DNA from: Solirubrobacterales bacterium
GTDB lineage: Bacteria; Actinomycetota; Thermoleophilia; Solirubrobacterales; 70-9
Reading direction: 5' to 3'
Length of the DNA: 64,000 bases
Assembly: GCA_035472395.1 (NCBI GenBank)
Contig: DATIPC010000098.1
Span: 11,631-75,630, forward strand
Shown: in pieces, positions 1 through 64,000 of the stretch
Position numbering within the stretch: position 1 is the first letter of the stretch
Layout: every line of letters begins with the position of its first letter
Notes under the pieces: model-generated
What the model saw: only the letters and a program-made list of their open reading frames with translations
Database searches by the model: none
What the model was told of the DNA's origin: nothing
Made by a program: the position numbers and the translations under genes

Positions 1-934
1 TTCGGGTCGGAAGGCCGGATGCGGCATATCCAGCCAGGTCGGCCGGAGCTTCTTCGAGCTTGTGGCGCCAGGCCGCTGCCTCCGCCAGCTGCGCCGTCAC
101 AACCGGGTTGCCCGCCGGCACCGTGACCGCGACGGCGCCGAGCATCATCTGCATCACGGTCAGGGTGTGATGGCTGACACCGCGGTGGCGCTCGCGGGGA
201 TCGGCGCCGGAGAGGCGGGGCGAGAGCAGGGTCGGCAGACCGAGGGCCAGCGCCGCGTGGGCGTTGTCGAGCGCTGCCATCCCGCCGTGGCCGAGCCGCG
301 TCTCGGAGCCGATGATCCCCGGTCCAGGGCCCACGATCGCCGCCTCCCAGCCCAACTTCTGGGCCGCTGCGTCAAGCGCCCCGGCCGTCGAGAGCGCCTC
401 GTGCTCGCCGCCGTAAGCGGGAGCGGCGGTCACGTGAGAGCAGATCAGGCCCCGCTCGCGCAGCTCAGCGACGTCCCGGCTCATCGATCCGGGCAAAGCG
501 CCACCAGCGGTCTGCACGTAGCCGACCTTCAACCCCGGCGCGGTCTGCGCGACCGCCCACGCAGCCGGGGCGAGGTGTCCGTGCAGGGGCAGGACCAGCA
601 CCGGCATCGCCCTCCCCCGTCCCGGCTCGCGGGCTGTGCGCTCGACCGGCACGATCGCGTGCTGCAGGGAGCTGTAGTTGAGCTTCATCACGTGCTCGCC
701 CTCGCCAGCCCCGCCCCGCAGTCCGCGGGTCAGGTTGACGTGGACGACATCGAAGCCACCCGAGCCGAGCTCCAAATCGAGCGCCGCAACGTTGACGACG
801 ACCTCGTCGCCCTCGCGCATCGCACCGAGCAGCGCCGTGTCAGCCCACGCCGGCCTCCGCGCGCCACCGACCTCCACCGTGAGCGGATCCTCGTCGACGA
901 CGACGCCGGACCGCAGCTCCAACCGACCGCTCAC
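1..934 (-). CDS. DUF3866-like protein (C-terminal part lies beyond the window start)
   Basis: Minus-strand frame is open from GTG at 934 to the window edge. GTGA overlap with the stop of the upstream M20 gene. Translation VSGRLELRSGVVVDEDPLTVEVGG...GDEVVVNVAALDLELGSGGFDVVHVNL fits my recollection of actinobacterial DUF3866 proteins. The listed + ORF 62..1033 is Arg/Pro-rich antisense noise. Confidence 0.55.
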   Translation of the reverse strand, partial: MSGRLELRSGVVVDEDPLTVEVGGARRPAWADTALLGAMREGDEVVVNVAALDLELGSGGFDVVHVNLTRGLRGGAGEGEHVMKLNYSSLQHAIVPVERTAREPGRGRAMPVLVLPLHGHLAPAAWAVAQTAPGLKVGYVQTAGGALPGSMSRDVAELRERGLICSHVTAAPAYGGEHEALSTAGALDAAAQKLGWEAAIVGPGPGIIGSETRLGHGGMAALDNAHAALALGLPTLLSPRLSGADPRERHRGVSHHTLTVMQMMLGAVAVTVPAGNPVVTAQLAEAAAWRHKLEEAPADLAGYAASGLPTR

Positions 935-2046
935 CCTGCGGACGTCTCGGCCCCGGCCTCGGCGACGATGCCCTCGCAGACCACCAGCATCGCGTCGAGG
1001 TTGCGGGCAGAGACGCTCTCCTGCGGCGTGTGATTGGCCTCGGTGCCGTTGGCGAGCAGAACGCAGTCGAAGCCAGCGGAGATCAGCGCGTTGGCGTCGC
1101 TGCCGCCACCGGTCGAGGTTCGATGCGGCTCGAACCCGGCGCGGCGCAGGCCCGCCTCGGCCAGCGCCAGCGAGGGAGATGCAGTCGGCACCTCGTAACC
1201 ACGGAAGAGCTCCTCGACCCGCACGTCCACGTCGCAACCGTGCTCGCTTGCACCCCAGGCGCAGGCCTCGGTCAGCTCGCCTGCCACCGCAGCTGCCCGG
1301 TCGGCGCCGAGACTGCGCGCCTCGGCCGTGATCCGGCAGTGACCGGGGACGACGTTGCCCGAGGTGCCACCGGCGATCACGCCGACGTTCGCGGTCGTCT
1401 CCTCGTCGAGCCGCCCCAGCTCCATCCGCGAAATCGCCGCGGCGGCGGCGGCGATCGCGTTGCTGCCGTCCTCGGGGCGGATCCCGGCGTGCGCCTCAAC
1501 TCCGGAGAAGTCGGCGATCACACGCTGCTGGGTCGGTGAGGCGACGATCACCTCGCCGACCGCGCTGGCATGGTCGAGGACGAAGCCGCAATCGGCGCGC
1601 AACGCGCTCGGGTCGAACGCCTTCGCCCCACGCAGCCCCTGCTCCTCGGCGACGGTCAGCAGCAGCTCGATCCCGACTGGCGGCAGGGCCGAGGCATGGC
1701 GCGCAACCAGCTCCATGAAGACCGCCACCGCAGCCTTGTTGTCGGCGCCGAGGATCGTCTCACCGTGACTGCGGAAGACGCCTTCGTCGTCAACCACCTC
1801 GATCTGGCCGGGGTGCGGCACGGTGTCGATGTGGGCGCAGAACATCGCCCAGCGGTCGCTGCGGCCCGGCAGACGCGCGAGGATGTTCCCGGCCCCGGCT
1901 TCGGCCGGCCCAGCCGCGCCGTCCTCGCTCACCTCCAGTCCGAGCGCCTTCAGCTCGGCGAGAATCGTGTCGGCGACCTCACGCTCCTCCCCGGTCGGGC
2001 TGCGGATCTCGCAGAGCCTGACGAACGTCTCATGCAACCTGTCCAC
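931..2046 (-). CDS. M20 family metallopeptidase (ArgE/DapE/PepT-like)
   Basis: 371 aa. Starts MDRLHETFVRLCEIRSPTGEEREVA, has AHIDTVP and later metal-ligand segments typical of M20/M25/M40 peptidases. Confidence 0.8.
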   Translation of the reverse strand: MDRLHETFVRLCEIRSPTGEEREVADTILAELKALGLEVSEDGAAGPAEAGAGNILARLPGRSDRWAMFCAHIDTVPHPGQIEVVDDEGVFRSHGETILGADNKAAVAVFMELVARHASALPPVGIELLLTVAEEQGLRGAKAFDPSALRADCGFVLDHASAVGEVIVASPTQQRVIADFSGVEAHAGIRPEDGSNAIAAAAAAISRMELGRLDEETTANVGVIAGGTSGNVVPGHCRITAEARSLGADRAAAVAGELTEACAWGASEHGCDVDVRVEELFRGYEVPTASPSLALAEAGLRRAGFEPHRTSTGGGSDANALISAGFDCVLLANGTEANHTPQESVSARNLDAMLVVCEGIVAEAGAETSAG

Positions 2047-2056
2047 GCCGGACAGG

Positions 2057-5417
<3,361 letters not shown>

Positions 5418-5453
5418 CGGCCGGGGAAGGCTAGACGGTCGCCCCGCCGCGCA

Positions 5454-6641
5454 CTACAACCCGAGCCAGATCTTGATCTTCAGCCAGAGCAGTTCGACGA
5501 GGTCGTTGAGCGCCGGCGAGGTGATCACGACGATCGTCAGCAGGATCGCGAAGGCGGCGAGGAAGAGGGCGACGGGGGCAAAGGTCGACGGGGGGTTGTA
5601 GAGGCGGCTGACCCCCTTTGCATCGACCAGCTTCTCGCCGATCCGCAGGCGGGTGAGGAAGGTGGAGGACATGCCACCGCGCTTGCGGTCGAGGAACTCG
5701 ATCAGGTTGAAATGGGCGCCGACGCTGACGATCAGGTCGGCCCCCTTCTCATAGGACATCAGCATCGCCACGTCCTCGCTGGTCCCCGCGGCCGGCACCA
5801 GGGTGTGCTCCAGTCCCAGCTCGAGCAAGCGCTCGCGACCGGGCGCGCGCCCATCCGGGTAGGCGTGGACGATCAGCTCCGCTCCGCAGCGCAACGCCTC
5901 GTCCCCGGCGGAGTCCATGTCGCCGAGGATGATGTCGGGCTTGAGGCCGGCCTCGAGGCAACCGTTGGCGCCGCCGTCGACAGCGACGACGATCGGCCGG
6001 ACGTCGCGGATGTAGGCCCGCAGCGCCTTCAGGTCGCGGCGATGGCGGTCGCCACGGACGACGATCAGCACATGGCGGTCGCGGAACGAGGTCCGGGTTG
6101 GAGGGAACTCGACCGCGTCGGTCAGCAGGTCGGCCTCCTGACGCACGTGGGCAACCGTGTTCTCGGCGAATTCGGCAAGCGCCTCGTCGACCCGCTCGCG
6201 CTGCTCGGCGAGGCGGCCTTCGAGCTCACCGGCACCAAGGACCCTGCCCCGCAGGATCTCCCGCCCACCGACGCTCACGGCGCCGGCCACGATCGTCACC
6301 TCGCCACCGTCGTCGAGCTGCTCGAAGGGATCCGCGGCGGCGATGTCGATCAGCGTCACGCCACTGCGCACGAGAAGCAGCGGGCCCGCGTTCGGGTAGC
6401 GACCGTCACTCGACTCGGAGGCGTTGAGCACGGCGCGGGCACCGGCGGCAATCAGCTCCTCGGCGGCGATCCGGTCGATGTTGACGTGATCGATCACCGC
6501 GACGTCGCCGGGGCGCAACCGCTTGACCAGATCCTTAGTGCGACGACCGAGCCGAGCAGTGCCGTGAATCGCCTCCTCTGCGTCGGCCCCATTGCGACGC
6601 GACAACAGCGCAGGCAAGCGACGACGACTGGCGGTAGCCAC
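5454..6641 (-). CDS. steA: putative cytokinetic ring protein SteA
   Basis: 395 aa. GTARLGRRTKDLVKRLRPGDVAVIDHVNIDR plus a C-terminal TM helix. Sits between recN and the mctB-like gene. GTG start. Confidence 0.8.
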   Translation of the reverse strand: MATASRRRLPALLSRRNGADAEEAIHGTARLGRRTKDLVKRLRPGDVAVIDHVNIDRIAAEELIAAGARAVLNASESSDGRYPNAGPLLLVRSGVTLIDIAAADPFEQLDDGGEVTIVAGAVSVGGREILRGRVLGAGELEGRLAEQRERVDEALAEFAENTVAHVRQEADLLTDAVEFPPTRTSFRDRHVLIVVRGDRHRRDLKALRAYIRDVRPIVVAVDGGANGCLEAGLKPDIILGDMDSAGDEALRCGAELIVHAYPDGRAPGRERLLELGLEHTLVPAAGTSEDVAMLMSYEKGADLIVSVGAHFNLIEFLDRKRGGMSSTFLTRLRIGEKLVDAKGVSRLYNPPSTFAPVALFLAAFAILLTIVVITSPALNDLVELLWLKIKIWLGL

Positions 6642-6666
6642 GAGGTCAGATTAACCCCTCAACATG

Positions 6667-6717
6667 GACGTGCCGCTAGTTGAGTACCCATATTGGGCCG
6701 CTAAACAGCGGCACGTC
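6667..6717 (-). other. intergenic hairpin, 11-bp perfect arms (GACGTGCCGCT / AGCGGCACGTC)
   Basis: Read directly. Arms at 6667-6677 and 6707-6717. The loop holds a second GCCGCT (6699-6704) that could pair with the same 3' arm instead. Confidence 0.6.
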
Positions 6718-6736
6718 TGCGGGGCGGTGAGGGCTC

Positions 6737-8419
6737 CTATGCGGCGGCGAGCAGCTCACGGGCGTGACGGTCGGCCGCCTCGTCGGAGCTCTCGCCGCCC
6801 AACATGCGGCGGATCTCCTCGACGACTCCCTCGCCGTCGAGCCGCTCCACGGTGGCGACTGCCCGATCGCCTCCCACGTCCTTCTCGAGGCGGAAGTGAG
6901 TCGGCGCCAGCGAGGCAACCTGCGGCAAGTGGGTGATGCAGAGGACCTGTCGGCCCTCGCCGAGCGCGCGCAGGCGCTCGCCGACGACGCGGGCGGTCTT
7001 GCCGCCCACGCCGGCGTCGATCTCATCGAAGACCAGGGTGCCGGCACCCGCGCCGGCGCCGAGGCCCGACAGCGCCAGCATCACCCGCGACAGCTCGCCC
7101 CCGGAAGCGGCATCGCGCAGTGGCGCTGGGGCCATCCCGGGGTTCGGGGAGATGCGCAGCTCGACGGCCTCGCGCCCGTTCGACCCGAAGCCATCGGGGT
7201 ACGGCTCCAGCTCGACCTCGAGGCTGGCGCCCGGCATCGCGAGACGCTCCAGCTCCTCGGCGACCCGCTCCCGCAGCGGCACGACGGCGGCGCCCCGGCC
7301 CTTGCTCAACCGCTTGCCGAGCTTCTCGCGCTCCGACTCCGCCCCGGCGAGAGCTGCCTGCGCCTCGGCGCCGCGCGTCTCGGCCCCCTCCAGCCGCTCG
7401 ATCTCGGCCCGGCAATGCTCGGCGTGGGCGAGCACCGACTCGACGCTGCCGCCGTGCTTGCGCTGCAGCCGGTCAATCGCCTCCAGGCGCTCCTCCACCG
7501 CGGCGAGGCGACCGGGGTCGGAGTCGATCCCATCGGCGTAGCCGCGCAGCTCACCGGCCACATCGCCCAGATCGACCGCGAGGGCGGCGAGCCTCTCGGC
7601 CAGCGCGTCCAGCTCGGAGTCAACCCCCGCCATGCCGTGCAGCAGCGATTCGGCGCCAGCCAGGGCGCTCGCCGCGCCGCCACCGTCCTCGTCGGCCCCG
7701 GCCGCGCCCGCGAGGGCACCAAACGCGGCCTCACGCAATCCCTCTGCGTGGCGCAAGCGCTCGCGTTCGGCGGACAGCTCCGTTTCCTCGGCGGGGTCGG
7801 GAGCCACCTCCTCGATCTCCGAGAGCTCGTAGCGATAGAGATCGAGGTCGCGCTCGCGGGAGCCGTCGCGCTCGCGCAGCGCGGCCAGCTCCGCCTCCAG
7901 CCGCGCACACTCGCGGTACGCCTCGCGGTAGCTCTCCCGCAGCGCCAGGTGATCCCCACCGGCAAAACCGTCCAGCACCTCCATCTGCGCGGAGGAGATC
8001 GTCAGCTTGCGGTGCTCGTGCTGGCCATAGAAGGCGAGCAGCCTGCCTCCCAGCAGCTTCAGGTCGGCGGCGGAAGCGGCGCGGCCAGCGAGGAAGGCGG
8101 CGGTCCGCCCCGAGGCCGAGACACGTCGCCCCAGCGCGATCTCCCCCGCCTCCGCGGGGAACCGCTCTGCGACCTCCGCCATCTCGGGCTCGGCCAGCAG
8201 TCCCGGCGGCAGATCGAAGACCCCCTCGACCCAGGCCTCCTCCGCCCCAGGGCGGACGATCTGCGGCCGCGCCTTGCCACCCATCAAGAGGTCGAGCGAG
8301 TGGGCCAAAATGGTCTTGCCGGCCCCGGTCTCGCCGGTGATCGCGTTCAGCCCCTCCCCCAGCCGCAGCTCGGCCTTCTCGATCAGCAGCAGGTTCTCGA
8401 TCCGAAGCTCGCGGAGCAC
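6737..8419 (-). CDS. recN: DNA repair protein RecN
   Basis: 560 aa. MLRELRIENLLLIEKAELRLGEGLNAITGETGAGKT Walker A, long coiled-coil middle, C-terminal SGGE signature and FDEIDAGVGG. Confidence 0.95.
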   Translation of the reverse strand: MLRELRIENLLLIEKAELRLGEGLNAITGETGAGKTILAHSLDLLMGGKARPQIVRPGAEEAWVEGVFDLPPGLLAEPEMAEVAERFPAEAGEIALGRRVSASGRTAAFLAGRAASAADLKLLGGRLLAFYGQHEHRKLTISSAQMEVLDGFAGGDHLALRESYREAYRECARLEAELAALRERDGSRERDLDLYRYELSEIEEVAPDPAEETELSAERERLRHAEGLREAAFGALAGAAGADEDGGGAASALAGAESLLHGMAGVDSELDALAERLAALAVDLGDVAGELRGYADGIDSDPGRLAAVEERLEAIDRLQRKHGGSVESVLAHAEHCRAEIERLEGAETRGAEAQAALAGAESEREKLGKRLSKGRGAAVVPLRERVAEELERLAMPGASLEVELEPYPDGFGSNGREAVELRISPNPGMAPAPLRDAASGGELSRVMLALSGLGAGAGAGTLVFDEIDAGVGGKTARVVGERLRALGEGRQVLCITHLPQVASLAPTHFRLEKDVGGDRAVATVERLDGEGVVEEIRRMLGGESSDEAADRHARELLAAA

Positions 8420-8568
8420 GCCCCTTTAGTAGCAGCGGAGGCGGACCGACTGTGACCTTTCGCGGGCGGGTCCTGTCACGGCGGCCCTCCCCCATGTGCT
8501 CGGACGCCGCTCCGCGGCGCCCTCCGCTATGGGGGACCCCCGCCGCCGTGCCACCCGCCCGACAGGCG

Positions 8569-10098
8569 CTACACCGGGACGGGCTCCGCGGCTTCGGCGT
8601 CTGGCGAAGCTTGGGATTGGACGAAATCGCTGGAGCGGATCAGGGCGAAGCCGAGGGCGGCTCCGACGAAGGAGAGGATCGCGCCGATCAGCAGGATCTC
8701 GTTGAACCCGCTGACGAAGGCAACCTTGGCTGCGTGCACGACGTCTGCCCGCTGAGCGGGCGGGCCGACCGCGGCGGCGGCGCGCGAACCGCCTGAGGAG
8801 ACGGCTTCGGCAAGCCCGGCCGGGGCGTGCGGCAGCAGGCTGGAGAGCTTCGAGTCGACCTGGGACTGGAACACCGCGCCCAGCGAGGCGACGCCGGTAG
8901 CGATCCCGACCTGGCGGAAGGTCGTGTTGATCCCGGATCCCATCCCCGCTTTGGCGGCCGGAACGACGGCGATAGCGGCCTGACCGATGTTGGGGTTGAC
9001 GGTGCCGATCCCAATCCCGGCGACCAGGAAACCGGGGAGCAGAGCCGAGACATCCGAATCCGGCTCGAGCCCGTGCATCAGCATCAGCCCGACCCCGACC
9101 AGGCCGAGACCGATGCCGACCAGAACGCGGATCGGAATCCGGTTGGAGAGCTTGCCGGAGATCGGCGCAACGACGAAGGAGAGCACCGTGAGCGGCAGGA
9201 ACCGCAGGCCAGTCTCCAGCGGCGAGAAGTTCAGCACGCCCTGCATGTAGATGGTCAAGTAGAGAAACATCGCGAACATCCCGCCGGAGAGGCCGAAGGC
9301 GACCGCGGAGACGCCGTTGAAGGCGGGCTTGCTGAACAGGGTCAGGTCGAGCATCGGGTGGGCGCTGCGAGCCTCGATCGCGATGAAGGCGAGCAGCAAC
9401 GCCACCGCGCCGGCCAGAGAGGCCACGATCGTCGCGCTCCCCCAACCCTCTGGGTTACCGCGGATCAGACCGAAGATGAGCAGGAAGAGGCCGCCGGAGA
9501 AGGTGGCGAGACCCGGCAGATCGATCGGCGCCGGATCCTGGGCGGCGACGTTCGCGAGCCTCATCTCGGTCAGCGCGACCGCGGCAACGCCGATCGGGAT
9601 GTTGACGAAGAAGATCCACTCCCAACCGAGGTGCTCGGTGATCAAGCCGCCGACCAGCGGTCCGATCGCGACCGCGCCGCCGACCGTCGCGCCCCAGACG
9701 CCGAACGCGGTCGCCCGATCTTTTCCGTGGAACTCCTGGCCGATCAGGGCGAGCGAGGTGGCGAACATCGCGGCGCCGCCGATCCCCTGCAGGCCACGGG
9801 CCAGGTTGAGCAGGGTCGGATCGCCGGCGATCCCGCAGAGAAACGAGGCAAAGGTGAAGAGGCCGAGGCCGAGCGAGAAAACTCGGCGGCGACCCAACCG
9901 ATCGCCCAGCGACCCCGCGGTCAACAGGAAGGCGGCGAGCATCAGCGAGTAAGCGTCGACGACCCACTGCAGGCTGGAGAGACTGGCGTCGAGGTCGCGC
10001 TGGATGTCCGGCAAGGCGACGTTGACGACCGTGATGTCCAACAGCAACATGAACGTCGCGATCGAGCTGAGGACGAGGGTCCACCATTTCCGCTCCAT
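8569..10098 (-). CDS. MFS transporter, DHA2 (EmrB/QacA, 14-TMS) family
   Basis: 509 aa. LDITVVNVALPDIQRDL, GSLGDRLGRRRVF and about 14 hydrophobic segments. Confidence 0.85.
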   Translation of the reverse strand: MERKWWTLVLSSIATFMLLLDITVVNVALPDIQRDLDASLSSLQWVVDAYSLMLAAFLLTAGSLGDRLGRRRVFSLGLGLFTFASFLCGIAGDPTLLNLARGLQGIGGAAMFATSLALIGQEFHGKDRATAFGVWGATVGGAVAIGPLVGGLITEHLGWEWIFFVNIPIGVAAVALTEMRLANVAAQDPAPIDLPGLATFSGGLFLLIFGLIRGNPEGWGSATIVASLAGAVALLLAFIAIEARSAHPMLDLTLFSKPAFNGVSAVAFGLSGGMFAMFLYLTIYMQGVLNFSPLETGLRFLPLTVLSFVVAPISGKLSNRIPIRVLVGIGLGLVGVGLMLMHGLEPDSDVSALLPGFLVAGIGIGTVNPNIGQAAIAVVPAAKAGMGSGINTTFRQVGIATGVASLGAVFQSQVDSKLSSLLPHAPAGLAEAVSSGGSRAAAAVGPPAQRADVVHAAKVAFVSGFNEILLIGAILSFVGAALGFALIRSSDFVQSQASPDAEAAEPVPV

Positions 10099-10131
10099 CG
10101 ATCAACACCCTAGACAACCGCTGGGGCCGCT

Positions 10132-10983
10132 CTAGACGGCGAGGTGGCCGAACTTCTCGCGTATGCGCTGGTAGAAGCTCGTCCCCGGCAACTGGGCGAG
10201 CCGCGCGACGCCGTCGGCGAAGCGGACCTCGAGCGCCGCCCCCGACCCGAGCGTGCCGGTGTGGGCGCCGTCGATCGCGACGTCAACCGGCTCGCGACCA
10301 TCGGCGTTGCCGACGTGGAGAACGTCGCTTGGCGCGACGACGAGAGCGCGTGCCGTTAGTGAGTGAGGAGCGACGTAGGAGACCACGTAACCCTTCACCC
10401 CCCAGGCGAGGATCGGCCCATGGTTGGCGAGGTTGTAGCCGGTCGAGCCGACCGGGGTGGCGGCGACGAGGCCGTCGCAGCGGACACGCCCGACCTCCTC
10501 GCCGGCGATCTTGTAGCTCAGCTCGGCAACCCGCTCGTGCGGGCGGCGGATGAAGCTGACGTCGTTGAGGGCAACCTGGGCCTCGCCCCCCACCTCGATC
10601 TCGAGGCCGGGCAGCTCGATGGCCTCCGTCTCGCCAGCGAAGGCGCGGCGCATCCCCTCCTCGGCCTGATCGCGCTCGACCGCGGCGAGAAAGCCGACCG
10701 TGCCGAAGTTGACCCCGAAGACCGGCACACCGCTGCGGGCGAAGTGGCGCAGCGCGTAGAGGATCGACCCGTCGCCGCCGAGGACGAGGCAGAGGTCGGC
10801 CTGGCGCGGCAGCGCATCGACGATCTCGACCCCGGCGGCGGCCTCGCCGTGCTTGGCCACCTCCTTCGCGGTGGCGAGCAGCCGCCAGCCGGCATCGCGG
10901 GCGGCGGAGGTCGCGACCGCCACCGCGTCGGTTGCGGCTGGCGGGTGCGAGTGGGTGATCAGGGCGGCGACGCGTTCGCTCAC
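10132..10983 (-). CDS. nadK: NAD kinase
   Basis: GGDGSILYALR motif and NFGTVGFL. Start trimmed to GTG 10983, which makes a GTGA overlap with the tlyA stop; the track start 11043 overlaps tlyA. Confidence 0.85.
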   Translation of the reverse strand: MSERVAALITHSHPPAATDAVAVATSAARDAGWRLLATAKEVAKHGEAAAGVEIVDALPRQADLCLVLGGDGSILYALRHFARSGVPVFGVNFGTVGFLAAVERDQAEEGMRRAFAGETEAIELPGLEIEVGGEAQVALNDVSFIRRPHERVAELSYKIAGEEVGRVRCDGLVAATPVGSTGYNLANHGPILAWGVKGYVVSYVAPHSLTARALVVAPSDVLHVGNADGREPVDVAIDGAHTGTLGSGAALEVRFADGVARLAQLPGTSFYQRIREKFGHLAV

Positions 10984-11762
10984 GGATCGACCTCGCGGGC
11001 GGCGGCCTCGAGGTCGGCGAGCGGCTCGCCCTCCCCCCCGCACCAGACGAAGGTCTCGCGGTTGCCCTTCGGCCCCGGCAGGCCGGAGGAAGCGAAGCCG
11101 CGAACCGACAGGCCGAGGTCGGCAGCGGCACGGGCGACGGCAATGATCGCCTCGTGCCGGTCGGCGGCATCGCGGACGACGCCCTTGCGGACCCGCTCGC
11201 GACCGAGCTCGAACTGGGGCTTGACCATCGCCAGAACCTCACCGCCAGGGCGCAGGCAGGAGGCGACGGTGGGAAGCACCTTGGTCAGTGAGATGAAGGA
11301 GACGTCGACGGCGGCAAGATCCGGGCGAAAGGGCAGGTCCGCCGGGACGAGGGCACGCGCGTTGAGGCGCTCCAGCACGGTCACGCGGGGATCCTCGCGC
11401 ATGCGCAGGTCGATCTGGCCGTAGGCGACGTCGAGCGCCGCCACCCGCGCCGCGCCGCGCTGCAGAAGGCAATCGGTGAAGCCCCCCGTCGAGGCGCCGG
11501 TATCGAGGCAGTCGCGCCCGCTGACGTCGATGCCGAGCGCGTCGAGGGCGTTGTCGAGCTTGATCCCTCCCCGAGAGACGAAGCGCGGGCCCTGCTCGAC
11601 CCGGAAGTCGGCCTCGGGGTCGACCAGCTGACTGGGACGCAGCGCCACCGGGCCATCTTCGCCAACCCGGACCTCGCCGGCGCGGACCGCGCCGGCAGCC
11701 GCAGAGCGCGACGGGAAGAGACCGCGCTCGGCCAGAACCGCGTCTATCCGCGCCTTCGCCAC
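10980..11762 (-). CDS. tlyA: TlyA family rRNA (cytidine-2'-O)-methyltransferase
   Basis: S4-like N-terminus VAKARIDAVLAERGL and SAM motif DTGASTGGFTDCLLQRGA. GTG 11762 is preferred over the upstream TTG 11792. Confidence 0.8.
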   Translation of the reverse strand: MAKARIDAVLAERGLFPSRSAAAGAVRAGEVRVGEDGPVALRPSQLVDPEADFRVEQGPRFVSRGGIKLDNALDALGIDVSGRDCLDTGASTGGFTDCLLQRGAARVAALDVAYGQIDLRMREDPRVTVLERLNARALVPADLPFRPDLAAVDVSFISLTKVLPTVASCLRPGGEVLAMVKPQFELGRERVRKGVVRDAADRHEAIIAVARAAADLGLSVRGFASSGLPGPKGNRETFVWCGGEGEPLADLEAAAREVDP

Positions 11763-11806
11763 GCAGGAACGGTACAGCCGCCCATCCGGCAATCGTGAAG
11801 TGGCCC

Positions 11807-11835
11807 TTGCCAGATGTTTAGCGAGACCTTAGAAT
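11807..11835 (+). promoter_or_regulatory. sigma-70-type promoter, TTGCCA-17 nt-TAGAAT
   Basis: Read directly: -35 at 11807-11812, 17-nt spacer, -10 at 11830-11835. Faces away from tlyA into a region free of long ORFs. Confidence 0.4.
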
Positions 11836-12059
11836 TGGGTAGAAGAATTGCCGCCGTGAGCCGATAGCGCGCAGAAACAGGCCTCTGTGACTCGGCTCAC
11901 ACACAAACCGCACGTATGTTCGTATCTTGATTCAAGGATTCGCGTGAGAAACCCGATGAAAGGCTGAACAAAAATCTTCCTGGCTGGGTCCCGCGCCGCC
12001 CATATACGCAGTTGACTCCCATCGACTCCGTCCGCGGCACATCAAGGGCTCACCTACCT

Positions 12060-12119
12060 CCCACGGATCCACATATATAGAGATACATATCTCTCCTCCC
12101 TGTAGTAACCCCAGAAACG
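12060..12119. repeat. repeat family A, copy 1 (conserved ~60-nt element)
   Basis: CCCACGGATCC..CATAT..AGAGATAC..CTCTCCTCCCTGTAGTAACCCCAGAAACG aligns with 15272-15333; the last 24 nt are almost identical. Confidence 0.7.
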
Positions 12120-12149
12120 CCCCTCCTCCCCGGAGGGGCGTTTTCTGTT
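12116..12149 (+). terminator. intrinsic terminator
   Basis: 11-bp perfect stem AACGCCCCTCC (12116-12126) / GGAGGGGCGTT (12132-12142), 5-nt loop, then TTTTCTGTT. Confidence 0.65.
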
Positions 12150-12330
12150 GGGTTGGGCTCTGGCAAGCGGAAAAAGTAGGCCTGTGCCCCGAGAGGGTGG
12201 GTCGGCTCGCTAGGCGCGTCGTACATGACCCGGAGGTTTTGCCAAAGCAGCATTGGGTAGCCAAACCCTCGGGTTGGACAAGCATCCCAACGCATCAGGC
12301 GTGGGAACCGAAGCAGTCGAGGAGAGACCT

Positions 12331-12465
12331 GTGATTGGAGCAGTTATAGGAGCGCTGATCGTCGTTGCCATCGTGCTCGTCCTGCTCAAGGTTGCCGTGG
12401 CGGGAGGCGTGCTTGGACTGATCGCGATCATCCTCCTCATCCTGCTCTTGCTGGGGAGAATCTGA
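12331..12465 (+). CDS. 44-aa hydrophobic mini-protein
   Basis: GTG 12331 is preceded by GAGGAG. VIGAVIGALIVVAIVLVLLKVAVAGGVLGLIAIILLILLLLGRI. Stop overlaps the next ATG (TGATG). The track start at 12253 is a TTG with no SD. Confidence 0.45.
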   Translation: MIGAVIGALIVVAIVLVLLKVAVAGGVLGLIAIILLILLLLGRI

Positions 12466-12695
12466 TGACCGTCGGCGGCTCGATCCTCTTGATAGCCGTA
12501 GGGGCGATTCTCTACTTTGCCACCAACCTGCACCTCGCCCACATCAGCATCGACACCGTCGGGCTGATCCTGATGATCGCTGGCGCCGCCGGACTGGTTC
12601 TCGGCCTGATTCAGCAGGCAATCTGGTCGCGACGCTCACGCCGCGACGTCATCGTCGAGGAACGCCGTGACCCCCGCGACCCGCCCCCCTACTAG
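12465..12695 (+). CDS. DUF6458-like small membrane protein
   Basis: 76 aa. MTVGGSILLIAVGAILYFA...VGLILMIAGAAGLVLGLI pattern, then a charged tail. Confidence 0.6.
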   Translation: MTVGGSILLIAVGAILYFATNLHLAHISIDTVGLILMIAGAAGLVLGLIQQAIWSRRSRRDVIVEERRDPRDPPPY

Positions 12696-12707
12696 AGGAG
12701 GAACCGA

Positions 12708-12983
12708 ATGTCCACCGTGCTGATCGTGATCATCGCAGTAGTCGTCCTCGCCCTCGCCGCTCTGCTCGTCTCGGCGGCCTCCCGGCGCAAACGCACACGG
12801 CGGATCGCCGAGACCCAGACCCAGGCCAAACAGGACGACGCTTCCCACCACCGCGAGCAAGCCCAGCGGGCCCGCACCGAGGCGGAGCTGGCGCAGGAGC
12901 GAGCGAAGCGGGCTGCCGCCGAGGCGGAGTTGAACGAGCGTCAAGCGAGCGAGCGCGAGCAGGAGCTGAAGAGCAGCGAATAG
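12708..12983 (+). CDS. membrane-anchored coiled-coil protein
   Basis: 91 aa. GGAGG SD upstream, N-terminal TM helix, then a Glu/Arg/Ala/Gln-rich helix. Confidence 0.6.
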   Translation: MSTVLIVIIAVVVLALAALLVSAASRRKRTRRIAETQTQAKQDDASHHREQAQRARTEAELAQERAKRAAAEAELNERQASEREQELKSSE

Positions 12984-13064
12984 GTAGGTGCCTCAGGGCT
13001 GACAAAGACGCACCCGGACCACAGGGCCGACTGGGCACTCCGGTGTAGGGAAGGGACCGGAGAG

Positions 13065-13223
13065 ATGTTCAGCTGTAAAAGATGTAGAAGCAGGTTCCAC
13101 CCGGAGCGGGCGGCGGCGATCGTCAATTGCCCTCGGTGCCTGCTGAGGGACGGCATCTCGTCGCCGCTCAGTTTCAGGCAGCGGCCCGAGGTGGGACTGA
13201 AAGGGCCAGGGCGAGCGAGATAG
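13065..13223 (+). CDS. 52-aa CxxC...CxxC zinc-ribbon mini-protein (below the ORF-track cutoff)
   Basis: My own translation: MFSCKRCRSRFHPERAAAIVNCPRCLLRDGISSPLSFRQRPEVGLKGPGRAR. GGAG lies just upstream. GC3 is high except in the first codons. Confidence 0.35.
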   Translation: MFSCKRCRSRFHPERAAAIVNCPRCLLRDGISSPLSFRQRPEVGLKGPGRAR

Positions 13224-13233
13224 GTTTCCGGCC

Positions 13234-13626
13234 ATGTCGAGGCGCACGCTGATGCTGGCCAATGCCGGGTTTCGGCTGGCCTATGGGATCGGCGGACTGG
13301 TGTCGCCTGCCGCGATGGGCCGGCTGCGGCTGGCGGCCGATACCCCGGAGCGCCCCGATGCGCGGCTTTTCGTTCGCGGCTTCAGCGCCCACCAGATCGG
13401 CATTGCCGCGCTCGGGCTCGCCAGCCTGCGCTGGCCACGGCTGGCGCGAACGGGTGCGCTTGCCGCCGTGGCGATCGATCTCGCCGACATGCTCTCCGCA
13501 GCAGTGGAGGCGGGCGAACGGGGTGAGCTCGGAGGCGACCTGGCGGGTGGGCTGGTGTTCTCGGCGGCTGGCGTCGCCACGGCATCGGCCGCCCTGCGGG
13601 CTCCGGAGCAGCCAGGAAGCAGATGA
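13234..13626 (+). CDS. hypothetical membrane protein
   Basis: 130 aa with several hydrophobic segments. Stop overlaps the start of the next gene. Confidence 0.5.
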   Translation: MSRRTLMLANAGFRLAYGIGGLVSPAAMGRLRLAADTPERPDARLFVRGFSAHQIGIAALGLASLRWPRLARTGALAAVAIDLADMLSAAVEAGERGELGGDLAGGLVFSAAGVATASAALRAPEQPGSR

Positions 13627-14123
13627 CCGAAGTTCTGCCAGACGTCCTCTGCCCCGATCTGCGGGTCGTCTTCTGCGGCACCGCGGCGGGCACCGCCTCA
13701 GCCCGAGCCAAGGCCTACTACGCCGGCCCGGGCAACGGGTTCTGGCGGACGCTCCACGAGACCGTGCTGACGCCGGTCGAGCTGGCGCCGGCTGAATTCA
13801 AGCGGCTGCCGGAGTACGGGATCGGCCTCACCGACATCTGCAAGGTGCTGCACGGCTCCGACCTGGAGGTCGGCACGGTCGAGTTCGACATCGCGGGGCT
13901 CGAGGCACGGATCGCCGCAGCCGAACCCGCCAACCTCGCCTTCAACGGCAAGAACGCAGCCCGCGGCGCGCTCGAACGCGACGTCGAGTGCGGACCCCAG
14001 CCCGAGCGGATCGGCGGCGCGGCGGTCTGGGTCCTGCCTTCCACCTCCGGCGCCGCGCGTCGCTTCTGGGACATCGAGCCCTGGCGTTGCCTGGCCGACG
14101 CGTGCTCCTCTCGAGGCGCTTGA
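13623..14123 (+). CDS. Mug/TDG-fold (UDG family 2-like) DNA glycosylase homologue
   Basis: Aligns without gaps to my recollection of E. coli Mug: LRVVFCG....., NGFW (NRFW), WVLPSTSG (WVLPNPSG). The GINPG motif reads GTAAG. Confidence 0.7.
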   Translation: MTEVLPDVLCPDLRVVFCGTAAGTASARAKAYYAGPGNGFWRTLHETVLTPVELAPAEFKRLPEYGIGLTDICKVLHGSDLEVGTVEFDIAGLEARIAAAEPANLAFNGKNAARGALERDVECGPQPERIGGAAVWVLPSTSGAARRFWDIEPWRCLADACSSRGA

Positions 14124-14124
14124 C

Positions 14125-14397
14125 TCAGCCCTGGTCCTGAAAGAGCTGCCCGGAGCGGATCCGCTCCGCCATATCCGCTGAGTCCTCGCGATAGACCCGT
14201 CCGTCCTCGAGCTCGATCACGGGGTACTTCCGCTGGTCGGAGAGACGATCGAGCTCGTCTCGCTTGCCCGACCGCAGCGGGCCCTTGACGACCTCGTACT
14301 CGATTCCCTCTTCGTCGAGCGCCTTCTGCACACGCCAGCAGGGATGGGCGTCGATCTTGACCCACATGGTCGAGCAGCGATGAAGCTTGACCGCCAT
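14125..14397 (-). CDS. glutaredoxin/GST-N-like small thioredoxin-fold protein
   Basis: 90 aa. HPCWRVQKALDEEGIEYEVV and KYPVIELEDG are typical of the Grx2/GST N-terminal fold. Confidence 0.55.
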   Translation of the reverse strand: MAVKLHRCSTMWVKIDAHPCWRVQKALDEEGIEYEVVKGPLRSGKRDELDRLSDQRKYPVIELEDGRVYREDSADMAERIRSGQLFQDQG

Positions 14398-14446
14398 TAG
14401 TCCTCACCCTAGTCCGGCGCGACTGGCGAAGCAAGGGTCAGTGCGC

Positions 14447-14476
14447 TTGACAAGTGACTATTTAGTCACCTATTAT
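14447..14476 (+). promoter_or_regulatory. promoter TTGACA-18 nt-TATTAT with embedded palindromic operator GTGACTA-TT-TAGTCAC; leaderless start
   Basis: Read directly: -35 at 14447-14452, palindrome at 14454-14469, -10 at 14471-14476, ATG at 14483 (6 nt after the -10). Confidence 0.55.
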
Positions 14477-14482
14477 CTCACC

Positions 14483-15214
14483 ATGGACGAGGTGTTCAAA
14501 GCCCTGGCGGATCCGACTCGGCGGCGCCTGCTCGACGCCCTCTTCGGGGAGGACGGGCAGACGCTGAGCGCCTTGGAGGGGCAGCTGCCGATGACGCGGT
14601 TCGGCGTCATGAAGCACCTCAAGGTGCTCGAGGGGGCCAATTTGGTGACCACCAAGCGGCGCGGTCGCGAGAAGCTCCACTTCCTCAACCCCGTCCCGAT
14701 CCGGCTCGTCCACGACCGCTGGGTGAGCAAGTACGCCGAGCCCTGGGCCGCGGGGCTCGGCGGCCTCAAGAAAGCAATCGAGAAGGAGAACCCGATGGAG
14801 AAAGTCTTCGAGATCTACATCCGCACCACGCCGGAGCGCCTCTGGGAGGCGATCACCGACGGCACCACGATGCGGGTCCTGGTCGGGCCCGACTACGACG
14901 GCGAGCTTCCCAAGTCCACCGCCGAGCAGCTGGAGGCCGATCCACCCCGTCGTCTGGTCCAGCGCATGGTCGCCGAATGGAGCGAGGAGGTGAAGCGCGA
15001 AGGTCCCTCGCGAATCACCTGGGAGATCGAGCCGGTCGGCAGCTCCTGCCGGCTCAGGGTCACCCACGACGAACTACGCGAGGGCGCCAACGACGAGCTG
15101 TACGGCGGCTGGACGATGATCCTCTCGGCCCTCAAGACCTTCCTCGAGACCGGCGAGTACATCGACACCCCGGCCACCCTGCGCTTCGCCGCGGCGGCCG
15201 ACCAGCAGGCCTGA
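14483..15214 (+). CDS. ArsR-family HTH regulator fused to an SRPBCC (Aha1/START-like) domain
   Basis: MDEVFKALADPTRRRLLDAL...MTRFGVMKHLKVLEGANLV is the ArsR wHTH. The C-terminal part resembles the SRPBCC fold (ITWEIEP..CRLRVTHD). Start trimmed from 14387. Confidence 0.85.
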   Translation: MDEVFKALADPTRRRLLDALFGEDGQTLSALEGQLPMTRFGVMKHLKVLEGANLVTTKRRGREKLHFLNPVPIRLVHDRWVSKYAEPWAAGLGGLKKAIEKENPMEKVFEIYIRTTPERLWEAITDGTTMRVLVGPDYDGELPKSTAEQLEADPPRRLVQRMVAEWSEEVKREGPSRITWEIEPVGSSCRLRVTHDELREGANDELYGGWTMILSALKTFLETGEYIDTPATLRFAAAADQQA

Positions 15215-15227
15215 GCGACCCCGCGCC

Positions 15228-15254
15228 GCGACCGGCGGTCTCGCTGCCGGTCGC
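15228..15254 (+). terminator. hairpin after the ArsR-SRPBCC gene (no U-tract)
   Basis: GCGACCGGC (15228-15236) / GCCGGTCGC (15246-15254), 14 nt after the stop codon. Confidence 0.3.
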
Positions 15255-15271
15255 GGGCAGAGGTCCGCCTG

Positions 15272-15333
15272 CCCAACGGACCCTGCATATCCAGAGATAC
15301 GCGCCTCCTCTCCCTGTAGTAACCCCAGAAACG
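15272..15333. repeat. repeat family A, copy 2
   Basis: CCCAACGGACCC..CATAT..AGAGATAC..CTCCTCTCCCTGTAGTAACCCCAGAAACG, in the same orientation as copy 1. Confidence 0.7.
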
Positions 15334-15419
15334 TCCGCGAAGCGAGCCGGTTCCGTTGCCACCAAGAAGGCCCGGGAAAGCTAGCCGATTGAGCGCTTTG
15401 GTGCAAGCTCTATCTGGGA

Positions 15420-17456
15420 TCAGCTCAGCGCGGGCTCGCCGGAGCGCAACGCGGCAAGCACCCGCTCGGCCACAGACTCCCCCGTCAGGCCGACCTCCTC
15501 GCGCAGCAACGCCGGCTTGCCGTGGGTGACGTAGCGATCGGGGAGGCCCACCCTCATCACCCGGGCCCGGTCCTGCGGACGATCGGCAAAGGAGTCCTCG
15601 AGGTGCTCCAGCACGGCCGAGCCGAAACCGCCCGGCAGCACGTTCTCCTCGATCGTCACGACCAGATCGTGGCCGAGCGCCAACCGCTCCAGCAGCTCCG
15701 CGTCGAGTGGCTTGGCGAAGCGGGCGTCGGCGACGGTCGGGCGAAGATCGTGGGCGGCGAGGATCTCGGCCGCCCGCAGCGCAACCGGGACGCCGTAGCC
15801 GTAACCCAGCAGCGCGACCCGCTCGCCGCTCGCCAGCAGCTCACCGCTGCCGATCGGAATCGCCACCGGCTCGGCCGGCAGCTCGACCCCCTCAGCCGCA
15901 CCGCGCGGATAGCGCAGCGCCGCCGGGCCTTCGTGGCCGATCGCGGTGCGCAGCATGTGGACCAGCATCGCCTCATCGCGCGGTGCCATCACGACCACGT
16001 TGGGCAGCGGTCGGAAGTAGGAGACGTCGAAGGCACCGTGGTGGGTCGGACCGTCGTCTCCGACCAGGCCGGCCCGATCCATGACGAAGGTCACGTCGAG
16101 CTGCTGCAGGCAGACGTCGTGGATGATCTGGTCATAGGCGCGCTGCAGGAAGGTCGAGTAGATCGCGCAGACCGGCTTTGCCCCCTGCAGGGCAAGGCCG
16201 GAGGCGAGCAGGACCGCGTTCTGCTCGGCGATGCCGACGTCGTAGTACTGCTCGGGGATCTCGTCGGCGAGCTTCTGCAGCCCGGTCCCCCCCGCCATCG
16301 CGGCGGTGATTCCCACCACGCGCTCGTCGGCCTCGGCCTCGGCGACGATTGCGTCGGCGAAGACCTGCGTGTACTGCGGCGGCGCCCCCGCCACCGGCGG
16401 CTTCTCCAGTCGCTCCGGCGCGATCGACTCGGGCGAGTCGGACTCCTTCACCGCCACCGGCTTCGCCGCCGGCGCCCCGTTGACGATCGAGTTCGGCTTC
16501 GCCGCGTGCCACTTCTCCATCCCCTCCAGGCCGCCCTCCTCGGCTGGGGCGAAGCCCTTGCCCTTGACCGTGTGGATGTGGACGACGACCGGGCGGTCGG
16601 CCTCGAAGGCCTCGCGCAGGGCGTCGCGCAGAGCGTGCACGTCGTGGCCGTCGATCACCCCCATGTAGGCGAGGTCGAGCTCCTCGAAGAAGAGACCCGG
16701 CGCCCAGTAGGCCTTGATCGCCGACTTGATCTCCGGTCCCAGCCGTTCGATCCGTCTGCCAAATCCCAGCGGCAGCTTGGTCAGCCGGTCCTCGACGCCC
16801 TCGCGGGCGTGGTAGAGGCGCGGGTTGAGCCGCACCCGGTTGAAGTAGCGCGAGAGCGCCCCCACGTTGGGGGAGATCGACATCCCGTTGTCGTTGAGGA
16901 CGATCACGATCGGCGTCTGCAACCCCCCGGCCGCGTGCAGCGCCTCATAGGCGACGCCACCGGTCAGAGCGCCGTCGCCGATCACCGCGGCGACCCGTCC
17001 GTCCTCGCCGATCCCCTTGCGCATCGCCTCCTTCAGCCCGACCGCGTAGCCGATCGAGGTCGAGGCGTGGCCGGCGCCCATGATGTCGTGCTCGGACTCG
17101 GGGATCGAGCAGAACGGGGCCAGGCCTTCGTACTGGCGGATTGTCGGCAGCGCCTCGCGGCGGCCGGTGAGGATCTTGTGCGGATAGGCCTGGTGGCCGA
17201 CGTCCCAGAGGATCTTGTCGCGGGGCGAGTCGAGCAGGCTGTGTAGAGCCACAGCGAGCTCGCAGGTGCCGAGGTTGGCGCCGAAGTGGCCGCCGATCTC
17301 ACCGATCGTGTCGATGATGTAGGTGCGCATCTCCTGCGCGACCTGCTGCAACTGATCGTCGTCGAGCTCGTGCAGGTCGGCGGGAGAGTCGATCCCCTCG
17401 AGCAGGGTCGAGCCCTCTTCGGTCTTGTCTTCTGGCTTCTGCTGTCTGTCGCTCAT
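15420..17456 (-). CDS. dxs: 1-deoxy-D-xylulose-5-phosphate synthase
   Basis: 678 aa. GHQAYPHKILTGRR, GDGALTGG and DVGIAEQ motifs. Confidence 0.95.
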   Translation of the reverse strand: MSDRQQKPEDKTEEGSTLLEGIDSPADLHELDDDQLQQVAQEMRTYIIDTIGEIGGHFGANLGTCELAVALHSLLDSPRDKILWDVGHQAYPHKILTGRREALPTIRQYEGLAPFCSIPESEHDIMGAGHASTSIGYAVGLKEAMRKGIGEDGRVAAVIGDGALTGGVAYEALHAAGGLQTPIVIVLNDNGMSISPNVGALSRYFNRVRLNPRLYHAREGVEDRLTKLPLGFGRRIERLGPEIKSAIKAYWAPGLFFEELDLAYMGVIDGHDVHALRDALREAFEADRPVVVHIHTVKGKGFAPAEEGGLEGMEKWHAAKPNSIVNGAPAAKPVAVKESDSPESIAPERLEKPPVAGAPPQYTQVFADAIVAEAEADERVVGITAAMAGGTGLQKLADEIPEQYYDVGIAEQNAVLLASGLALQGAKPVCAIYSTFLQRAYDQIIHDVCLQQLDVTFVMDRAGLVGDDGPTHHGAFDVSYFRPLPNVVVMAPRDEAMLVHMLRTAIGHEGPAALRYPRGAAEGVELPAEPVAIPIGSGELLASGERVALLGYGYGVPVALRAAEILAAHDLRPTVADARFAKPLDAELLERLALGHDLVVTIEENVLPGGFGSAVLEHLEDSFADRPQDRARVMRVGLPDRYVTHGKPALLREEVGLTGESVAERVLAALRSGEPALS

Positions 17457-18316
17457 TCGTTCCTGGTGAAGATGTAGTCGGCGATCCCTCTCAGGTTGCC
17501 GGTGTCGCCGCTTGCCTCGCCCAGCGCCGCGATCGCCTTGGCGTGGGACTCGGCCGCGAGCCCGCGTGCCCGCTCCAGGCCGAAGAGGCTGACGTAGGTG
17601 AGTTTGCCATGTCGCTCGTCGCTTCCGTGGGGCTTGCCGAGCTGCTCGTCGCTTCCGGTCACGTCAAGGATGTCGTCGACGATCTGGAAGAGGACGCCGA
17701 GCTCACCGGCGAACCGGCGATAGGGAATTGTCTCAGGTTCGGCGAGGCCCTCGAGGATTAGGACGACGCCGATGCCGGCGGCGATCAACTGACCCGTCTT
17801 CAGCCCGTGCAGGGCGCGCAGCGCCTCGGCGTCGCGGGCGTCGCCGGCGACGTCGACGTACTGGCCGCCGACCATGCCGTCGACTCCGGTCGCCCCGGTC
17901 AACTCGCCCAAAGCGGCGAGCACGCGGGCCGGCTCGCCGGGCTGTTCGCAGAAGAGCCGGATCGCCTCGGCAAAGAGGCCGTCGCCAGCCAGGATCGCCA
18001 CGTCCTCGCCGAACTTGACGTGCGACGTGGGCAGCCCACGGCGCAGATCGTCGTCGTCCATCGCCGGCAGGTCGTCGTGGATCAGCGAGTAGGTGTGGAT
18101 CAGCTCGACCGCTGCGGCCACCCTCAGGTAGCGCTCCGGGTCGGCGCCCAGGGCACGGGCGGTGGCCAGGGTGAGGACGGGACGCACGCGCTTGCCCCCC
18201 GCCAGCAACGAGTACCGCATCGCCTCCTCGAGCCCCTCCGTAGCCGTGATCGCCGAGAAGCGCAGCCGCTCCAGCTCGGCGTCAACCAGCGCGCGCAGAT
18301 CCTCCGGGTAGCTCAT
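17453..18316 (-). CDS. polyprenyl diphosphate synthase (FPP/GGPP synthase type)
   Basis: 287 aa. First and second Asp-rich motifs LIHDDLPAMDDDDLRRG and FQIVDDILD. ATGA overlap with dxs. Confidence 0.9.
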   Translation of the reverse strand: MSYPEDLRALVDAELERLRFSAITATEGLEEAMRYSLLAGGKRVRPVLTLATARALGADPERYLRVAAAVELIHTYSLIHDDLPAMDDDDLRRGLPTSHVKFGEDVAILAGDGLFAEAIRLFCEQPGEPARVLAALGELTGATGVDGMVGGQYVDVAGDARDAEALRALHGLKTGQLIAAGIGVVLILEGLAEPETIPYRRFAGELGVLFQIVDDILDVTGSDEQLGKPHGSDERHGKLTYVSLFGLERARGLAAESHAKAIAALGEASGDTGNLRGIADYIFTRNE

Positions 18317-18374
18317 CTCCGGTGCGCCTTATGTATCCAGTGGGTGCAAAAGGCGCACCGGAACCGACTGCCCA

Positions 18375-18554
18375 CTATGAGCCCGCCGACTCGCGGATGC
18401 GGCGGTTCGCCTCCTCGACCGCCTCCGTGGAGAGCTCCGCCGCCTCGCGGGCCAGCTCTGCTGCTCGCTCGTCGCTCGCCTCGGAGCCCTCCAACTCGAC
18501 CGCGATCGCCTTCAGCCTGACGGAGATCTCCCGCAGGCGAGCTTGCTCGCTCAC
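18375..18554 (-). CDS. 59-aa helical protein at the xseB position (possible exonuclease VII small subunit-like)
   Basis: My own translation: VSEQARLREISVRLKAIAVELEGSEASDERAAELAREAAELSTEAVEEANRRIRESAGS. It lies directly upstream of the polyprenyl synthase and dxs, as xseB does in the E. coli xseB-ispA-dxs operon. Similarity is only pattern-level. Confidence 0.3.
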   Translation of the reverse strand: MSEQARLREISVRLKAIAVELEGSEASDERAAELAREAAELSTEAVEEANRRIRESAGS

Positions 18555-18935
18555 TCAGCTCACCCCCTGCCGCTCGCGCACGATTGCGCCAAGGATCCCG
18601 TTGACGAAGCCAGGCGCGTCAGCGCCGCAGTACTCCTTGGCAATTTCGACCGCCTCGTCGATCGCGACCTCGGCCGGCACGTCCTCGCTGTACTCGATCT
18701 CGTAGAGCGCCACCCGCATCACGTTGAGCTCCAGCGACGCGATCCGCGCCAGCTCCCAGCCGCGGGCATGGCGATCGATCGTCTCGTCCAACTCCTCGCG
18801 CCGCGCCTCGACCGCCTCGGCGAGCTCGCGCGTGAACGGCCGTGCCTCGCCCAGCTGCTCCTCCAGAGGGCGCCCGGTGACGTCGCGCTGGTAGCAGGCG
18901 AAGACGGCGTCGCGGCGCTGGTCGGATCTGCGCAT
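18555..18935 (-). CDS. nusB: transcription antitermination factor NusB
   Basis: 126 aa. RIASLELNVMRVALYEI...AIDEAVEIAKEY...FVNGILG. Confidence 0.9.
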   Translation of the reverse strand: MRRSDQRRDAVFACYQRDVTGRPLEEQLGEARPFTRELAEAVEARREELDETIDRHARGWELARIASLELNVMRVALYEIEYSEDVPAEVAIDEAVEIAKEYCGADAPGFVNGILGAIVRERQGVS

Positions 18936-18973
18936 GGCTGTCTATTCTCGCGCTTCGGGCGGCCGGTGGGCGC

Positions 18974-19534
18974 CTACGCGCGCGAGATGTACTCGCCGCT
19001 GCGGGTGTCGACCCGAATCGACTCGCCCTCGTCGATGAAGAGCGGGACCTGGACGACCACGCCCGACTCCAGGGTCGCCGGCTTGTTGCCGCCACCCGAG
19101 GCGGTGTCGCCCTTCACGCCGGGGTCGGTCTGCGTCACCTTCATCTCGATCGCGCCGGCCACCTGCACATCGCTGGGCTGCTCGTCGACGAAGAGGACGT
19201 CGACCTCGTCGTTGGGCAAGACCCACCTCATCGCCTCGCCGACGGCGCCAGCCGGGATCTCGATCTGCTCGTAGTCCTGGCTGTCCATGAAGACAGCGGC
19301 CTCGCCGGAGTCGTAGAGGTACTGCATCTTGCGCGACTCGGTGTGGACGGGCCTGAACTTCTCCCCCGCCCTGAACGTTTTGTCCTGAACGGAGCCGTCG
19401 TCGAGCTTGCGCAGCTTGGTCCGCACGAACGCCCCGCCCTTGCCGGGCTTGACGTGCTGGAACTCGATGATCTTGAAGACGGACCCATCGATTTCGATGT
19501 GGCTGCCGTTCTTGAATTGGTTGGTCGATATCAA
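18974..19534 (-). CDS. efp: elongation factor P
   Basis: 186 aa. ISTNQFKNGSHIEIDGSVFKIIEFQHVKPGKGGAFVRTKLR. The start codon is TTG. Confidence 0.95.
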   Translation of the reverse strand: MISTNQFKNGSHIEIDGSVFKIIEFQHVKPGKGGAFVRTKLRKLDDGSVQDKTFRAGEKFRPVHTESRKMQYLYDSGEAAVFMDSQDYEQIEIPAGAVGEAMRWVLPNDEVDVLFVDEQPSDVQVAGAIEMKVTQTDPGVKGDTASGGGNKPATLESGVVVQVPLFIDEGESIRVDTRSGEYISRA

Positions 19535-19648
19535 GGTTTTTACCTGCTAATTAGCGCTTTTTCTATGTGGGTGCCGATCTGGCCACCTCGGTGCGACAAA
19601 GCCTATTGGAGCCGTCACGTTCGGGACTTTGGTCAATGGTACGGAGCC

Positions 19649-20590
19649 TCACTGGCTCAGCAGGCCCAAATCGGCGTAGCAACCGAAGATGATTTCCTCC
19701 ACGAGAGACAGTTTTTCTTTAACGGCCTGCGACAAATCGCGGCCGCGATGAGGCGTCGTTAGGAAGTCGTCATTGACGATGTCCTCGACTTCACTCGCGT
19801 ACCGGATTTTTAGCTCGCCCCGAACCCGCTGCACGCCAAACCAAGCAAGCTCCACTGCGCGATGGTGGGCGAGCTGGTCACGCACCGAATGGCCATCCTC
19901 AGTCCCGCGAACGCCTGAAAGATCCTGCTCGGCCAGCCGACACTTGATTGCGTCAGAGCACTCGGTTGGTTCGCGACCATCCACAGTCCGATCAAGTCGG
20001 CGGAAACTCCCACCGTCAGTCTTAAAGAAGGCGGAGATCGCTATCGCCGCATAGTCCAGAGTGCGTCGCAGCGCGAACTGGAGCGCGGCATACTCAGCGC
20101 TCAGCGACGGGATTCGGAAGCTCGTATCCCGACCTTCCGGAAAGAGATCCTCTCGCCGTTCGCAGAACGAGATCACCTCGTTCTCAATCTGCTCGATTCG
20201 GCTGACGTGGTAATGGCAAGCGGTCATACCGTCTCTAACGGACTGAGAGCCCCCGCGTAGGACAGCAAGCCAATCGCGCTGCGCCCCTCCGTGCGGTGCA
20301 AGACGACCGAGCGCTGGGCCGATTGGATCACGCCAGTGCTCGACAATCTCGTTCAAGCGCTCAGTCTGCGCAAGAGGCAACCAGTCGCCGATTACCTCTT
20401 GTAGGGCTACGTGGCTTTCAATTGCATCAAGGAAGAACCCCGCCTGTCGCGCATCGTCGTTGGCTTCCGCCTCCTCGCTCGTCAGCCGATCACCCTCATT
20501 GAGATCCCCGGCTTCGCCCCCGCGCCATACGGTGGGCGCGCAACCCGGCCCGTGGACCGACAGCAAGCCAAAGGCAAACCGCAGGCGCAC
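19649..20590 (-). CDS. orphan 313-aa protein with an R-x4-H (HEPN-like) motif; start uncertain
   Basis: Long ORF in a low-GC segment. VRDQLAHH at 19865-19885. No family recognised otherwise. The only in-frame starts near the 5' end are GTG 20590 and TTG 20566, both overlapping the upstream ORF. Confidence 0.5.
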   Translation of the reverse strand: MRLRFAFGLLSVHGPGCAPTVWRGGEAGDLNEGDRLTSEEAEANDDARQAGFFLDAIESHVALQEVIGDWLPLAQTERLNEIVEHWRDPIGPALGRLAPHGGAQRDWLAVLRGGSQSVRDGMTACHYHVSRIEQIENEVISFCERREDLFPEGRDTSFRIPSLSAEYAALQFALRRTLDYAAIAISAFFKTDGGSFRRLDRTVDGREPTECSDAIKCRLAEQDLSGVRGTEDGHSVRDQLAHHRAVELAWFGVQRVRGELKIRYASEVEDIVNDDFLTTPHRGRDLSQAVKEKLSLVEEIIFGCYADLGLLSQ

Positions 20591-20891
20591 CGTCCTCCGG
20601 GCTATTACGGTAGATCAGACGGAAGCGCGGCTTGCCTTTGTGCGTCTCGATATCGAAGCGGATTCGACGGCAATCGGCCAGCTCAGGGTGGCGACCTGAG
20701 CCCATCAGCTCGCCGGTGTGCGGATTCGTCTCGCACTCCAAGAACAGCTCAGCGATTCGACGCTTCAGCAAATCGATTTCGTCGTGGTCGGCCTCGGTTG
20801 CATTACCCGAAAGCGCCGTCAACTCGGCGATATCGCCCTTTACTCCTTCGGCAAGCTCGACCTTGACCTTGGGAGCGGTTGCGTCGCCCAC
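20496..20891 (-). CDS. RelE/ParE-superfamily toxin-like protein
   Basis: 131 aa. NPHTGELMG...CRRIRFDIETHKGKPRFRLIYRNSPEDGAPAVCLWLAVGPRAG follows the RelE/ParE pattern (nP.G..L......R.Rvg.yRiiY.......v.i..vg.R). Confidence 0.55.
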   Translation of the reverse strand: MGDATAPKVKVELAEGVKGDIAELTALSGNATEADHDEIDLLKRRIAELFLECETNPHTGELMGSGRHPELADCRRIRFDIETHKGKPRFRLIYRNSPEDGAPAVCLWLAVGPRAGLRAHRMARGRSRGSQ

Positions 20892-20894
20892 AAC

Positions 20895-21116
20895 CTAGCG
20901 AACGTCAATGCCGAGGTCGGCCAGCGCCTCGGCGCCATCCTCAGCTCGCCCGGCTGCGCCACTTCGAACGCGCTCTGCGGCGAGAGCCTCGATCTCGTCG
21001 TCGGCTTGGCGATCGTGAAGGATTGCGATCTCGCCCTGCATTTGGCGCATCTGGTCTTCCAAGTCACTCAGCTTCTCGAAGAGCTGTCTGGATTTCGTCC
21101 TAGGCAAGAGCGGCAT
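20895..21116 (-). CDS. putative antitoxin (73-aa helical protein)
   Basis: Immediately upstream of the RelE/ParE-like ORF (3-nt gap). Charged helical sequence. GAGG SD upstream. Assignment is by position only. Confidence 0.4.
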   Translation of the reverse strand: MPLLPRTKSRQLFEKLSDLEDQMRQMQGEIAILHDRQADDEIEALAAERVRSGAAGRAEDGAEALADLGIDVR

Positions 21117-21188
21117 CGCGAACCAGAATACCTCTGCCGTCCGCCGGATTCGCCAGTCTGCGCGATCTCGCAGGCTATGTGCCTGTTG

Positions 21189-21210
21189 ACCAACTAGACA
21201 ACTGGTTGGT
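21189..21210. promoter_or_regulatory. inverted repeat ACCAAC-10 nt-GTTGGT upstream of the cassette (possible operator)
   Basis: Read directly, about 75-95 nt upstream of the 73-aa ORF start. Confidence 0.3.
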
Positions 21211-21283
21211 TGAGATCACGGCGGCGAATCCTAGAGGGGTCGGCCAAACTCCGGCAGTCTCTAATGTAAGGGTGGCCTGGGAG

Positions 21284-21766
21284 ATGAGAGGAACGCTGGG
21301 AATACTCGCCGCGATCATGCTCGTGACGCTAACCGTCGCGCCGCTGGCGCACGGGGAAGACCAGACCCGAGAAGGCTACGTCGCCCAAGTCGAGCCGATC
21401 TGCCAGGCGAACAGGGCCGCCAACGAACGGATCATGGCCGGCGCCAAGGATCGCGTCAACAAAGGCAAGCTGGCGCTCGCGGGGAAGCAGTTCGTCCGTG
21501 TCTCGGGCTCGGTCGGGAGCCTGATAGCCGGGCTCGCGGCGGTGCCGCCACCGCCCGCCGACAGCCACCGGATCGAACGGTGGCTCCACTTGATGAGGCT
21601 TCTCGAGCAGCGGCTCCGCAACGTCGGCAAGTACTACAAGGCCGAAGAAAAGATCAAAGCCACCCACGAGTCGATCCTGGCCGAACGGAGCGGTCTCTCG
21701 GCCAACAACACCAGCATCGTCTTCCACTTCCACTACTGCCGCTTCAGCCACATCCGCGGTACTTGA
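21284..21766 (+). CDS. secreted hypothetical protein (2 Cys)
   Basis: Signal peptide MRGTLGILAAIMLVTLTVAPLAHG. Start trimmed from 21179. Confidence 0.55.
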   Translation: MRGTLGILAAIMLVTLTVAPLAHGEDQTREGYVAQVEPICQANRAANERIMAGAKDRVNKGKLALAGKQFVRVSGSVGSLIAGLAAVPPPPADSHRIERWLHLMRLLEQRLRNVGKYYKAEEKIKATHESILAERSGLSANNTSIVFHFHYCRFSHIRGT

Positions 21767-21806
21767 CGGTCCTCAGCGAGAGGCAACATAAGGGCCGTCG
21801 TCGAGC

Positions 21807-22616
21807 TCAGTCCGCCGATTCCGCCGCGGTGCTGGTGGTGAGGCTCGAAGCGGCGCCGCCTGAGAGGACGCGGCGCACCAGTCGCGGGGCGAGAATGCGG
21901 GCGACCGCGGCCAGCGCGTAGGGGCGCGGCACGTAGCGCTCCGCTCTACCGCGCAGGCCCGTCTCGACGATTGCCTCGGCGACCTTCTCCGGCTTGGAGA
22001 CGATCCAGCGGGTCAGCGCCCGTTCGCGCAGCTCCGTCGCCGGGAAGCCCTCGGTGACGATGAAGCCCGGCAGGACCATGCCGACGTGGACGCCGTACGG
22101 GCGCTCCTCGGCGTAGAGCGCATCGGTCCAACCGATCAGGGCGAACTTGCTGGCCGAGTAGGAGCCGGTGCGCGCTCGGGCCACCCGCCCGGCGGTGCTG
22201 GCGACGTTGACGATCGCGCTCGGCGCCGAGCGCCGCAGCAGTGGCAGCAATGCCTCGGTGAGGCGGACGACCGCGTCGAAGTTGAGCTCCATGTGGCGAT
22301 GGACGTTGTCGTAGCCAGCATCGGCGAAGGATCCGCGCCAGGATCCGCCGGCATTGTTGACGAGCAGCGTGAGGCGATTGTCGTGGCGCTCAGCGAGGTG
22401 GGCACGAACTCGCTCGGGAGCGTCCGGCTCGGTCAGGTCGGCCACAACCCAGGTCGCCTCGCAGGGCAGCGACTCGGCCAGGGCGCGCAACCGCTCCTCG
22501 CGGCGCGCGACGAGGATCAGCTCGGCGCCCGGCTCGCGGGCGAGCCGCCTCGCGGCCGCCTCGCCGATGCCGCTCGAGGCGCCGGTGATCAACACGGTCA
22601 TCGTCGGATCGCTCAT
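21807..22616 (-). CDS. SDR family oxidoreductase
   Basis: TVLITGASSGIGEAAARRLA Rossmann motif, NNAG, YSASK catalytic motif. Start trimmed from 22847 (ATG 22616 or 22601). Confidence 0.85.
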   Translation of the reverse strand: MSDPTMTVLITGASSGIGEAAARRLAREPGAELILVARREERLRALAESLPCEATWVVADLTEPDAPERVRAHLAERHDNRLTLLVNNAGGSWRGSFADAGYDNVHRHMELNFDAVVRLTEALLPLLRRSAPSAIVNVASTAGRVARARTGSYSASKFALIGWTDALYAEERPYGVHVGMVLPGFIVTEGFPATELRERALTRWIVSKPEKVAEAIVETGLRGRAERYVPRPYALAAVARILAPRLVRRVLSGGAASSLTTSTAAESAD

Positions 22617-22684
22617 AGAAGAGAAAACTATTCGAAATGCCTGTCGACGGCCGTCTGTCCGACTCGGCATACTGCGCACCTCGA

Positions 22685-23734
22685 ATGGCCGAAGTCCCCG
22701 CACTTCTCGACAAGCTGCTGCACGCAAGCGCCCCCTCGGGTCATGAGGGACCGGCTGCTGCCGTCTGGCGCGAGGAAGCATCCTTTGCCGCGCTCTCGGC
22801 CGACGGGCTCGGCTCCTCGATCGCCCGCATCGGCGAGGACGGGCCACTGCTCGCCGTCGTCGGGCACATCGACGAGATCGGCCTCGTCGTCACCCACATC
22901 GACGAGAGCGGATTCCTCTGGTTCGCTCCGATCGGCGGCTGGGACCCGCAGATCCTGGTCGGACAGCGAGTCGAGCTTCGGGGAAGAGACGGGCTCGTGC
23001 CGGGCGTCGTCGGCCGGAAGCCGATCCACCTGCTCGAGGCCGACCAGCGTAAAAAGGTCGTCGAGTTGAAAGGGCTGCACATCGACGTCGGCGCGGCCGA
23101 TCGCGAGGAGGCCTCCGACCTCGTCCGGATCGGGGACCCGGCGGTGATCGCGGCCGAGCCGGTGCGTCTTGCCGGCGACCGGCTCGTATCCCGCGCGATG
23201 GACAACCGGTTGGGCGCCTATGTGGCACTGGAGGCGCTGCGCCGCTGCCACGAGCGCGGCTCGGTGGATGGCAGCTTTGTTGCGATCGCCGCGGTCCAGG
23301 AGGAGATCGGGCTGTTCGGGTCGCGGACCTCGGCCTTCGAGGTGCGGCCGGACCTGGCCGTCGCCGTCGACGTCACCCACGCCACCGACGCTCCCGGGGT
23401 CGACGAGAAGGAGATCGGCAGTCACCCCCTCGGTTCCGGCCCGGTGATCGGGCGGGGCTCGACCCTCTCGCCCAAGGTCTTCGAGCTGCTGGTCGAGACC
23501 GCCGAGGAGGCCGGGATCGAGTACACGATCAGCGCCAGCGGTCGCAGCACCAGCACCGACGCCGACGCGATCCAGATCTCGCGCTCGGGCATCCCGACCG
23601 GCCTTGTCTCGATCCCGCTCCGCTACATGCACTCCCCGGTCGAGCTGGTCGACCTGGGCGACCTCGAAGCCACCGTCGAGCTGATCGCCGCCTTCGCGGC
23701 GCGCCTGCAGGCCGACATCGACCTCAGTCGCTGA
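22685..23734 (+). CDS. M42 family metallopeptidase (FrvX/glutamyl aminopeptidase-like)
   Basis: LLHASAPSGHEG, GHIDEIGLVVTHIDESGFLWF, SRAMDNRLG, VQEEIGLFG. Start trimmed to ATG 22685. Confidence 0.85.
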   Translation: MAEVPALLDKLLHASAPSGHEGPAAAVWREEASFAALSADGLGSSIARIGEDGPLLAVVGHIDEIGLVVTHIDESGFLWFAPIGGWDPQILVGQRVELRGRDGLVPGVVGRKPIHLLEADQRKKVVELKGLHIDVGAADREEASDLVRIGDPAVIAAEPVRLAGDRLVSRAMDNRLGAYVALEALRRCHERGSVDGSFVAIAAVQEEIGLFGSRTSAFEVRPDLAVAVDVTHATDAPGVDEKEIGSHPLGSGPVIGRGSTLSPKVFELLVETAEEAGIEYTISASGRSTSTDADAIQISRSGIPTGLVSIPLRYMHSPVELVDLGDLEATVELIAAFAARLQADIDLSR

Positions 23735-23746
23735 GTCTCCCGCGGC

Positions 23747-24817
23747 TCAGTTCGAGCCCACCGAGACCTGATCCCGCCCCGCTGCCTTGGCGCAGTAGAG
23801 CGCCGCGTCGGCCAGGCCAACCAGCTCATCGGTGTCGAGCGGGCCGGTCTGGGAGACGGCGACCCCGATGCTGAGCGTCACCGCCACTCCGGCAGGTCGC
23901 CGCTCGCGCACGGCATGCCGCAGCCGCTCGGCGATTCCCACGGCGTCGGCCTTGGTGGCGCCGGGCAGGACGACGAGGATCTCCTCGCCCCCGACCCGGT
24001 AGATCGAGTCGCCGGCGCGCAGGTTGGTGCGCATCGTGTAGGCGACCTCTTGGAGCACCGTGTCGCCGGCCGCGTGCCCGAGTTTGTCGTTGACCCGCTT
24101 GAAGTTGTCGAGGTCGCAGAGCAGCAGCGCGTAGGAGTTGCCCTTTGCGTCGCCGGTCGGCTGACCGTCGAGCTCGCCGAGCCGTTGCTCGAGTGCGTTG
24201 CGGTTGAAGAGGCCGGTGAGCGGATCGAGCGTGGAGCGACGCCGGTGCGCGCGGTCGGACTCGACCAGAGCGCCGGAGAGGATCACCGTGCTGAGGACCA
24301 GGGCGACGGCGGCGATCACCTCCTGGTGGTGCTCAGGGGCGCTTGCGGAGTCCAGCCCGACGGTGCTGATCAGGAGCAAGGCGACGATGTAGGCGGTGCC
24401 GATCGCCGTGCCGCGGGTCGAGAAGCGGGCGCCGAGCGTTACAGCCGGCAACGCGAACCACATCAGCACCGGGCTCGCCGCGCCGCCAGTGACGACCACC
24501 GCATCGGCAAGAAGCAGCGGCAGGATTCCCCAGGCGGTCGCAACCCAGAGCGCCGGGTGCTCGCTGCTGCGCATGAAGTTGTCCGCGATCGCGAAGCCAC
24601 CCAGGCCGGCGAGGAGCGGTGCCACCCACCACCAGCCGATCTCGGAGCCGACCGAGACGAGGGCCAAGCCGAGGATCGCAAAGCAGGCGAACCGGTAGGG
24701 CCGCAGCCTTATCTCCATGTCCAGCATGCGCTCGCGGCGAGCGTCATCGCGCGCCGCCACCAACGACTCCTTGGGTGGCGTCGAGGCGGTGGCGGCGAAT
24801 AGGCGCCCGAGGCGCAT
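23747..24817 (-). CDS. membrane-bound diguanylate cyclase (GGDEF domain, GGEEI active-site variant)
   Basis: Several N-terminal TM helices, then DPLTGLFNR...LLLCDLDNFKRVND..RVGGEEILVVL. Start uncertain (ATG 24817, 24727 or 24718). Confidence 0.8.
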   Translation of the reverse strand: MRLGRLFAATASTPPKESLVAARDDARRERMLDMEIRLRPYRFACFAILGLALVSVGSEIGWWWVAPLLAGLGGFAIADNFMRSSEHPALWVATAWGILPLLLADAVVVTGGAASPVLMWFALPAVTLGARFSTRGTAIGTAYIVALLLISTVGLDSASAPEHHQEVIAAVALVLSTVILSGALVESDRAHRRRSTLDPLTGLFNRNALEQRLGELDGQPTGDAKGNSYALLLCDLDNFKRVNDKLGHAAGDTVLQEVAYTMRTNLRAGDSIYRVGGEEILVVLPGATKADAVGIAERLRHAVRERRPAGVAVTLSIGVAVSQTGPLDTDELVGLADAALYCAKAAGRDQVSVGSN

Positions 24818-24899
24818 CGTGCGTGCGGTCCGTCTCACGAGATGCGCATCGGCCCGGCGGCTGCCGGACTTTGACGTTGCACCGGAGATCCCGCGCGAT

Positions 24900-24915
24900 A
24901 CGCACCCGGGTGCGT
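24900..24915 (-). terminator. 16-nt perfect palindrome ACGCACCCGGGTGCGT just after the pepP-like stop
   Basis: Read directly. No U-tract. Confidence 0.3.
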
Positions 24916-24917
24916 CG

Positions 24918-25976
24918 TCAGTCGACCAGTTGCAGCTCTTTGGGCAGGCCGCTGAGGTTGCGGCAGCCCTCGGCGGTGACGACCACGAGATCCTCGATCC
25001 GCACACCAAGCCCCCCCGGCACGTAGATGCCGGGCTCGATCGTCACCACCTCTCCCACCGCCAGCACGTCCTCGGAGCGGGGTGAGACGCGCGGCCCCTC
25101 GTGCACCTCGAGCCCGACCCCGTGGCCCAGACCATGGCCGAAGCGCTCGCCGTACCCGGCCGCATCGATCCTCTTGCGGGCGACGGCGTCGAGCTCCTCG
25201 CCCCCGACCCCCGCGGCGACGGCGGCGAGCGCGTCGGCCTGCGCCACCCGCACCGTCTCGTAGACCTCACGGGCGTTCTCGCTGGGCTCGCCGACGGCGA
25301 AGGTGCGGGTGCCGTCCGAGCAGTAGCCGTCGAGCATCGCGCCCATGTCGAAGACGACCAGCTCTCCGGCGCCGATCTTGCGCTCGCCCGGCTCGGCATG
25401 GGGCAGCGCGCCGTTGGGCCCGGCGGCGACGATCGTCGGGAAGGAGGGGTCCCCTCCCTGCTCGCGGATCCGGGCTTCCGCGGCGCGGGCGACGTCGCGC
25501 TCGGTGCGGCCGCCAAGACCGCGCTCCAGGCTCCAGACCCAGACCTCGTCGGCCAGCTTCGAGGCGGCGGCGATCGTCTCCAGCTCAGCCTCGTCCTTGA
25601 CCCGGCGCAGCTTCTCGACCGTGCCGGCGGCGGCCACAGCCTCGACCCCGTCTGCCAGCTTGCCCCGCAGCCGCTCGAGCAGGCGGACCGAGACGTGATC
25701 GTCCTCGAAGCCGAACCTCCCCGTCAGCTGCGCGGCGATGCCAACCAGCCAGTCGTCGGAGACCGTGATCGTCTCCCAGCCGTCGACCTCGGCCGCGGCC
25801 CGCTCGGTATAGCGGAAGTCGGTCAGGAACAGGCGCGTGTCCGGACCGCAGACGCAGGCGCCGTTGGTGCCGGTGAAACCGGTCAGGTAGCGGACGTTGA
25901 CCAGGTTGGTGACCAGCATCAGGTCGAGCTCACGCTCGCCCAACGAGGCTGCGAGACGGTCGCCGCGGCCCCTCAT
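24918..25976 (-). CDS. Xaa-Pro aminopeptidase (M24B)
   Basis: 352 aa. VFDMGAMLDGYCSDGTRTF, HGLGHGVGLEVHE, VVTIEPGIY. Lies after aroQ, like mycobacterial pepQ. Confidence 0.9.
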   Translation of the reverse strand: MRGRGDRLAASLGERELDLMLVTNLVNVRYLTGFTGTNGACVCGPDTRLFLTDFRYTERAAAEVDGWETITVSDDWLVGIAAQLTGRFGFEDDHVSVRLLERLRGKLADGVEAVAAAGTVEKLRRVKDEAELETIAAASKLADEVWVWSLERGLGGRTERDVARAAEARIREQGGDPSFPTIVAAGPNGALPHAEPGERKIGAGELVVFDMGAMLDGYCSDGTRTFAVGEPSENAREVYETVRVAQADALAAVAAGVGGEELDAVARKRIDAAGYGERFGHGLGHGVGLEVHEGPRVSPRSEDVLAVGEVVTIEPGIYVPGGLGVRIEDLVVVTAEGCRNLSGLPKELQLVD

Positions 25977-26434
25977 GGCTCGGCGGAAACGCCCAGGTGT
26001 CGGGCCAGGACGGCCAGCGCGTCGCCGTAACCGTCCGGCCCCTTGCCGGAGATCTTCTCCAGCACGAGCCCGTCGAAAACCGAGATCTTGCGGAAGTCCT
26101 GGCGCGACTCGACGTCGGAGAGGTGCACCTCGACCGCGGGCAGGCCGGTCAGCTCGAGCGCGTCGGCGATCGCGCGGCTGTAGTGGGTCCAGGCGCCGGC
26201 GTTGATCACGATCGAGTCCGCCAGCTCCGGCGCCCGGTGCAGGTACTCGGCGAACTCGCCCTCGGAGTTGGTCTGGAAGAAGATCGTTTCCAGGCCGAGC
26301 CCTCGGGCCGCGCCCTGGATCCTCGTCTCCAGCTCACCCAGCGAGAGCCCGCCGTAGATCTCGGGGTCGCGCCGCTCCAGCACGTCGAAGTTGACCCCGT
26401 GCAGGACCGCGACCCTGTTGTGAGCGCTGGTCAT
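25973..26434 (-). CDS. aroQ: type II 3-dehydroquinate dehydratase
   Basis: VAVLHGVNFDVLERRDPEIYG...INAGAWTHYSRAI. Confidence 0.95.
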   Translation of the reverse strand: MTSAHNRVAVLHGVNFDVLERRDPEIYGGLSLGELETRIQGAARGLGLETIFFQTNSEGEFAEYLHRAPELADSIVINAGAWTHYSRAIADALELTGLPAVEVHLSDVESRQDFRKISVFDGLVLEKISGKGPDGYGDALAVLARHLGVSAEP

Positions 26435-27963
26435 CCGTGCAACTCCAGCACAGCTGCCCGGACCGTGTCGGGGTCGAGGATCTGCCCCGTCCGAGGCCTG
26501 CCAGGCTCAGGGAGAAGGACGAAGCCGACCCCCGCCGCGGTTCGCTTCTTGTCTCGTTGCAGGGCGGTGAGGATGTCCTCGACGTCGATCGCGGGATCGA
26601 TCGCGACCGGCAGCCGGTGAAGGCGCAGAATCTCCTCGACCTCCTGGCGCAGCTCTGCCGCCCCTGAGAGCCGCAGGGTCGCGAGCAGGCCGATTCCGAC
26701 CGCCTCGCCATGCCGGTAGCGCGAGTAGCCGCTCGCCGCCTCGATCGCGTGGCCGACCGTGTGGCCGAGGTTGAGGGTGTGCCTCAGCCCAGAGTCGCGC
26801 TCGTCGGCGGCGACGACCTCGCACTTGTAGCGGGCGCAAGCGAAGACGACGTCGCCGAGCCCACCTGAGTCGAGCGACTCGATGCCCCGCACCCGCTCCC
26901 AGAGCGCACCGCCGGCCAGGAGGCCGGTCTTCAACACCTCGACGAAGCCCGCCGCCAGCTCCTCGGGCGGCAAGCTCGCCAGCGTCTCAGTGTCGGCGAT
27001 CACGGCCGCCGGCAGGTGGTAGGCGCCGGCGTAGTTCTTGCCCTCGGGGAGGTCGACCCCGGTCTTCCCCCCGTAGGCGGAGTCGACCTGGGCGACGAGG
27101 GTCGTGGGGACCTGGACGACCGCAACGCCGCGCTGGTAGACGTGGGCGCAGAAGCCCCCCAGGTCGCCGACGACGCCACCGCCCAGCGCGATGACGTGGT
27201 CCTCGCGGGTCATCCCGGCACGGGCGAGCTCGCGCAGAACCTGCTCCGCCTCATCCATCGTCTTCGCCGCCTCGCCGGGCTCGACCTCGATCCGAGCCTC
27301 GAGCGGAGCGAGGCGGTCCGCGTAGATCGCCCCGACCGCGCTGTCGGTGACGCAGAAGCGCCGGCCCTCCAGCGGCCACCGATCCACCCCGAGCAGAGCG
27401 CTGCCGACGAAGACCGGGTACTCGCCGGAAGCGCTCGACGCCCACAGCATCTTCGTCCCTGCGGGCAGCTCGCGGAGCGCTTCGATCGAAGGCAGCGCTC
27501 GCATGACCATCTCCGGATCGCCCACCGGCAGCACGGCGTCGGCGAGCGACTCGTACAGCGGGCGACGCTCGGCGAACAGCGAATCGAACCGGGCGCGTTC
27601 CTGGGCAAGGGGACGATCGGTGCCCACAACCCGCTCCCAAGCGGTTTCGGGATCGACGTCGAGCCAGACGACGAGGTGATCGGCGAGCTCCGAGCTGATG
27701 CGCTCGGAAAGGACGGACCCTCCGCCAAGCGCGATGGCTCCTCCGTCGGCCTCGCTCAGAATCTCACTCGCAACCTCCTCCTCAACGCGCCGGAACTCCT
27801 CTTCCCCGCGCTTCTCGAAGAGCTCGCGAACCGACAATCCGACCCGCCGCTCGATCCGGACGTCCATGTCCTCCGCCCCGCCCACCGCGGCCTCGACAGT
27901 CAGGGCGGCGCTCGACTTGCCCGCCCCCATGAAGCCGATGAAGACGATCGCGGGCCGCTTCAC
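26431..27963 (-). CDS. aroKB: bifunctional shikimate kinase / 3-dehydroquinate synthase
   Basis: N-terminal FIGFMGAGKSS P-loop and a shikimate kinase segment, then the AroB body (GGGVVGDLGGF, NLGHTVGHAIE). GTG 27963 preferred; the track start 28038 overlaps aroC. Confidence 0.9.
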   Translation of the reverse strand: MKRPAIVFIGFMGAGKSSAALTVEAAVGGAEDMDVRIERRVGLSVRELFEKRGEEEFRRVEEEVASEILSEADGGAIALGGGSVLSERISSELADHLVVWLDVDPETAWERVVGTDRPLAQERARFDSLFAERRPLYESLADAVLPVGDPEMVMRALPSIEALRELPAGTKMLWASSASGEYPVFVGSALLGVDRWPLEGRRFCVTDSAVGAIYADRLAPLEARIEVEPGEAAKTMDEAEQVLRELARAGMTREDHVIALGGGVVGDLGGFCAHVYQRGVAVVQVPTTLVAQVDSAYGGKTGVDLPEGKNYAGAYHLPAAVIADTETLASLPPEELAAGFVEVLKTGLLAGGALWERVRGIESLDSGGLGDVVFACARYKCEVVAADERDSGLRHTLNLGHTVGHAIEAASGYSRYRHGEAVGIGLLATLRLSGAAELRQEVEEILRLHRLPVAIDPAIDVEDILTALQRDKKRTAAGVGFVLLPEPGRPRTGQILDPDTVRAAVLELHG

Positions 27964-27967
27964 GCGG

Positions 27968-29137
27968 TCACCAGCGAAAGTCGATTCGCTGCTTGTAGGA
28001 GTCGAGGGCGGCGAGCACGTCGTCGATGTGATCGCCACCGAACTTCTCGCGGTAGCAGCGGACGAGGGTGAGGCAGACCATCGCCTCGGCGACGACCGCG
28101 GCGGCGGGGACGACGGTCGAGTCGGTGCGCTCGCGCAGCGCCTGGGCGGGCTCCTTGGTCTCGGTGTCGACCGAGCGCAGCGGCTTGGTCAGGGTCGAGA
28201 TCGGCTTGATCGCCGCCCGCACTGAAAGGGGCTGACCGTTGGTCATGCCTCCCTCGAGCCCGCCGGCGTGGTTGGTCTCGCGGTAGTAGCCGCGCTCCTC
28301 TGACCAGAAGATCTCGTCGTGCGCCTCGGAACCGGGGCGACCCGCGACATCCCAGGCTTCGCCGATCGCGACCCCCTTCACCGACTGGATCGAGGCGACG
28401 GCACCGGCAAGGCGCCCGTCGAGACGGTCTTCCCAGGAAATGTGCGAGCCGAGCCCGGGGACGAGGCCGAAGACGAGCACCTCGAAGCTGCCGCCGAGGC
28501 TCTCGTTGGCCTTGCGCAAGCGGTTGATCTCCGCGACCATCGCGGCGCTCGCATCGCTATCGAGGCAACGCACCGGATCGTCGTCGACCGCGGTGAAGTC
28601 CTCCGGGCCGAGGCCGGGCCGCTCGGGCGCTTTCACCGAGGCGATCTGGGTGACGTGGCTATAGACGCTCACCCCCAGCGCCGTGAGCAGGCCGCGGGCA
28701 AGCGACCCCGCCGCCACCCGGGCCGCGGTCTCGCGGGCGCTGGCACGCTCGAGGACGTTGCGAATGTCGCTGTGGCCGTATTTCTGGGCGCCGACCAGAT
28801 CGGCGTGTCCCGGCCGCGGCAAGTGGACCTCGTCGACCTCGGCATCGACCGGCCAGGGATTCATCCGCTCCTCCCAGTTGGCGTAGTCGCGGTTGGCGAC
28901 CAGCACCGCGATCGGGCTGCCCAGGGTGTGCCCGTGGCGAACCCCGGAGCGGATCTCGACCGAGTCGGACTCGATCCTCATCCGGCCACCCCGCCCATGG
29001 CCGAGCTGGCGTCGCGCCATGTCGCGGTCGAGCGCCTCCCGGTCGAGCTCCAGCCCGGCCGGCATGCCCTCGACGATCGCGACCAGGCCGGGGCCATGCG
29101 ACTCACCTGCGGTCGTAAACCGAAAGCGCGTGCTCAT
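27968..29137 (-). CDS. aroC: chorismate synthase
   Basis: MSTRFRFTTAGESHGPGLVAIVEGMPAG..., GRSSARETAARVAAG-like segment. Confidence 0.95.
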   Translation of the reverse strand: MSTRFRFTTAGESHGPGLVAIVEGMPAGLELDREALDRDMARRQLGHGRGGRMRIESDSVEIRSGVRHGHTLGSPIAVLVANRDYANWEERMNPWPVDAEVDEVHLPRPGHADLVGAQKYGHSDIRNVLERASARETAARVAAGSLARGLLTALGVSVYSHVTQIASVKAPERPGLGPEDFTAVDDDPVRCLDSDASAAMVAEINRLRKANESLGGSFEVLVFGLVPGLGSHISWEDRLDGRLAGAVASIQSVKGVAIGEAWDVAGRPGSEAHDEIFWSEERGYYRETNHAGGLEGGMTNGQPLSVRAAIKPISTLTKPLRSVDTETKEPAQALRERTDSTVVPAAAVVAEAMVCLTLVRCYREKFGGDHIDDVLAALDSYKQRIDFRW

Positions 29138-29160
29138 TCCCGCAAGGCTATAGGCGGAAC

Positions 29161-29206
29161 CGCTGTCGGGTTTTCCCTGGCAGGAGCACGGGAAAAGTCG
29201 ACAGCG
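29161..29206 (-). other. compound intergenic hairpin between aroE and aroC
   Basis: CGCTGTCG (29161-68) / CGACAGCG (29199-206) enclosing TTTTCCC (29171-77) / GGGAAAA (29190-96). Confidence 0.55.
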
Positions 29207-29209
29207 ACA

Positions 29210-30001
29210 TCAAGCGCGCGCCGCGGCGCGCATCGCATCCAGCGAGGGCTCGTGCCCGGTCCAGATCCGCAGCGAGAGAGCGCCCTGGCGGACGAGGATC
29301 TCGATTCCGTCGACGACAGTCGCCCCGACGGCCGCGGCGGCGGCGAGTAGGCTGCTCGGCCGATCGCCGTAGACGAGGTCGACGACGGTCTGCGCAGCGC
29401 CGAACGCATCCGGTCTGAGCGGAAGCTCAGCGAACGGATCCTCGCCGCGCAGGCCGACAGCGGTCGTGTTGACGATCAGCTCGTAGTCGCGGGCATCGGG
29501 GGTCGCGGTCGGCTCACCCCCCAGCTCCCGGCAGAGGTTCTCGGCGCGCAACGCCGTGCGGTTCCAGACCGCCACCTCGGCGCCCTCGCGGACGAGCGCC
29601 CAGACGGCGGCCCGGGCGGCACCGCCGGCTCCCAACACCAGCGCCTGCAGGCTCTCGGGCGAGCCGGGAAGCGCGTCCAGCAGCCCCTGCGCATCGGTGT
29701 TGTCGGCGCGGATCTCGCCGCCCTCGAAGCTGAGCGTGTTCGATGCCCCAATCTCCCGCGCCGTCTCTGAGAGCGAGTCCGCAAGCGAGAGCGCCGCTCC
29801 CTTGTGGGGGACGGTGACGTTGGCGCCGGCGAACCCCTCGCCCGCCATCGCCCGCACCCGCGTCTCGAGCTCATCCGGCGCGACGTCGATCGCCTCGTAG
29901 CTCCACTCCCCGGCCAGCCCAAGCTCGGCCAGCGCCGCTCCGTGCATCGCCGGCGAGCGGGAATGCCCCACCGGGTGACCGAGAACGGCGAGGCGCCTCA
30001 T
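29210..30001 (-). CDS. aroE: shikimate dehydrogenase
   Basis: LAVLGHPVGHSRSPAMHGAA, NVTVPHK, LGAGGAARA. Confidence 0.9.
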   Translation of the reverse strand: MRRLAVLGHPVGHSRSPAMHGAALAELGLAGEWSYEAIDVAPDELETRVRAMAGEGFAGANVTVPHKGAALSLADSLSETAREIGASNTLSFEGGEIRADNTDAQGLLDALPGSPESLQALVLGAGGAARAAVWALVREGAEVAVWNRTALRAENLCRELGGEPTATPDARDYELIVNTTAVGLRGEDPFAELPLRPDAFGAAQTVVDLVYGDRPSSLLAAAAAVGATVVDGIEILVRQGALSLRIWTGHEPSLDAMRAAARA

Positions 30002-30957
30002 TCTCCGCAGGTGTCCGGCGACTCGCCGCCGGCCGCTTCGCGCGCTTCGTCGTAGCGGGCGACGTCGGCTTCGAACTGCGCTTCGCTCGCGGAGAAGGAG
30101 TGTTCGCCGCAGGCCCCGGGCTTGACCACGTAGAAGAGGTAGTCGACCTTGGCCGGGTGCGCCGCCGCTTCGATCGAGGCCAGGCCGGGGCTGCCGATCG
30201 GGCCCGGCGGCAGGCCGGCATTGAGCCGGGTGTTGTAAGGGGAGTCCACGGCCAGCTCGGATTCGGTCAGCGGCCGGTCGTAGTTGCCGGTCGCGAAGCG
30301 GATCGTCGCGTCGATCCCCAGCGGCATCCCGTCGTGCAGGCGGTTGTAGATCACCGCGGCGATCAGCGGCCGCTCCTTCTCGAGCTGCGCCTCGCGCTCG
30401 ATCATCGAGGCGATCGTCACCACGTCGCGGGTAGTGAGGTTCTTGGAGCGCGCATAGCGCATATCGACCCCCGCGACGCGGCGCTTGAAATCCTGCAGCT
30501 GCAGTTCGACCAGATCAGAGGCGGGCGCGCCTTTTTCCAGTTCGAAGGTGTCGGGAAAGAGGAACCCCTCATGACCCTTGCTGGCCTTCATGTAGCTGCC
30601 GGTCAGGCCGGCTTCCTTGGCGATCTGCGCGGTCTGCTCACGGCTGTAGCCCTCGGGGATCGTCACCGTGACCGTCTTCAGCACGACCGGTGGCGGCGCG
30701 TCGCTCCGCCGGGAGTGGCGGTAGACAGCCGCAGCGGCGAGCGCGGCGAGCAGGAGAACCACGACCGCCACTCCGGCGAGCGCGATGCGACGGCGGCTGC
30801 GGCGGGGCTTTGACGGCGGGCCGCCAGAAGGCTCTGGGGGGGGCTCGGCGGGAGGTGGAGCGGTCGGCGCTGCACTGTGGCGCCGCTCCTCCCGTTCCCT
30901 CCACCTCCGCTCCCTCTCGGTGGCGTCAGGGTCGTCGCCGAACCAGTCCTCACTCAT
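29998..30957 (-). CDS. mltG: endolytic transglycosylase MltG (YceG-like)
   Basis: Disordered N-terminus plus a TM helix, then the YceG domain (ASMIEREA, YNTRLNAGLPPGPIGSPG). Confidence 0.85.
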   Translation of the reverse strand: MSEDWFGDDPDATERERRWREREERRHSAAPTAPPPAEPPPEPSGGPPSKPRRSRRRIALAGVAVVVLLLAALAAAAVYRHSRRSDAPPPVVLKTVTVTIPEGYSREQTAQIAKEAGLTGSYMKASKGHEGFLFPDTFELEKGAPASDLVELQLQDFKRRVAGVDMRYARSKNLTTRDVVTIASMIEREAQLEKERPLIAAVIYNRLHDGMPLGIDATIRFATGNYDRPLTESELAVDSPYNTRLNAGLPPGPIGSPGLASIEAAAHPAKVDYLFYVVKPGACGEHSFSASEAQFEADVARYDEAREAAGGESPDTCGE

Positions 30958-31357
30958 CGTCTGCGGAGCCCTCGATCGCCGCCTGTCCGGCGAGGTAGGC
31001 CTGCAGCAAGTGGGCGGCAGCGAGGGAATCCGGCGCCGCCGCCGCCCCTTCGCGCTTGCTCGCCTCGGCCATCCTGGTCGTCAAGCGCTCGTCATAGGTC
31101 TCGACTGGGACGTCGAGGATGGCCTCCAGTTCGACGCAGAAGGTCCGCGTGAGTTTCGCCTGCGCGCCCTCCTCGCCGCTGAGGTGGAGCGGCAGCCCGA
31201 CGACGACGCGCTCGACCTCGTACTGAGCGGCCAGCTCCGCCACCGAACGGGGCTCCGGCGGCTCAATCACGGGCAGCGGCGTCGAGAGGGTTCCGCTCGG
31301 ATCGGAGATCGCGCAGCCGATCCGGGCGGTGCCGTAGTCGAGGGCGAGCACGCGCAC
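30950..31357 (-). CDS. ruvX: Holliday junction resolvase-like RuvX (YqgF)
   Basis: MRVLALDYGTARIGCAISDPSG...VVGLPLHLSGEEG. Confidence 0.9.
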   Translation of the reverse strand: MRVLALDYGTARIGCAISDPSGTLSTPLPVIEPPEPRSVAELAAQYEVERVVVGLPLHLSGEEGAQAKLTRTFCVELEAILDVPVETYDERLTTRMAEASKREGAAAAPDSLAAAHLLQAYLAGQAAIEGSADDE

Positions 31358-34038
31358 TACGAGAGCGCCTTCGAGATCGCCTCACGCGCCACAGCCAGTG
31401 CCTCGTCGAGCCTGGACGGATCCTTGCCGCCCGCCTGCGCCATCTCGTCGCGGCCACCGCCGCCGCCACCGACCAGCGGCGCTGCCTCGCGGACGATCGC
31501 GGCCGCCGAGAGACCGCGCCCCACCGCGCCCTTGGAGACGAGCACGACCAGGCCGACCTTGGACCCCTCGGCGCCACCAAGCGCAATCGCCGACTCGCCG
31601 CCCAGCTTCGACTGCACCCGGTTGGCCAGCTCGAGCAGCTGCTTCTGGTCGGCGATGGGAGCCTGCGAGCTGACGACGCCGAGGCCACCGACATCCTCGG
31701 CCGTGCCGACAAGACGCTCCGCCTCATCGCCCAGCAACTGCTTCGCCGCCTGCTTGGCGCCCTGCCCCGCCTCCCGCAGACGCTCCGCCGCGCGCCTGGC
31801 CCCGGTCAGCGGGTCCTGCGGGGAGCCGAGCAGCTCGCCAACCTCGCGCAGGCGCTCCTCGCTGTGGCGGAACCAGTCGATCGCGGCGGGGCCGGTCAGA
31901 GCCTCTATCCGCCGCACGTTCGCAGCGCTGGAGCCCTCCGAGGCGATCTTGAAGATGCCGACCTCGGCCGTGTTGGCAACGTGGGTACCGCCACACAGCT
32001 CACGCGAGACCCCGTCGACCTCAACCACCCGGACCCACTCGCCGTATTTCTCGCCGAACAGCGCCATCGCCCCCAGCTTCTCGGCCTCGGTGCGCTCCAT
32101 CTCCAGCCAGCGCACCGGCCGGCTCGCCTTGACCCAGTCGTTGACCCGATCCTCGACCGCGGCGAGGTCCTCCGCGGCGAGCGCCTGGCCGTGGGTGAAG
32201 TCGAAACGGAGCTTGTCGGGCCGCACGGCCGAGCCGGCCTGGCGGACGTGGTCGCCCAGCCGCTCGCGCAGCGCCGCGTGCAGGAGGTGGGTAGCGGTGT
32301 GGTTGCGCATCGTCGCGTGGCGCGTCTCATGGTCGACCAAGACATCAACCGCCGCCTCCTCTGCTCCCGCAAGGACGCGCTCATCACCACCGGAAGCCTC
32401 GCGTCCTTGCTCCCGCGTCCGGGGGCGGCGGGCAACGACCTCGAGCACCTGGTCGTCTCCGACGCGGTAGACATCGACGACTTCGGCTTCCCCATCCGCC
32501 CAGCGCAACACTCCCGAGTCGGCGACCTGACCACCCCCCTCGGGGTAGAAGGGACTCTCCTCGAGCTTGACCAGCGCCCTGCCGTCATTCACCTCGATCG
32601 CGGCTAGGCCGGTGGTCGCGCGCAGCGTCTCGTAGCCGACGAAGCGGGTCGGCGGCGCCTGCGTCGCGAACTCGGCCACCCGCTCGTGAGAACGCTCGGA
32701 ACCGTGCGCGGTGGCGGCGCCGACGCGGGCGCGCTGGCGCTGCTCCTCCATCAGCTCCTCGAAGCCGCCGTCGTCGACCGCGAGGCCCTGCTCGGCGAGC
32801 AGCTCCTTGGTCAGGTCGTAGGGGAAGCCGTAGGTGTCGTGGAGCTTGAAGGCGTCGGCGGCGTCGATCCAGGAGGTGCTGGATTCCTTTGCCTCGGAGA
32901 CCAAGCGCTCCAGCAGCTCGGTGCCGCGCTCCAGGGTGCGGCCGAAGCTCTCCTCCTCGTCGCCGACCCAGCGCGCGATCGCCTCCCGCTCCGCGACCAG
33001 CTCCGAATAGGCGCCGCCCATGATCTCGATCGCCCGCTCGGCGAAGCGACCCAGCCAGGGCGCCTCGAGACCCAGCGTGCGGCCCTGCTGAATCGCCCGT
33101 CGCATGATCCGCCGCAGGATGTAGCCACGGTCTTCGTTGGAAGGAACGACGCCATCCGCGATCAGGAAGGCGGCGCCGCGCGAGTGGTCGGCGACGATCC
33201 GCATCGCGCGCGTCACCGCCCCGCCCTCCGCGTAGGAGCGGCCCGAGAGCTCCTCGGCGAGGTCGAGGAGCGGGCGGATCAGGTCCGTCTCGAAGACGGA
33301 GGGAGCGTCCTGGAGGATCGCCGCCATCCGGTCGAGGCCCATGCCGGTGTCGATGTTGCGCATCGGCAGCTCGGTCAGCTTGCCGTCGGCGGAGAGGTCG
33401 TAGGTCATGAAGACGTGGTTCCAGAACTCGAGGAAGCGGTCGGTGTCGTCGCCGGGTCGCTCGCCGGCCGAGCCGAAGTCCTCGCCGCGATCCAGGTAGA
33501 GCTCAGAACAGGGGCCGCAGGGGCCGGTCGGGCCCGCCTGCCAGAAGTTGTCCTCGCGGCCGAGCAGGACGATCCGCTCCTCCGACATCCCCTGCGCCTT
33601 CCAGATCTCTATCGCGTCGGTATCCGGACCGAGGCCAAGCTCCTCATCGCCACCGAACACGGTCGCCCAGATCCGCTCCGGGTCCATCCCGAACCCCTGC
33701 GTCGCCAGCTCCCAGCCCCAGGGGATCGACTCTGCCTTGAAGTAGTCGCCAAAGCTCCAGTTGCCGAGCATCTCGAAGAAAGTGAGGTGGCGAGCCGTGT
33801 TGCCGACCTCCTCGATGTCGGTCGTGCGGAAGCACTTCTGCACGTCGGCGAGCCGCGGCGCGGGCGGCTTCTCGCGCCCCAGAAAGTACGGCTTGAAGGG
33901 CTGCATCCCGGCCGTGGTCAGCAGCACCGATGGGTCGTGAGCCGAGGGAACCAGCGATGCCGAGGGCACGATCTTGTGCCCTCGCTGCTCAAAGAAGGAA
34001 AGGAACGTGTCGCGGATTTCCTCGGCTTTCATAGGCAA
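31357..34038 (-). CDS. alaS: alanine--tRNA ligase
   Basis: 893 aa. EIRDTFLSFFEQRGHKIVPSASLVP, FEMLGNWSFGDYFK, editing-domain HTATHLLH, C-terminal DHHA1-like GGGGGRDEMAQAGG. Confidence 0.95.
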   Translation of the reverse strand: MPMKAEEIRDTFLSFFEQRGHKIVPSASLVPSAHDPSVLLTTAGMQPFKPYFLGREKPPAPRLADVQKCFRTTDIEEVGNTARHLTFFEMLGNWSFGDYFKAESIPWGWELATQGFGMDPERIWATVFGGDEELGLGPDTDAIEIWKAQGMSEERIVLLGREDNFWQAGPTGPCGPCSELYLDRGEDFGSAGERPGDDTDRFLEFWNHVFMTYDLSADGKLTELPMRNIDTGMGLDRMAAILQDAPSVFETDLIRPLLDLAEELSGRSYAEGGAVTRAMRIVADHSRGAAFLIADGVVPSNEDRGYILRRIMRRAIQQGRTLGLEAPWLGRFAERAIEIMGGAYSELVAEREAIARWVGDEEESFGRTLERGTELLERLVSEAKESSTSWIDAADAFKLHDTYGFPYDLTKELLAEQGLAVDDGGFEELMEEQRQRARVGAATAHGSERSHERVAEFATQAPPTRFVGYETLRATTGLAAIEVNDGRALVKLEESPFYPEGGGQVADSGVLRWADGEAEVVDVYRVGDDQVLEVVARRPRTREQGREASGGDERVLAGAEEAAVDVLVDHETRHATMRNHTATHLLHAALRERLGDHVRQAGSAVRPDKLRFDFTHGQALAAEDLAAVEDRVNDWVKASRPVRWLEMERTEAEKLGAMALFGEKYGEWVRVVEVDGVSRELCGGTHVANTAEVGIFKIASEGSSAANVRRIEALTGPAAIDWFRHSEERLREVGELLGSPQDPLTGARRAAERLREAGQGAKQAAKQLLGDEAERLVGTAEDVGGLGVVSSQAPIADQKQLLELANRVQSKLGGESAIALGGAEGSKVGLVVLVSKGAVGRGLSAAAIVREAAPLVGGGGGGRDEMAQAGGKDPSRLDEALAVAREAISKALS

Positions 34039-34076
34039 CAGAGCCTAAGTCAACGAGGCGGTGGTTCGGGGTGGCG

Positions 34077-35525
34077 TCAGCCGGACCGAGCGATAGTGCC
34101 GTGCCCGACGATCGCCTCGCCGCAGAGCAACACCGCCGCCTGGCCCGGCGAGGCGGCGTCGAATGACTCGCCCAGCTCCACGTCCAACTCGGCGTGGCGC
34201 CCGCTCCCCGCGCCGCTGACCGAGGCCGGGATCGGCGTCGCCTGGTAGCGCAGCTTGACTGCGTCGACGCGGTCGCCGTCACGGTGCAGGACGGCATCGC
34301 GGATCCGCACCCGGCTCGTCGCCAGCTCCGCCCGGGGACCGACGGTGACCGTGTTGGCCGTGGCGTCGGTCGCAACCACGTAGAGCGGTTCGGGTGAGGA
34401 GACCCCGATCCCGCGCCGCTGCCCAACCGTGAAGTTGTGGTGGCCACGGTGGCGGCCGATCGTCTGGCCGGAGCGGTCCAGCACCGCGCCATCGCGCTCG
34501 CCGAGGCCGCCGTGACGGCGCAGGAACCGGCCCTTGCCCTGGCCAGCGAGGAAGCAGAGGTCCTGGCTCTCGGGCTTCTTCGCGACGGCGAGATCGTGGC
34601 GGGCGGCGATCTCGCGCACCTCGGGCTTGGTCAGCTCGGTGAGCGGGAAGCGCAGCCTGTCGAGGAGCGCCGGAGGCAGGGCGGCGAGCATGTAGCTCTG
34701 GTCCTTGTTGCGATCGGAGGCGGCGGCGAGCAGAGGGCCCGACTCGTCGTCGACGATGCGAGCGTAGTGGCCGGTGACCAGGTAGTCGGCACCGACGCGC
34801 TCGGCCAGATCGATCATCGCCGCGATCCGCACCTCGCCGTTGCAGACGATGCAGGGGTTGGGGGTCGCGCCCGCTCCGTATCCGGAGAGAAAGGCGCCGA
34901 CCACGCGGCGACGGAACTCCTCCTCCAGATCGAGGGTGAGATGCGGAATCCCCAGCGAGTGGGCAACGGCTCGAGCGCCGAGGACCGCCTCGGGCGAGCA
35001 GCAGGCTTTGGCGCCGTCGGTCTCGGGATCGGCCCAGAGCTTCAGCGTCACGCCAAGCACGTCTGCGCCCCGCTCTCGTTCCAGCAGGGCCGCGACGGCG
35101 CTGTCGACCCCACCGGACATGGCGATCAGGACGCGGCCGGGGTGCGGCGTGGCGAGTTGCTCCGAAGACGCCGCGGCACTCGCCAGCGCCCGGTGCAGAG
35201 CATCGGCAGCGAGCTGGGCAGCGTGGCGCTTGGCCGGGGTCAGGCCCCCGATCGCCTCGTCGATCTCGTCGATTCCGATGCGAGCGGCCTCGACGACAGG
35301 CTGGCCATCGACCATCTCGGCTACCGCCGCGGTGGCCGCCCGCGTCGCCCCGCACCCCTCGGCGTCGAAGGTCACCGCAGCGACGCGCCCATCCTCGAAC
35401 GCAAGCGACAGCCGCGAGAGGTCACCGCAGGCCGCCCCGCCCGCGGCGCCCGTGAAGGCACCCTCGAGCGACGGCCCAAGCCGCGTCTCGTCACGCAGGT
35501 AGTGCTCGAAAAGCTCCCGGCTCAC
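34077..35525 (-). CDS. mnmA: IscU/NifU-like domain fused to tRNA 2-thiouridine(34) synthase MnmA
   Basis: Residues 1-~120 are NifU-N-like (GGAACGD, EGCGA, PAKRHAAQLA). The rest is MnmA (IAMSGGVDSAVAA PP-loop, TPNPCIVCN, KDQSYML, SQDLCFL). Confidence 0.85.
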   Translation of the reverse strand: MSRELFEHYLRDETRLGPSLEGAFTGAAGGAACGDLSRLSLAFEDGRVAAVTFDAEGCGATRAATAAVAEMVDGQPVVEAARIGIDEIDEAIGGLTPAKRHAAQLAADALHRALASAAASSEQLATPHPGRVLIAMSGGVDSAVAALLERERGADVLGVTLKLWADPETDGAKACCSPEAVLGARAVAHSLGIPHLTLDLEEEFRRRVVGAFLSGYGAGATPNPCIVCNGEVRIAAMIDLAERVGADYLVTGHYARIVDDESGPLLAAASDRNKDQSYMLAALPPALLDRLRFPLTELTKPEVREIAARHDLAVAKKPESQDLCFLAGQGKGRFLRRHGGLGERDGAVLDRSGQTIGRHRGHHNFTVGQRRGIGVSSPEPLYVVATDATANTVTVGPRAELATSRVRIRDAVLHRDGDRVDAVKLRYQATPIPASVSGAGSGRHAELDVELGESFDAASPGQAAVLLCGEAIVGHGTIARSG

Positions 35526-36525
35526 GTCGCACAGCGTAGAGCCGCACTCAGATCGGCAGCGATACCCGCCCCGTCGTCACGGAGCTGGCGCCAGGTCACT
35601 CGCAACACGCGCCATCCGCCGACCATGAGCAACCTGTCGCGCTCGCGGTCGGACTCGAACGCCTTCGCCGTCCGGTGCACAGCCCGTCCATCGAGCTCGA
35701 CGATCAACCGCTCGCTCCTCCAGAGACAGTCGACCGAGAAGAACCGACCACCGACCGCAACATCGGCATTGAGCCGTGGGCGCGGCAGCCCACACGAATC
35801 AAGCAGCGCTGCAAAGCGCTCCTCCAAGTCGTTCTTGGTGACCCCGCGTGCCACGACCTCGTCGTCCAACAGAGCGCGGAGGGCCGCTGATCCTCGCCGC
35901 CGCGGATACCGCCCAAGCAGATCCGGGATCGACAGCCGATCGGTCAGGCCCTGCACTTCGACCTCGCTGAAAGCTCGCTCGAGCTGCCGCCTAGATACAA
36001 CAGCCGCGAGATCCAGCACCGTCCGTGGCACGGTGGTAACAGGGATCCCGTCGACAACGGCCCGCTCGTCGTTTGGCACCGAGGACGCGTGAGAGACGAT
36101 GCGGGAACGACCTCGAGCATGGGTCGGCCGCGTCACTTCGAAGGCCCGACTCGATCGCGGCACTATGCCCCATAACTCCCCCGCAGATCGATGGCTGAGC
36201 ACCGCCTCAGGTCCCAATGCGAGGGTCGCCGCCATCCATCGTCCACTGGTCGAGACGAGAGAATGGCCCACTGCATAGACCCCACGATGGATCAGATGCA
36301 ACGTCCCTCGTTGGAGGCGACCACCGATAGCGCGACGCCCAACCCCGGCATCGAGCAGCTGATATCTACGACCACCCCCTGCTGTGCGTCGGCCAACCCA
36401 GCAATCACCCGATCGACATGAGCTGCGCTCCCATCCAGCGAATGAAGTTCACCTTTGGCCCCTGTGAGGGGCTCAACGTGAACTTCGTCAGAGACGAAGC
36501 CTCCGGTCGACTTATGGATTGCCAT
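35522..36525 (-). pseudogene. DUF559 / Vsr-like endonuclease-domain gene, apparently frameshifted near 36295-36305
   Basis: ORF 35522..36301 starts abruptly at HLIHRGVYAVG and ends with LIVELDGRAVHRT...RDRLLMVGGWRVLRVTW. The expected N-terminal segment (DRVIAGLADAQQGVVVD...GLGVA...) is in another frame in ORF 36292..36525. Confidence 0.5.
36444..36499. repeat. repeat family B, copy 1 (palindromic element)
   Basis: GAAGTTCAC-CTTTG-GCCCCT-gtg-AGGGGC-TCAAC-GTGAACTTC, followed by the overlapping hairpin CTTCGTC-aga-GACGAAG. Confidence 0.7.
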
Positions 36526-36821
36526 TGCCCCGAGCCTGACCTGGCTCGACGCACGCGTGGCGCGCCAAATGTCAAATGTTTCGCACGAAAAAGAGGCTCC
36601 AACCCGCCGTTGCCGCCCCTGGCTTTGATCCCTTGAAGTAAAGGGTGGGCGCCTCCTCCGGATCCCACAGGACCAAGAGAGATCGGCCCCCGCGCCGTTT
36701 GTGTTGGGTCAAACGGTGGGACGGCTCTCGCACGGGCTCGAGCCTCGGTCCAACCGTACCACCGCGGCGGCTCTGTGGCGACTGGAGATCGGTCCAGATG
36801 ACCCTCGCCCGGGGCTTCGCC

Positions 36822-37115
36822 TCAATCGAGGTTGGAGAGCAGGAACTCGGCCTCGCTCCAATCGCCCCCACGCACCCGCAGGGCGATGTCGCCCCGGCCG
36901 AAGCGGTCGATTGGCCAGTCCGCGGTCAACGCCGCTTCGATTCCGGCCTCGATCAATGCCTGGTGCCAGGCGCGCGCGGTACGCACGTCGGCGAAATCAC
37001 GCACGACCTCCCAGGAATCGAAGGCCGGATCGTCGACGTGAATCGGCGTCTTCCCGGGGCCGGGCTCGCGACCCCGACGGGCGAATCGGAAGCGATCGAG
37101 GAGGCTCATCCTCAT
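36822..37115 (-). CDS. hypothetical small protein (possibly DUF2007-like)
   Basis: 97 aa with no strong motif. W..V....D...A......L...GI.A pattern. Confidence 0.45.
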   Translation of the reverse strand: MRMSLLDRFRFARRGREPGPGKTPIHVDDPAFDSWEVVRDFADVRTARAWHQALIEAGIEAALTADWPIDRFGRGDIALRVRGGDWSEAEFLLSNLD

Positions 37116-37165
37116 ATCTTGACCGCTCTTTTCCCTCTTGGGAATCGACCCTGGCGAATCTCAGC

Positions 37166-38958
<1,793 letters not shown>

Positions 38959-38962
<4 letters not shown>

Positions 38963-40203
38963 GACTGCCCCCCGGCGATCGCCTCGACCAGCCTGGCCGG
39001 GTCGATCGGGCGCTGCTCGCCGCTCTCCATGTCGCGAAGCAGCACAGAGCCATCCTGCTCGAGGATGGCGACCCGTCGGGCACCGACGCGATCCGCGTGT
39101 TTGAGCTGACCCTTGAGGCTGCGGCCGGCGAGGTCGACCTCGGCCGAGAGACCGGCGTGGCGCAGCTCGCCGGCCAGCGCCAGCGCCTTCCGCCGCTGGC
39201 CGGGCTCGGCGACGGCGAGGAAGGCATCGCGACCGGCAGCATCCTCAACCTCGTCCAAGGTCAGCAGAATCCGCTCGATCCCCGCCGCCCAGCCGACAGC
39301 CGGCGTCAGCGGCCCGCCGAGTTGCTCGATCAGGCCGTCGTAGCGACCACCTCCGCCGACCTCGGATTGCGCCCCCAGCTCGTCGCAGACGAAGGAGAAG
39401 ATCGTCCGCGTGTAGTAGTCGAGGCCGCGCACCAGGGTGGGGTCGATCGCGTAGGCGACGCCGGCGGCCTCCAGCAGGGCGCGCACCTCGGTGAAGTGCT
39501 CGGCGTCTTCGCCCTCGAGGCGCTCGACGATCGTCGGCGCGCTCGCCATCACCGCTCGAGTGCCCTCGTCGTCGGCGTCGAAGGCACGCAATGGGTTGAT
39601 CTCGATCCGCTCGCGGACGTCCTTGGACAGCTCTCCCTCGTGGGCACGCAGATGGGCTTTCAGCTCCTCCATGTAGGCACTGCGACTCCGGGGGGAGCCG
39701 AGGCTGCCCAGGCGCAGCTCTACGCCCGGCACGCCAAGCTCGGCGAGAAGGTCGGAGAGCAGCATGATCGCCTCGGCGTCGGCGAGGGGCGAGTCGGTGC
39801 CGATCGCCTCGACGCCAACCTGATGGAACTGGCGGAAGCGACCCGCCTGCGGTCGCTCATGACGGAAGAACGGCCCGCAGTAAGAGAGCTTCACCGGCTG
39901 CGCCAGCTTGTGCATGCCGTGCTCCAAGTAGGCGCGGCAGATAGGCGCGGTGCCCTCGGGACGCAGGGTGATGCTGCGGCCGCCCTTGTCCTCGAAGGTG
40001 AACATCTCCTTGCGCACGATGTCGGTCGAACGCCCAACCCCGCGCTCGAACAACTCGGTGTCCTCGAAGGCGGGCGTGGTGATCGGCTCGTATCCGGCCC
40101 GAGCGAAGACCGCAGCGGCGGTGGCTTCGATCCGCCGCCTCGAGCGGGCACCTGCGGGCAGGACGTCAAAGGTCCCGCGAGGGGCTTGGTACTTACTCGC
40201 CAT
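38959..40203 (-). CDS. hisS: histidine--tRNA ligase
   Basis: 414 aa. PRGTFDVLP, LRPEGTAPICR, FRHERPQAGRFRQFHQ, GGGRYDGL. Confidence 0.95.
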
Positions 40204-40235
40204 CGTGGCGCGACCTTACCTGCGCAGCACTTGGG

Positions 40236-40880
40236 TCAGCGCGCCAGCTCGGCGAGGAAGGGGTTGGTTGCGCGCTCGGCGCCGAGCGTCGTGACGCCCA
40301 TGTGCCCCGGGTAGACGCCGGTTTCCGGCGAGTGGGACTCGAGCAGCTCGCGGATCGACCGCATCAGGGTCGGGCCGTCGCCCCCGGGGAGGTCGACCCG
40401 GCCTACCGATCCCTGGAAGAGCACGTCACCGGAGAACATCGCGTCCTCGTCCCGCACCGAGTAGGTGACGTGCCCGGGGCTGTGGCCGGGAGTGAAGATG
40501 ACGTCGATCGTCATCCCCGCCAACTCCAGCGTCTCTCCACCCTTGACGGTCTGGTCGGCCTCATAGCTCTCGTAGGGTCCGATCCCGGGGAACGGGACGA
40601 AGGCCATGATGTCGGCGAGGAGGGGCCTCTCCATCTCCGGGCAGTAAACCGGCGCGCCGGTGACCATCGCGACCGGCGAGACCGCCCCGATGTGGTCGAA
40701 GTGACAGTGGGTGATCAGGATCGCCTCGATCTTCGCCCCCATCTGCTCGACTGTGGCGAGAATGCGGTCGGACTCGTCGCCGGGATCGACGATCAGGCCG
40801 CGACCGGAGCCTTCGCGCCGGAAGACGAAGCAGTTCTCCGCGATGGGCCCCACCGTGAGCATCTGGACATCGAGGCTCAC
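40236..40880 (-). CDS. MBL-fold metallo-hydrolase (glyoxalase II-like)
   Basis: ITHCHFDHIG, TPGHSPGH. GTG 40880 gives a GTGA overlap with the upstream stop. Confidence 0.85.
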   Translation of the reverse strand: MSLDVQMLTVGPIAENCFVFRREGSGRGLIVDPGDESDRILATVEQMGAKIEAILITHCHFDHIGAVSPVAMVTGAPVYCPEMERPLLADIMAFVPFPGIGPYESYEADQTVKGGETLELAGMTIDVIFTPGHSPGHVTYSVRDEDAMFSGDVLFQGSVGRVDLPGGDGPTLMRSIRELLESHSPETGVYPGHMGVTTLGAERATNPFLAELAR

Positions 40881-41242
40881 TCCTTCTCCTTTGCGCGGAT
40901 CCGGGCTCGCTCGCGGCGCCGCCACATCATCGTGTCGATGTAGTAGCCGGCCGGGATGTAGAAGACGAGCATGAAGGCACCGAGCCCAAGCGAGGCACCC
41001 GGTGCACGGCGGAAGATCAGCAGGAGGATCGCGGTGAAGATGACGGCGGCGACCACGCCGCGCGTCGCGGAGCTGCGCCAGGTCGGCGGCGCGTCGACCT
41101 TTGCCGGGCTCTTGCGGCCAGCGCGAGCGCGGGCTTTGGCCTCCTCGCGGCTGCGCGGACGGCCAGGGCGGCGATTCGGATCGACCCGGCCTCCCTGCGT
41201 TCCCCGGTGCTTGCGGCGGCGCTTCTTCTTCGTCTGGGCCAT
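40877..41242 (-). CDS. small membrane protein with a highly basic N-terminus
   Basis: 121 aa. MAQTKKKRRRKHRGTQGGR..., then two hydrophobic helices. Confidence 0.55.
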   Translation of the reverse strand: MAQTKKKRRRKHRGTQGGRVDPNRRPGRPRSREEAKARARAGRKSPAKVDAPPTWRSSATRGVVAAVIFTAILLLIFRRAPGASLGLGAFMLVFYIPAGYYIDTMMWRRRERARIRAKEKE

Positions 41243-41268
41243 GCCCGGAATCTAGCGGGCCAGGCCCC

Positions 41269-42159
41269 TCAGCAGAGGGAGGCGAGGCGCCGCTCGATCG
41301 TTTGCCGAGCCGGATCGTGATCGCGGATCGGGACGTCCTCGGGGTAGCCGACCAGCGCTGCCGCGGGAATCAGGCCGATCAACTCAGCTTCCAGCGGTCG
41401 CGCCCCAAGCGGTGCGGCGAGGGCGCGAACACGCTCGACCACCTCCTCGAGCGGCACGGCTACAGGGTCATGGACGTTGGTCGAGACCTGAACGCGGCCA
41501 CTCGCCAGGGGCAGGCCGATCGCTCGCACCCCGGGCAACCCACCGCCGGACTCGCGCAGGCCGGCGGCGACGGCGCGCGCGATGTCTGGGTCGCCGCTGT
41601 CGAGCTCGACGTTGAAGGCGCCCAGCGGCGGGCGGGCGGTCACCAGCGTTGCCCCTGCGGTGCGATGGGGCAATCCGGGTCCGCGGTCGGGGCGCAGCTC
41701 GCCCGCCTCCATCCGCAGCCAAAGCTCGGTCAGGCCTCCATTGCGGAAATAGGCTCGCTCGGCGTGATCGGCGCCGGCGGCCAACTCGCCATAGAGGAAA
41801 ACCGGAACACCCAGGTCGCCGATCTCAGCTGCGACCTTGATCGCCGTCGAGCGGGCCGCGTCGCGATCCGCGGGCGCGGGCCAGACGAGCGGGCAGACGT
41901 CGAGCGCCCCGATCGCCGGATGGACGCCTCGGTGCGCTGTCATGTCGATCGAGCGAACGGCCTCTGCGGCACCGCGGACGAGCGCCGCCGTCAGTGCCGT
42001 TGCATCTCCGGCCAGCGTGAAAACGGTCCGGTTGTGGTCGCTGTCGCTGTGACGATCGAGCAGCTCAACACCTGCCGAGAAGGCCCGCGCCAGGGCCTCG
42101 ATCCGCGTCGCATCGCGACCCTCCGAGACGTTGGGGACAGCGAGCAGCGGCCGGGCCAC
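41269..42159 (-). CDS. glutamate formimidoyltransferase-like protein
   Basis: LLAVPNVSEGRDATRIEAL N-terminus is typical of the FtcD N-terminal (formiminotransferase) domain. Confidence 0.75.
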   Translation of the reverse strand: MARPLLAVPNVSEGRDATRIEALARAFSAGVELLDRHSDSDHNRTVFTLAGDATALTAALVRGAAEAVRSIDMTAHRGVHPAIGALDVCPLVWPAPADRDAARSTAIKVAAEIGDLGVPVFLYGELAAGADHAERAYFRNGGLTELWLRMEAGELRPDRGPGLPHRTAGATLVTARPPLGAFNVELDSGDPDIARAVAAGLRESGGGLPGVRAIGLPLASGRVQVSTNVHDPVAVPLEEVVERVRALAAPLGARPLEAELIGLIPAAALVGYPEDVPIRDHDPARQTIERRLASLC

Positions 42160-42162
42160 CGC

Positions 42163-43119
42163 TCAGACGACCAGCTCTCCGGCCTGCACGATGGGGTGGC
42201 CGTCGATCTCCACCGTAGGTCGCAGAATGACGCAGTCGAGATGGACGGGGACCTGGACGGTGCCACCGATCGCCGCCGAAGCGCCGAAGGCGACGTGCGC
42301 GGTCCCCAAGATCTTCTCGTCCTCGAGGATATTGCCGGTGAGGAGGGCGTTTTCGTTGGTGCCGATACCGAGCTCGGCGACGCTGGTGCCATCGGGGCCA
42401 TGTTCGGTAAGCAGCTCCAGCAGCTGGGCGCCGGCGGATCCCGTCGCCTCGGTCAGGTGGCCGCCGCGAACCGTGAGCTCGACCGGCTCGTCGAGCTTGC
42501 CGATGGCGGCGATCGAGCCGTCGATGATCAGGGTCCCCTCCCCCATTCCCTCGAACGGCGCGATGAACGCCTCGCCGCAGGGAATGTTGCCGAACGCGCC
42601 GCGCATGTTCAGCGCACCTGCGTCGACTATTGCGGTCCGGTCCTCGAGCCCGAGCCGCAGGTCGGAGCCACGCGCACAGGTGATCCTGGCCTCGGCACCA
42701 GCGCCCAGCGCCCGCCCGACCGAAGCGCCCCGTTTCCGCAGCGACCTCAGGTCCGCCCCCATGACGCGGGCGAGCATGTCAGCGGTCACACCGGGCATCG
42801 AGGCAACGCGGACACCGGCTTCGGTGGCGGCCCGGCGTGCCTCGGTATGGGAGATCGACTGGATGGTCGGAGCCACGATGATGTCGGCGGCGAGCATCGC
42901 GGCGGCAACCGGGCGCGGCGGCTCAGCGGCATGCGATTCGCGCTCGGAGATGACCGCCAGCGTCGCCTCGCCTCCCTCGCCCTGAGCGTTGATCCGCAGC
43001 AGCGCACCAAGCTCTTCGGTGATCGGGTTGCAGATCACGAGCATCTCTTCAGCTGGCTTCAGATCCAGGCAATCCCGGATCAGCGTGCTGACTGCCCTAT
43101 CCAAGGCGCTCCCCATCAC
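42163..43119 (-). CDS. M29 family aminopeptidase (AmpS/PepS-like)
   Basis: 318 aa. GNILEDEKILGTAHVAFGAS...VHLDCVI C-terminal signature. Confidence 0.75.
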   Translation of the reverse strand: MMGSALDRAVSTLIRDCLDLKPAEEMLVICNPITEELGALLRINAQGEGGEATLAVISERESHAAEPPRPVAAAMLAADIIVAPTIQSISHTEARRAATEAGVRVASMPGVTADMLARVMGADLRSLRKRGASVGRALGAGAEARITCARGSDLRLGLEDRTAIVDAGALNMRGAFGNIPCGEAFIAPFEGMGEGTLIIDGSIAAIGKLDEPVELTVRGGHLTEATGSAGAQLLELLTEHGPDGTSVAELGIGTNENALLTGNILEDEKILGTAHVAFGASAAIGGTVQVPVHLDCVILRPTVEIDGHPIVQAGELVV

Positions 43120-43190
43120 GACACAAGGCTATCCGCAGAGCCGGCGTGCAGCCCGCGCCCGCACGATGCCTCGCTAGCATCCCCGTCCCG

Positions 43191-43264
43191 GCCGGAGTAG
43201 CTCAGCTGGTTAGAGCAGCGGAATCATAATCCGCGTGTCGGGGGTTCGAGTCCCTCCTCCGGCA
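43191..43264 (+). tRNA. tRNA with CAT anticodon (elongator Met type; lysidine-modified Ile2 not excluded)
   Basis: Folded by hand: acceptor GCCGGAG/CTCCGGC, D arm GCTC-AGCTGGTTA-GAGC, anticodon arm GCGGA-ATCATAA-TCCGC, T arm GGGGG-TTCGAGT-CCCTC, discriminator A. No encoded CCA. Lacks the initiator GGG/CCC anticodon stem. Confidence 0.9.
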
Positions 43265-43280
43265 TCGTCGCGGACTTATT

Positions 43281-44579
43281 TCAGTGCGGCAGGGCGGTGC
43301 CCGCTGGGGTGCTGCGGAGGCTGTTCAGCGTCTCCTCCATCGCCTCGACTTCGGGGGCGACCATTTCCGGCCAGGACTTCTCGGGGTGCTCGTCGAGGGT
43401 CTTGTAGCCGTTGCCGCTGATCACCGCGACGACGGTGTCGTCGGGACCGATCTTGCCCTCGTTCGCCAGCTTCATCGTGGCGGCGACCGTGGTGCCGCCG
43501 GCCGGCTCGGTGAGGATTCCCTCGGTGGCACCCAGCAGGTCGAGCGCCTCGAAGATCTCGGGGTCGGTGGCCATCGCCGCCGAGCCTCCCCGCGAGGTCA
43601 CCGCGTCGACCACCAGCGGCCCGTCGCCGGGGGCGCCGATCGCGATCGAGTGGGCGGCCGTCTGTGGTCGCTGCGGCTCGATCTTGCCGCTGCCGTCGAG
43701 GATGGCAGTGGCGATGGGACCGCAACCCTCGGCCTGGGCGATGTGGATCTTGGTCGCGGCGGTCTCCGCCATCCCCACCTTCTCCATCTCCTCCAGTCCC
43801 TTGTGGACGCGCGAGGAGAGGGTTCCTCCGGCCGCCGGGATGACGAAGTGGTCCGGGGACTTCCAGTCAAGCTGCTCGACCACCTCGAAAGCGACCGTCT
43901 TCGCCCCCTCTGCGTAGAAGGGACGCAGGGTGATGTTGGTGAACTGGATGCCGGTCGCCAGCGCCAGCTCACGACAGGCGCGGTTTGCCTCGTCGTAGTT
44001 GCCGTCGAGCTGGATCACCGCGGCGCCCAGCGCCCGGCAGGCGCGGGCCTTGCCGCGCTCCATATTGCTCGGGTAGAAGACGTAGGCGGCAACCCCGGCC
44101 TTCGCCGCCAGCGAGGCGACGGCGGTACCAACATTGCCGGTCGAGACGCAGCCCATCTCTTTTTTGCCAAGCTCGAGCAGGCGGGCGACCGCCATCGAGA
44201 CGACCCGGTCCTTGTAGGAGAGGCTGGGGCGTTGCGTGCTGTCGTCCTTGAGGTAGAGCTTGCGCAGGCCCAGCTCGGCGCCGAGCCGGTCGGCGTGGAT
44301 CAGCGGGGTCCGCCCGCTGTAGCGCCCCACTCGGTCCCTTGCCGTCGAGTCGACGATCGGCAGCAACTCCTCGAAGCGCCAGATGTTCAGCTCGCGCTCC
44401 GCGATCGGCCGCTCGGCCACACGCGCCTCGGCCAACTCGTAGTCGTAGTCGATGTCGAGACCCTGGCCGCAGCCAAGGCACTTGAAGGTTGTGTCGAGGA
44501 GGGGCAGTCGAAGACCGCAGTCGTGGCAGACCAGCTCGGTCGCGCAAGAACGGGTGCGCTGATCCGCCGCGAGACTCAT
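43281..44579 (-). CDS. threonine synthase-family PLP enzyme with an N-terminal Cys4 zinc ribbon
   Basis: 432 aa. CHDCGLRLPLLDTTFKCLGCG, then a PLP fold-type II body with SLSYKDRV (Schiff-base Lys) and STGNVGTA. Confidence 0.75.
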   Translation of the reverse strand: MSLAADQRTRSCATELVCHDCGLRLPLLDTTFKCLGCGQGLDIDYDYELAEARVAERPIAERELNIWRFEELLPIVDSTARDRVGRYSGRTPLIHADRLGAELGLRKLYLKDDSTQRPSLSYKDRVVSMAVARLLELGKKEMGCVSTGNVGTAVASLAAKAGVAAYVFYPSNMERGKARACRALGAAVIQLDGNYDEANRACRELALATGIQFTNITLRPFYAEGAKTVAFEVVEQLDWKSPDHFVIPAAGGTLSSRVHKGLEEMEKVGMAETAATKIHIAQAEGCGPIATAILDGSGKIEPQRPQTAAHSIAIGAPGDGPLVVDAVTSRGGSAAMATDPEIFEALDLLGATEGILTEPAGGTTVAATMKLANEGKIGPDDTVVAVISGNGYKTLDEHPEKSWPEMVAPEVEAMEETLNSLRSTPAGTALPH

Positions 44580-44699
44580 CGCCCCTCGTCACTCCTCGTT
44601 CTCGAAGGCAGACCCCCCGCCTTCGCGAACCTCCGCCTGCGCTTTCCGTGCTGGCGCCTGATCATGAGTCAAGTTGTATAGCAGATGAGGACATATCGA

Positions 44700-46904
44700 T
44701 CAGTTATTCTCGGCCATTAGTAGGGAGACGGCCTCTCCTCGTGATGGAAATCCTACAGAGGCATCCCGGCCGAGAGCAACCAACAGCTCCTCGGCGATAT
44801 GAGGAGCTAGCGGCGAGAGGACCCGGGCCAGCAGGGCGAGCGCCTCGAGCAGCGCCTCGGAGTCCTCGCGGCTGAGCTGGCCGCGACGCTTGACGATCCG
44901 TTTCTCGTAGTCGCGTATCCGCTCCAGCAGGCGGGTCACGTTGCGCACCGCCTTGTGCATCTGCAGATCCTCCAGATCGGCCGTGATCCGCTCCAGCCCG
45001 CTCTCGCACCATTTGCCAAGCCGCTCGCGGATGAAGGCGGTGTCGGCCGCCGCCTCCGGGTCCGCGGGCGCCTCGGCAGCGGCGGCGATGCTGTCGTGGG
45101 TGTAGTCCCAGAGCCCGCCCAGAAAGCGGGAGGCGAAGCGCAGCGCACCGTCGGTCCAGTTGAGCGCCTTGGCGGGCCCGGCCGCGTAGAGGATCGCGAG
45201 CCGCACGGTGTCGGCGCCGTGCTCGGCGACCAGCTCGTCGGGGTCGACGACGTTGCCGAGGTGCTTGCTCATCTTGCGTCCGTCGGCGATCACCATCTCG
45301 TGGAAGAGGCAGCCACTGAAGGGCTCGCCGTCCTCGAGAAAGGAGAAGGGCCCGATATCGCGCAGCGCCTTGGTGACCACCCGCTGGTCGAAGACGAAGC
45401 CGCCACTGTCGTTGCCCGCGACGAGTCGCTCGGACGGAAGCCAGCGATGCAGATCGGGGTGAGTGAACATCTGCTCGGCCCGATCCTCAGGCGGGACCGC
45501 GGCGGGAACCCAGAGCCAGAGCGCATCGAAGTGACAGTCGAGCGTGTCGGTCTCACGCTCGGCGCTGCCGCCGCAGCGTGGGCACGAGACCTGGAGGAAG
45601 TCGGGGCGCTCGGCCAGCGGGTTGCCTTCGCCGGTCGGCTCGATATCGCGCGGCAGCCGCACCGGAAGGTCCTCCACCGGGACCGGGACCACCCCACACT
45701 CCCCGCAGTGCAGAACCGGAATCGGCGCTCCCCAGTAGCGCTGGCGTGAGATCGAGAAGTCGTTGGCGCGATAGCGCGTCGCCTCTCGCGTCAGCGAATC
45801 CGCGAGCTCCCCACCGGGCCCCTCGCCCGAGACGCGGGGCATCCGCGCGGCGATCGCCTCGTCGGCCTCGTCGACCGCCGGGATGCCGAGCGCGGCGGTG
45901 GGTCCGTAGCGGGCATCGACGAGCGGGGACACGAAGACCGGCAGCTCACCGCCCCCGGGGACGGTGACGGAAGCGCCGGTGTCGATCACCGGTACCGCGG
46001 AGGCGTCGCGGGCGCTGCGCTCCCACCCTCCCGAGCGCAGCTCGTCGAGCTGCTCCGCCACGCCCGGCTCCGTCGCCCACCGCTCCACCTCCGGGTGGCG
46101 CGGAGAGAGGAGCACGAAGCGTGCCTCGCCCAGGGAGCCGGAATGAGGAGTGAAGACCACGAGGACTCCGCCGTCGGGACCCTGGAGATCGAGCTCGACG
46201 CCGTCGGTGCGGCCGAGGATGTAGCGCTGGGTCTTGAGGGAAAGCTCGTCCCAGGCGGCGAGCCCGGCCAGATTGCGATCGTTCTCCTCGAGGTAGGGAG
46301 ACACCCGCAGGAACCAGGTCGGGCGACGGATCAGGCGGACCGGGTTGTGGCAGCGCCAACAGCGACCGTCCTCGACCTGAAGCGCGGCCAGCGTCGTCTG
46401 GCAGGTATCGCACCAATCGACCGTGGCGTCGTCGCGGTAGATCATCCCCGCCTCGAGCAGGGTCAGGAAGAGCCACTGCGACCAGCGGTACTGGTCCTCG
46501 TCAGAGCTGTAGAAGGCACGCTCGTAGTCGAAGGAGAAGCCGAGGCGCTTCATCTGCCCCAGCATCCGCTCGCCGCATCGCTCGACCCACTCGGCCGGCC
46601 TCGTCCCTCGCTCGATCGCAGCCATCTCGGCCGGCAGGCCGAAGGCGTCGAAGCCGAAGCCAAAGAGCACCGCGTCGCCCCGGGCGCGGCGGAAACGCGC
46701 GTAGGCGTCGCCGATCGAGTAATCGCGGACGTGGCCCATGTGGAGGTTTCCAGAGGTGAATGGACTGGAGGGCTTGACGTAGACGGCCGCCTGCCCCGGC
46801 GCCGGAAGCGGCGTCTCGAATACGCCCTGCTCGGCCCAATCTGCCTGCCTGGAGGCCTCCACCGCCCCCGCGTCGTAGATCGGTCTCGCGCCGCCCATCG
46901 TCAT
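44700..46904 (-). CDS. leuS: leucine--tRNA ligase-like class I aaRS (short, divergent)
   Basis: SGNLHMGHVRDYSIGD (HIGH), GFDAFGLPAE, CWRCHNPV zinc knuckle, SRQRYWGAPIP, KMSKHLGN (KMSKS). Start trimmed to ATG 46904 (or 46898); the track start 46961 is a TTG. Confidence 0.8.
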   Translation of the reverse strand: MTMGGARPIYDAGAVEASRQADWAEQGVFETPLPAPGQAAVYVKPSSPFTSGNLHMGHVRDYSIGDAYARFRRARGDAVLFGFGFDAFGLPAEMAAIERGTRPAEWVERCGERMLGQMKRLGFSFDYERAFYSSDEDQYRWSQWLFLTLLEAGMIYRDDATVDWCDTCQTTLAALQVEDGRCWRCHNPVRLIRRPTWFLRVSPYLEENDRNLAGLAAWDELSLKTQRYILGRTDGVELDLQGPDGGVLVVFTPHSGSLGEARFVLLSPRHPEVERWATEPGVAEQLDELRSGGWERSARDASAVPVIDTGASVTVPGGGELPVFVSPLVDARYGPTAALGIPAVDEADEAIAARMPRVSGEGPGGELADSLTREATRYRANDFSISRQRYWGAPIPVLHCGECGVVPVPVEDLPVRLPRDIEPTGEGNPLAERPDFLQVSCPRCGGSAERETDTLDCHFDALWLWVPAAVPPEDRAEQMFTHPDLHRWLPSERLVAGNDSGGFVFDQRVVTKALRDIGPFSFLEDGEPFSGCLFHEMVIADGRKMSKHLGNVVDPDELVAEHGADTVRLAILYAAGPAKALNWTDGALRFASRFLGGLWDYTHDSIAAAAEAPADPEAAADTAFIRERLGKWCESGLERITADLEDLQMHKAVRNVTRLLERIRDYEKRIVKRRGQLSREDSEALLEALALLARVLSPLAPHIAEELLVALGRDASVGFPSRGEAVSLLMAENN

Positions 46905-47091
46905 CGGAGTGTGCCACGGAACGTTGACCCCCGGGCCGGTGGGGCCTATGCTGGAATCCAATGGTCAAGTCCATTGAAGTATTTGAGTGACGTACCGAAG
47001 TGTGACTTCAGTGTCAAGAAAGCCAAAAAAGTTGGGAATGGGAGACATTTAGGCCCTTCGCCGTCCGGGCGCGGGCCTAGCGTAATTCGCC

Positions 47092-47136
47092 AAGAGAAAA
47101 AGGCGGCCCCGGCGGCGCTTGCGACACCCCGGGGCC
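47092..47136 (-). terminator. terminator-like hairpin with a T-tract on the minus strand
   Basis: Minus strand reads GGCCCCGGGGTG-TCGCAAG-CGCCGCCGGGGCC, then GCCTTTTTCTCTT. About 12 bp of stem. Confidence 0.4.
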
Positions 47137-47165
47137 TGGCCGAGACCTTAAGAGGAGGTCCCAAC

Positions 47166-47525
47166 ATGAGAGAGGGTACGAAAACTGCCCTGTTGGTCGA
47201 AGGGCCGTTGGACGAAGAGATTGTTGAGCGGGCGACCGCCGCCGCTGAGGAGGCACCGCCCGAGTGCCGGGTCAGAGCCGGGCTGGAGGTGTTGATCGAT
47301 ACGGCCGAGACCGATCCCACCGCAGCCCGGTCGGCCCTGCTCGAGCTCCGAGCAGATCAACTCCGCCTGCGTCAGGTCGAGGCCTGGCTCGGCGGAGACC
47401 CCGACCGGGCGACATTCGGCCTCGGCGCAGCGATCCAGCTCGCAGTCACCGAGCTCACCCGGGACGACCCCGATCTCCATCGGCTCATCCCCGACCTACT
47501 GAATTGGCTCGAAGGCGAGTGGTAG
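47166..47525 (+). CDS. hypothetical acidic 119-aa protein
   Basis: ATG preceded by AAGAGGAGG. High GC3. It is the tail of track ORF 46095..47525. No family recognised. Confidence 0.55.
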   Translation: MREGTKTALLVEGPLDEEIVERATAAAEEAPPECRVRAGLEVLIDTAETDPTAARSALLELRADQLRLRQVEAWLGGDPDRATFGLGAAIQLAVTELTRDDPDLHRLIPDLLNWLEGEW

Positions 47526-47659
47526 TAGCAATCCCCCACTGAGAGCGCGAAAACCAAGCAGGTCGGGGGATGCAGGGAGGGCGGTGAGGGGAGCGCACTA
47601 CAGTGCGTGACCCGATCCGACCGACCGAAGACCCCGAGATGCGCCGGTTTGCAGCGCTC

Positions 47660-48127
47660 TCAGGTGAAGGTCCAGAGCTTGTTGCCCAAGAAGTTGAACG
47701 GCATCGCCACCGCCACCGCGATCGCCTGGGCGGTCAGATCCCCGAGCGAGCCCCCGGACACGAGCAGCTCGAGCACGGCCAGATTGATCAGCAGCGCAGC
47801 GACGCTGACGGTGAAGAAACGCGCCGCCTGGAAGCCGGCGTGCCCGTCGCCGGGCTCGAACGTCCAGTGCCGGTTCCAGAAGAAGTTGTTGGCAATTGCA
47901 ATGCAGAAGGCCCCCACGGCCGCAACCAGGTGGTGCATGCCGAGGTTGTCGGCAAGCAGGGTGAAGACGGCGAGGTTGATCAGGTAGCCGGAGCCGCCGA
48001 CGATGCCGAACTTGAGCAGCTGCAGCCAGCTCGCCGGTCGGCGGGCGGCGGCGCGGAGGCGATAGGCGAGTTGGTAGGAGTCGCTCATTGACTTACCCCG
48101 CTTTCGGCGTGAAGCCGTCAGCGACAA
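47660..48127 (-). CDS. GtrA family membrane protein
   Basis: LLKFGIVGGSGYLINLAVFTLL...NNFFWNRHWTF. Confidence 0.8.
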   Translation of the reverse strand: MSLTASRRKRGKSMSDSYQLAYRLRAAARRPASWLQLLKFGIVGGSGYLINLAVFTLLADNLGMHHLVAAVGAFCIAIANNFFWNRHWTFEPGDGHAGFQAARFFTVSVAALLINLAVLELLVSGGSLGDLTAQAIAVAVAMPFNFLGNKLWTFT

Positions 48128-49568
48128 CGGCGTTGCTGCCGAAACCGGTCCGTGCGTCGCGCAGCACGTGGTAGGGAACTTGTTGAAGGCGAGGGGACAC
48201 GTAACGAATAAGCGTAAGGCGCTCCAGCCTAAGGCGTTCGACCGGACGGAACCCGGACGGTAGCCCGGGTGGCTTCCTGGCCACGATCGGCTTGCTCACC
48301 ACGTCGATCTCCCGCAGCGGTATTTCGCCACTGTAGACGCGTTCGGAGGGGCCGTCGAGGTAAAACTGGATCGGGTCTGCGGCGAGCTTCCAGGTAACGA
48401 TTGCTCGGGGCTGCGTCGGTGAGCCGAGCCTCTCCGTCAGCTCGCGGAAGTCAGGCCGCTGCAGGTTGGGGGTGCGGGCAACATGCACGTCGAAGGCAAG
48501 CCAGTAGGCGCACAGCAGCGCCGCGCAGACGATGCCGATGCGCCGTGCCCTACCGACGCCGAAGCCGACCGCCACGGCAGCCGCGAGCGGGATCAGGGCT
48601 GGGAGCAGGTTGCGCTCGACGATGTAGTCCTTGCCGGCGAGCGCGGCACCGGTGGCGAACAGCACCACTCCCACTCCCACTACCAGCGCCAGCCCGCCGG
48701 CGCGCCTCTCCCGCGCCGAGCCGCGCAACGCCAGCATCAGCAGCGCAATGCCGATCAGCACCACCGGGATCAGGGCGAAGCGCTCGCGGGGCGGCTCGGC
48801 GATCACGTGGCCGGTCTCCCCGGCGAGGAAGCTGACCCCGGTCTCGAAGAGCCGGGTGGACAACAGGCTGTGGTCGATCCAACCGATGTGGGTCGGGTTG
48901 ACCTGGGCGGAGATCAGCGGCAGCAGCGCCAGGCCCACCGCGACGACGGCGCCGACCGCCGGCAACACCAGCCGCCACCTGGACCGCAGCGCAACCAGCA
49001 ACCAGGCCGCCTCGATCGCCACCGCGAAGACTGCGAAGTAATGGCTGCAGAGCGCCAGGCCAGACGCCAGGGCCCAGAGCGCAAGGTCCCGTCCCTCTTC
49101 CGTGCGCAGGGCCCGCACGAAGAAGAGCAGGGCGAGCGCTCCGAAGAGGACGAGCAACGCGTAGGACCGCGCCTCCTGCGAGTACCAGATCAGCATCGGG
49201 TTGACGGCGACGATCGCCGCGGCGATCAGTCCGGTCCGCTCCCGCGCCAGTTCGCGGCCGACCAGGTAGGCAACCGGGACCGTGGCTGCACCGAACAGCG
49301 CCGAGAGCGAGCGCAGCCCCACCTCTCCGGTGCCGAATGCCTTTGCCCAACCCCAGGCGAGCACGTAGTACAGGGGCGGGTTGGACTCGCTCGCCTTGAC
49401 CTGGCGCAACATGTCGACGAAGTTGCCGGGGATGACCCGCGCGGCGGTGATCACCTCGTCGTGGTGGTAACTCTGCACGCCGAGGCTGGCAAAGCGGACC
49501 GTGACCCCCAGCGCGGTCAGGCCCAGGAGCGCCCAGAAGACGGTCAGGTGCGTTTGTTCGTCGGTCAA
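48093..49568 (-). CDS. GT39/ArnT-like (PMT_2) polyprenyl-phosphate-sugar dependent glycosyltransferase
   Basis: 491 aa, more than 10 TM helices, first-loop YHHDE motif, NPPLYYVLAWGW. Confidence 0.75.
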   Translation of the reverse strand: MTDEQTHLTVFWALLGLTALGVTVRFASLGVQSYHHDEVITAARVIPGNFVDMLRQVKASESNPPLYYVLAWGWAKAFGTGEVGLRSLSALFGAATVPVAYLVGRELARERTGLIAAAIVAVNPMLIWYSQEARSYALLVLFGALALLFFVRALRTEEGRDLALWALASGLALCSHYFAVFAVAIEAAWLLVALRSRWRLVLPAVGAVVAVGLALLPLISAQVNPTHIGWIDHSLLSTRLFETGVSFLAGETGHVIAEPPRERFALIPVVLIGIALLMLALRGSARERRAGGLALVVGVGVVLFATGAALAGKDYIVERNLLPALIPLAAAVAVGFGVGRARRIGIVCAALLCAYWLAFDVHVARTPNLQRPDFRELTERLGSPTQPRAIVTWKLAADPIQFYLDGPSERVYSGEIPLREIDVVSKPIVARKPPGLPSGFRPVERLRLERLTLIRYVSPRLQQVPYHVLRDARTGFGSNAVVADGFTPKAG

Positions 49569-52021
49569 GGAGTGCAGCGGTTCGCGGGCATCGGCCGCTT
49601 CGTCCCAAAGGAAGGTGGCAGAACAGCAGCGGTATCGCCCCAGCTGCGATTCGGCCGCGCGCCGAGCCGGTAGGACAGGGTCGCGCCGCGCGCCAGCGCG
49701 CAGAAGGTCGTCCAGGGCCGCTCGTAGACCTTACCGTCGATGCGCATCGCCCGGATGTAGGGAGCCCGAGAAAGGGCGAGCGGTACCCGAGACTTCTCGC
49801 GGCCGTGCCCGCGGCTCGCACGCCGGTAGGCGGAGGCAAGAATCCGCAGCCTCCGTCCGCCGGCCATACGCACGGACGCATGCTGGAAGAGCGGGCTTCC
49901 GATCGCCAGCACACCGACCCCCGGAACCTCCGGATAGAGACCGAGCGCCCCGAGCACGTACCAGGAGGACAGCGTGCCGAGGTCGTCGTTGCCCGGATAG
50001 CCGTCGGGCGAGGCACGGTAGAGGCGAAGCGCCCTTCTCACGACCGCCTGCGTCTTGTAGGGCTGCCCCGCCCAGTCGTAGAGCCAGGGAACATTGAGGT
50101 TGGGCTCGTTGCCCAGCAGCGCATGGTTGGCGTGGGTGGCGCCGGGACCGCCGTTCAGGGTCCGCAGAAATCGGTCGAGCCGGCTCACAGCTGCGGCACG
50201 GCCGCCGATCGACGCGAAGAGGCCGGCGGGATCCTGGGGCACCAACCACGTGTACTGGGCCGAATCGCCCTCGGCGAACCCGGCCCCGTGCAGGTTGTCG
50301 TAGTGGGGGGAGAAGCTCCCATCTTCAAAACGCGGCTCGATCTCGCCGCTGTCTGGGTTGAGGAGATTGCGCCAGTTGCCTGAACGCGGAATAAAGGAAC
50401 GGTAGGTGGCCCCGTCCCCCAGTTCCCGCGCCGCGAACTGGGCGATCGAGAAATCGGCGATCGCGTACTCGAGCGTGGTGGCTGCCGATGCCCAGACCGC
50501 TTCGGGGCTGCCGTAGAGCGAGTTGGCGTTACGGCGCCTGACGTCGATGTCGAAGGGAAGGTAGCCCAGCGCCGTGTACTGCTGGAGCCCTTGCCGTTGG
50601 ACATAGTCCCCGTCGGCAGTGCTGCAGCCTTCCTTTGCCCCCTTGACCATCGCCGCCAGGGCGGCGGCGGCGTCGAAGTCCCGGGCGCCGAAGGCAGCCG
50701 CCGAGGCGACGATCGCATCGGCGGGGTCGCCGACCATCGTCATGCTCTGCCCGTTGGCGTAGGACCAGCGCGGCAGGCAACCGCTCTGCTCGGCGTCGGC
50801 GAGCATCGAGGCGACGATGTCGCTGGCGCGGTGGGGCATCAGCATCGCCAGCAGGGGGATCTGGGTCCGGTAGACGTCCCAGCCCGAGAGATCCGCGTAC
50901 TGGGTACGGCCACCGGTGCTGTGGACGGCCCCGTCCATGCCGATGTAGCGGCCGTCGGCGTCGTCGAAGGTGCGAGGAGCGAGCAGAGCGTGGTAGAGCG
51001 CCGTGTAGAAGGTGTCGATGTCGCCGCGACCGCCGCCGCCGACCCGGATCGAGGCGAGGGCGCGGTTCCAGCTTGCCTCCGCCGCGGCGGCGACGTGGTC
51101 AAAGGAGGCGCCCCGACTTTCGGCGGCGAGATTGGCTCGCGCCCCGGCGACGCTGACGAAAGAGACTCCGACACGGACGGTGACGACCCGGTTGTGGCGG
51201 GTGTCGAAGCTGGCGTAGGCGCCCGCCTGGGCCGTGTTCGCCGGGACGGTCGAGGGCTGCTCCTGGTCTACGGCAGCGGTGTCGCCCGGCGCCAGCTTCT
51301 GACCCGTCCAGGTGCCGTGGGCATCGATGGGGCGATCGAAGACAGCGGCGAAATAGACCCGGTAGCGAGGCCGCTGGGCGCAGAAGTAGCCGCTCGAGGC
51401 GGAGCCGGAGATCTCGCGCTTGGCCGGGTCGATATTCACTTCGGCGAGATCGTCGGCTTTGGCGCTGCCGCCGGCGTCGATCAAGACGCTCGCGTGCGGC
51501 GAGCGCGGGAAGGCGAAGCGGGCGACGCCGGTGCGGGTGGTGGCGGTCAGCGCGGCATCGATCGCCCCGCCGCCGACCGGATTGAGGTGGACCGAGTAGA
51601 CGCCGGGGCTGGCCCGCTCGTTCGCATGAGAGAAACCCGGCTGGAAGCGACCGCGCAGGCCGCCACCTTGGGCCGCCGGAGAAGCGCGTATCGGCTCAGT
51701 CGTCGGCAAGAAGGGGAAATCCCCGTACAGCGCGCAGCCGGCGCCGCTGAGATGGGTGAGGCTGAAGCCCCTGAGGTGATGGTCGCGGTAGTCGTAGCCA
51801 CCCGAGTGCCGGTCCGCCGGCACGGTGTCGGGACCCCACTGCACCATCCCGAAGGGCAGGGTCGCGCCGGGAAAGTTGTGGCCGCCGCCAAAGGCATTGG
51901 CGCCGGGCTCGGTGCCGGCAAAGACGCTGACGTGGTCGGCAAGACCTGCTCCCGGCGCCGTCGGCGCGGCAAAGCCGAGCACCAGCAGCGCCCCCAGCGT
52001 CGTGATCGCCGCTCGCAGCAT
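49565..52021 (-). CDS. GH92 family alpha-mannosidase-like glycoside hydrolase (secreted)
   Basis: Signal peptide MLRAAITTLGALLVLGFAAPTAPGAG. GH92-type segments (FSLTHLSGAG, YTALYHALLAP, GNDDLGTLSSWYV). Start trimmed from 52399 to ATG 52021. Confidence 0.8.
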   Translation of the reverse strand: MLRAAITTLGALLVLGFAAPTAPGAGLADHVSVFAGTEPGANAFGGGHNFPGATLPFGMVQWGPDTVPADRHSGGYDYRDHHLRGFSLTHLSGAGCALYGDFPFLPTTEPIRASPAAQGGGLRGRFQPGFSHANERASPGVYSVHLNPVGGGAIDAALTATTRTGVARFAFPRSPHASVLIDAGGSAKADDLAEVNIDPAKREISGSASSGYFCAQRPRYRVYFAAVFDRPIDAHGTWTGQKLAPGDTAAVDQEQPSTVPANTAQAGAYASFDTRHNRVVTVRVGVSFVSVAGARANLAAESRGASFDHVAAAAEASWNRALASIRVGGGGRGDIDTFYTALYHALLAPRTFDDADGRYIGMDGAVHSTGGRTQYADLSGWDVYRTQIPLLAMLMPHRASDIVASMLADAEQSGCLPRWSYANGQSMTMVGDPADAIVASAAAFGARDFDAAAALAAMVKGAKEGCSTADGDYVQRQGLQQYTALGYLPFDIDVRRRNANSLYGSPEAVWASAATTLEYAIADFSIAQFAARELGDGATYRSFIPRSGNWRNLLNPDSGEIEPRFEDGSFSPHYDNLHGAGFAEGDSAQYTWLVPQDPAGLFASIGGRAAAVSRLDRFLRTLNGGPGATHANHALLGNEPNLNVPWLYDWAGQPYKTQAVVRRALRLYRASPDGYPGNDDLGTLSSWYVLGALGLYPEVPGVGVLAIGSPLFQHASVRMAGGRRLRILASAYRRASRGHGREKSRVPLALSRAPYIRAMRIDGKVYERPWTTFCALARGATLSYRLGARPNRSWGDTAAVLPPSFGTKRPMPANRCTP

Positions 52022-52094
52022 CGGCACAACGTTAGGGGTCGCGCCCACCGCACCCGCCGTGCCCGACCGCGCGGCACGTAACCTTCCGGCTCCG

Positions 52095-52727
52095 ATGTCG
52101 GCTCGAATCGCCATCCTCGCCGCCTTCGCGGCCATCGCGGTCGCGGCGCTGGCGGTGGTCCTCATCGACGGAGCCGGAGGCGATTCTGCAGCCCAAGCGA
52201 AGACCGTTCCGGGGGAACCGGGCGTCGAGATCATCTCCCCACGCAATGGCGCCCGCCAATCGAGCCGTGCGGTGGTGGTCAAGGTCAGGGTGCACAGCTT
52301 CACGCTCGCGCCGCGCCACTTCGGCGGCGAACCGGAGCTCGGCGAGGGCAACATCCGCTTCGGGCTCAACCGCGTCCCCGACTGCGTCGACCCGGCCAAA
52401 CTGCAGCGAGCGGTGGAAAGCCCGCTCGGCCGCGGTCGGCTGGTAGGCGCCTCCTTCGACTTCCCCCGCTACTCCGGTCCCAATGGGGTGCTCGGCGCGC
52501 GGATCGGCTCCAGCGGCAGCTACTCGCCCGCGACCCGGCCCGAGATCTACTACCACGAACTACGCCCGGGCTTCTACCGGCTGGTGGTGACGCTGGCCCT
52601 CAACAACGGTGCCACCACTCCCTACCACGCCGTCACCAACTTCCAGATCCTGCCCCGCCCCGGCCACGGCCCCCCGCCGTGCAGCGGCGGCAAGGTCTCC
52701 AGCGCCAAGGCCGCCGCTTTCAACTGA
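52095..52727 (+). CDS. membrane-anchored/secreted hypothetical protein
   Basis: MSARIAILAAFAAIAVAALAVVLI anchor. Start trimmed from 51825. Confidence 0.5.
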   Translation: MSARIAILAAFAAIAVAALAVVLIDGAGGDSAAQAKTVPGEPGVEIISPRNGARQSSRAVVVKVRVHSFTLAPRHFGGEPELGEGNIRFGLNRVPDCVDPAKLQRAVESPLGRGRLVGASFDFPRYSGPNGVLGARIGSSGSYSPATRPEIYYHELRPGFYRLVVTLALNNGATTPYHAVTNFQILPRPGHGPPPCSGGKVSSAKAAAFN

Positions 52728-52768
52728 GGGCGGCCCAGAAACCGGCGGGTCGCCTTTACTTCACTTTG

Positions 52769-52774
52769 TATAGT
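52769..52774 (+). promoter_or_regulatory. -10 box TATAGT, 7 nt upstream of the ABC gene ATG (leaderless transcript likely)
   Basis: Read directly. Preceded by TG (TTGTATAGT). No convincing -35 and no SD. Confidence 0.35.
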
Positions 52775-52781
52775 GGCTTGA

Positions 52782-54551
52782 ATGCGTACCTATCGCCGCC
52801 TGATGGGGTTTCTGCGCCCCTATCGCCGCCAGCTCTGGGGCTCGCTGGCCTTCGCCTGGGTGGCGATGGGGATGACGGTGCTGATCCCGTGGCTGATCGG
52901 GCGTGCGGTCAACGCGATCGAGAGTGGCGACAAGCCCGACCTGCTGCCGCTTGCCCTGGCGATCGTCGGGGCGGGGATCCTGCGCCTCGGGCTGACCGCG
53001 GTGCGGCGGGTCGTGGCCGGCAAGGTCTCGTTGGCGGTCGAGTTCGATCTGCGCCAGCTCTTCTACGCGCACCTGCAGCGGCTCGAGCTCGGCTTCTTCG
53101 ACGGGCAGCAGACCGGACAGTTGATGTCGAGGGCGACGGTCGACCTGCAATCGATCCGCTTCTTCCTCGGCTACGGCCTGATCTTCATCACCCAGAACCT
53201 GCTGACGATCGTCCTCGTCACCGCCGTGATGATCGCGATCAACCCCTTGCTGGCGCTGATCGCCCTCGCCCCCGCGCCGTTGGTCGTCTACACCGCCTCC
53301 CGCTACAACCGCATCTCGCGACCGGCCCTGCAGGAGGTGCAGCAGCGGATCGCCGAGCTGACCGCGGAGGCCGAGGAGAACGTCTCCGGCATCCGCATCG
53401 TCAAGGCCTTCGCCCGCGAGGAGCATCAGCTGCATCGCTTCCGTCGTGCGGTCTCGCGGGTCTTCGACCAGAGCATCTACTCGACCCGGCTGCAGGCGTT
53501 CTTCTCACCGCTGATCGGCTTCCTGCCGCAGCTCGGGATCGCCCTGGTGCTGCTGATCGGCGGTCGCCAGGTGATCGCCGGCAGCCTCAGCCTCGGCGAC
53601 TTCACCGCCTTCTACACCTACGTCGTGATCCTGGCGGCGCCGATGCGAATGCTGGGGATGGCGATGGGGATGGCGCAGCGGGCGGTCGCCTCCGGCAACC
53701 GCCTCTTCGAGATCCTCGATCGCGAGCCGCAGATCGAGAGCCCTCCGGAGGCGCCGCCGCTGCCCATCGGGGGTGGCCGGGTGCAGATGCGGGGCGTGAC
53801 CCTGCGCTACGACGGCTCCGCCCCCGCCGTTACCGACATCGACCTCGAGGTCGAGGCGGGGCGCACCGTAGCCCTGGTTGGGCCCTCGGGCTCAGGCAAG
53901 ACCAGCCTGGTCGCGCTGATTGCCCGCCTCTATGACCCGAGCGAGGGAGCGGTCCTGGTCGACGGCGCCGACGTCCGCTCGGTCGAGGTCGGCTCGCTGC
54001 GCGGCGAGATCGCCTTCGTCGCCGACGACAGCTTCCTCTTCTCGGCCACGGTCGCCGAGAACATCGCCTACGCGCGACCGGAGGCGAGCCGCGAGGAGAT
54101 CGAAGCGGCGGCGCGGCGCGCCCAGGCCGACGGGTTCATCCGCGATCTGCCGGGCGGCTACGAGACGACGGTGGGCGAGCGCGGCCTCACCCTCTCGGGC
54201 GGCCAGCGTCAGCGCGTCGCGATCGCCCGCGCCCTGCTCGCCGACCCGCGCATCCTGATCCTCGACGACGCCACCTCCTCGGTTGACGCGACCACCGAGG
54301 CGGCGATCAAATCCGGCCTGCGCGAGGCGATGACGGGCCGCACCACGTTCATAATCGCCCACCGGCTCTCGACCGTCTCACTTGCCGACGAGGTGGTCGT
54401 GATGGACGGCGGCCGCATCGTCGACCGCGGCAGCCACGCGGAGCTGCTCGAGGGTTGCAGCTTCTACCGCGAGATCGCCGAGCACGGCCTCGCCGACACG
54501 GTCTTCCTCCAGCACGACCTCGAAGAGCGCGAGGAGATGGCGCGTCTATGA
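52782..54551 (+). CDS. ABC exporter, fused permease/ATPase subunit
   Basis: 589 aa. Six TM helices, then GPSGSGKTS Walker [16 protein letters not shown] and ILILDDATS. Confidence 0.9.
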
Positions 54552-56449
54552 CCTCCGAGCGCAACCGCTTGCGCGAGATCTACCTCCTCTTCGCCGCCCT
54601 CTGGCAGTTGGTCCGCGGCCAGGACCAGCGGGCCCGCAAGGTGCGCTGGATGATCGGGCTGCTGCGGCCCTACCGGGGCAAGGTCGTGCTGATGTTCGCC
54701 GCCCTCCTGGTCGCGACCGGCGCCGGCCTCGCCCCTCCCTATCTCGCCGGCAAGGCGGTTGACTCGGGGATCGTCGCCGGCGACGTCAGCGCCCTCGACC
54801 TGATCGTCATCGCCTTTGTCGTCGTCGCATCCCTCTATGCGGCGGCCACCTACCTGCAGACCTATCTGGTCGGCTGGGTTGGGACGCGCGCCCTCCAGGA
54901 TCTGCGCGAGCGACTCTTCGCCCACATCCAGGCGATGTCGATCGGCTTCTTCACGCGGAATAGCCCGGGGGTATTGATCAGCCGCATGACCAACGACATC
55001 GAGGCGCTCAACCAGCTCGTCACCGACGGCGTCGTGACGATGTTCTCGAGCACCCTGACGCTGATCGGCGTGGTCGTGATCCTGCTCTTCCTCGATGCCC
55101 CGTTGGCGCTGGTCACCTTCCTCACCTTCCCCCTGATCGCCGCCGCCAGCATCGCCTTCCGGATCGTCTCCCACGGCGCCTACCGCGCGACCAGGGAGCG
55201 GATCGCGGCGATCACCGGCTACCTGCAGGAGACGCTGAGCGGGGTGCGAGTGGTGCGCAGCTTCGGCCAGGAGCCGCGCCACGCGACGGCGATGACCGAG
55301 CTCAACGAGGCCAACCGCGAGGCGAACATGAAGACCGTCTACCTCAACGCCTCCTACTTCCCGGCGGTCGAGCTCCTCTCCGCAGTCGGCGTCGCGGCGA
55401 TCCTCCTCTTCGGCGGCTCCCAGGCGATCGACGGTGCGATCCAGATCGGCGTCATCGTCGCCTTCGTCGGCTACCTGCAGGTCTTCTTCCAGCCGATCCA
55501 GGAACTCTCCCAGCTCTACACCACCTACCAGCAGGGGATGGCGGCCCTGGACAAGATCTTCGACCTGCTCGACACCAAGCCGGACATGGTCGATGCGCCG
55601 GGCGCGATCGACCCAGGCACGCTGCGCGGTGAGATTCGAATGGAGGAAGTCTGGTTCTCCTATACGGAGGACCCGGCGGCGCGGACGCGGGAGCGAGCGA
55701 GCGAGATCTCCAGTGACGATGAGCGCGAGGGAGCGGGAGCAGAGCAGCCGCCGGATGATGTCTGGGCGCTGCGGGAAGTAGATCTGCACGTGCCACCCGG
55801 CCAGACCCTGGCCCTGGTCGGCGCAACCGGCGCCGGCAAGTCGACCTTCGCCAAGCTGGTGGCACGCTTCTATGACCCGCAGGCGGGCCGGGTCCTGGTC
55901 GACGGGCACGACCTGCGCGGCGTCCGGCAGGAGGGGCTGCGGCGGCAGCTGGGGATCGTGCCTCAGGAGGGGTTCCTCTTCTCCGGCAGCGTCCGCGAGA
56001 ACATCGCCTTCGGCCGGCCGGAGGCGAGCCTGGAGGAGATCGAGGACGCGGCCGCCGCAGTCGGCGCGACCGAGTTCGTCGCGGCGCTGCCCGATGGCAT
56101 CGATACCCAGGTGGGCGAGCGGGGGGTCCAGCTCTCCGCCGGTCAGCGCCAGCTGGTCGCCTTCGCTCGGGCATTGCTGGCCGAGCCCCGCATCCTGATC
56201 CTCGACGAGGCGACCTCGAACGTCGACGTACGAACCGAGAAGACGATCGAGCGCGGCCTCGAGCGACTGCTCGCCGGTCGCACCGCGATCGTCATCGCCC
56301 ACCGCCTCTCCACGATCCGCCGCGCCGGCAAGATCGTCGTGCTCGAAGGAGGCCGCATCGCCGAGAGCGGCACCCACGACGAGCTGATCAGTGCCGGTGG
56401 GCCCTACTCGCGCCTCTACGGCGCCTGGCAGGAGTCCTCGGCCGCTTAG
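54548..56449 (+). CDS. ABC exporter, fused permease/ATPase subunit (partner)
   Basis: ATGA overlap with the previous gene. GATGAGKST, LSAGQRQLVAFARAL, ILILDEATS. Start trimmed from 54455. Confidence 0.9.
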   Translation: MTSERNRLREIYLLFAALWQLVRGQDQRARKVRWMIGLLRPYRGKVVLMFAALLVATGAGLAPPYLAGKAVDSGIVAGDVSALDLIVIAFVVVASLYAAATYLQTYLVGWVGTRALQDLRERLFAHIQAMSIGFFTRNSPGVLISRMTNDIEALNQLVTDGVVTMFSSTLTLIGVVVILLFLDAPLALVTFLTFPLIAAASIAFRIVSHGAYRATRERIAAITGYLQETLSGVRVVRSFGQEPRHATAMTELNEANREANMKTVYLNASYFPAVELLSAVGVAAILLFGGSQAIDGAIQIGVIVAFVGYLQVFFQPIQELSQLYTTYQQGMAALDKIFDLLDTKPDMVDAPGAIDPGTLRGEIRMEEVWFSYTEDPAARTRERASEISSDDEREGAGAEQPPDDVWALREVDLHVPPGQTLALVGATGAGKSTFAKLVARFYDPQAGRVLVDGHDLRGVRQEGLRRQLGIVPQEGFLFSGSVRENIAFGRPEASLEEIEDAAAAVGATEFVAALPDGIDTQVGERGVQLSAGQRQLVAFARALLAEPRILILDEATSNVDVRTEKTIERGLERLLAGRTAIVIAHRLSTIRRAGKIVVLEGGRIAESGTHDELISAGGPYSRLYGAWQESSAA

Positions 56450-56452
56450 CGG

Positions 56453-56501
56453 GACGAGATTCACCTTTGGCCCCTCACGGGGGCTCAACGTAGACCTCGT
56501 C
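56453..56501. repeat. repeat family B, copy 2 (palindromic element between convergent genes)
   Basis: GACGAGATTCAC-CTTTG-GCCCC-tcacg-GGGGC-TCAAC-GTAGACCTCGTC. Overlaps the stop codon of the lipoprotein gene. Confidence 0.7.
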
Positions 56502-57216
56502 AGCCGGGGCCGATGCCGCCGGAGCTGCCGCCGCCCGAACCGCTGCCGCCGCCTTCGGTGCCGCCGCCGGCAGTGGCGCCGCCACCGGCGCTTTCTTCTT
56601 CGACCGGGGCGGCTTCGGGCGCCGCTTCGACTTCTTCTTCGGCTTCGGGCGCCGCTTCTTCGACGCCTTCCGATGATTCTTCTTCGGCGGGCTCGCCTCC
56701 GGCGGAGCTTGGCGTCGGCGCGCTCGGCGCTTCCGCGCAATCTTCGAATCCGAACGAGAGCGCCGCCGACTGGAACGAGGACAGAACCGCGGAGGCTTCC
56801 GCTTCGGCGCTGGTCAGGGCTTCTTCTTCGCCACGCCCAGCCGCCAAGCTGACGTTGCTCTCCGCCTGGGCGAGCTGTTCGGCCGCGGAGATGAATTCGG
56901 GATAGCCACTGCTGTCGTCGCTGGGGGCGCCGAGGTTCTTCAGGCGTTCCGCCATGCCGTTGTAGAGGCTGGCGACCTGCGTGGCCTCGCCGCTGGCACC
57001 AGAGCTGGTCGACCCCACCGTCCCGACCGCGGCGTTCACCTCGGCGCAGATCGCATCGCCCTGGGAGATCAGCTCTTCCTTGCTCAGGGCCGTGGTCGCT
57101 TCGGTGGTTTCAACCGGGGCGGCAGCGGTCGATTCGTCGCCGCCCCCACCACCGCAGCCGGCGAGCGCCAACGCAGCCAAAGGCAAGATCAGGAGAAAGC
57201 GCTTGGGGGTTCCCAT
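56500..57216 (-). CDS. lipoprotein with an acidic, Gly-rich C-terminal tail
   Basis: Lipobox LALAGC after MGTPKRFLLILPLAA. Low-complexity EEAAPEAEEE and GGGSGSGGG tail. Confidence 0.7.
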   Translation of the reverse strand: MGTPKRFLLILPLAALALAGCGGGGGDESTAAAPVETTEATTALSKEELISQGDAICAEVNAAVGTVGSTSSGASGEATQVASLYNGMAERLKNLGAPSDDSSGYPEFISAAEQLAQAESNVSLAAGRGEEEALTSAEAEASAVLSSFQSAALSFGFEDCAEAPSAPTPSSAGGEPAEEESSEGVEEAAPEAEEEVEAAPEAAPVEEESAGGGATAGGGTEGGGSGSGGGSSGGIGPG

Positions 57217-57270
57217 TGCGGGGCGAAGTTAGCAGAGCCGCTAGACGGCTCTGTGCAGGGACTTTGGCAA

Positions 57271-57342
57271 CTGCGCCCCAGGGACTCGAACCCCAAATTC
57301 CAGTTCCAGAGACTGGCGTGTTGCCAATTACACCAGGGCGCA
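57271..57342 (-). tRNA. tRNA-Gln (CTG anticodon)
   Basis: Folded by hand on the minus strand: acceptor TGCGCCC/GGGCGCA (U1-A72), D arm GTGT-AATTGGCA-ACAC, anticodon arm CCAGT-CTCTGGA-ACTGG, T loop TTCGAGT, discriminator G. No encoded CCA. Confidence 0.9.
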
Positions 57343-57397
57343 ACGAACAGGCCTGAGGATATCTAGCGCACTGCGGCCGCGCCCGGAGGCGTCCTCG

Positions 57398-58630
57398 CTA
57401 GGAGATCTCGCCCAGATCGCTGTCGGTGTCCGCGATCCGGTCGCGGGCAGCGGAGACGTCGACGCCGCCGGCGAGCAGGCGGCGGGCCTCGGCGAGGTCT
57501 TCGGAGCGGCCGACGCTGAGCGCGCCGGCCACGCGGCCGTCCTTCAGGTACCAGACCGAGAACTCGCCGCCGTCGCGATCGCCGCGCCAGATCTCCTCAT
57601 CCCATTCCGCTGCCGGTCCGACGTACTCCAGGCTCGCCCAGTCGGCGAGGTCACTGAAGAAGTAGGGAACGACGTCGTAGTCGAGGTCTTCGCCGATCAT
57701 GTTGCGGGCGGCGTGCATCCCCTGCTGCATCGCCACATCCCAGTGCTCGACCCGGATCCGCCGCCCGTGGACGACGCTGTCGTAGGAGCAGCAATCTCCG
57801 GCGGCGTAGATCCCCTCGACCGAGGTGGCGAGCTTCGAGTCGCAGACGATTCCATCCTCGACCTCGAGCCCGGCGCGCTGGGCGAGCATCGCGTCCGGCC
57901 TGACCCCGGCGCCAACAACGACCGCGTCGCACTCGATCGCCAAGCCGCTCTTGGTCAGCACCGCCTTGACCCGACCGTCTCCCTCGAAGGCATCCAACTC
58001 CTCGCCGCCGTGGACGGTGACGCCGTGCGATTCGATCGTCTCCTGGAACCAGCGGCCGGCGTCGTCGCCAAAGACCCGCGAGAGCGCCACGTCCTCCATC
58101 ATCACGATCGTGCACTTGACGCCCTTCGCGGTCAGCGAAGCGGCGACCTCGGTGCCGATGTAGCTGCCGCCGATCAGCACCACGTGCTCGGCCGCCTCGG
58201 CGTCGGCCCGGATCGCATCGGAGTTGCCGAAGGCGCGCAGGTAGTGGATGCCCTCGTTCTCGGCCCCCTCGACCCGCAGGATGTTGACCATCGCCCCGGT
58301 GGCGAGCAGCGCCTTGCCGAAGCCGACCTCCTCCCCACCCTGCAGCTTCACGGTCCGCTCCGCCGGGTCGAGCGACATCACATTGGTGCCGGTCAGCAGC
58401 TCGACCCCGTTCTCCTCGTACCAGCCGGCCGGGTTGACGTGGGCGTCCTTGCGCTCGGCCTCGCCGCGCATGTACTCCTTCGAGAGCGGAGGTCGTTCGT
58501 AGGGTGGCTCGGGCTCGCGGCCGGCCAGCAGGATCGACCCCTCGGCGCCGCGCTTGCGAAGCTCGGCAGCGCAATGCGCTGAGGCCATGCCGCCGCCGAC
58601 CAGGAGGAAGTCGACTTCGCGGTCGGCCAC
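57398..58630 (-). CDS. FAD/NAD(P)-dependent oxidoreductase (ferredoxin reductase / AIF-like)
   Basis: 410 aa. FLLVGGGMASAHCA, VVLIGGSYIGTEVA, YAAGDC. Confidence 0.85.
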   Translation of the reverse strand: MADREVDFLLVGGGMASAHCAAELRKRGAEGSILLAGREPEPPYERPPLSKEYMRGEAERKDAHVNPAGWYEENGVELLTGTNVMSLDPAERTVKLQGGEEVGFGKALLATGAMVNILRVEGAENEGIHYLRAFGNSDAIRADAEAAEHVVLIGGSYIGTEVAASLTAKGVKCTIVMMEDVALSRVFGDDAGRWFQETIESHGVTVHGGEELDAFEGDGRVKAVLTKSGLAIECDAVVVGAGVRPDAMLAQRAGLEVEDGIVCDSKLATSVEGIYAAGDCCSYDSVVHGRRIRVEHWDVAMQQGMHAARNMIGEDLDYDVVPYFFSDLADWASLEYVGPAAEWDEEIWRGDRDGGEFSVWYLKDGRVAGALSVGRSEDLAEARRLLAGGVDVSAARDRIADTDSDLGEIS

Positions 58631-58633
58631 CGC

Positions 58634-59314
58634 TCAGCCCGTCCCGTTACCGCCGGCAGCCGGCCCGAACAGCTCCTTGAGGTCGTCCTCGCGGCCCGGG
58701 TCGAGCACGGCGAGCACCTCGTCGCCGGCCTCGAGCACAGTGTCGGCGTTGGGCACGAAGCCCTTGCCTTCGCGCAGCACCGAGATCAGCAGGCTGCCTT
58801 CGGGCATCGAGAGGTCGCCGACGCGGCGCCCGGTGACGCTCGAGTCCTTGCCGAGCAGCATCTCGATGATCTCCAGCTGCTCCTCCTGCAGGTCGAGCAG
58901 GTGGACGAGGCCATACTCGGGAACCTCGTGCTCGAGCAGGCGCAGGATCAGATCGGTGGCGGAGACCGACGGCTTCACCCCGAGCAGGTCGAAGTGCGGC
59001 CGGTTGCGCGGGTTGTTGACCCGGGCGATGATCCGTTCGACCTCGTACTTCTCGCGGGCGACCTGGCAGATCAGCATGTTGTCCTCGTCGTCGCCGGTCA
59101 CGGCGATCACCATGTCGGCCCGCTGGATCCCGGCCCGCTCCAGCACCCAGAGCTCTGAGGCGTCGCCGTAGGTGACGTTGTGCTCGAGCTCTTGCTCAAC
59201 GGTCAGGTAGCGGCGCCTGTTGCTCTCGATCACCGTCACCTCGTGGTTCTTTTCGAGCAGCTCGCGGGCCAGGTTCCAGCCGACCTTCCCCGCCCCGACC
59301 ACGATGATGTACAT
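58634..59314 (-). CDS. TrkA-type K+ transport regulatory protein (RCK N + C domains)
   Basis: MYIIVVGAGKVGWNLARELL. Start trimmed to ATG 59314, just after the upstream stop. Confidence 0.85.
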   Translation of the reverse strand: MYIIVVGAGKVGWNLARELLEKNHEVTVIESNRRRYLTVEQELEHNVTYGDASELWVLERAGIQRADMVIAVTGDDEDNMLICQVAREKYEVERIIARVNNPRNRPHFDLLGVKPSVSATDLILRLLEHEVPEYGLVHLLDLQEEQLEIIEMLLGKDSSVTGRRVGDLSMPEGSLLISVLREGKGFVPNADTVLEAGDEVLAVLDPGREDDLKELFGPAAGGNGTG

Positions 59315-59316
59315 GC

Positions 59317-59757
59317 TCACGCCACCTCGCGCTGGGCGCCCTCGCGGACGGCGCTCTCGAGCATGTCGATCGCGACCCTGGTCGGGCAGATCGTGTGCAT
59401 GCCCTGCTGCCGGTACCACTCGGCCCGGAGCGGGTCGAGGATCCGCGCGATCACCGTCGGCACCTCATAGCGGCGCTGGGCGATCTGGGCGATCACGATG
59501 TTCGTGTTGTCGCCGTTGGTGGCGGCGATGAAGGCGTCGGCTTTCTCGATCCCAGCGGCAAGCAGGGCGTCGGTCTCGAGGCCGGTGCCGACCGTGAAGC
59601 GGCCGCCGAGGTCCTCCCAACCCTTGTCGAGACCGACCTCGAGGCGGGTGTGGGCCTCGGGGTCCTCGTCGAGGCAGGAGACCTCGTGGCCCTCGCTCAG
59701 CATCGAACGGGCTACGGACGAGCCGACCCGCCCGCAACCAACGATCAGAATGAACAC
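59317..59757 (-). CDS. TrkA-N (RCK N-terminal) domain protein
   Basis: MFILIVGCGRVGSSVARSML. Confidence 0.85.
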   Translation of the reverse strand: MFILIVGCGRVGSSVARSMLSEGHEVSCLDEDPEAHTRLEVGLDKGWEDLGGRFTVGTGLETDALLAAGIEKADAFIAATNGDNTNIVIAQIAQRRYEVPTVIARILDPLRAEWYRQQGMHTICPTRVAIDMLESAVREGAQREVA

Positions 59758-59777
59758 GTCTTCACCACGGGTGGAGT

Positions 59778-61820
59778 CTAGTCAGCGGCGGCCGGCACGG
59801 GCTCCGGCTCAGCGGGGGTCTCTGGGGGCGCCGTGAGCAGGACCTGGCAAGGCGCTTTCTTGAGCACGTACTCGGTCGCAGCGCCGATCTCGGCCGGTTT
59901 GGCTGCGCCGATCCCGCCGAGCTTCGCACCGCCGCGGATCTTGCTCGGCGGCTCGGCCCCGACCACGATCGCTTCGACGCCGCCGCGCCGGGCTGCCTCG
60001 ACTATTCCAGCGCCTACCTTGCGCGCCCTCGTCACCGACGCGGTCACTTTGACGTCCTCGTACTCTTCGCCGACTTCGCGGGCGCGCTCGATCGCGTGCA
60101 GCGCCTCCTGCTCCCGCTCCGGCGGCAGCTCGGCGTCGAGCGGCAGGGTCAACGGCACCTCGAGCACGTAGACGATGGCGAGGTGGGTCTCGTCGACCTC
60201 CCCGCCTCCCTCCTGCTCAGCAGCAGCCAGCCGCCCCGCGGTGGCGACGATGTCGTCGTCGAGCTCGGTCCCGAACACCGGCACGAGGATGTTGCCGTAT
60301 TCGACGTTGGGCGCCCGCTTGGTCAAAGCCCTCTCGGTGACCTGGACGCGCCGGGTGAGCGTCGTCCCCTCGAAGACCTTGCGGTAGACGACGTAGAAGA
60401 TCAGGCCAAACAGCATCCAACCGCCGCCGACCCAGCGCGCCCGGTCGTGGAAGGCGAGGACGCTGAGGAAGGCGAGGACGCTGAGCAGGGCGGCGAAGAG
60501 CGTCGGCAGGGGAAGCTGCGCCCCGCGCCAGGAGACGCTCCAGGGAACTCGGAAGGGGCGGGTCCGGTCGGGTTCGGTGACGCGCAGCCGCAGGATCGAG
60601 AGGTGGGCGATCGTGATCGCCAACATCGCCCCGAACGCGTAGAGCCCGGCCAGCAGCTTGACGTCGGTCGGTGCGACAAGGCCGATCGCGATCAGTCCGG
60701 AGAGCCCGATCGCCACGTGCGGGGTCGCGTAGCGACTGTTGAGCTTGCCCAGCCAACTGGGGATCTGGCGGTTGATCGCCAGCGTGTAGATATGGCGGGA
60801 GACGCCGAGCATCGCGGTCGTCGCCGCCCAGAACAGGACCGGGGCCGCAACCAGGGCCACGACCCAGCGCATCGTGTCCGCCACCCAGGCCGGGTGGTAG
60901 GCGGAGACCACCCCCAGCACCGGCGCCTCGACGAATTCGCCGCCCAGCGCGGTTTCCGGCCCCTGCGGACCGGCGACGACCGGCACCGCCATCAGCGCGA
61001 TCGCAGCCATCCCGGCGTAGACGAGCGGCACCGCGACGGCGCCAACGGAGACGATCCGCTTCAGGTCGCGCGGTTTGACGTCGATGTCGGGCGCCAGGTC
61101 GGAGGCGGCCTCGATTCCGGCGTAGGCCAGCATCGCGATCACCGAGGCGTAGACGATGTCCTTGATGCTGGGATTGGTGAAGAGGTCGATCTGGTCGGTG
61201 AGGCGATCGGGGTGAAGGACGGCGAGCGCACCGACCCCGATCACAGCGAGCTGGAGGGCGATGTCGGCGAGGGCCAGCACGCTGAGCGTGCGCGCCCGCC
61301 CGCGGCCGGTGACGTTGAGGATGTTGAGCGCGCAGGCGGCGACGATCACCAACCCGGCGACACCGATCTCCCAGCCCGGCTCGGAGAGGTCGTGTGAGAT
61401 CGGCTCGAGGTAATGCGGGACCGAGATCGCCGCCAGCGCAGCGACGATCAGGTAGTCGATCAGGATCGCCCAGCCGGCGATGAAGGCGATCAGCTCGTTG
61501 AAGGCGTGGCGGGCGAAGCTCGACGAGCCGCCCCGCTCGCGGATCATCGCGCCGCCCTCGACGTAGCTGAGCGTGGTCAGCACGAAGAGCAGCCCCGCGG
61601 CAAGGAAGATCAGCGGGGTCAGGCCGAGGCCGCGGTCGGCGACGACGCCGAGCGAGAAGTAGATCGAGAAGCCGACCGCGGAATAGACGGCGACGAAGAG
61701 GCCGGGGACGCCTAGGCCGCGGTTCAGCAGGGGTTCTATGCGGGGACGTTGCTCGGGCTGCTCATTGGGGGCGTCGGCCGCGGGTCCTGGCGCGGGGGGA
61801 GGGGGGGTTAGCGGACTCAC
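59778..61820 (-). CDS. APC-superfamily permease fused to a C-terminal universal stress protein (USP) domain
   Basis: About 12 TM helices (GGSSSFARHAFNE), then a USP-like tail (NILVPVFGTELDD...KAPCQVLL). Start is GTG 61820 (GTGA overlap) or GTG 61850. Confidence 0.85.
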   Translation of the reverse strand: MSPLTPPPPAPGPAADAPNEQPEQRPRIEPLLNRGLGVPGLFVAVYSAVGFSIYFSLGVVADRGLGLTPLIFLAAGLLFVLTTLSYVEGGAMIRERGGSSSFARHAFNELIAFIAGWAILIDYLIVAALAAISVPHYLEPISHDLSEPGWEIGVAGLVIVAACALNILNVTGRGRARTLSVLALADIALQLAVIGVGALAVLHPDRLTDQIDLFTNPSIKDIVYASVIAMLAYAGIEAASDLAPDIDVKPRDLKRIVSVGAVAVPLVYAGMAAIALMAVPVVAGPQGPETALGGEFVEAPVLGVVSAYHPAWVADTMRWVVALVAAPVLFWAATTAMLGVSRHIYTLAINRQIPSWLGKLNSRYATPHVAIGLSGLIAIGLVAPTDVKLLAGLYAFGAMLAITIAHLSILRLRVTEPDRTRPFRVPWSVSWRGAQLPLPTLFAALLSVLAFLSVLAFHDRARWVGGGWMLFGLIFYVVYRKVFEGTTLTRRVQVTERALTKRAPNVEYGNILVPVFGTELDDDIVATAGRLAAAEQEGGGEVDETHLAIVYVLEVPLTLPLDAELPPEREQEALHAIERAREVGEEYEDVKVTASVTRARKVGAGIVEAARRGGVEAIVVGAEPPSKIRGGAKLGGIGAAKPAEIGAATEYVLKKAPCQVLLTAPPETPAEPEPVPAAAD

Positions 61821-61849
61821 CCGTCCGAACCCCCCCTCCCCCCGCGCCA
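61788..61849 (-). promoter_or_regulatory. 22-bp perfect inverted repeat (+5 bp inner helix) made of G6/G7 and C7/C6 runs; loop carries GTGA
   Basis: Read directly: 61788-61809 is the exact reverse complement of 61828-61849. Inner CGGAC/GTCCG. Loop at 61817-61822. Confidence 0.75.
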
Positions 61850-62041
61850 CCCGCGGAAGGTGCCACTGAGCCAGAGACGCGCTACGCCTACGGTCAGAAA
61901 CGCGACCCCGAGAAGGGTTCCCAGCGAGATCGGGCCGCCGCCGTGGGCGAAGGTGCTGATGAGGATCAGCAGGCCCAAGCCGATGAAGGCAAGAGACAGG
62001 GCGCGGATCGAGCCGCGGTAGATCCGCTCGGGCGAGGACAT
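61817..62041 (-). CDS. 74-aa two-TM membrane protein
   Basis: ATG 10 nt after the stop of the upstream permease. Two hydrophobic helices. Gly/Arg tail encoded by the G-run arm. Confidence 0.5.
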   Translation of the reverse strand: MSSPERIYRGSIRALSLAFIGLGLLILISTFAHGGGPISLGTLLGVAFLTVGVARLWLSGTFRGWRGGRGGSDG

Positions 62042-62051
62042 CGCGGCGATT

Positions 62052-63947
62052 CTAGGCCAGGACAGGCGGGGTCTCGGAAGCCTGTCCGCTCCTGTCGGAA
62101 ACGACGATGACGCGACAGGGTCGCTCGCTCAGAACCGTCTGCAGGGTCTTGTCGTAGAGCGGCGCGCCGTTGCGGTAGCGCAGGCCGACGACCATCGCGG
62201 CGGCATTGATCAGCTTCGCCTCGTCGGAGATCGAGTAGCCGGCCTGCGCCGGCCGCACCCTCTCGACGTGACCGGTGACCCGCTGCCCGCCGATCAGCTT
62301 CGCCTGCTCCACCTTGCTCTGCGCCTCGGCTTCCTGGTCGCGCAGCTCGGCGTCGAGCGGCAGGTCGGTCGGCACGATCAGCATCGAGTGGATGTGAACG
62401 CCGCGACGGCGCTTGGAGGCGAGCTTGACCGCGGTCGCGACCATCTCCTCGGAAAACGGCTCCCCGTCCTCGAAGGCGACGAGGATGCTGCGGTACTCGA
62501 TCTCCTCCACCCCGAGTGGCTCCGGCGTGACGACTTTGACCGTCTCGGTAAGCGGCAGTTTCTGATTGCGGCGGTAGAGGACGTAGACGACGATCCCGAA
62601 CGCCATCCAGCCGGCTCCGACGGCGAGCGTACGCGGGTTGAGCGCCATCACAACGACCCAGGCGGCGAAGGTGCCGAGACCGCCGAGCACCGCGGTCAGC
62701 GGCACCTCGAAGCCGAAAGCGTGGAAGTTGAGTGGCGGCTTCCAGGGCCGCTCCTCCTCCGATTTTCGCCGCCGCAGCTGGATCACCGAGACGTGCGCGA
62801 TCGTGAAGGAGAGCATCGCGCCGAACGAGTACAGCGTCGCCAGGAATTCGGCCTGGCCCGGAATCAGGGTGATCATCGCCAGGCCGGCGAAGACCATGAT
62901 CGCGATATAGGGGGTGCGGTAGCGGGGGTGGACCTGGCGCAGCCCCTCGGGCAACTGGCGGTGCTGTCCCATCGAGTAGGTGAGCCGGGAGACGCCGATC
63001 AGGCCGGCATTGGTGGCGATCAGGAGGATCACCGCGGCGAGGATGCCGACGTAGAAGCGCAGCGCTTCGGTCAGGCCGCTGCCAAGGCCGAGGTTCTCGA
63101 CGATGCCGAGGATCGGGTCGTTGGCGAACTCGGAGCCAAGCGCGGTCGTGTAGTGGCCGGCTGCGTCTTGGACGACCGGCATCGCCGACAGCGCCACGAT
63201 TGGAATCAGCAGGTAGAGGCCGAGCACGGCAGCGACCGTGAGGCCGACGCTGCGCGGGATCGTCCGCGCCGCGTCCTTGGCCTCCTCGGCCATGTTGGAG
63301 ATCGTCTCGATCCCGGTGTAGGCGATCATCGCGACCGCGACCCCCAGCGCAAAGTCCGACCAGGTCGGAGCTACGCCGAGGTGGATGTTGTCGATCAGCA
63401 CCTGCGGGCTGAGCACCAGCACGACGCCGATCCCGACCAGCACGACCTGGGTGCCCAGATCGGCGACGGCGAGGATCAGGTTCAGTTTGGCCGACTCCTG
63501 CGAGCCACGGATGTTGAGCAGGGCCAGAGCCCCGATCAGGACAGCACCGCCGATGATGTCGCCTGGAGCGTGACCGAGCGGCTCCCAGAAGACGGCCAGG
63601 TAGTGGGGCACGAAGTAGGCCGAGATCGCGACCGTGATCGTGTAGTTGAGCATCTGCCCCCAGGCGGCAACGAAGCTGACCAGCTCGTTGAAGGCGTGGC
63701 GGGCGAAGCTCGACGACCCCCCCGCCTCTGGGTACATCACGGTCGCCTCGGCGTAGGTCGCAGCGGTCGCGGCGAAGATCAGGCCGGAGATGACGAAGGC
63801 GACCGGGGTGAGGCCGAGGGCGAAGGCCGCGGTGACGCCGAGGGCGTAGTAGATCGAGGAGCCGACGTTGCCGTAGGCGGCCGAGAACAGGGCGCCGACG
63901 CCGTGAACGCGGCTCAGCGATTCGTCTCTGGGTATGCGCTGGGCCAT
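62052..63947 (-). CDS. APC-superfamily permease fused to a C-terminal USP domain (paralogue)
   Basis: 631 aa with the same architecture as 59778..61820 (GGSSSFARHAFNE..., SILVAFEDGEPFS...ERPCRVIVV). Confidence 0.85.
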   Translation of the reverse strand: MAQRIPRDESLSRVHGVGALFSAAYGNVGSSIYYALGVTAAFALGLTPVAFVISGLIFAATAATYAEATVMYPEAGGSSSFARHAFNELVSFVAAWGQMLNYTITVAISAYFVPHYLAVFWEPLGHAPGDIIGGAVLIGALALLNIRGSQESAKLNLILAVADLGTQVVLVGIGVVLVLSPQVLIDNIHLGVAPTWSDFALGVAVAMIAYTGIETISNMAEEAKDAARTIPRSVGLTVAAVLGLYLLIPIVALSAMPVVQDAAGHYTTALGSEFANDPILGIVENLGLGSGLTEALRFYVGILAAVILLIATNAGLIGVSRLTYSMGQHRQLPEGLRQVHPRYRTPYIAIMVFAGLAMITLIPGQAEFLATLYSFGAMLSFTIAHVSVIQLRRRKSEEERPWKPPLNFHAFGFEVPLTAVLGGLGTFAAWVVVMALNPRTLAVGAGWMAFGIVVYVLYRRNQKLPLTETVKVVTPEPLGVEEIEYRSILVAFEDGEPFSEEMVATAVKLASKRRRGVHIHSMLIVPTDLPLDAELRDQEAEAQSKVEQAKLIGGQRVTGHVERVRPAQAGYSISDEAKLINAAAMVVGLRYRNGAPLYDKTLQTVLSERPCRVIVVSDRSGQASETPPVLA

Positions 63948-64000
63948 TTGGAGGCGGCGGTGGGCGTTCGCTCAGACCGAATATACGGACGACGCCGGGG

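Follow-up and report, generated by a model that had tools for sequence, protein, structure and literature searches.

A probable miniature CIME-like islet in the 5′ end of efp of a Solirubrobacterales bacterium, with a toxin-antitoxin-like pair and a single variable gene

Three co-oriented genes of low G+C content stand beside efp in the 64-kb window, by which we mean the whole stretch of DNA analysed here. The question raised by this locus is whether the three genes form a defined tripartite toxin-antitoxin (TA) or defence module, as the original prediction proposed, or belong together in some other way. We found that the third gene, ORF3, is no fixed component, and we judge the segment to be a TA-anchored mini-island with variable cargo, similar to a cis-mobilizable element (CIME), and not a tripartite TA system. 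In the preferred reading, to which we assign a probability of about 0.6, positions 19515-21221 (about 1.7 kb, both direct repeats included) are a miniature CIME-like islet without an integrase, located in the 5′ end of efp and made of a constant TA-like pair and one variable cargo gene.

Gene layout and the constant ORF1-ORF2 pair

All three genes are on the minus strand. ORF1 (20895-21116, 73 aa) is small and helical, a putative antitoxin; ORF2 (20496-20891, 131 aa), the putative toxin with a predicted ParE/RelE fold, completes the constant module; ORF3 (19649-20590, 313 aa, GTG start) is the variable slot gene, with its conserved part at 19649-20479. The low G+C content described before is real: GC per gene was 0.59-0.62 and GC3 was 0.65-0.70, against a GC3 of 0.84-0.94 in the flanking genes from dxs to aroB, and the cassette region is one of three stretches lying more than 2 sd under the mean GC of the window. 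Positions 19681-19740 hold 28 G+C of 60, as counted earlier, and positions 18961-19020 hold 44 of 60 (43 in the earlier count). The GC3 of the pair was 0.63-0.77 in every lineage. Purifying selection acts on all three genes, with dN/dS of 0.12 (ORF1), 0.17 (ORF2) and 0.13 (ORF3, compared with its orthologue in locus L001). The annotated GTG start gives ORF3 a 95-nt overlap with ORF2. The closest ORF3 orthologue starts at an ATG 18 nt past the ORF2 stop; since that ATG is missing in the window, just two possible starts remain, the GTG at 20590 and a CTG at 20481 that follows GAGGGTG. Scans with Pfam, NCBIfam and PADLOC gave no match for ORF1-ORF3 and the divergent neighbour, and PDB sequence and profile searches with the three ORFs returned nothing meaningful.

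ORF1 was the constant upstream partner of ORF2 in about 80 Solirubrobacterales/Thermoleophilia species, with a gap of 3-4 nt or a 4-nt overlap in most of the loci, which bears out the proposed partnership; among the loci surveyed it was missing only in 2-3 truncated or rearranged ones. ORF2 has a small partner directly upstream, translationally coupled and co-conserved, as in type II TA systems. The C-terminal motif ADDE.EA.AAERIRSGAA...DGAEAL..LGI of ORF1 is strongly conserved, and ORF1 showed no match to known antitoxin families and no recognisable DNA-binding domain; PaaA2 of paaR2-paaA2-parE2 is likewise not known to have such a domain. For ORF2 we collected 402 homologues, and every one with a named source came from Solirubrobacterales or Thermoleophilia. 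Identity among ORF2 proteins was 60-85% irrespective of the neighbouring gene.

The assignment of ORF2 to the RelE/ParE type was confirmed at the level of the model. Its AlphaFold (AF2) model (pLDDT 79, pTM 0.72) has the element order beta-alpha-alpha-beta-beta-beta-alpha, and the best five Foldseek matches in the PDB were all ParE or HigB2 (5ceg_B, 8a0x_C/D, 8c26_A and 6xrw_C), with probabilities of 0.95-1.0, target-normalised TM scores of 0.47-0.69 and marginal E-values of 2.6e-3 to 6e-2; element order and matches are both those of the RelE/ParE (BECR) fold. By sequence ORF2 does not join RelE/ParE, with no Pfam, NCBIfam or PADLOC match at E ≤ 1 and an empty PDB-sequence profile search. One ORF2 homologue is labelled Txe/YoeB in a JGI record. 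We regard ORF2 as a predicted ParE/RelE-fold protein that belongs by sequence to no catalogued toxin family. Compared with type II ParDE/RelBE pairs (BECR-fold RelE/ParE superfamily, survey PMC11980606), ORF2 shares the predicted fold, the tightly coupled small upstream partner and the strand motifs RFRLIY and ...VGPR, whereas it lacks a family match and has an N-terminal extension of about 45 aa, and ORF1 lacks both a recognisable DNA-binding domain and an antitoxin family match. ORF1 and ORF2 would act as putative antitoxin and toxin, and the pair is most likely an addiction/stabilisation module that also provides the islet with its own autoregulated promoter unit; toxicity, antitoxicity and stabilisation would be the corresponding activities.

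The efp boundary and the sister islets

The edges of the islet carry efp sequence. The right direct repeat (19515-19536, minus strand) comprises 2 nt upstream of efp, the TTG start and codons 2-7 (CCTTGATATCGACCAACCAATT), and would be the regenerated target end; the left direct repeat (21200-21221, minus strand) lies inside a fossil efp 5′ end. The two 22-nt copies are identical at 18 positions and are spaced 1685 nt apart. By our estimate, chance would produce about 0.4 such 18/22 matches within the 1.9-kb region; the significance of this imperfect repeat comes from its position, its reading register and its co-variation across loci. Local alignment against 300 shuffles gave p = 0.003 for the window, p < 0.003 for L009 and p = 0.01 for L008, always in the same register, and the repeat recurred in this register and co-varied in L009, L008, L006 and L070. 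The leader copy tracks the efp of its own locus, with GAA in both copies in L009 and L006 and CAG/CAA in the window, L070 and L008.

The fossil efp 5′ end (21165-21235, minus strand) consists of a native efp UTR (TCTAGGATTCGCCGCC), then GTG ATC TCA ACC AAC CAG TT, which translates as V-I-S-T-N-Q, and then decayed codons; it would be the displaced fragment of the target. This leader is single-copy in the window and locus-specific, and it can be aligned to efp in the relatives L014, L074 and L080, over the native 5′-UTR and the N-terminal codons; these relatives have no slot gene, and their pair is positioned upstream of the native efp UTR. It is absent from the efp-linked loci L004, L010, L002, L007 and L019, and this absence together with the arrangement in L014, L074 and L080 points to at least two insertion histories. 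Horizontal acquisition, as originally proposed, is supported by the atypical composition, the duplicated efp start at the edges and the fossil efp 5′ end at the far edge.

Between ORF3 and efp lies a spacer (19537-19648, minus strand) inside the repeat-bounded segment, with an AT-rich stretch (CACATAGAAAAAGCGCTAATTAGCAGGTAAAAACC) that is kept upstream of efp in most loci where ORF2 does not directly abut efp; in L014, L074, L080 and L019 the spacer is replaced by the ORF2 3′ end and a different UTR. The spacer probably carries islet-supplied expression signals for efp and would act as its promoter. On the other side, the promoter-proximal region (21117-21164, minus strand; GAATCCGGCGGACGGCAGAGGTATTCT) was conserved in all efp-linked loci according to alignments and pattern matches. 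A scan with the sigma-70 consensus found no promoter; a -10-like TATTCT at 21125-21130 is a candidate ORF1 promoter element, and because it ends 8 nt before the ORF1 ATG, the mRNA would be leaderless or near-leaderless.

The inverted repeat ACCAAC-N10-GTTGGT, which had been suggested as an operator, is located at 21189-21210 as reported, and this role was not supported. The left arm is efp codons 4-5 in the decayed efp 5′ copy, the right arm lies in decayed sequence without an efp counterpart, and the arms are perfect only in the window and L012, with changes in relatives that break pairs without compensation. An RNA element in the ORF1 leader was considered because of the strong fold (nested hairpins of -55 kcal/mol, z = -3.8) and was rejected, as there was no Rfam match and no covariation (positive covariation term), and the fossil efp 5′ end explains the sequence. 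A REP- or MITE-like dispersed repeat was rejected, as the leader is single-copy and locus-specific, and a search of the window leader for a decayed tRNA remnant gave no more than short chance matches to tRNA-Glu and tRNA-Val. Integron attC sites are 57-141 nt long, with the order R″/L″...L′/R′ and a nearby intI/attI platform; judged by the arms of the repeat and the genes of the region, an integron cassette was rejected, since a mere 10 nt separates the arms, which go back to efp codons, and no integrase gene was found in the region.

In related soil bacteria, sister islets with the same pair and a slot gene were found in the 3′ ends of tRNA-Glu(CTC) or tRNA-Val genes, between att-type repeats of 17-53 nt: the complete tRNA directly follows the slot gene, and the 17-53-nt copy of its 3′ end stands 167-203 nt upstream of ORF1. 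What L028 and L056 have in common is precisely the 1.4 kb that begins with the leader and ends with the slot gene (90% identity), and their flanks are unrelated. L046 holds two tandem units with 42-nt tRNA-Glu fragments between, and L041 holds three att copies. In loci with the same slot gene the pairs were 0.91-0.93 identical (98-99th percentile) with no similarity in the flanks. The divergence of the pair was decoupled from that of EFP plus NusB (rho about 0.02, against 0.74 and 0.53 in the controls), a comparison that uses short proteins with a narrow identity range. Strict vertical inheritance of the pair with turnover of the cargo alone was not supported by this divergence analysis.

Repeats of the kind that delimit genomic islands and CIMEs (definitions and Islander logic for tDNA-integrated islands: PMC5704250, PMC4383910) were found in the window, as efp-start repeat and fossil end, and in relatives, as tRNA-Glu and tRNA-Val 3′ fragments. 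No integrase was present in or beside the window cassette, whose three ORFs match none; the lack of an integrase expected of a CIME applies to this element and also to the 2.0-kb islet L058. Two ORFs tested in the larger islets gave no integrase either, one being a cytochrome P450 and the other without a match. The islets may also be simply decayed remnants. Like CIMEs and tDNA islands, the islet has attL/attR-type repeats from a target gene end; the target is regenerated, and its displaced piece lies at the other end of the islet. The islet has no integration or transfer genes, is atypical in composition, and shows tandem accretion in relatives. Unlike them, the islets are tiny (1-4 kb), have a TA-like pair at fixed distance from attL and usually carry one variable gene; the target in the window is the 5′ end of the protein-coding housekeeping gene efp rather than a tRNA 3′ end; and neither a parental ICE/IME nor a cognate integrase was found for it.

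The variable slot and the ORF3 family

From species to species, the gene that follows ORF2 is almost always another one, or it is missing. The 72 downstream candidate ORFs fell into 61 clusters, many of these ORFs having been called by a crude ORF heuristic in 70% GC DNA. Domains in the slot included SIR2 (SIR2_2), DUF4145-HEPN, Abi_alpha, AAA_15/21 ATPase, DUF4365-TPR and GNAT, along with many unknowns. Downstream of the pair 189 PADLOC models were matched, versus 90 upstream. Defence-type genes are present upstream of the pair as well. This turnover recalls the core-gene-flanked defence hot spots and the defence cargo of integrated elements (PMC10250203, PMC10201445), in which a fixed chromosomal position receives different defence-type genes in each genome; unlike those, the slot here usually takes one gene, next to a TA-like anchor pair and within att-type repeats. 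Three-component ParE/HigB systems, namely paaR2-paaA2-parE2 (PMC8630535) and the toxin-antitoxin-chaperone systems, likewise group a toxin of ParE/RelE fold with a small antitoxin and one further gene. In those systems this gene is a dedicated regulator or chaperone that does not change, whereas here it is unrelated in almost every species or absent.

ORF3 had been taken for an orphan of 313 aa. It matches no annotated family, and it is not an orphan, since an exhaustive profile search recovered 218 representatives of an unannotated, alpha-helical family of about 280 aa across phyla. Its relatives in other phyla stand alone, and most relatives are without the ORF1-ORF2 pair. Longer members showed no informative domain fusions, and the family was not found in viral contigs. 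The homologue in P. syringae adjoins PanA, and the Stutzerimonas homologue lies within a run of small hypothetical genes.

The sequence VRDQLAHH occupies residues 236-243 of ORF3 (19862-19885), with RDxxAH, R237 to H242, at 19865-19882; the residue numbers given originally were correct. Besides this motif the family has YH (H128) and FEYxAF..RR (E166). H128, E166, R237 and H242 were invariant in 76 homologues at about 25% identity, D238 was at least 90% conserved, and the residue after R237 was D, N, S or Q across the family. This agrees with the HEPN rule of an Rx4-6H motif with a polar residue (N/D/H) directly following R (PMC3710099), and so far the suggested HEPN signature is supported. 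The fold did not follow: the ORF3 model (pLDDT 91.7, pTM 0.87) gave best Foldseek E-values of 0.64 (PDB) and 0.49 (BFVD) and matched no HEPN or other known fold, which is no proof that HEPN is absent because Foldseek is weak on helical bundles; HEPN Pfam models gave no match at E ≤ 0.1 in the 76 members; and hhalign of the family against a DUF4145 protein and an Abi_alpha protein gave probabilities below 1%, indicating no relation. E166 lies in a long helix upstream of RDxxAH in the context E-Y-x-A-F...R-R, versus E-x3-[KR] in typical HEPN. Like the HEPN abortive-infection proteins (AbiD/AbiF-type and DUF4145-type, PMC3710099), ORF3 is a helical protein of roughly 280 residues whose R-[polar]-x-x-[small]-H motif is invariant, with the invariant E166 as a candidate for the upstream acidic residue, and it is a solitary gene of atypical composition; DUF4145 is itself a HEPN family (PMC3710099), and a bona fide DUF4145-HEPN gene fills the slot in the close relative L006. 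Unlike them, ORF3 lacks a HEPN profile or structural match despite a pLDDT of 92, and its motif helix is short and followed by a beta-hairpin in the model. We consider it most likely that ORF3 is a nuclease-type effector of abortive infection or conflict that acts on its own, and it would then serve in defence.

Alternative explanations and significance

An alternative for ORF3, which we consider unlikely but would not neglect, is that the protein is neither nuclease nor toxin. H128, E166, D238 and H242 would form a metal site, with a D-x3-H face on one helix as in helical bundle enzymes of the DinB/MDMPI type, and the cargo would be a small-molecule-modifying enzyme or an immunity-type protein. 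The invariant residues H, E, D and H, a weak DinB match in one family member (E = 0.018), the failure to find a HEPN fold and the small hypothetical genes around the Stutzerimonas homologue are consistent with this. But the Foldseek matches include no DinB-like structure either, R237 is as invariant as H242 and is followed by D/N/S/Q as the HEPN rule expects (PMC3710099), and the contexts, PanA in P. syringae and the TA slot here, are conflict-like.

At the level of the whole cassette, two explanations compete with the islet, and we consider both improbable. The three genes could be a true modular defence system, in which ORF1-ORF2 would be the conserved sensor/regulator of a swappable downstream effector (HEPN-like, SIR2, Abi_alpha and others), by analogy with systems whose core is constant while the effectors vary. 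This would suit the roughly 18 loci with a co-oriented slot gene beginning no more than 30 nt after the ORF2 stop, the classical effector domains, the joint travel of pair and slot gene as one unit and the purifying selection on all three genes. It is contradicted by the intact pairs without a slot gene in L014 and L044, the convergent slot genes in L061 and L085 and the many loci with gaps of 100-400 nt or no co-oriented ORF. Moreover, slot proteins compared for a hidden common domain shared none, ORF2 keeps its 60-85% identity whatever adjoins, the ORF3 family and other slot families are widespread without the pair, and some slots hold complete systems in themselves, such as AbiE or methyltransferases. 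With a third gene that changes in nearly every species or is absent, and with solitary ORF3 relatives in other phyla, the defined tripartite module was not supported. The other explanation is a resident chromosomal TA pair beside a passive insertion hot spot, where illegitimate or homologous recombination would bring unrelated genes into the interval from ORF2 to efp; there would be no discrete mobile element, and the efp-like repeat would be a coincidence or a local duplication. The order SDR - 160-aa gene - pair - (slot) - efp - nusB, kept in at least 17 species-level genomes, is consistent with it, as is the lack of an integrase, and core-gene-flanked defence hot spots are known (PMC10250203). 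However, the repeat varies along with the efp allele of its own locus and is one part of a longer fossil of the efp 5′ end. In sister loci the att repeats are unambiguously of tRNA origin and keep a fixed distance to ORF1, unit-length common segments occur between unrelated flanks along with tandem arrays with att junctions, and the divergence of the pair is decoupled from both flanks.

According to the preferred reading of a CIME-like islet, the element would have entered the 5′ end of efp, and integration would have duplicated the efp start. The displaced 5′ fragment would decay upstream of ORF1, while the new upstream region and first codons of efp would come from the islet. The constant module would be the Thermoleophilia-specific pair, for addiction/stabilisation and as an autoregulated promoter, and the variable module would be one gene, placed between ORF2 and the attachment site and represented here by ORF3; sister islets would attach at tRNA-Glu(CTC) or tRNA-Val 3′ ends. 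Beyond the observed anatomy, repeats, fossil efp end, ORF2 fold, slot diversity and tandem arrays, we infer mobilisation by an integrase acting in trans and a mechanism of swapping, in which cargo would turn over by repeated integration at the attachment site (tandem accretion) and then by recombination between conserved pairs. A more far-reaching proposal, which we put forward tentatively, is that these islets are a new family of miniature integrase-less ‘cassette shuttles’ in Thermoleophilia. The constant ParE-fold TA pair at attL would be both addiction module and the stretch of homology by which cassettes are replaced, and a single exchangeable defence gene would stand next to the attachment site. 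The targets would include tRNA 3′ ends and, as an unusual case, the efp 5′ end, with efp signals supplied by the islet; ORF3 would represent a nuclease family not described before, in which a HEPN-like catalytic motif lies on a fold that current structure searches fail to recognise.

In conclusion, an apparent orphan tripartite TA system becomes a defined and recurrent type of element, a repeat-bounded islet of 1-4 kb in which the TA-like pair are the only constant genes and the variable position draws on many genes, of defence type or unknown. If this is true, candidate anti-phage genes of an uncultured soil lineage could be read directly from the slot, where ORF3 and several further families carry no annotation, and a TA pair would serve as the backbone of a cassette-exchange system. 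Here, too, a mobile element would have replaced both the upstream region and the 5′ end of an important housekeeping gene, and one may ask who then governs the expression of efp in such genomes.

Anatomy and origin of the cassette beside efp

The cassette comprises three co-oriented ORFs, all on the minus strand, ORF1 (20895-21116, 73 aa), ORF2 (20496-20891, 131 aa) and ORF3 (19649-20590, 313 aa), bordered by efp (18974-19534) on one side and a divergent 160-aa gene on the other, which agrees with the gene arrangement originally predicted. The GC3 of ORF1-ORF3 was 0.65-0.70 vs 0.84-0.94 in all neighbours from dxs to aroB, and only three stretches of the window, this region among them, lie more than 2 sd under its mean GC. 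The low GC noted earlier was confirmed, as was the count of 28 G+C in the first 60-mer quoted for it, while the second 60-mer contained 44 G+C instead of 43. The other two low-GC stretches are 11400-13100 and 35700-36800, the former holding short ORFs only, including small hydrophobic proteins at 12465-12695 and 12708-12983. Scans of ORF1, ORF2 and ORF3 against Pfam, NCBIfam and PADLOC gave no hit at E ≤ 1.

A 22-nt direct repeat (18/22 matching, spacing 1685 nt) brackets the cassette, with one copy at the efp start (19515-19536, TTG ATA TCG ACC AAC CAA TT) and the other in the ORF1 leader (21200-21221, GTG ATC TCA ACC AAC CAG TT). With 300 shuffles, the repeat was significant in the window (p = 0.003) and in the related loci L009 (p < 0.003) and L008 (p = 0.01). 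The match had an identical register in every case, and the leader copy co-varied with the local efp allele. The leader (approximately 21165-21235) aligned to the native 5'-UTR and opening codons of efp in relatives without a slot gene, and its translation gave V-I-S-T-N-Q before decaying. It is conserved and hairpin-rich (folding z = -3.8); since it aligned and translated as efp, with neither covariation support nor an Rfam match as an RNA element, it is a fossil efp 5' end. The inverted repeat ACCAAC-N10-GTTGGT was found at 21189-21210, but the operator function proposed for it was rejected, as its left arm corresponds to efp codons 4-5 within this fossil. The upstream region and first codons of the present efp were supplied by the islet (19515-21221), and the horizontal acquisition suspected earlier was upheld. 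The fossil leader persists in just a part of the efp-linked loci, and in loci of the L014 type the native UTR follows the pair, therefore more than one insertion history is involved. Around the start of efp in the window (19480-19650), the start codon is TTG, and the AT-rich stretch before it falls between the direct repeats, inside the islet. Just 12-50 nt separate the ORF2 end from efp in L014, L074 and L080.

The ORF1-ORF2 pair and its variable third gene

At least 402 ORF2 homologues were found (identity 62-85%), and all source-named ones were from Solirubrobacterales or Thermoleophilia. The AlphaFold model of ORF2, built with 36 sequences (pLDDT 79, pTM 0.72), had the element order beta-alpha-alpha-beta-beta-beta-alpha, and its top five Foldseek matches in PDB were all ParE or HigB2 toxins (5ceg_B, 8a0x_C/D, 8c26_A and 6xrw_C; probability 0.95-1.0), supporting the RelE/ParE-like assignment. 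ORF2 had no match by sequence in PDB, profile search included, and lacking a sequence-level match even by profile it lies outside the 13 Pfam families surveyed for BECR-fold toxins (PMC11980606). ORF1 lay directly upstream of ORF2 in nearly all loci examined, with a 3-4 nt gap or a 4-nt overlap between them; its C-terminal motif is very conserved and it matched no known antitoxin. Because sequence matches to known toxins and antitoxins were absent, the label of putative type II TA module was based on predicted fold, gene order and coupling, with ORF2 as the putative toxin. In the efp-linked loci L070, L074, L078 and L019, from long-read MAGs, ORF2 was truncated or frameshifted, which could be true decay of the toxin gene or assembly indel errors. 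L038 carries two leader+ORF1-ORF2 copies, 3499-4284 (-) and 4420-5210 (+), inverted head-to-head with about 135 nt between.

The trio had been proposed as a tripartite TA or defence module, and the closest relative indeed has ORF1-ORF2-ORF3 at the same place. At other loci with the same synteny ORF2 was followed by SIR2_2 (L002), unknown proteins of 240 aa and 202/350 aa (L004, L008, L010), DUF4145, a HEPN family (L006), DUF4365-TPR (L009), an AAA_15/AAA_21 ATPase (L013), GNAT (L078) or nothing (L014, L074, L080, L019). Among 79 species-level loci, 72 candidate downstream ORFs fell into 61 clusters, and comparison of the slot proteins detected no hidden domain in common. Since the third gene is variable or absent, the three genes do not form a fixed tripartite system but an autonomous pair followed by a cargo gene. 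Of the PADLOC defence models, 189 were matched within 2.5 kb downstream of the pair vs 90 upstream, about 2-fold, the downstream matches including ThsA/Dsr2, AriA, Old, AbiE and methyltransferases. Pfam integrases occurred both upstream and downstream. L003 (391-12384) has a non-efp copy of the pair inside a defence-type island, with a sigma-70 region 2 protein gene immediately after ORF2, two ThsB_TIR genes and a type I restriction HsdR downstream and an HTH/DUF6036 pair upstream.

ORF3 and its family

The exact ORF3 sequence was already deposited from a MAG of Solirubrobacterales. Word-indexed search gave five relatives vs 218 representatives by exhaustive profile search, mostly of 270-300 aa. 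In an alignment of 76 members (about 25% identity), H128, E166, R237 and H242 were invariant, Y127, E136, Y167, R175, R176, Y180 and D238 were at least 90% conserved, and three motifs were recognised: G-L-x-A-x-x-Y-H, F-E-Y-Q-A-F-x-F-A-x-R-R-T-L-E-Y and S-V-R-D-R-L-A-H. The last, VRDQLAHH in ORF3 (residues 236-243), fits the HEPN rule Rx4-6H with a polar residue directly after R (PMC3710099). The R-x4-H part of the HEPN claim was accordingly sustained, but the HEPN fold was unproven: none of the 76 aligned members matched HEPN Pfam models, the confident structure model (pLDDT 91.7, pTM 0.87) had no match in PDB or BFVD, and hhalign against DUF4145 and Abi_alpha proteins was null. For these reasons ORF3 was not classed as a HEPN protein; its HEPN-like motif sits on a helical fold that was not recognised.

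Family hosts include Pseudomonas syringae, Stutzerimonas, Gallionella and low-GC metagenome contigs, where the gene is always solitary and annotated as hypothetical protein; the family was not found in viral contigs. In P. syringae its neighbour is a SocA_Panacea (PanA) antitoxin gene, located about 0.9 kb upstream in L105/L106 (6541-8918) and L107 (2005-5522). A phage-integrase fragment lies nearby in one of these contigs, L107. The same unannotated 347-aa gene always precedes another family member in L102-L104. In L061 and L085 the ORF3-family gene adjoins the pair and is convergent with it. Purifying selection acts on ORF3 (dN/dS = 0.13 vs the L001 orthologue). Its start (20479-20590) is uncertain, because the ATG of this orthologue is missing in the window, leaving GTG 20590 (95-nt overlap with ORF2) or CTG 20481. 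ORF3 is probably a stand-alone nuclease-type conflict effector.

Probable mobility of the islet

At efp-linked loci, divergence of the pair followed neither that of EFP+NusB nor that of the upstream dehydrogenase (rho ~0.02), unlike the controls (rho 0.74 and 0.53). Loci with a common slot gene had pairs 0.91-0.93 identical and flanks without similarity, the shared DNA running exactly from leader through slot gene (1.4 kb at 90% identity in L028 vs L056; 1.63 kb in L046 vs L069). Direct repeats delimit these units. At many non-efp loci a complete tRNA directly follows the slot gene on the opposite strand (tRNA-Glu-CTC in seven, tRNA-Val-GAC or -CAC in five), and a 17-53 nt copy of the tRNA 3' end sits 167-203 nt upstream of ORF1. 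L046 contains two tandem units of 98% identity with 42-nt tRNA-Glu fragments between; the array (3849-7385) holds about 2.1 copies of a 1,694-nt unit, with the 3' fragment at every junction. L041 has three tRNA-Glu fragments (att copies at 4471, 5568 and 9808), and ARAGORN detected no complete tRNA-Glu in L046 or L041. In L073 a 28-nt tRNA-Val fragment (6409-6436) lies 94 nt past ORF2 and the complete tRNA-Val (10137-10210) 3.8 kb beyond it, with a cytochrome P450 gene between; the interval between islet and tRNA is either another element or host DNA.

Integrase is absent from the window islet, and neither of the two large islet ORFs tested is one. Elements that retain att sites without integration genes are termed CIMEs (PMC5704250). 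The pair would stabilise the islet, and the cargo could be expressed from the promoter of the pair. A recombinase would be supplied in trans, and a new islet would integrate at an att site, after which recombination between conserved pairs would swap the cargo; such swapping would also account for the mosaic, decoupled pair sequences.

In conclusion, the original observation was confirmed and its interpretation upheld in part. With a probability of roughly 0.6, the feature is a CIME-like mini-island that is anchored by a TA pair, has a single-gene slot of hypervariable content and has in this case entered efp. The expression of efp may depend on islet sequences in both arrangements, with the AT-rich stretch or an abutting ORF2 before it.

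Follow-up and report, generated by a model that had tools for sequence, protein, structure and literature searches.

The window, a stretch of 64,000 nucleotides from a Solirubrobacterales bacterium, contains on its minus strand a small membrane-protein gene between two paralogous permease genes, and synteny around the first of these permeases is kept in approximately 80 genomes. The coding features are as follows:

62052-63947, minus strand: permease 1, with APC and Usp domains (Pfam), the upstream paralogue in the same operon.
61817-62041, minus strand: small ORF of 74 aa with two TM segments and 185 homologues, a real, conserved gene.
59778-61820, minus strand: permease 2, with APC (AA_permease_2) and Usp domains (Pfam), counted from a GTG in a hairpin loop that was chosen as the start by elimination.
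61763-61765, minus strand: relic of the ancestral permease ATG (ATGAGC-AG), here out of frame, with a stop after 9 codons.

The small ORF and permease 2 meet within a hairpin. The two arms of the hairpin are 22 nt each and 100% complementary, and within the 18-nt spacer that separates them cggac (61812-61816) pairs with gtccg (61823-61827) in an inner stem of 5 bp, with a 2-nt bulge at 61810-61811 and a 6-nt loop at 61817-61822. The minus-strand sequence of the loop is GGGTGA, in which the TGA of the small ORF (61819-61817) overlaps a GTG (61820-61818) that shares the reading frame of permease 2. The exact inverted repeat, the inner stem with its loop, the overlap of the TGA with the GTG and the location of the G/C runs inside both reading frames had been described in the initial annotation, and all are confirmed. 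The structural features are as follows:

61828-61849, minus strand: 5' arm of the main helix (RNA sense), encoding small-ORF residues WRGGRGG.
61788-61809, minus strand: 3' arm of the main helix, encoding permease residues TPPPPAP if the loop GTG is the start.
61812-61827, minus strand: apical module, the 5-bp inner stem with the hexaloop GGGUGA (61822-61817).
61849-61856, minus strand: 5' strand of an 8-bp outer helix, CCGCGGGU, which includes an alternative GTG (61850-61848).
61778-61785, minus strand: 3' strand of the outer helix, ACCCGCGG, placed by the fold and by covariation in the repeat family described below.
61775-61859, minus strand: the whole structure of 85 nt, matched by a covariance model of that family (85 positions, 32 pairs) as the only copy in the window.
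61766-61853, minus strand: insertion block of 88 nt, from comparison of filled with empty sites; its boundaries can slide by 3 nt (CCG), to 61769-61856.

The RNA folding energy, which the initial annotation had proposed to compute, is -73.9 kcal/mol at the minimum for 78 nt (z = -8.8, with 0 of 200 shuffles as good) and -79.8 kcal/mol for the 85-nt unit (z = -8.5), both strands of which fold equally well, as RNA and as DNA. In the minimum-free-energy fold T61849 pairs within the outer helix and not with A61788; the alternative GTG at 61850, which had been thought to abut the helix, is indeed a candidate start but is inside the outer helix, not merely next to it. The hairpin is the sole perfect long inverted repeat within the 64-kb window, where the motif G6AG7 occurs a single time. 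The stem is followed by no T-run on either strand, a terminator scan makes no call at the hairpin and a scan for promoters and terminators finds no feature there, in keeping with the earlier view that this is not a canonical terminator. A Rho-independent terminator was considered and rejected: the stem is G+C-rich, but the U-tract is missing, here and at the flanks of the other family members.

The 21-nt apical core of the hairpin is present in 103 copies on 95 stretches of soil metagenome, with several copies on a contig. Together with the window copy, the 104 copies fall into 53 flank clusters, and 11 of them (the window and ten from metagenomes) are this locus, such that the family occupies at least 53 unrelated sites, in both orientations. 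Invariance of the apical 21-mer among metagenome copies is partly built in, the 21-mer being the search pattern, but the 21-mer is also identical in 10 of 12 loci that were found via protein and not via its sequence. For the minus strand of the window copy the covariance model gives 99.5 bits (E = 3.5e-21), for the plus strand 42.3 bits, and the second-best match in the window reaches 18 bits; the model also finds variants with lengths of 55, 93 and about 146 nt, the common part of which is the base only. The element is about 88 nt in size, with a G+C content of 75-80%. Its base has the consensus CTC/CTT followed by NNN-CGGGTGGCG ... CGACAGGACCCG-N'N'N' and then GCCGARGSC; its upper stem is long, variable in sequence and kept in pairing; and its apical hairpin, UUCGGAC-GGGUGA-GUCCGCUAA, is strongly conserved. 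Four of the six reading frames of the element are open, the stops being TGA and TAA in one frame and TAG in one frame of the opposite strand. Thus, the hairpin of the window very probably belongs to a family of G+C-rich palindromic repeats that are dispersed in Solirubrobacterales.

At least 41 of the 104 copies are located no more than 47 nt from a confidently predicted gene stop, and eight are between convergent genes. Copies accumulate 5-47 nt past stop codons, and those that follow genes are in sense orientation in 19 cases and in antisense orientation in 30. Other copies are inside operons, and at least nine are read through by long ORFs; the in-frame hosts include the DNA polymerase III alpha subunit (PHP domain), a UvrD-like helicase and PMT_2 glycosyltransferase paralogues, and one membrane-protein ORF contains three copies. 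The neighbours of the copies are housekeeping genes, and no transposase was found adjoining any copy.

Known families were searched for relatives of the element or for a partner enzyme. Rfam at gathering thresholds reports only two tRNAs in the whole window, and a permissive run adds only microRNA-precursor models at 22-31 bits against thresholds of 60-105. The 21-nt core is absent from viral contigs, and a 116-nt region is unmatched in a plasmid collection. A concatenate of the four open frames (114 aa) gave one match at E of 0.1 or less among 661 word candidates, in a search of 5.8 billion sequences against which matches of 30 aa cannot reach significance. The RayT protein of Escherichia coli had no match at E of 10 or less by phmmer among 9350 six-frame ORFs from all loci and the window, a weak search with one distant query over approximately 1.3 Mb of flanks. 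Searches of the literature for palindromic repeats or MITEs of Solirubrobacter or Thermoleophilia, or for the core sequence, returned nothing relevant. An integron attC site was considered and rejected: the ends CGGGTGGCG ... CGACAGGACCCG are, by inspection, not R''/R' boxes (RYYYAAC ... GTTRRRY), and the copies are scattered in both orientations, whereas attC sites belong to tandem cassette arrays beside intI.

Orthologous loci reveal how the element came to its present position. In an alignment of filled loci (the window, L001, L010 and L002) with empty ones (L035, L067 and L069), the filled loci have 88-89 nt between CTTCCG and ATGAGC, and the insertion point is exactly the ancestral ATGA stop/start overlap of the small ORF and permease 2. 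Of the arrangement that the initial annotation suggested seeking at orthologous permease loci, namely a small upstream ORF with an inverted repeat, many loci share both parts, whereas L035, L067 and L069 are without the insert. These three sites were either never filled or precisely excised; secondary deletion of the palindrome was considered for L067 and L069 and rejected, as close alignment shows sites without an insert, like L035. The left flank is C, T and C/T in 47, 36 and 50 of the 53 sites, respectively, and the empty sites already have CTT. There is no clear target-site duplication: one comparison of filled and empty sites gives the 3-nt ambiguity (CCG), in some filled loci only, and the flanks seen across the family (CTC ... 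GCC) do not form direct repeats. The distribution of filled and empty alleles does not track the N-terminal type of the small ORF and therefore implies recombination or repeated gain and loss. Identity outside the core averages 86% for orthologous copies, 80% for different sites on the same contig and 75% for other pairs, and no two copies within a contig are identical, the maximum being 92%. Judged by their sequences, the copies are old and vertically inherited; present-day mobility of the element is unproven.

In the window the last 11 codons of the small ORF (residues 64-74, GWRGGRGGSDG) and its stop codon, the loop TGA, are now supplied by the inserted element. This tail is limited to loci that have the element, and the tail peptide varies together with the stem. 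The element probably also supplies the start codon of permease 2, to judge from the available reading frames. Upstream of the permease motif RPR(I/L)EPLL, the only canonical starts in frame are the loop GTG and the GTG at 61850, and the first 18 codons counted from the loop GTG are derived from the element; the ancestral ATG lost its frame in the window lineage by a 1-nt deletion. Among orthologous loci, the loop GTG is in frame in 14 of the 14 that have no in-frame ATG, and in the eight where it is out of frame (L002, L003, L004, L005, L024, L098, L131 and L150) an in-frame ATG is present 56 nt downstream in every case, overlapping a TGA as ATGA. This split favours the loop GTG, which the initial annotation had preferred. 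At these eight loci, designated type B, the loop GTG opens an ORF of 19 codons, the TGA of which overlaps the permease ATG; in the window, which is type A, the frame of the loop GTG is fused to the permease. At some other orthologous loci the small ORF reads through the whole element or stops before it. The same junction thus has several coding solutions: a loop stop with the old ATG, a loop stop with a start from the element, full read-through of the element, a stop upstream of the element, and the empty sites. The ORF that begins at the loop GTG also overlaps downstream starts at four further sites of the family (L099, L132, L153/L160 and L156); designed coupling was considered for these but not adopted, such an overlap being equally well explained by relics of ancestral overlaps.

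Assignment of the permease start and of translational coupling is by elimination and thermodynamics. Both candidate GTG codons, together with a G-rich tract resembling a Shine-Dalgarno sequence, are predicted to be locked in a helix of -80 kcal/mol, and it may therefore soundly be inferred that permease 2 depends for its translation on ribosomes completing the small ORF. In the model proposed here, permease 2 would be translated mainly by ribosomes that melt the 5' arm as they complete the small ORF and restart at the loop GUGA, so that termination-reinitiation is a reasonable expectation. A helix of such stability directly downstream of a stop codon could also lower the efficiency of coupling. 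In the transcript the hairpin might act as a barrier to 3'-5' decay or as a substrate of RNase III between the two halves of the operon, and the precedent of REP, ERIC and Correia elements makes it possible that it takes part in RNA processing or attenuation.

The pairing of the element is conserved to a greater extent than its sequence. Among 101 copies, compensatory changes occur in 18 of the 32 base pairs, and copies of the family show covariation at the three outermost pairs (CG 62 versus GC 32; CG 80 versus GC 17). Within the orthologous locus alone (21 copies), 98.9% of cells are paired, with 34 cells at nine pairs changed on both sides; 0 of 500 shuffles reach the observed pairing, and slid controls are 47-57% paired. 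The slipped-strand variation that had been proposed for the G/C runs is not borne out, since the runs stay complementary in these 21 copies and the loop TGA invariably ends the small ORF. Compensation includes many transversion swaps (GC to CG, UA to GC) that lack a wobble intermediate. The strand that carries GGGTGA has 44 G.U pairs versus 8 A.C pairs, and the asymmetric internal loop at the base is conserved across copies, as is the 2-nt bulge.

These features may tentatively be read as those of an RNA element that is useful to its host (a terminator without a tail, a stabilizer of 3' ends or a site for RNase III), which would be compatible with the repeat interpretation and at this locus would set the ratio of permease 1 and the small ORF to permease 2 and trkA. 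The clustering of copies shortly after stops and between convergent genes is as expected of such an element, the structure is kept in every copy, the excess of G.U over A.C pairs points to one folded strand, and there are precedents in ERIC, Correia and REP sequences (PMC10969869, PMC3184786). Difficulties are the absence of a U-tract on either side, the in-frame copies in essential genes, which cannot be terminators, and the occurrence of both orientations after genes, so that many transcripts carry the complement of the strand that appears to be selected.

It is conceivable, also at a low level of confidence, that a DNA mechanism such as intrastrand template switching or repair of an extruded hairpin maintains the pairing, and that the window copy is junk which the host tolerates, its coding effects being accidental. 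Near-complete compensation despite little divergence of the flanks, the swaps without wobble intermediates and the equal folding of both strands would be accounted for in this way; the bias of G.U over A.C is not expected from strand-symmetric copying, and the internal loop and bulge have been conserved, not corrected to a perfect palindrome. A binding site or cruciform at the DNA level for a protein of the nucleoid or of DNA topology, comparable to BIMEs for IHF and gyrase, is improbable: the palindromic form, the conserved asymmetric base and the largely extragenic distribution would suit such a role, but sites for dimeric proteins conserve the sequence of the half-site, whereas here the sequence varies while pairing is kept, and copies are found in frame within genes.

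An origin of the hairpin and its GTGA loop in place, as a device dedicated to translational coupling or attenuation between the paralogous permeases, as the initial annotation implied, is very improbable. The stop/start overlap in the loop, the great stability of the helix and its retention with compensatory changes at the orthologous locus gave that idea its appeal, but the same sequence and loop recur at the unrelated sites, inside ORFs as well and in both orientations; compared with empty sites, where the ATGA overlap was already in place, the locus differs by a clean insertion of 88 nt; and in eight of the orthologous loci the permease starts further downstream, at an ATG, while others read through or stop earlier. 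A switch between the hairpin and an RNA G-quadruplex of the G-runs or an i-motif of the C-runs, for which the several tracts of three or more G in the 5' arm might speak, is rejected as hardly credible because it is the pairing that is conserved and not the G-tracts, which other copies interrupt (GGTGGGGGTGGG, GGCATGGGGG) with compensation always in the C arm.

The repeat is a new family of the REPIN/MITE/RPE-like kind, exapted at the locus in the window. Classical REP sequences have a conserved GTAG tetranucleotide at the 5' foot; the foot of the present element is instead CTC/CTT followed by NNN-CGGGTGGCG. Shared with the REP/REPIN-RAYT system are a G+C-rich dispersed palindromic hairpin of approximately 100 nt, a frequent location at gene ends and the clustering of copies, and the conserved foot, variable paired stem and strand asymmetry fit recognition as ssDNA. 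Vertical inheritance and persistence at orthologous sites, known for REP/REPIN (PMC3116915, PMC3337134), are also seen here. The differences are that no RAYT was found in the searched sequence (approximately 1.3 Mb of flanks), that many copies are in frame in genes, and that the host belongs to an actinobacterial order and not to the Proteobacteria. Small size (50-500 bp) and terminal inverted repeats, as in a MITE, are both present, the whole unit of 85-88 nt being an inverted repeat. The family may spread, or may once have spread, as a non-autonomous element of which the folded single strand is recognized, as with REPINs or IS200/IS605-type elements, with insertion predicted to occur after a CTY motif without clear target duplication.

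Rickettsia palindromic elements (RPE) were reportedly described by Ogata et al. in 2000. According to a review, they are palindromic repeats of approximately 100-150 nt whose in-frame insertion lengthens unrelated proteins, essential ones among them, by a peptide segment (PMC10969869). In-frame insertion in unrelated genes is likewise found here, in the polymerase, the helicase, PMT_2 and the membrane-protein ORF, but the host is unrelated, the base composition is opposite and about half of the copies are extragenic, just past stops. Homology with RPE sequences is implausible given the host phylum and the G+C content. Mycobacterial interspersed repetitive units (MIRU) are said to have been reported by Supply et al. 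in 1997. Two sources summarize MIRU as actinobacterial repeats between operon cistrons at the start codon; the ends of their internal ORF overlap the adjacent stop and start codons with -4 spacing, an arrangement that passes ribosomes on between cistrons (PMC12548453, PMC3184786). An intercistronic internal ORF overlapping stop and start is found at the eight type B loci, the window being type A; MIRU differ in being direct, often tandem repeats with units of 46-101 bp, as opposed to a single palindromic unit, and in belonging to Mycobacterium and not to Solirubrobacterales. From the sequences, the -4 overlap here is most simply explained as a relic of the ancestral stop of the small ORF.

Correia/NEMIS and ERIC elements are inverted repeats in transcription units, the folded mRNA of which is cut by RNase III/RNase E or forms a barrier that affects stability, shifting the expression of flanking genes (PMC10969869). 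They differ in having a parent IS, identified or suspected, target duplications (TA for Correia) and A+T-rich promoters or IHF sites, none of which is seen here. Translational coupling by unfolding of RNA or by termination-reinitiation at an overlapping stop and start has been reviewed (PMC12548453). The present locus resembles such systems in its -4 overlap (GUGA) and in a start and Shine-Dalgarno-like tract that would be sequestered and opened only by an upstream ribosome, and differs in that structure, stop and start are provided by a repeat element and did not evolve in place.

A more speculative and rather unlikely reading is that the element is a mobile coupling cassette able to settle on operon junctions without polar effects. 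Such a cassette would target stop/start overlaps or gene ends and bring its own stop codons for the gene entered; the loop GUG, which overlaps a stop in the conserved apex, would lead into an open frame that hands ribosomes to the downstream start, and the element might even come to provide the start codon of the gene that follows, as it probably does in the window. The invariant apical hairpin would then be the recognition site of a putative ssDNA transposase or RNA-binding protein.

For annotation of this locus, it follows from the repeat interpretation that the hairpin, the C-terminal tail of the small ORF and the proline-rich N-terminus of the permease are by-products of a repeat insertion, not to be read as evolved protein or regulatory features. 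The orthologous junction is a natural series of the ways in which operons absorb such an insertion, and the element is also a well-defined hairpin, of RNA or ssDNA, for whose conserved apex a binding partner may be sought. The hosts are uncultured soil Solirubrobacterales, and the family, for which neither Rfam nor the searchable literature gave a match, looks like an equivalent of REPINs and the Rickettsia palindromic elements in free-living bacteria of high G+C content.

The junction between the 74-codon ORF and the downstream APC+Usp permease (permease 2) is occupied by a perfect inverted repeat with 22-nt arms (61788-61809 and 61828-61849) and an 18-nt spacer, in which pairing of cggac with gtccg leaves tcaccc as the loop and a bulge of 2 nt. 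Read on the minus (coding) strand, the loop is GGGTGA, of which TGA (61819-61817) is the stop codon of the 74-codon ORF and overlaps a GTG (61820-61818) that shares a frame with the permease, as the initial annotation had described. Folded as RNA, the 78-nt region has a computed energy of -73.9 kcal/mol (z = -8.8), equalled by none of 200 shuffles. An additional 8-bp outer helix, missed in the initial annotation, extends the structure to an 85-nt unit of -79.8 kcal/mol, and both the complementary strand and the DNA forms of this unit fold equally well. The 64 kb contain no other perfect long inverted repeat, and the G6AG7 motif of the hairpin is found once in the window. No T-run follows the stem, and Rfam gave no match at threshold, only sub-threshold matches to microRNA precursors of the type that any long hairpin collects. 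Elsewhere in the window, positions 18318-18362 contain an inverted repeat of relatively low G+C (0.60) with 22-nt arms 86% complementary and 1 nt apart, and positions 30694-30792 an imperfect one with 29-nt arms 76% complementary and 41 nt apart.

The surrounding genes form the following operon:
58634-63947, minus strand: APC+Usp permease, 61-74-aa two-TM protein, APC+Usp permease and two TrkA-type genes, conserved in about 80 Solirubrobacterales genomes (L001-L080)

The 74-aa ORF is a real gene: it has 185 homologues (61-97 aa), in which a GGGP motif is invariant and two membrane helices are predicted. Species-representative genomes yielded 80 loci when scanned, all from Solirubrobacterales or unclassified actinobacterial MAGs, and the order permease 1, small ORF, permease 2, trkA is common to almost all of them. 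In loci without the element, the small-ORF stop overlaps the permease 2 start as GTGA or ATGA; this overlap and the conserved gene order are the grounds on which the small protein may be a stoichiometric partner of the transporter. The C-terminal tail FRGWRGGRGGSDG is found in only part of the homologues, the others ending in ...RLWIASRT or ...LSGxFR, and the stop codon and 11-residue tail of the small ORF are derived from the element.

The hairpin is found at this junction in 12 of the 80 genome loci, and also on ten metagenome contigs. An alignment of 21 orthologous copies has standard pairs in 98.9% of pair cells, with both sides changed in nine pairs (34 cells); covariation of this degree was reached in none of 500 shuffles, and pairing fell to 47-57% when the partner was displaced by 1-3 columns. 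The peptide tail changes together with the stem (WRGGRGGSDG, WRRGRGGSDG, WRDGGRGSDG, WRRGAGGSGG), which argues that the constraint is on nucleic-acid pairing and not on the peptide. The proposal of slipped-strand variation in the G/C runs found no support. The apical 21-mer is intact in 10 of the 12 genome loci, and the stem differs at nine pairs; these loci were found through the protein and so carry no bias towards the apical core.

The idea that the hairpin is a device evolved at this locus is contradicted by its occurrence elsewhere. When the 21-nt apical core (TCGGACGGGTGAGTCCGCTAA) was used to scan metagenome contigs, 95 stretches with 103 copies were retrieved, several contigs having two or three. 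The copy in the window brings the total to 104; grouped by flanking sequence, they give 53 clusters, only one of which is the permease junction, showing that the window hairpin belongs to a dispersed repeat family. RNAalifold on 101 copies returned the same 32-pair structure, with compensatory changes in 18 pairs, among them the three at the outer end of the outer helix. A covariance model built on 50 copies identifies a single copy in the window (61775-61859; minus strand 99.5 bits, plus strand 42.3 bits), no further copies elsewhere in 614 kb around the operon in the 80 genomes, and, within the metagenome loci, another eight variants. A compensated inner stem with an unchanged GGGTGA loop is seen in one of the eight; the remainder, a 55-nt short form and long forms of about 146 nt, have only the base CTC-NNN-CGGGTGGCG ... 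CGACAGGACCCG-N'N'N' in common. Variants with only this conserved base in common are:
L135:2266-2411, L144:5623-5766, L151:2294-2443 and L106:2678-2825: long forms (~146 nt)
L138:2097-2151: short form (55 nt)
L040:4208-4300: 93-nt form

In the long, short and 93-nt variants, the upper stem and apex are different yet fully paired, and the long forms have a common GGCG(T)CCTCTTTTTCGCC...GGCGAAAAACCCAGC module. The family thus has a base that is conserved and asymmetric, below an upper part that varies but stays paired. Outside the core, mean identity is 86% between orthologous copies, 80% between copies from separate sites of one contig and 75% between unrelated pairs, and no contig has identical copies; we infer that the copies are old.

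With flanking reading frames called by GC3, at least 41 of the 104 copies lie 5-47 nt past a confident gene stop; among gene-end copies, 19 follow a gene on their own strand, 30 follow one on the opposite strand, and eight lie between convergent genes. At many unrelated sites (e.g. L096, L117, L125, L132, L135, L169, L175), the stop codon of the upstream gene keeps a nearly constant spacing of 10-13 nt from the hairpin foot (positions -13 to -10, counted from the outer helix), and the left-flank consensus is TAGGCGCYYCTC; opposite-strand genes present the mirror image, with CTA/TCA about 11 nt out on the other side. Ordinary genes surround the copies (ask/asd, pdxS/pdxT, glnA, a Na+/H+ antiporter), and no transposase was seen among them. 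Four of the six reading frames through the element are open, the closed sense frame having the loop TGA and then a TAA nine bases later, and at least nine copies are traversed by long ORFs. The in-frame copies stood up to inspection and include:
L082:4026-4110 (minus) and L082:5869-5953 (plus): oppositely oriented in-frame elements at one homologous position of two PMT_2 glycosyltransferase paralogues (38% identical)
L143:9521-9605, L097:3749-3833 and L149:469-553: in-frame element in the PHP domain of DNA polymerase III alpha (DnaE-type; two contigs), and, in a UvrD-like helicase, an element separating the two domains
L106:2678-2825, 3305-3389 and 4020-4104: three in-frame copies, one a 148-nt long form, in an 812-codon ORF for a multi-pass membrane protein

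The paired PMT_2 insertions suggest either target specificity or flipping of the palindrome. The 812-codon membrane protein has no Pfam match, and its orthologue on contig L121 contains two adjacent back-to-back copies (2117-2201 and 2211-2295).

At the permease junction, close relatives without the element (L035, L067, L069) read ...GGCGTCTTCCG followed directly by ATGAGCGAGCCCGAGCAG, the small ORF ending in ...FR with its TGA overlapping the permease ATG, whereas the window and other filled loci read ...GGCACCTTCCG, then 88-89 nt, then ATGAGC.... Aligned with these empty sites, the element is a clean insertion (61766-61853, with a 3-nt CCG ambiguity) exactly on the ancestral ATGA stop/start overlap, with no clear target duplication. 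On the 3' side, the insert also includes the 12 nt that follow the outer helix (CCGACGCCCCCA). The empty sites already have the 5' CTT, and it fits the left flank of the family, C-T-C/T (47, 36 and 50 of 53 sites, respectively), which suggests that it is a preferred target and not element sequence.

Because 88 is 3 x 29 + 1, the frame that opens at the loop GTG now ends on the ancestral TGA. The eight type B loci have an out-of-frame loop GTG and retain the permease ATG 56 nt downstream; their loop-GTG frame is a 19-codon ORF with its TGA overlapping that ATG (ATGA), which is explained as a relic of this closure. At four further sites (L099, L132, L153/L160, L156), the loop-GTG mini-ORF likewise overlaps a downstream start, which relics of ancestral overlaps would explain as well as coupling would. 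In the 14 type A loci, including the window, the loop GTG shares the permease frame, and the only other in-frame ATG, GTG or TTG before the conserved RPR(I/L)EPLL is a GTG 30 nt upstream. In the type A lineage of the window, two 1-nt differences (CCCCA versus CCCCAC before the ATG, and ATGAG-CAG versus ATGAGCCAG) removed the old ATG from the permease frame and brought the loop GTG into it. The alignment shows loss of the ancestral start frame in the lineage of the window and, as read from the sequence, its permease relies on a start codon brought by the element; for this lineage, the initial proposal of a loop start codon with translational coupling is reasonable. In diverged junction copies, the small ORF either traverses the entire element and stops on the ATG (L066, L062) or terminates ahead of the element (L040). 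Alleles with and without the element exist for each N-terminal form of the small ORF (74 aa, MSSPERIY...; 68 aa, VYARSVQ...), and L039 and L018, with permease 1 94-96% identical to that of the window, have no element and a very different small-ORF 3' half, all of which points to recombination or repeated gain and loss.

On the GGGTGA strand, G.U pairs outnumber A.C pairs by 44 to 8, or by 24 to 8 when one hot position is subtracted. From this excess, the asymmetric internal loop in the conserved foot, the variable paired stem and the CTY flank without clear duplication, we infer that one folded strand may be recognised, as for REPINs and IS200/IS605-type elements. Since the copies come after genes of either orientation, the GGGTGA strand is not consistently the transcribed strand, which favours a single-stranded DNA stage over a function in mRNA. 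At the permease junction, both candidate GTGs and a G-rich Shine-Dalgarno-like tract lie inside the helix, so that free 30S subunits should rarely initiate there, while a ribosome completing the small ORF would unwind the 5' arm and terminate in the loop, one base from the GUG. Such an arrangement has the -4 geometry, which is the most efficient for translational coupling; structure just downstream of a stop codon can lower coupling (PMC12548453), and the element may therefore reduce permease 2 expression and not simply preserve it. A further possible role of the helix, by analogy with REP, ERIC and Correia elements, is that of a decay barrier or RNase III site inside the operon.

The closest systems in behaviour are REPINs, with which the element shares a long hairpin and clustered, vertically persistent copies; RPEs, which likewise insert in frame in unrelated genes; and MIRUs, which share an actinobacterial host and a start-codon position with -4 coupling. 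Unlike REPINs, the element has no GTAG head, and no RAYT was detected in 1.3 Mb, which is a weak test. With regard to MITEs, no clear target duplication was seen and no parent IS is known. The element differs from MIRUs in having no tandem direct repeat structure, from terminators in having no U-tract and from attC sites in having no R boxes. Plasmid and viral collections gave no match, and the searchable literature contained nothing relevant, also when searched for the core sequence itself. The family is apparently undescribed, and its interest lies in being RPE/REPIN-like in a free-living order of high G+C, in its exact landing on a stop/start overlap and in the probable capture of its GTG as the start codon of a permease.
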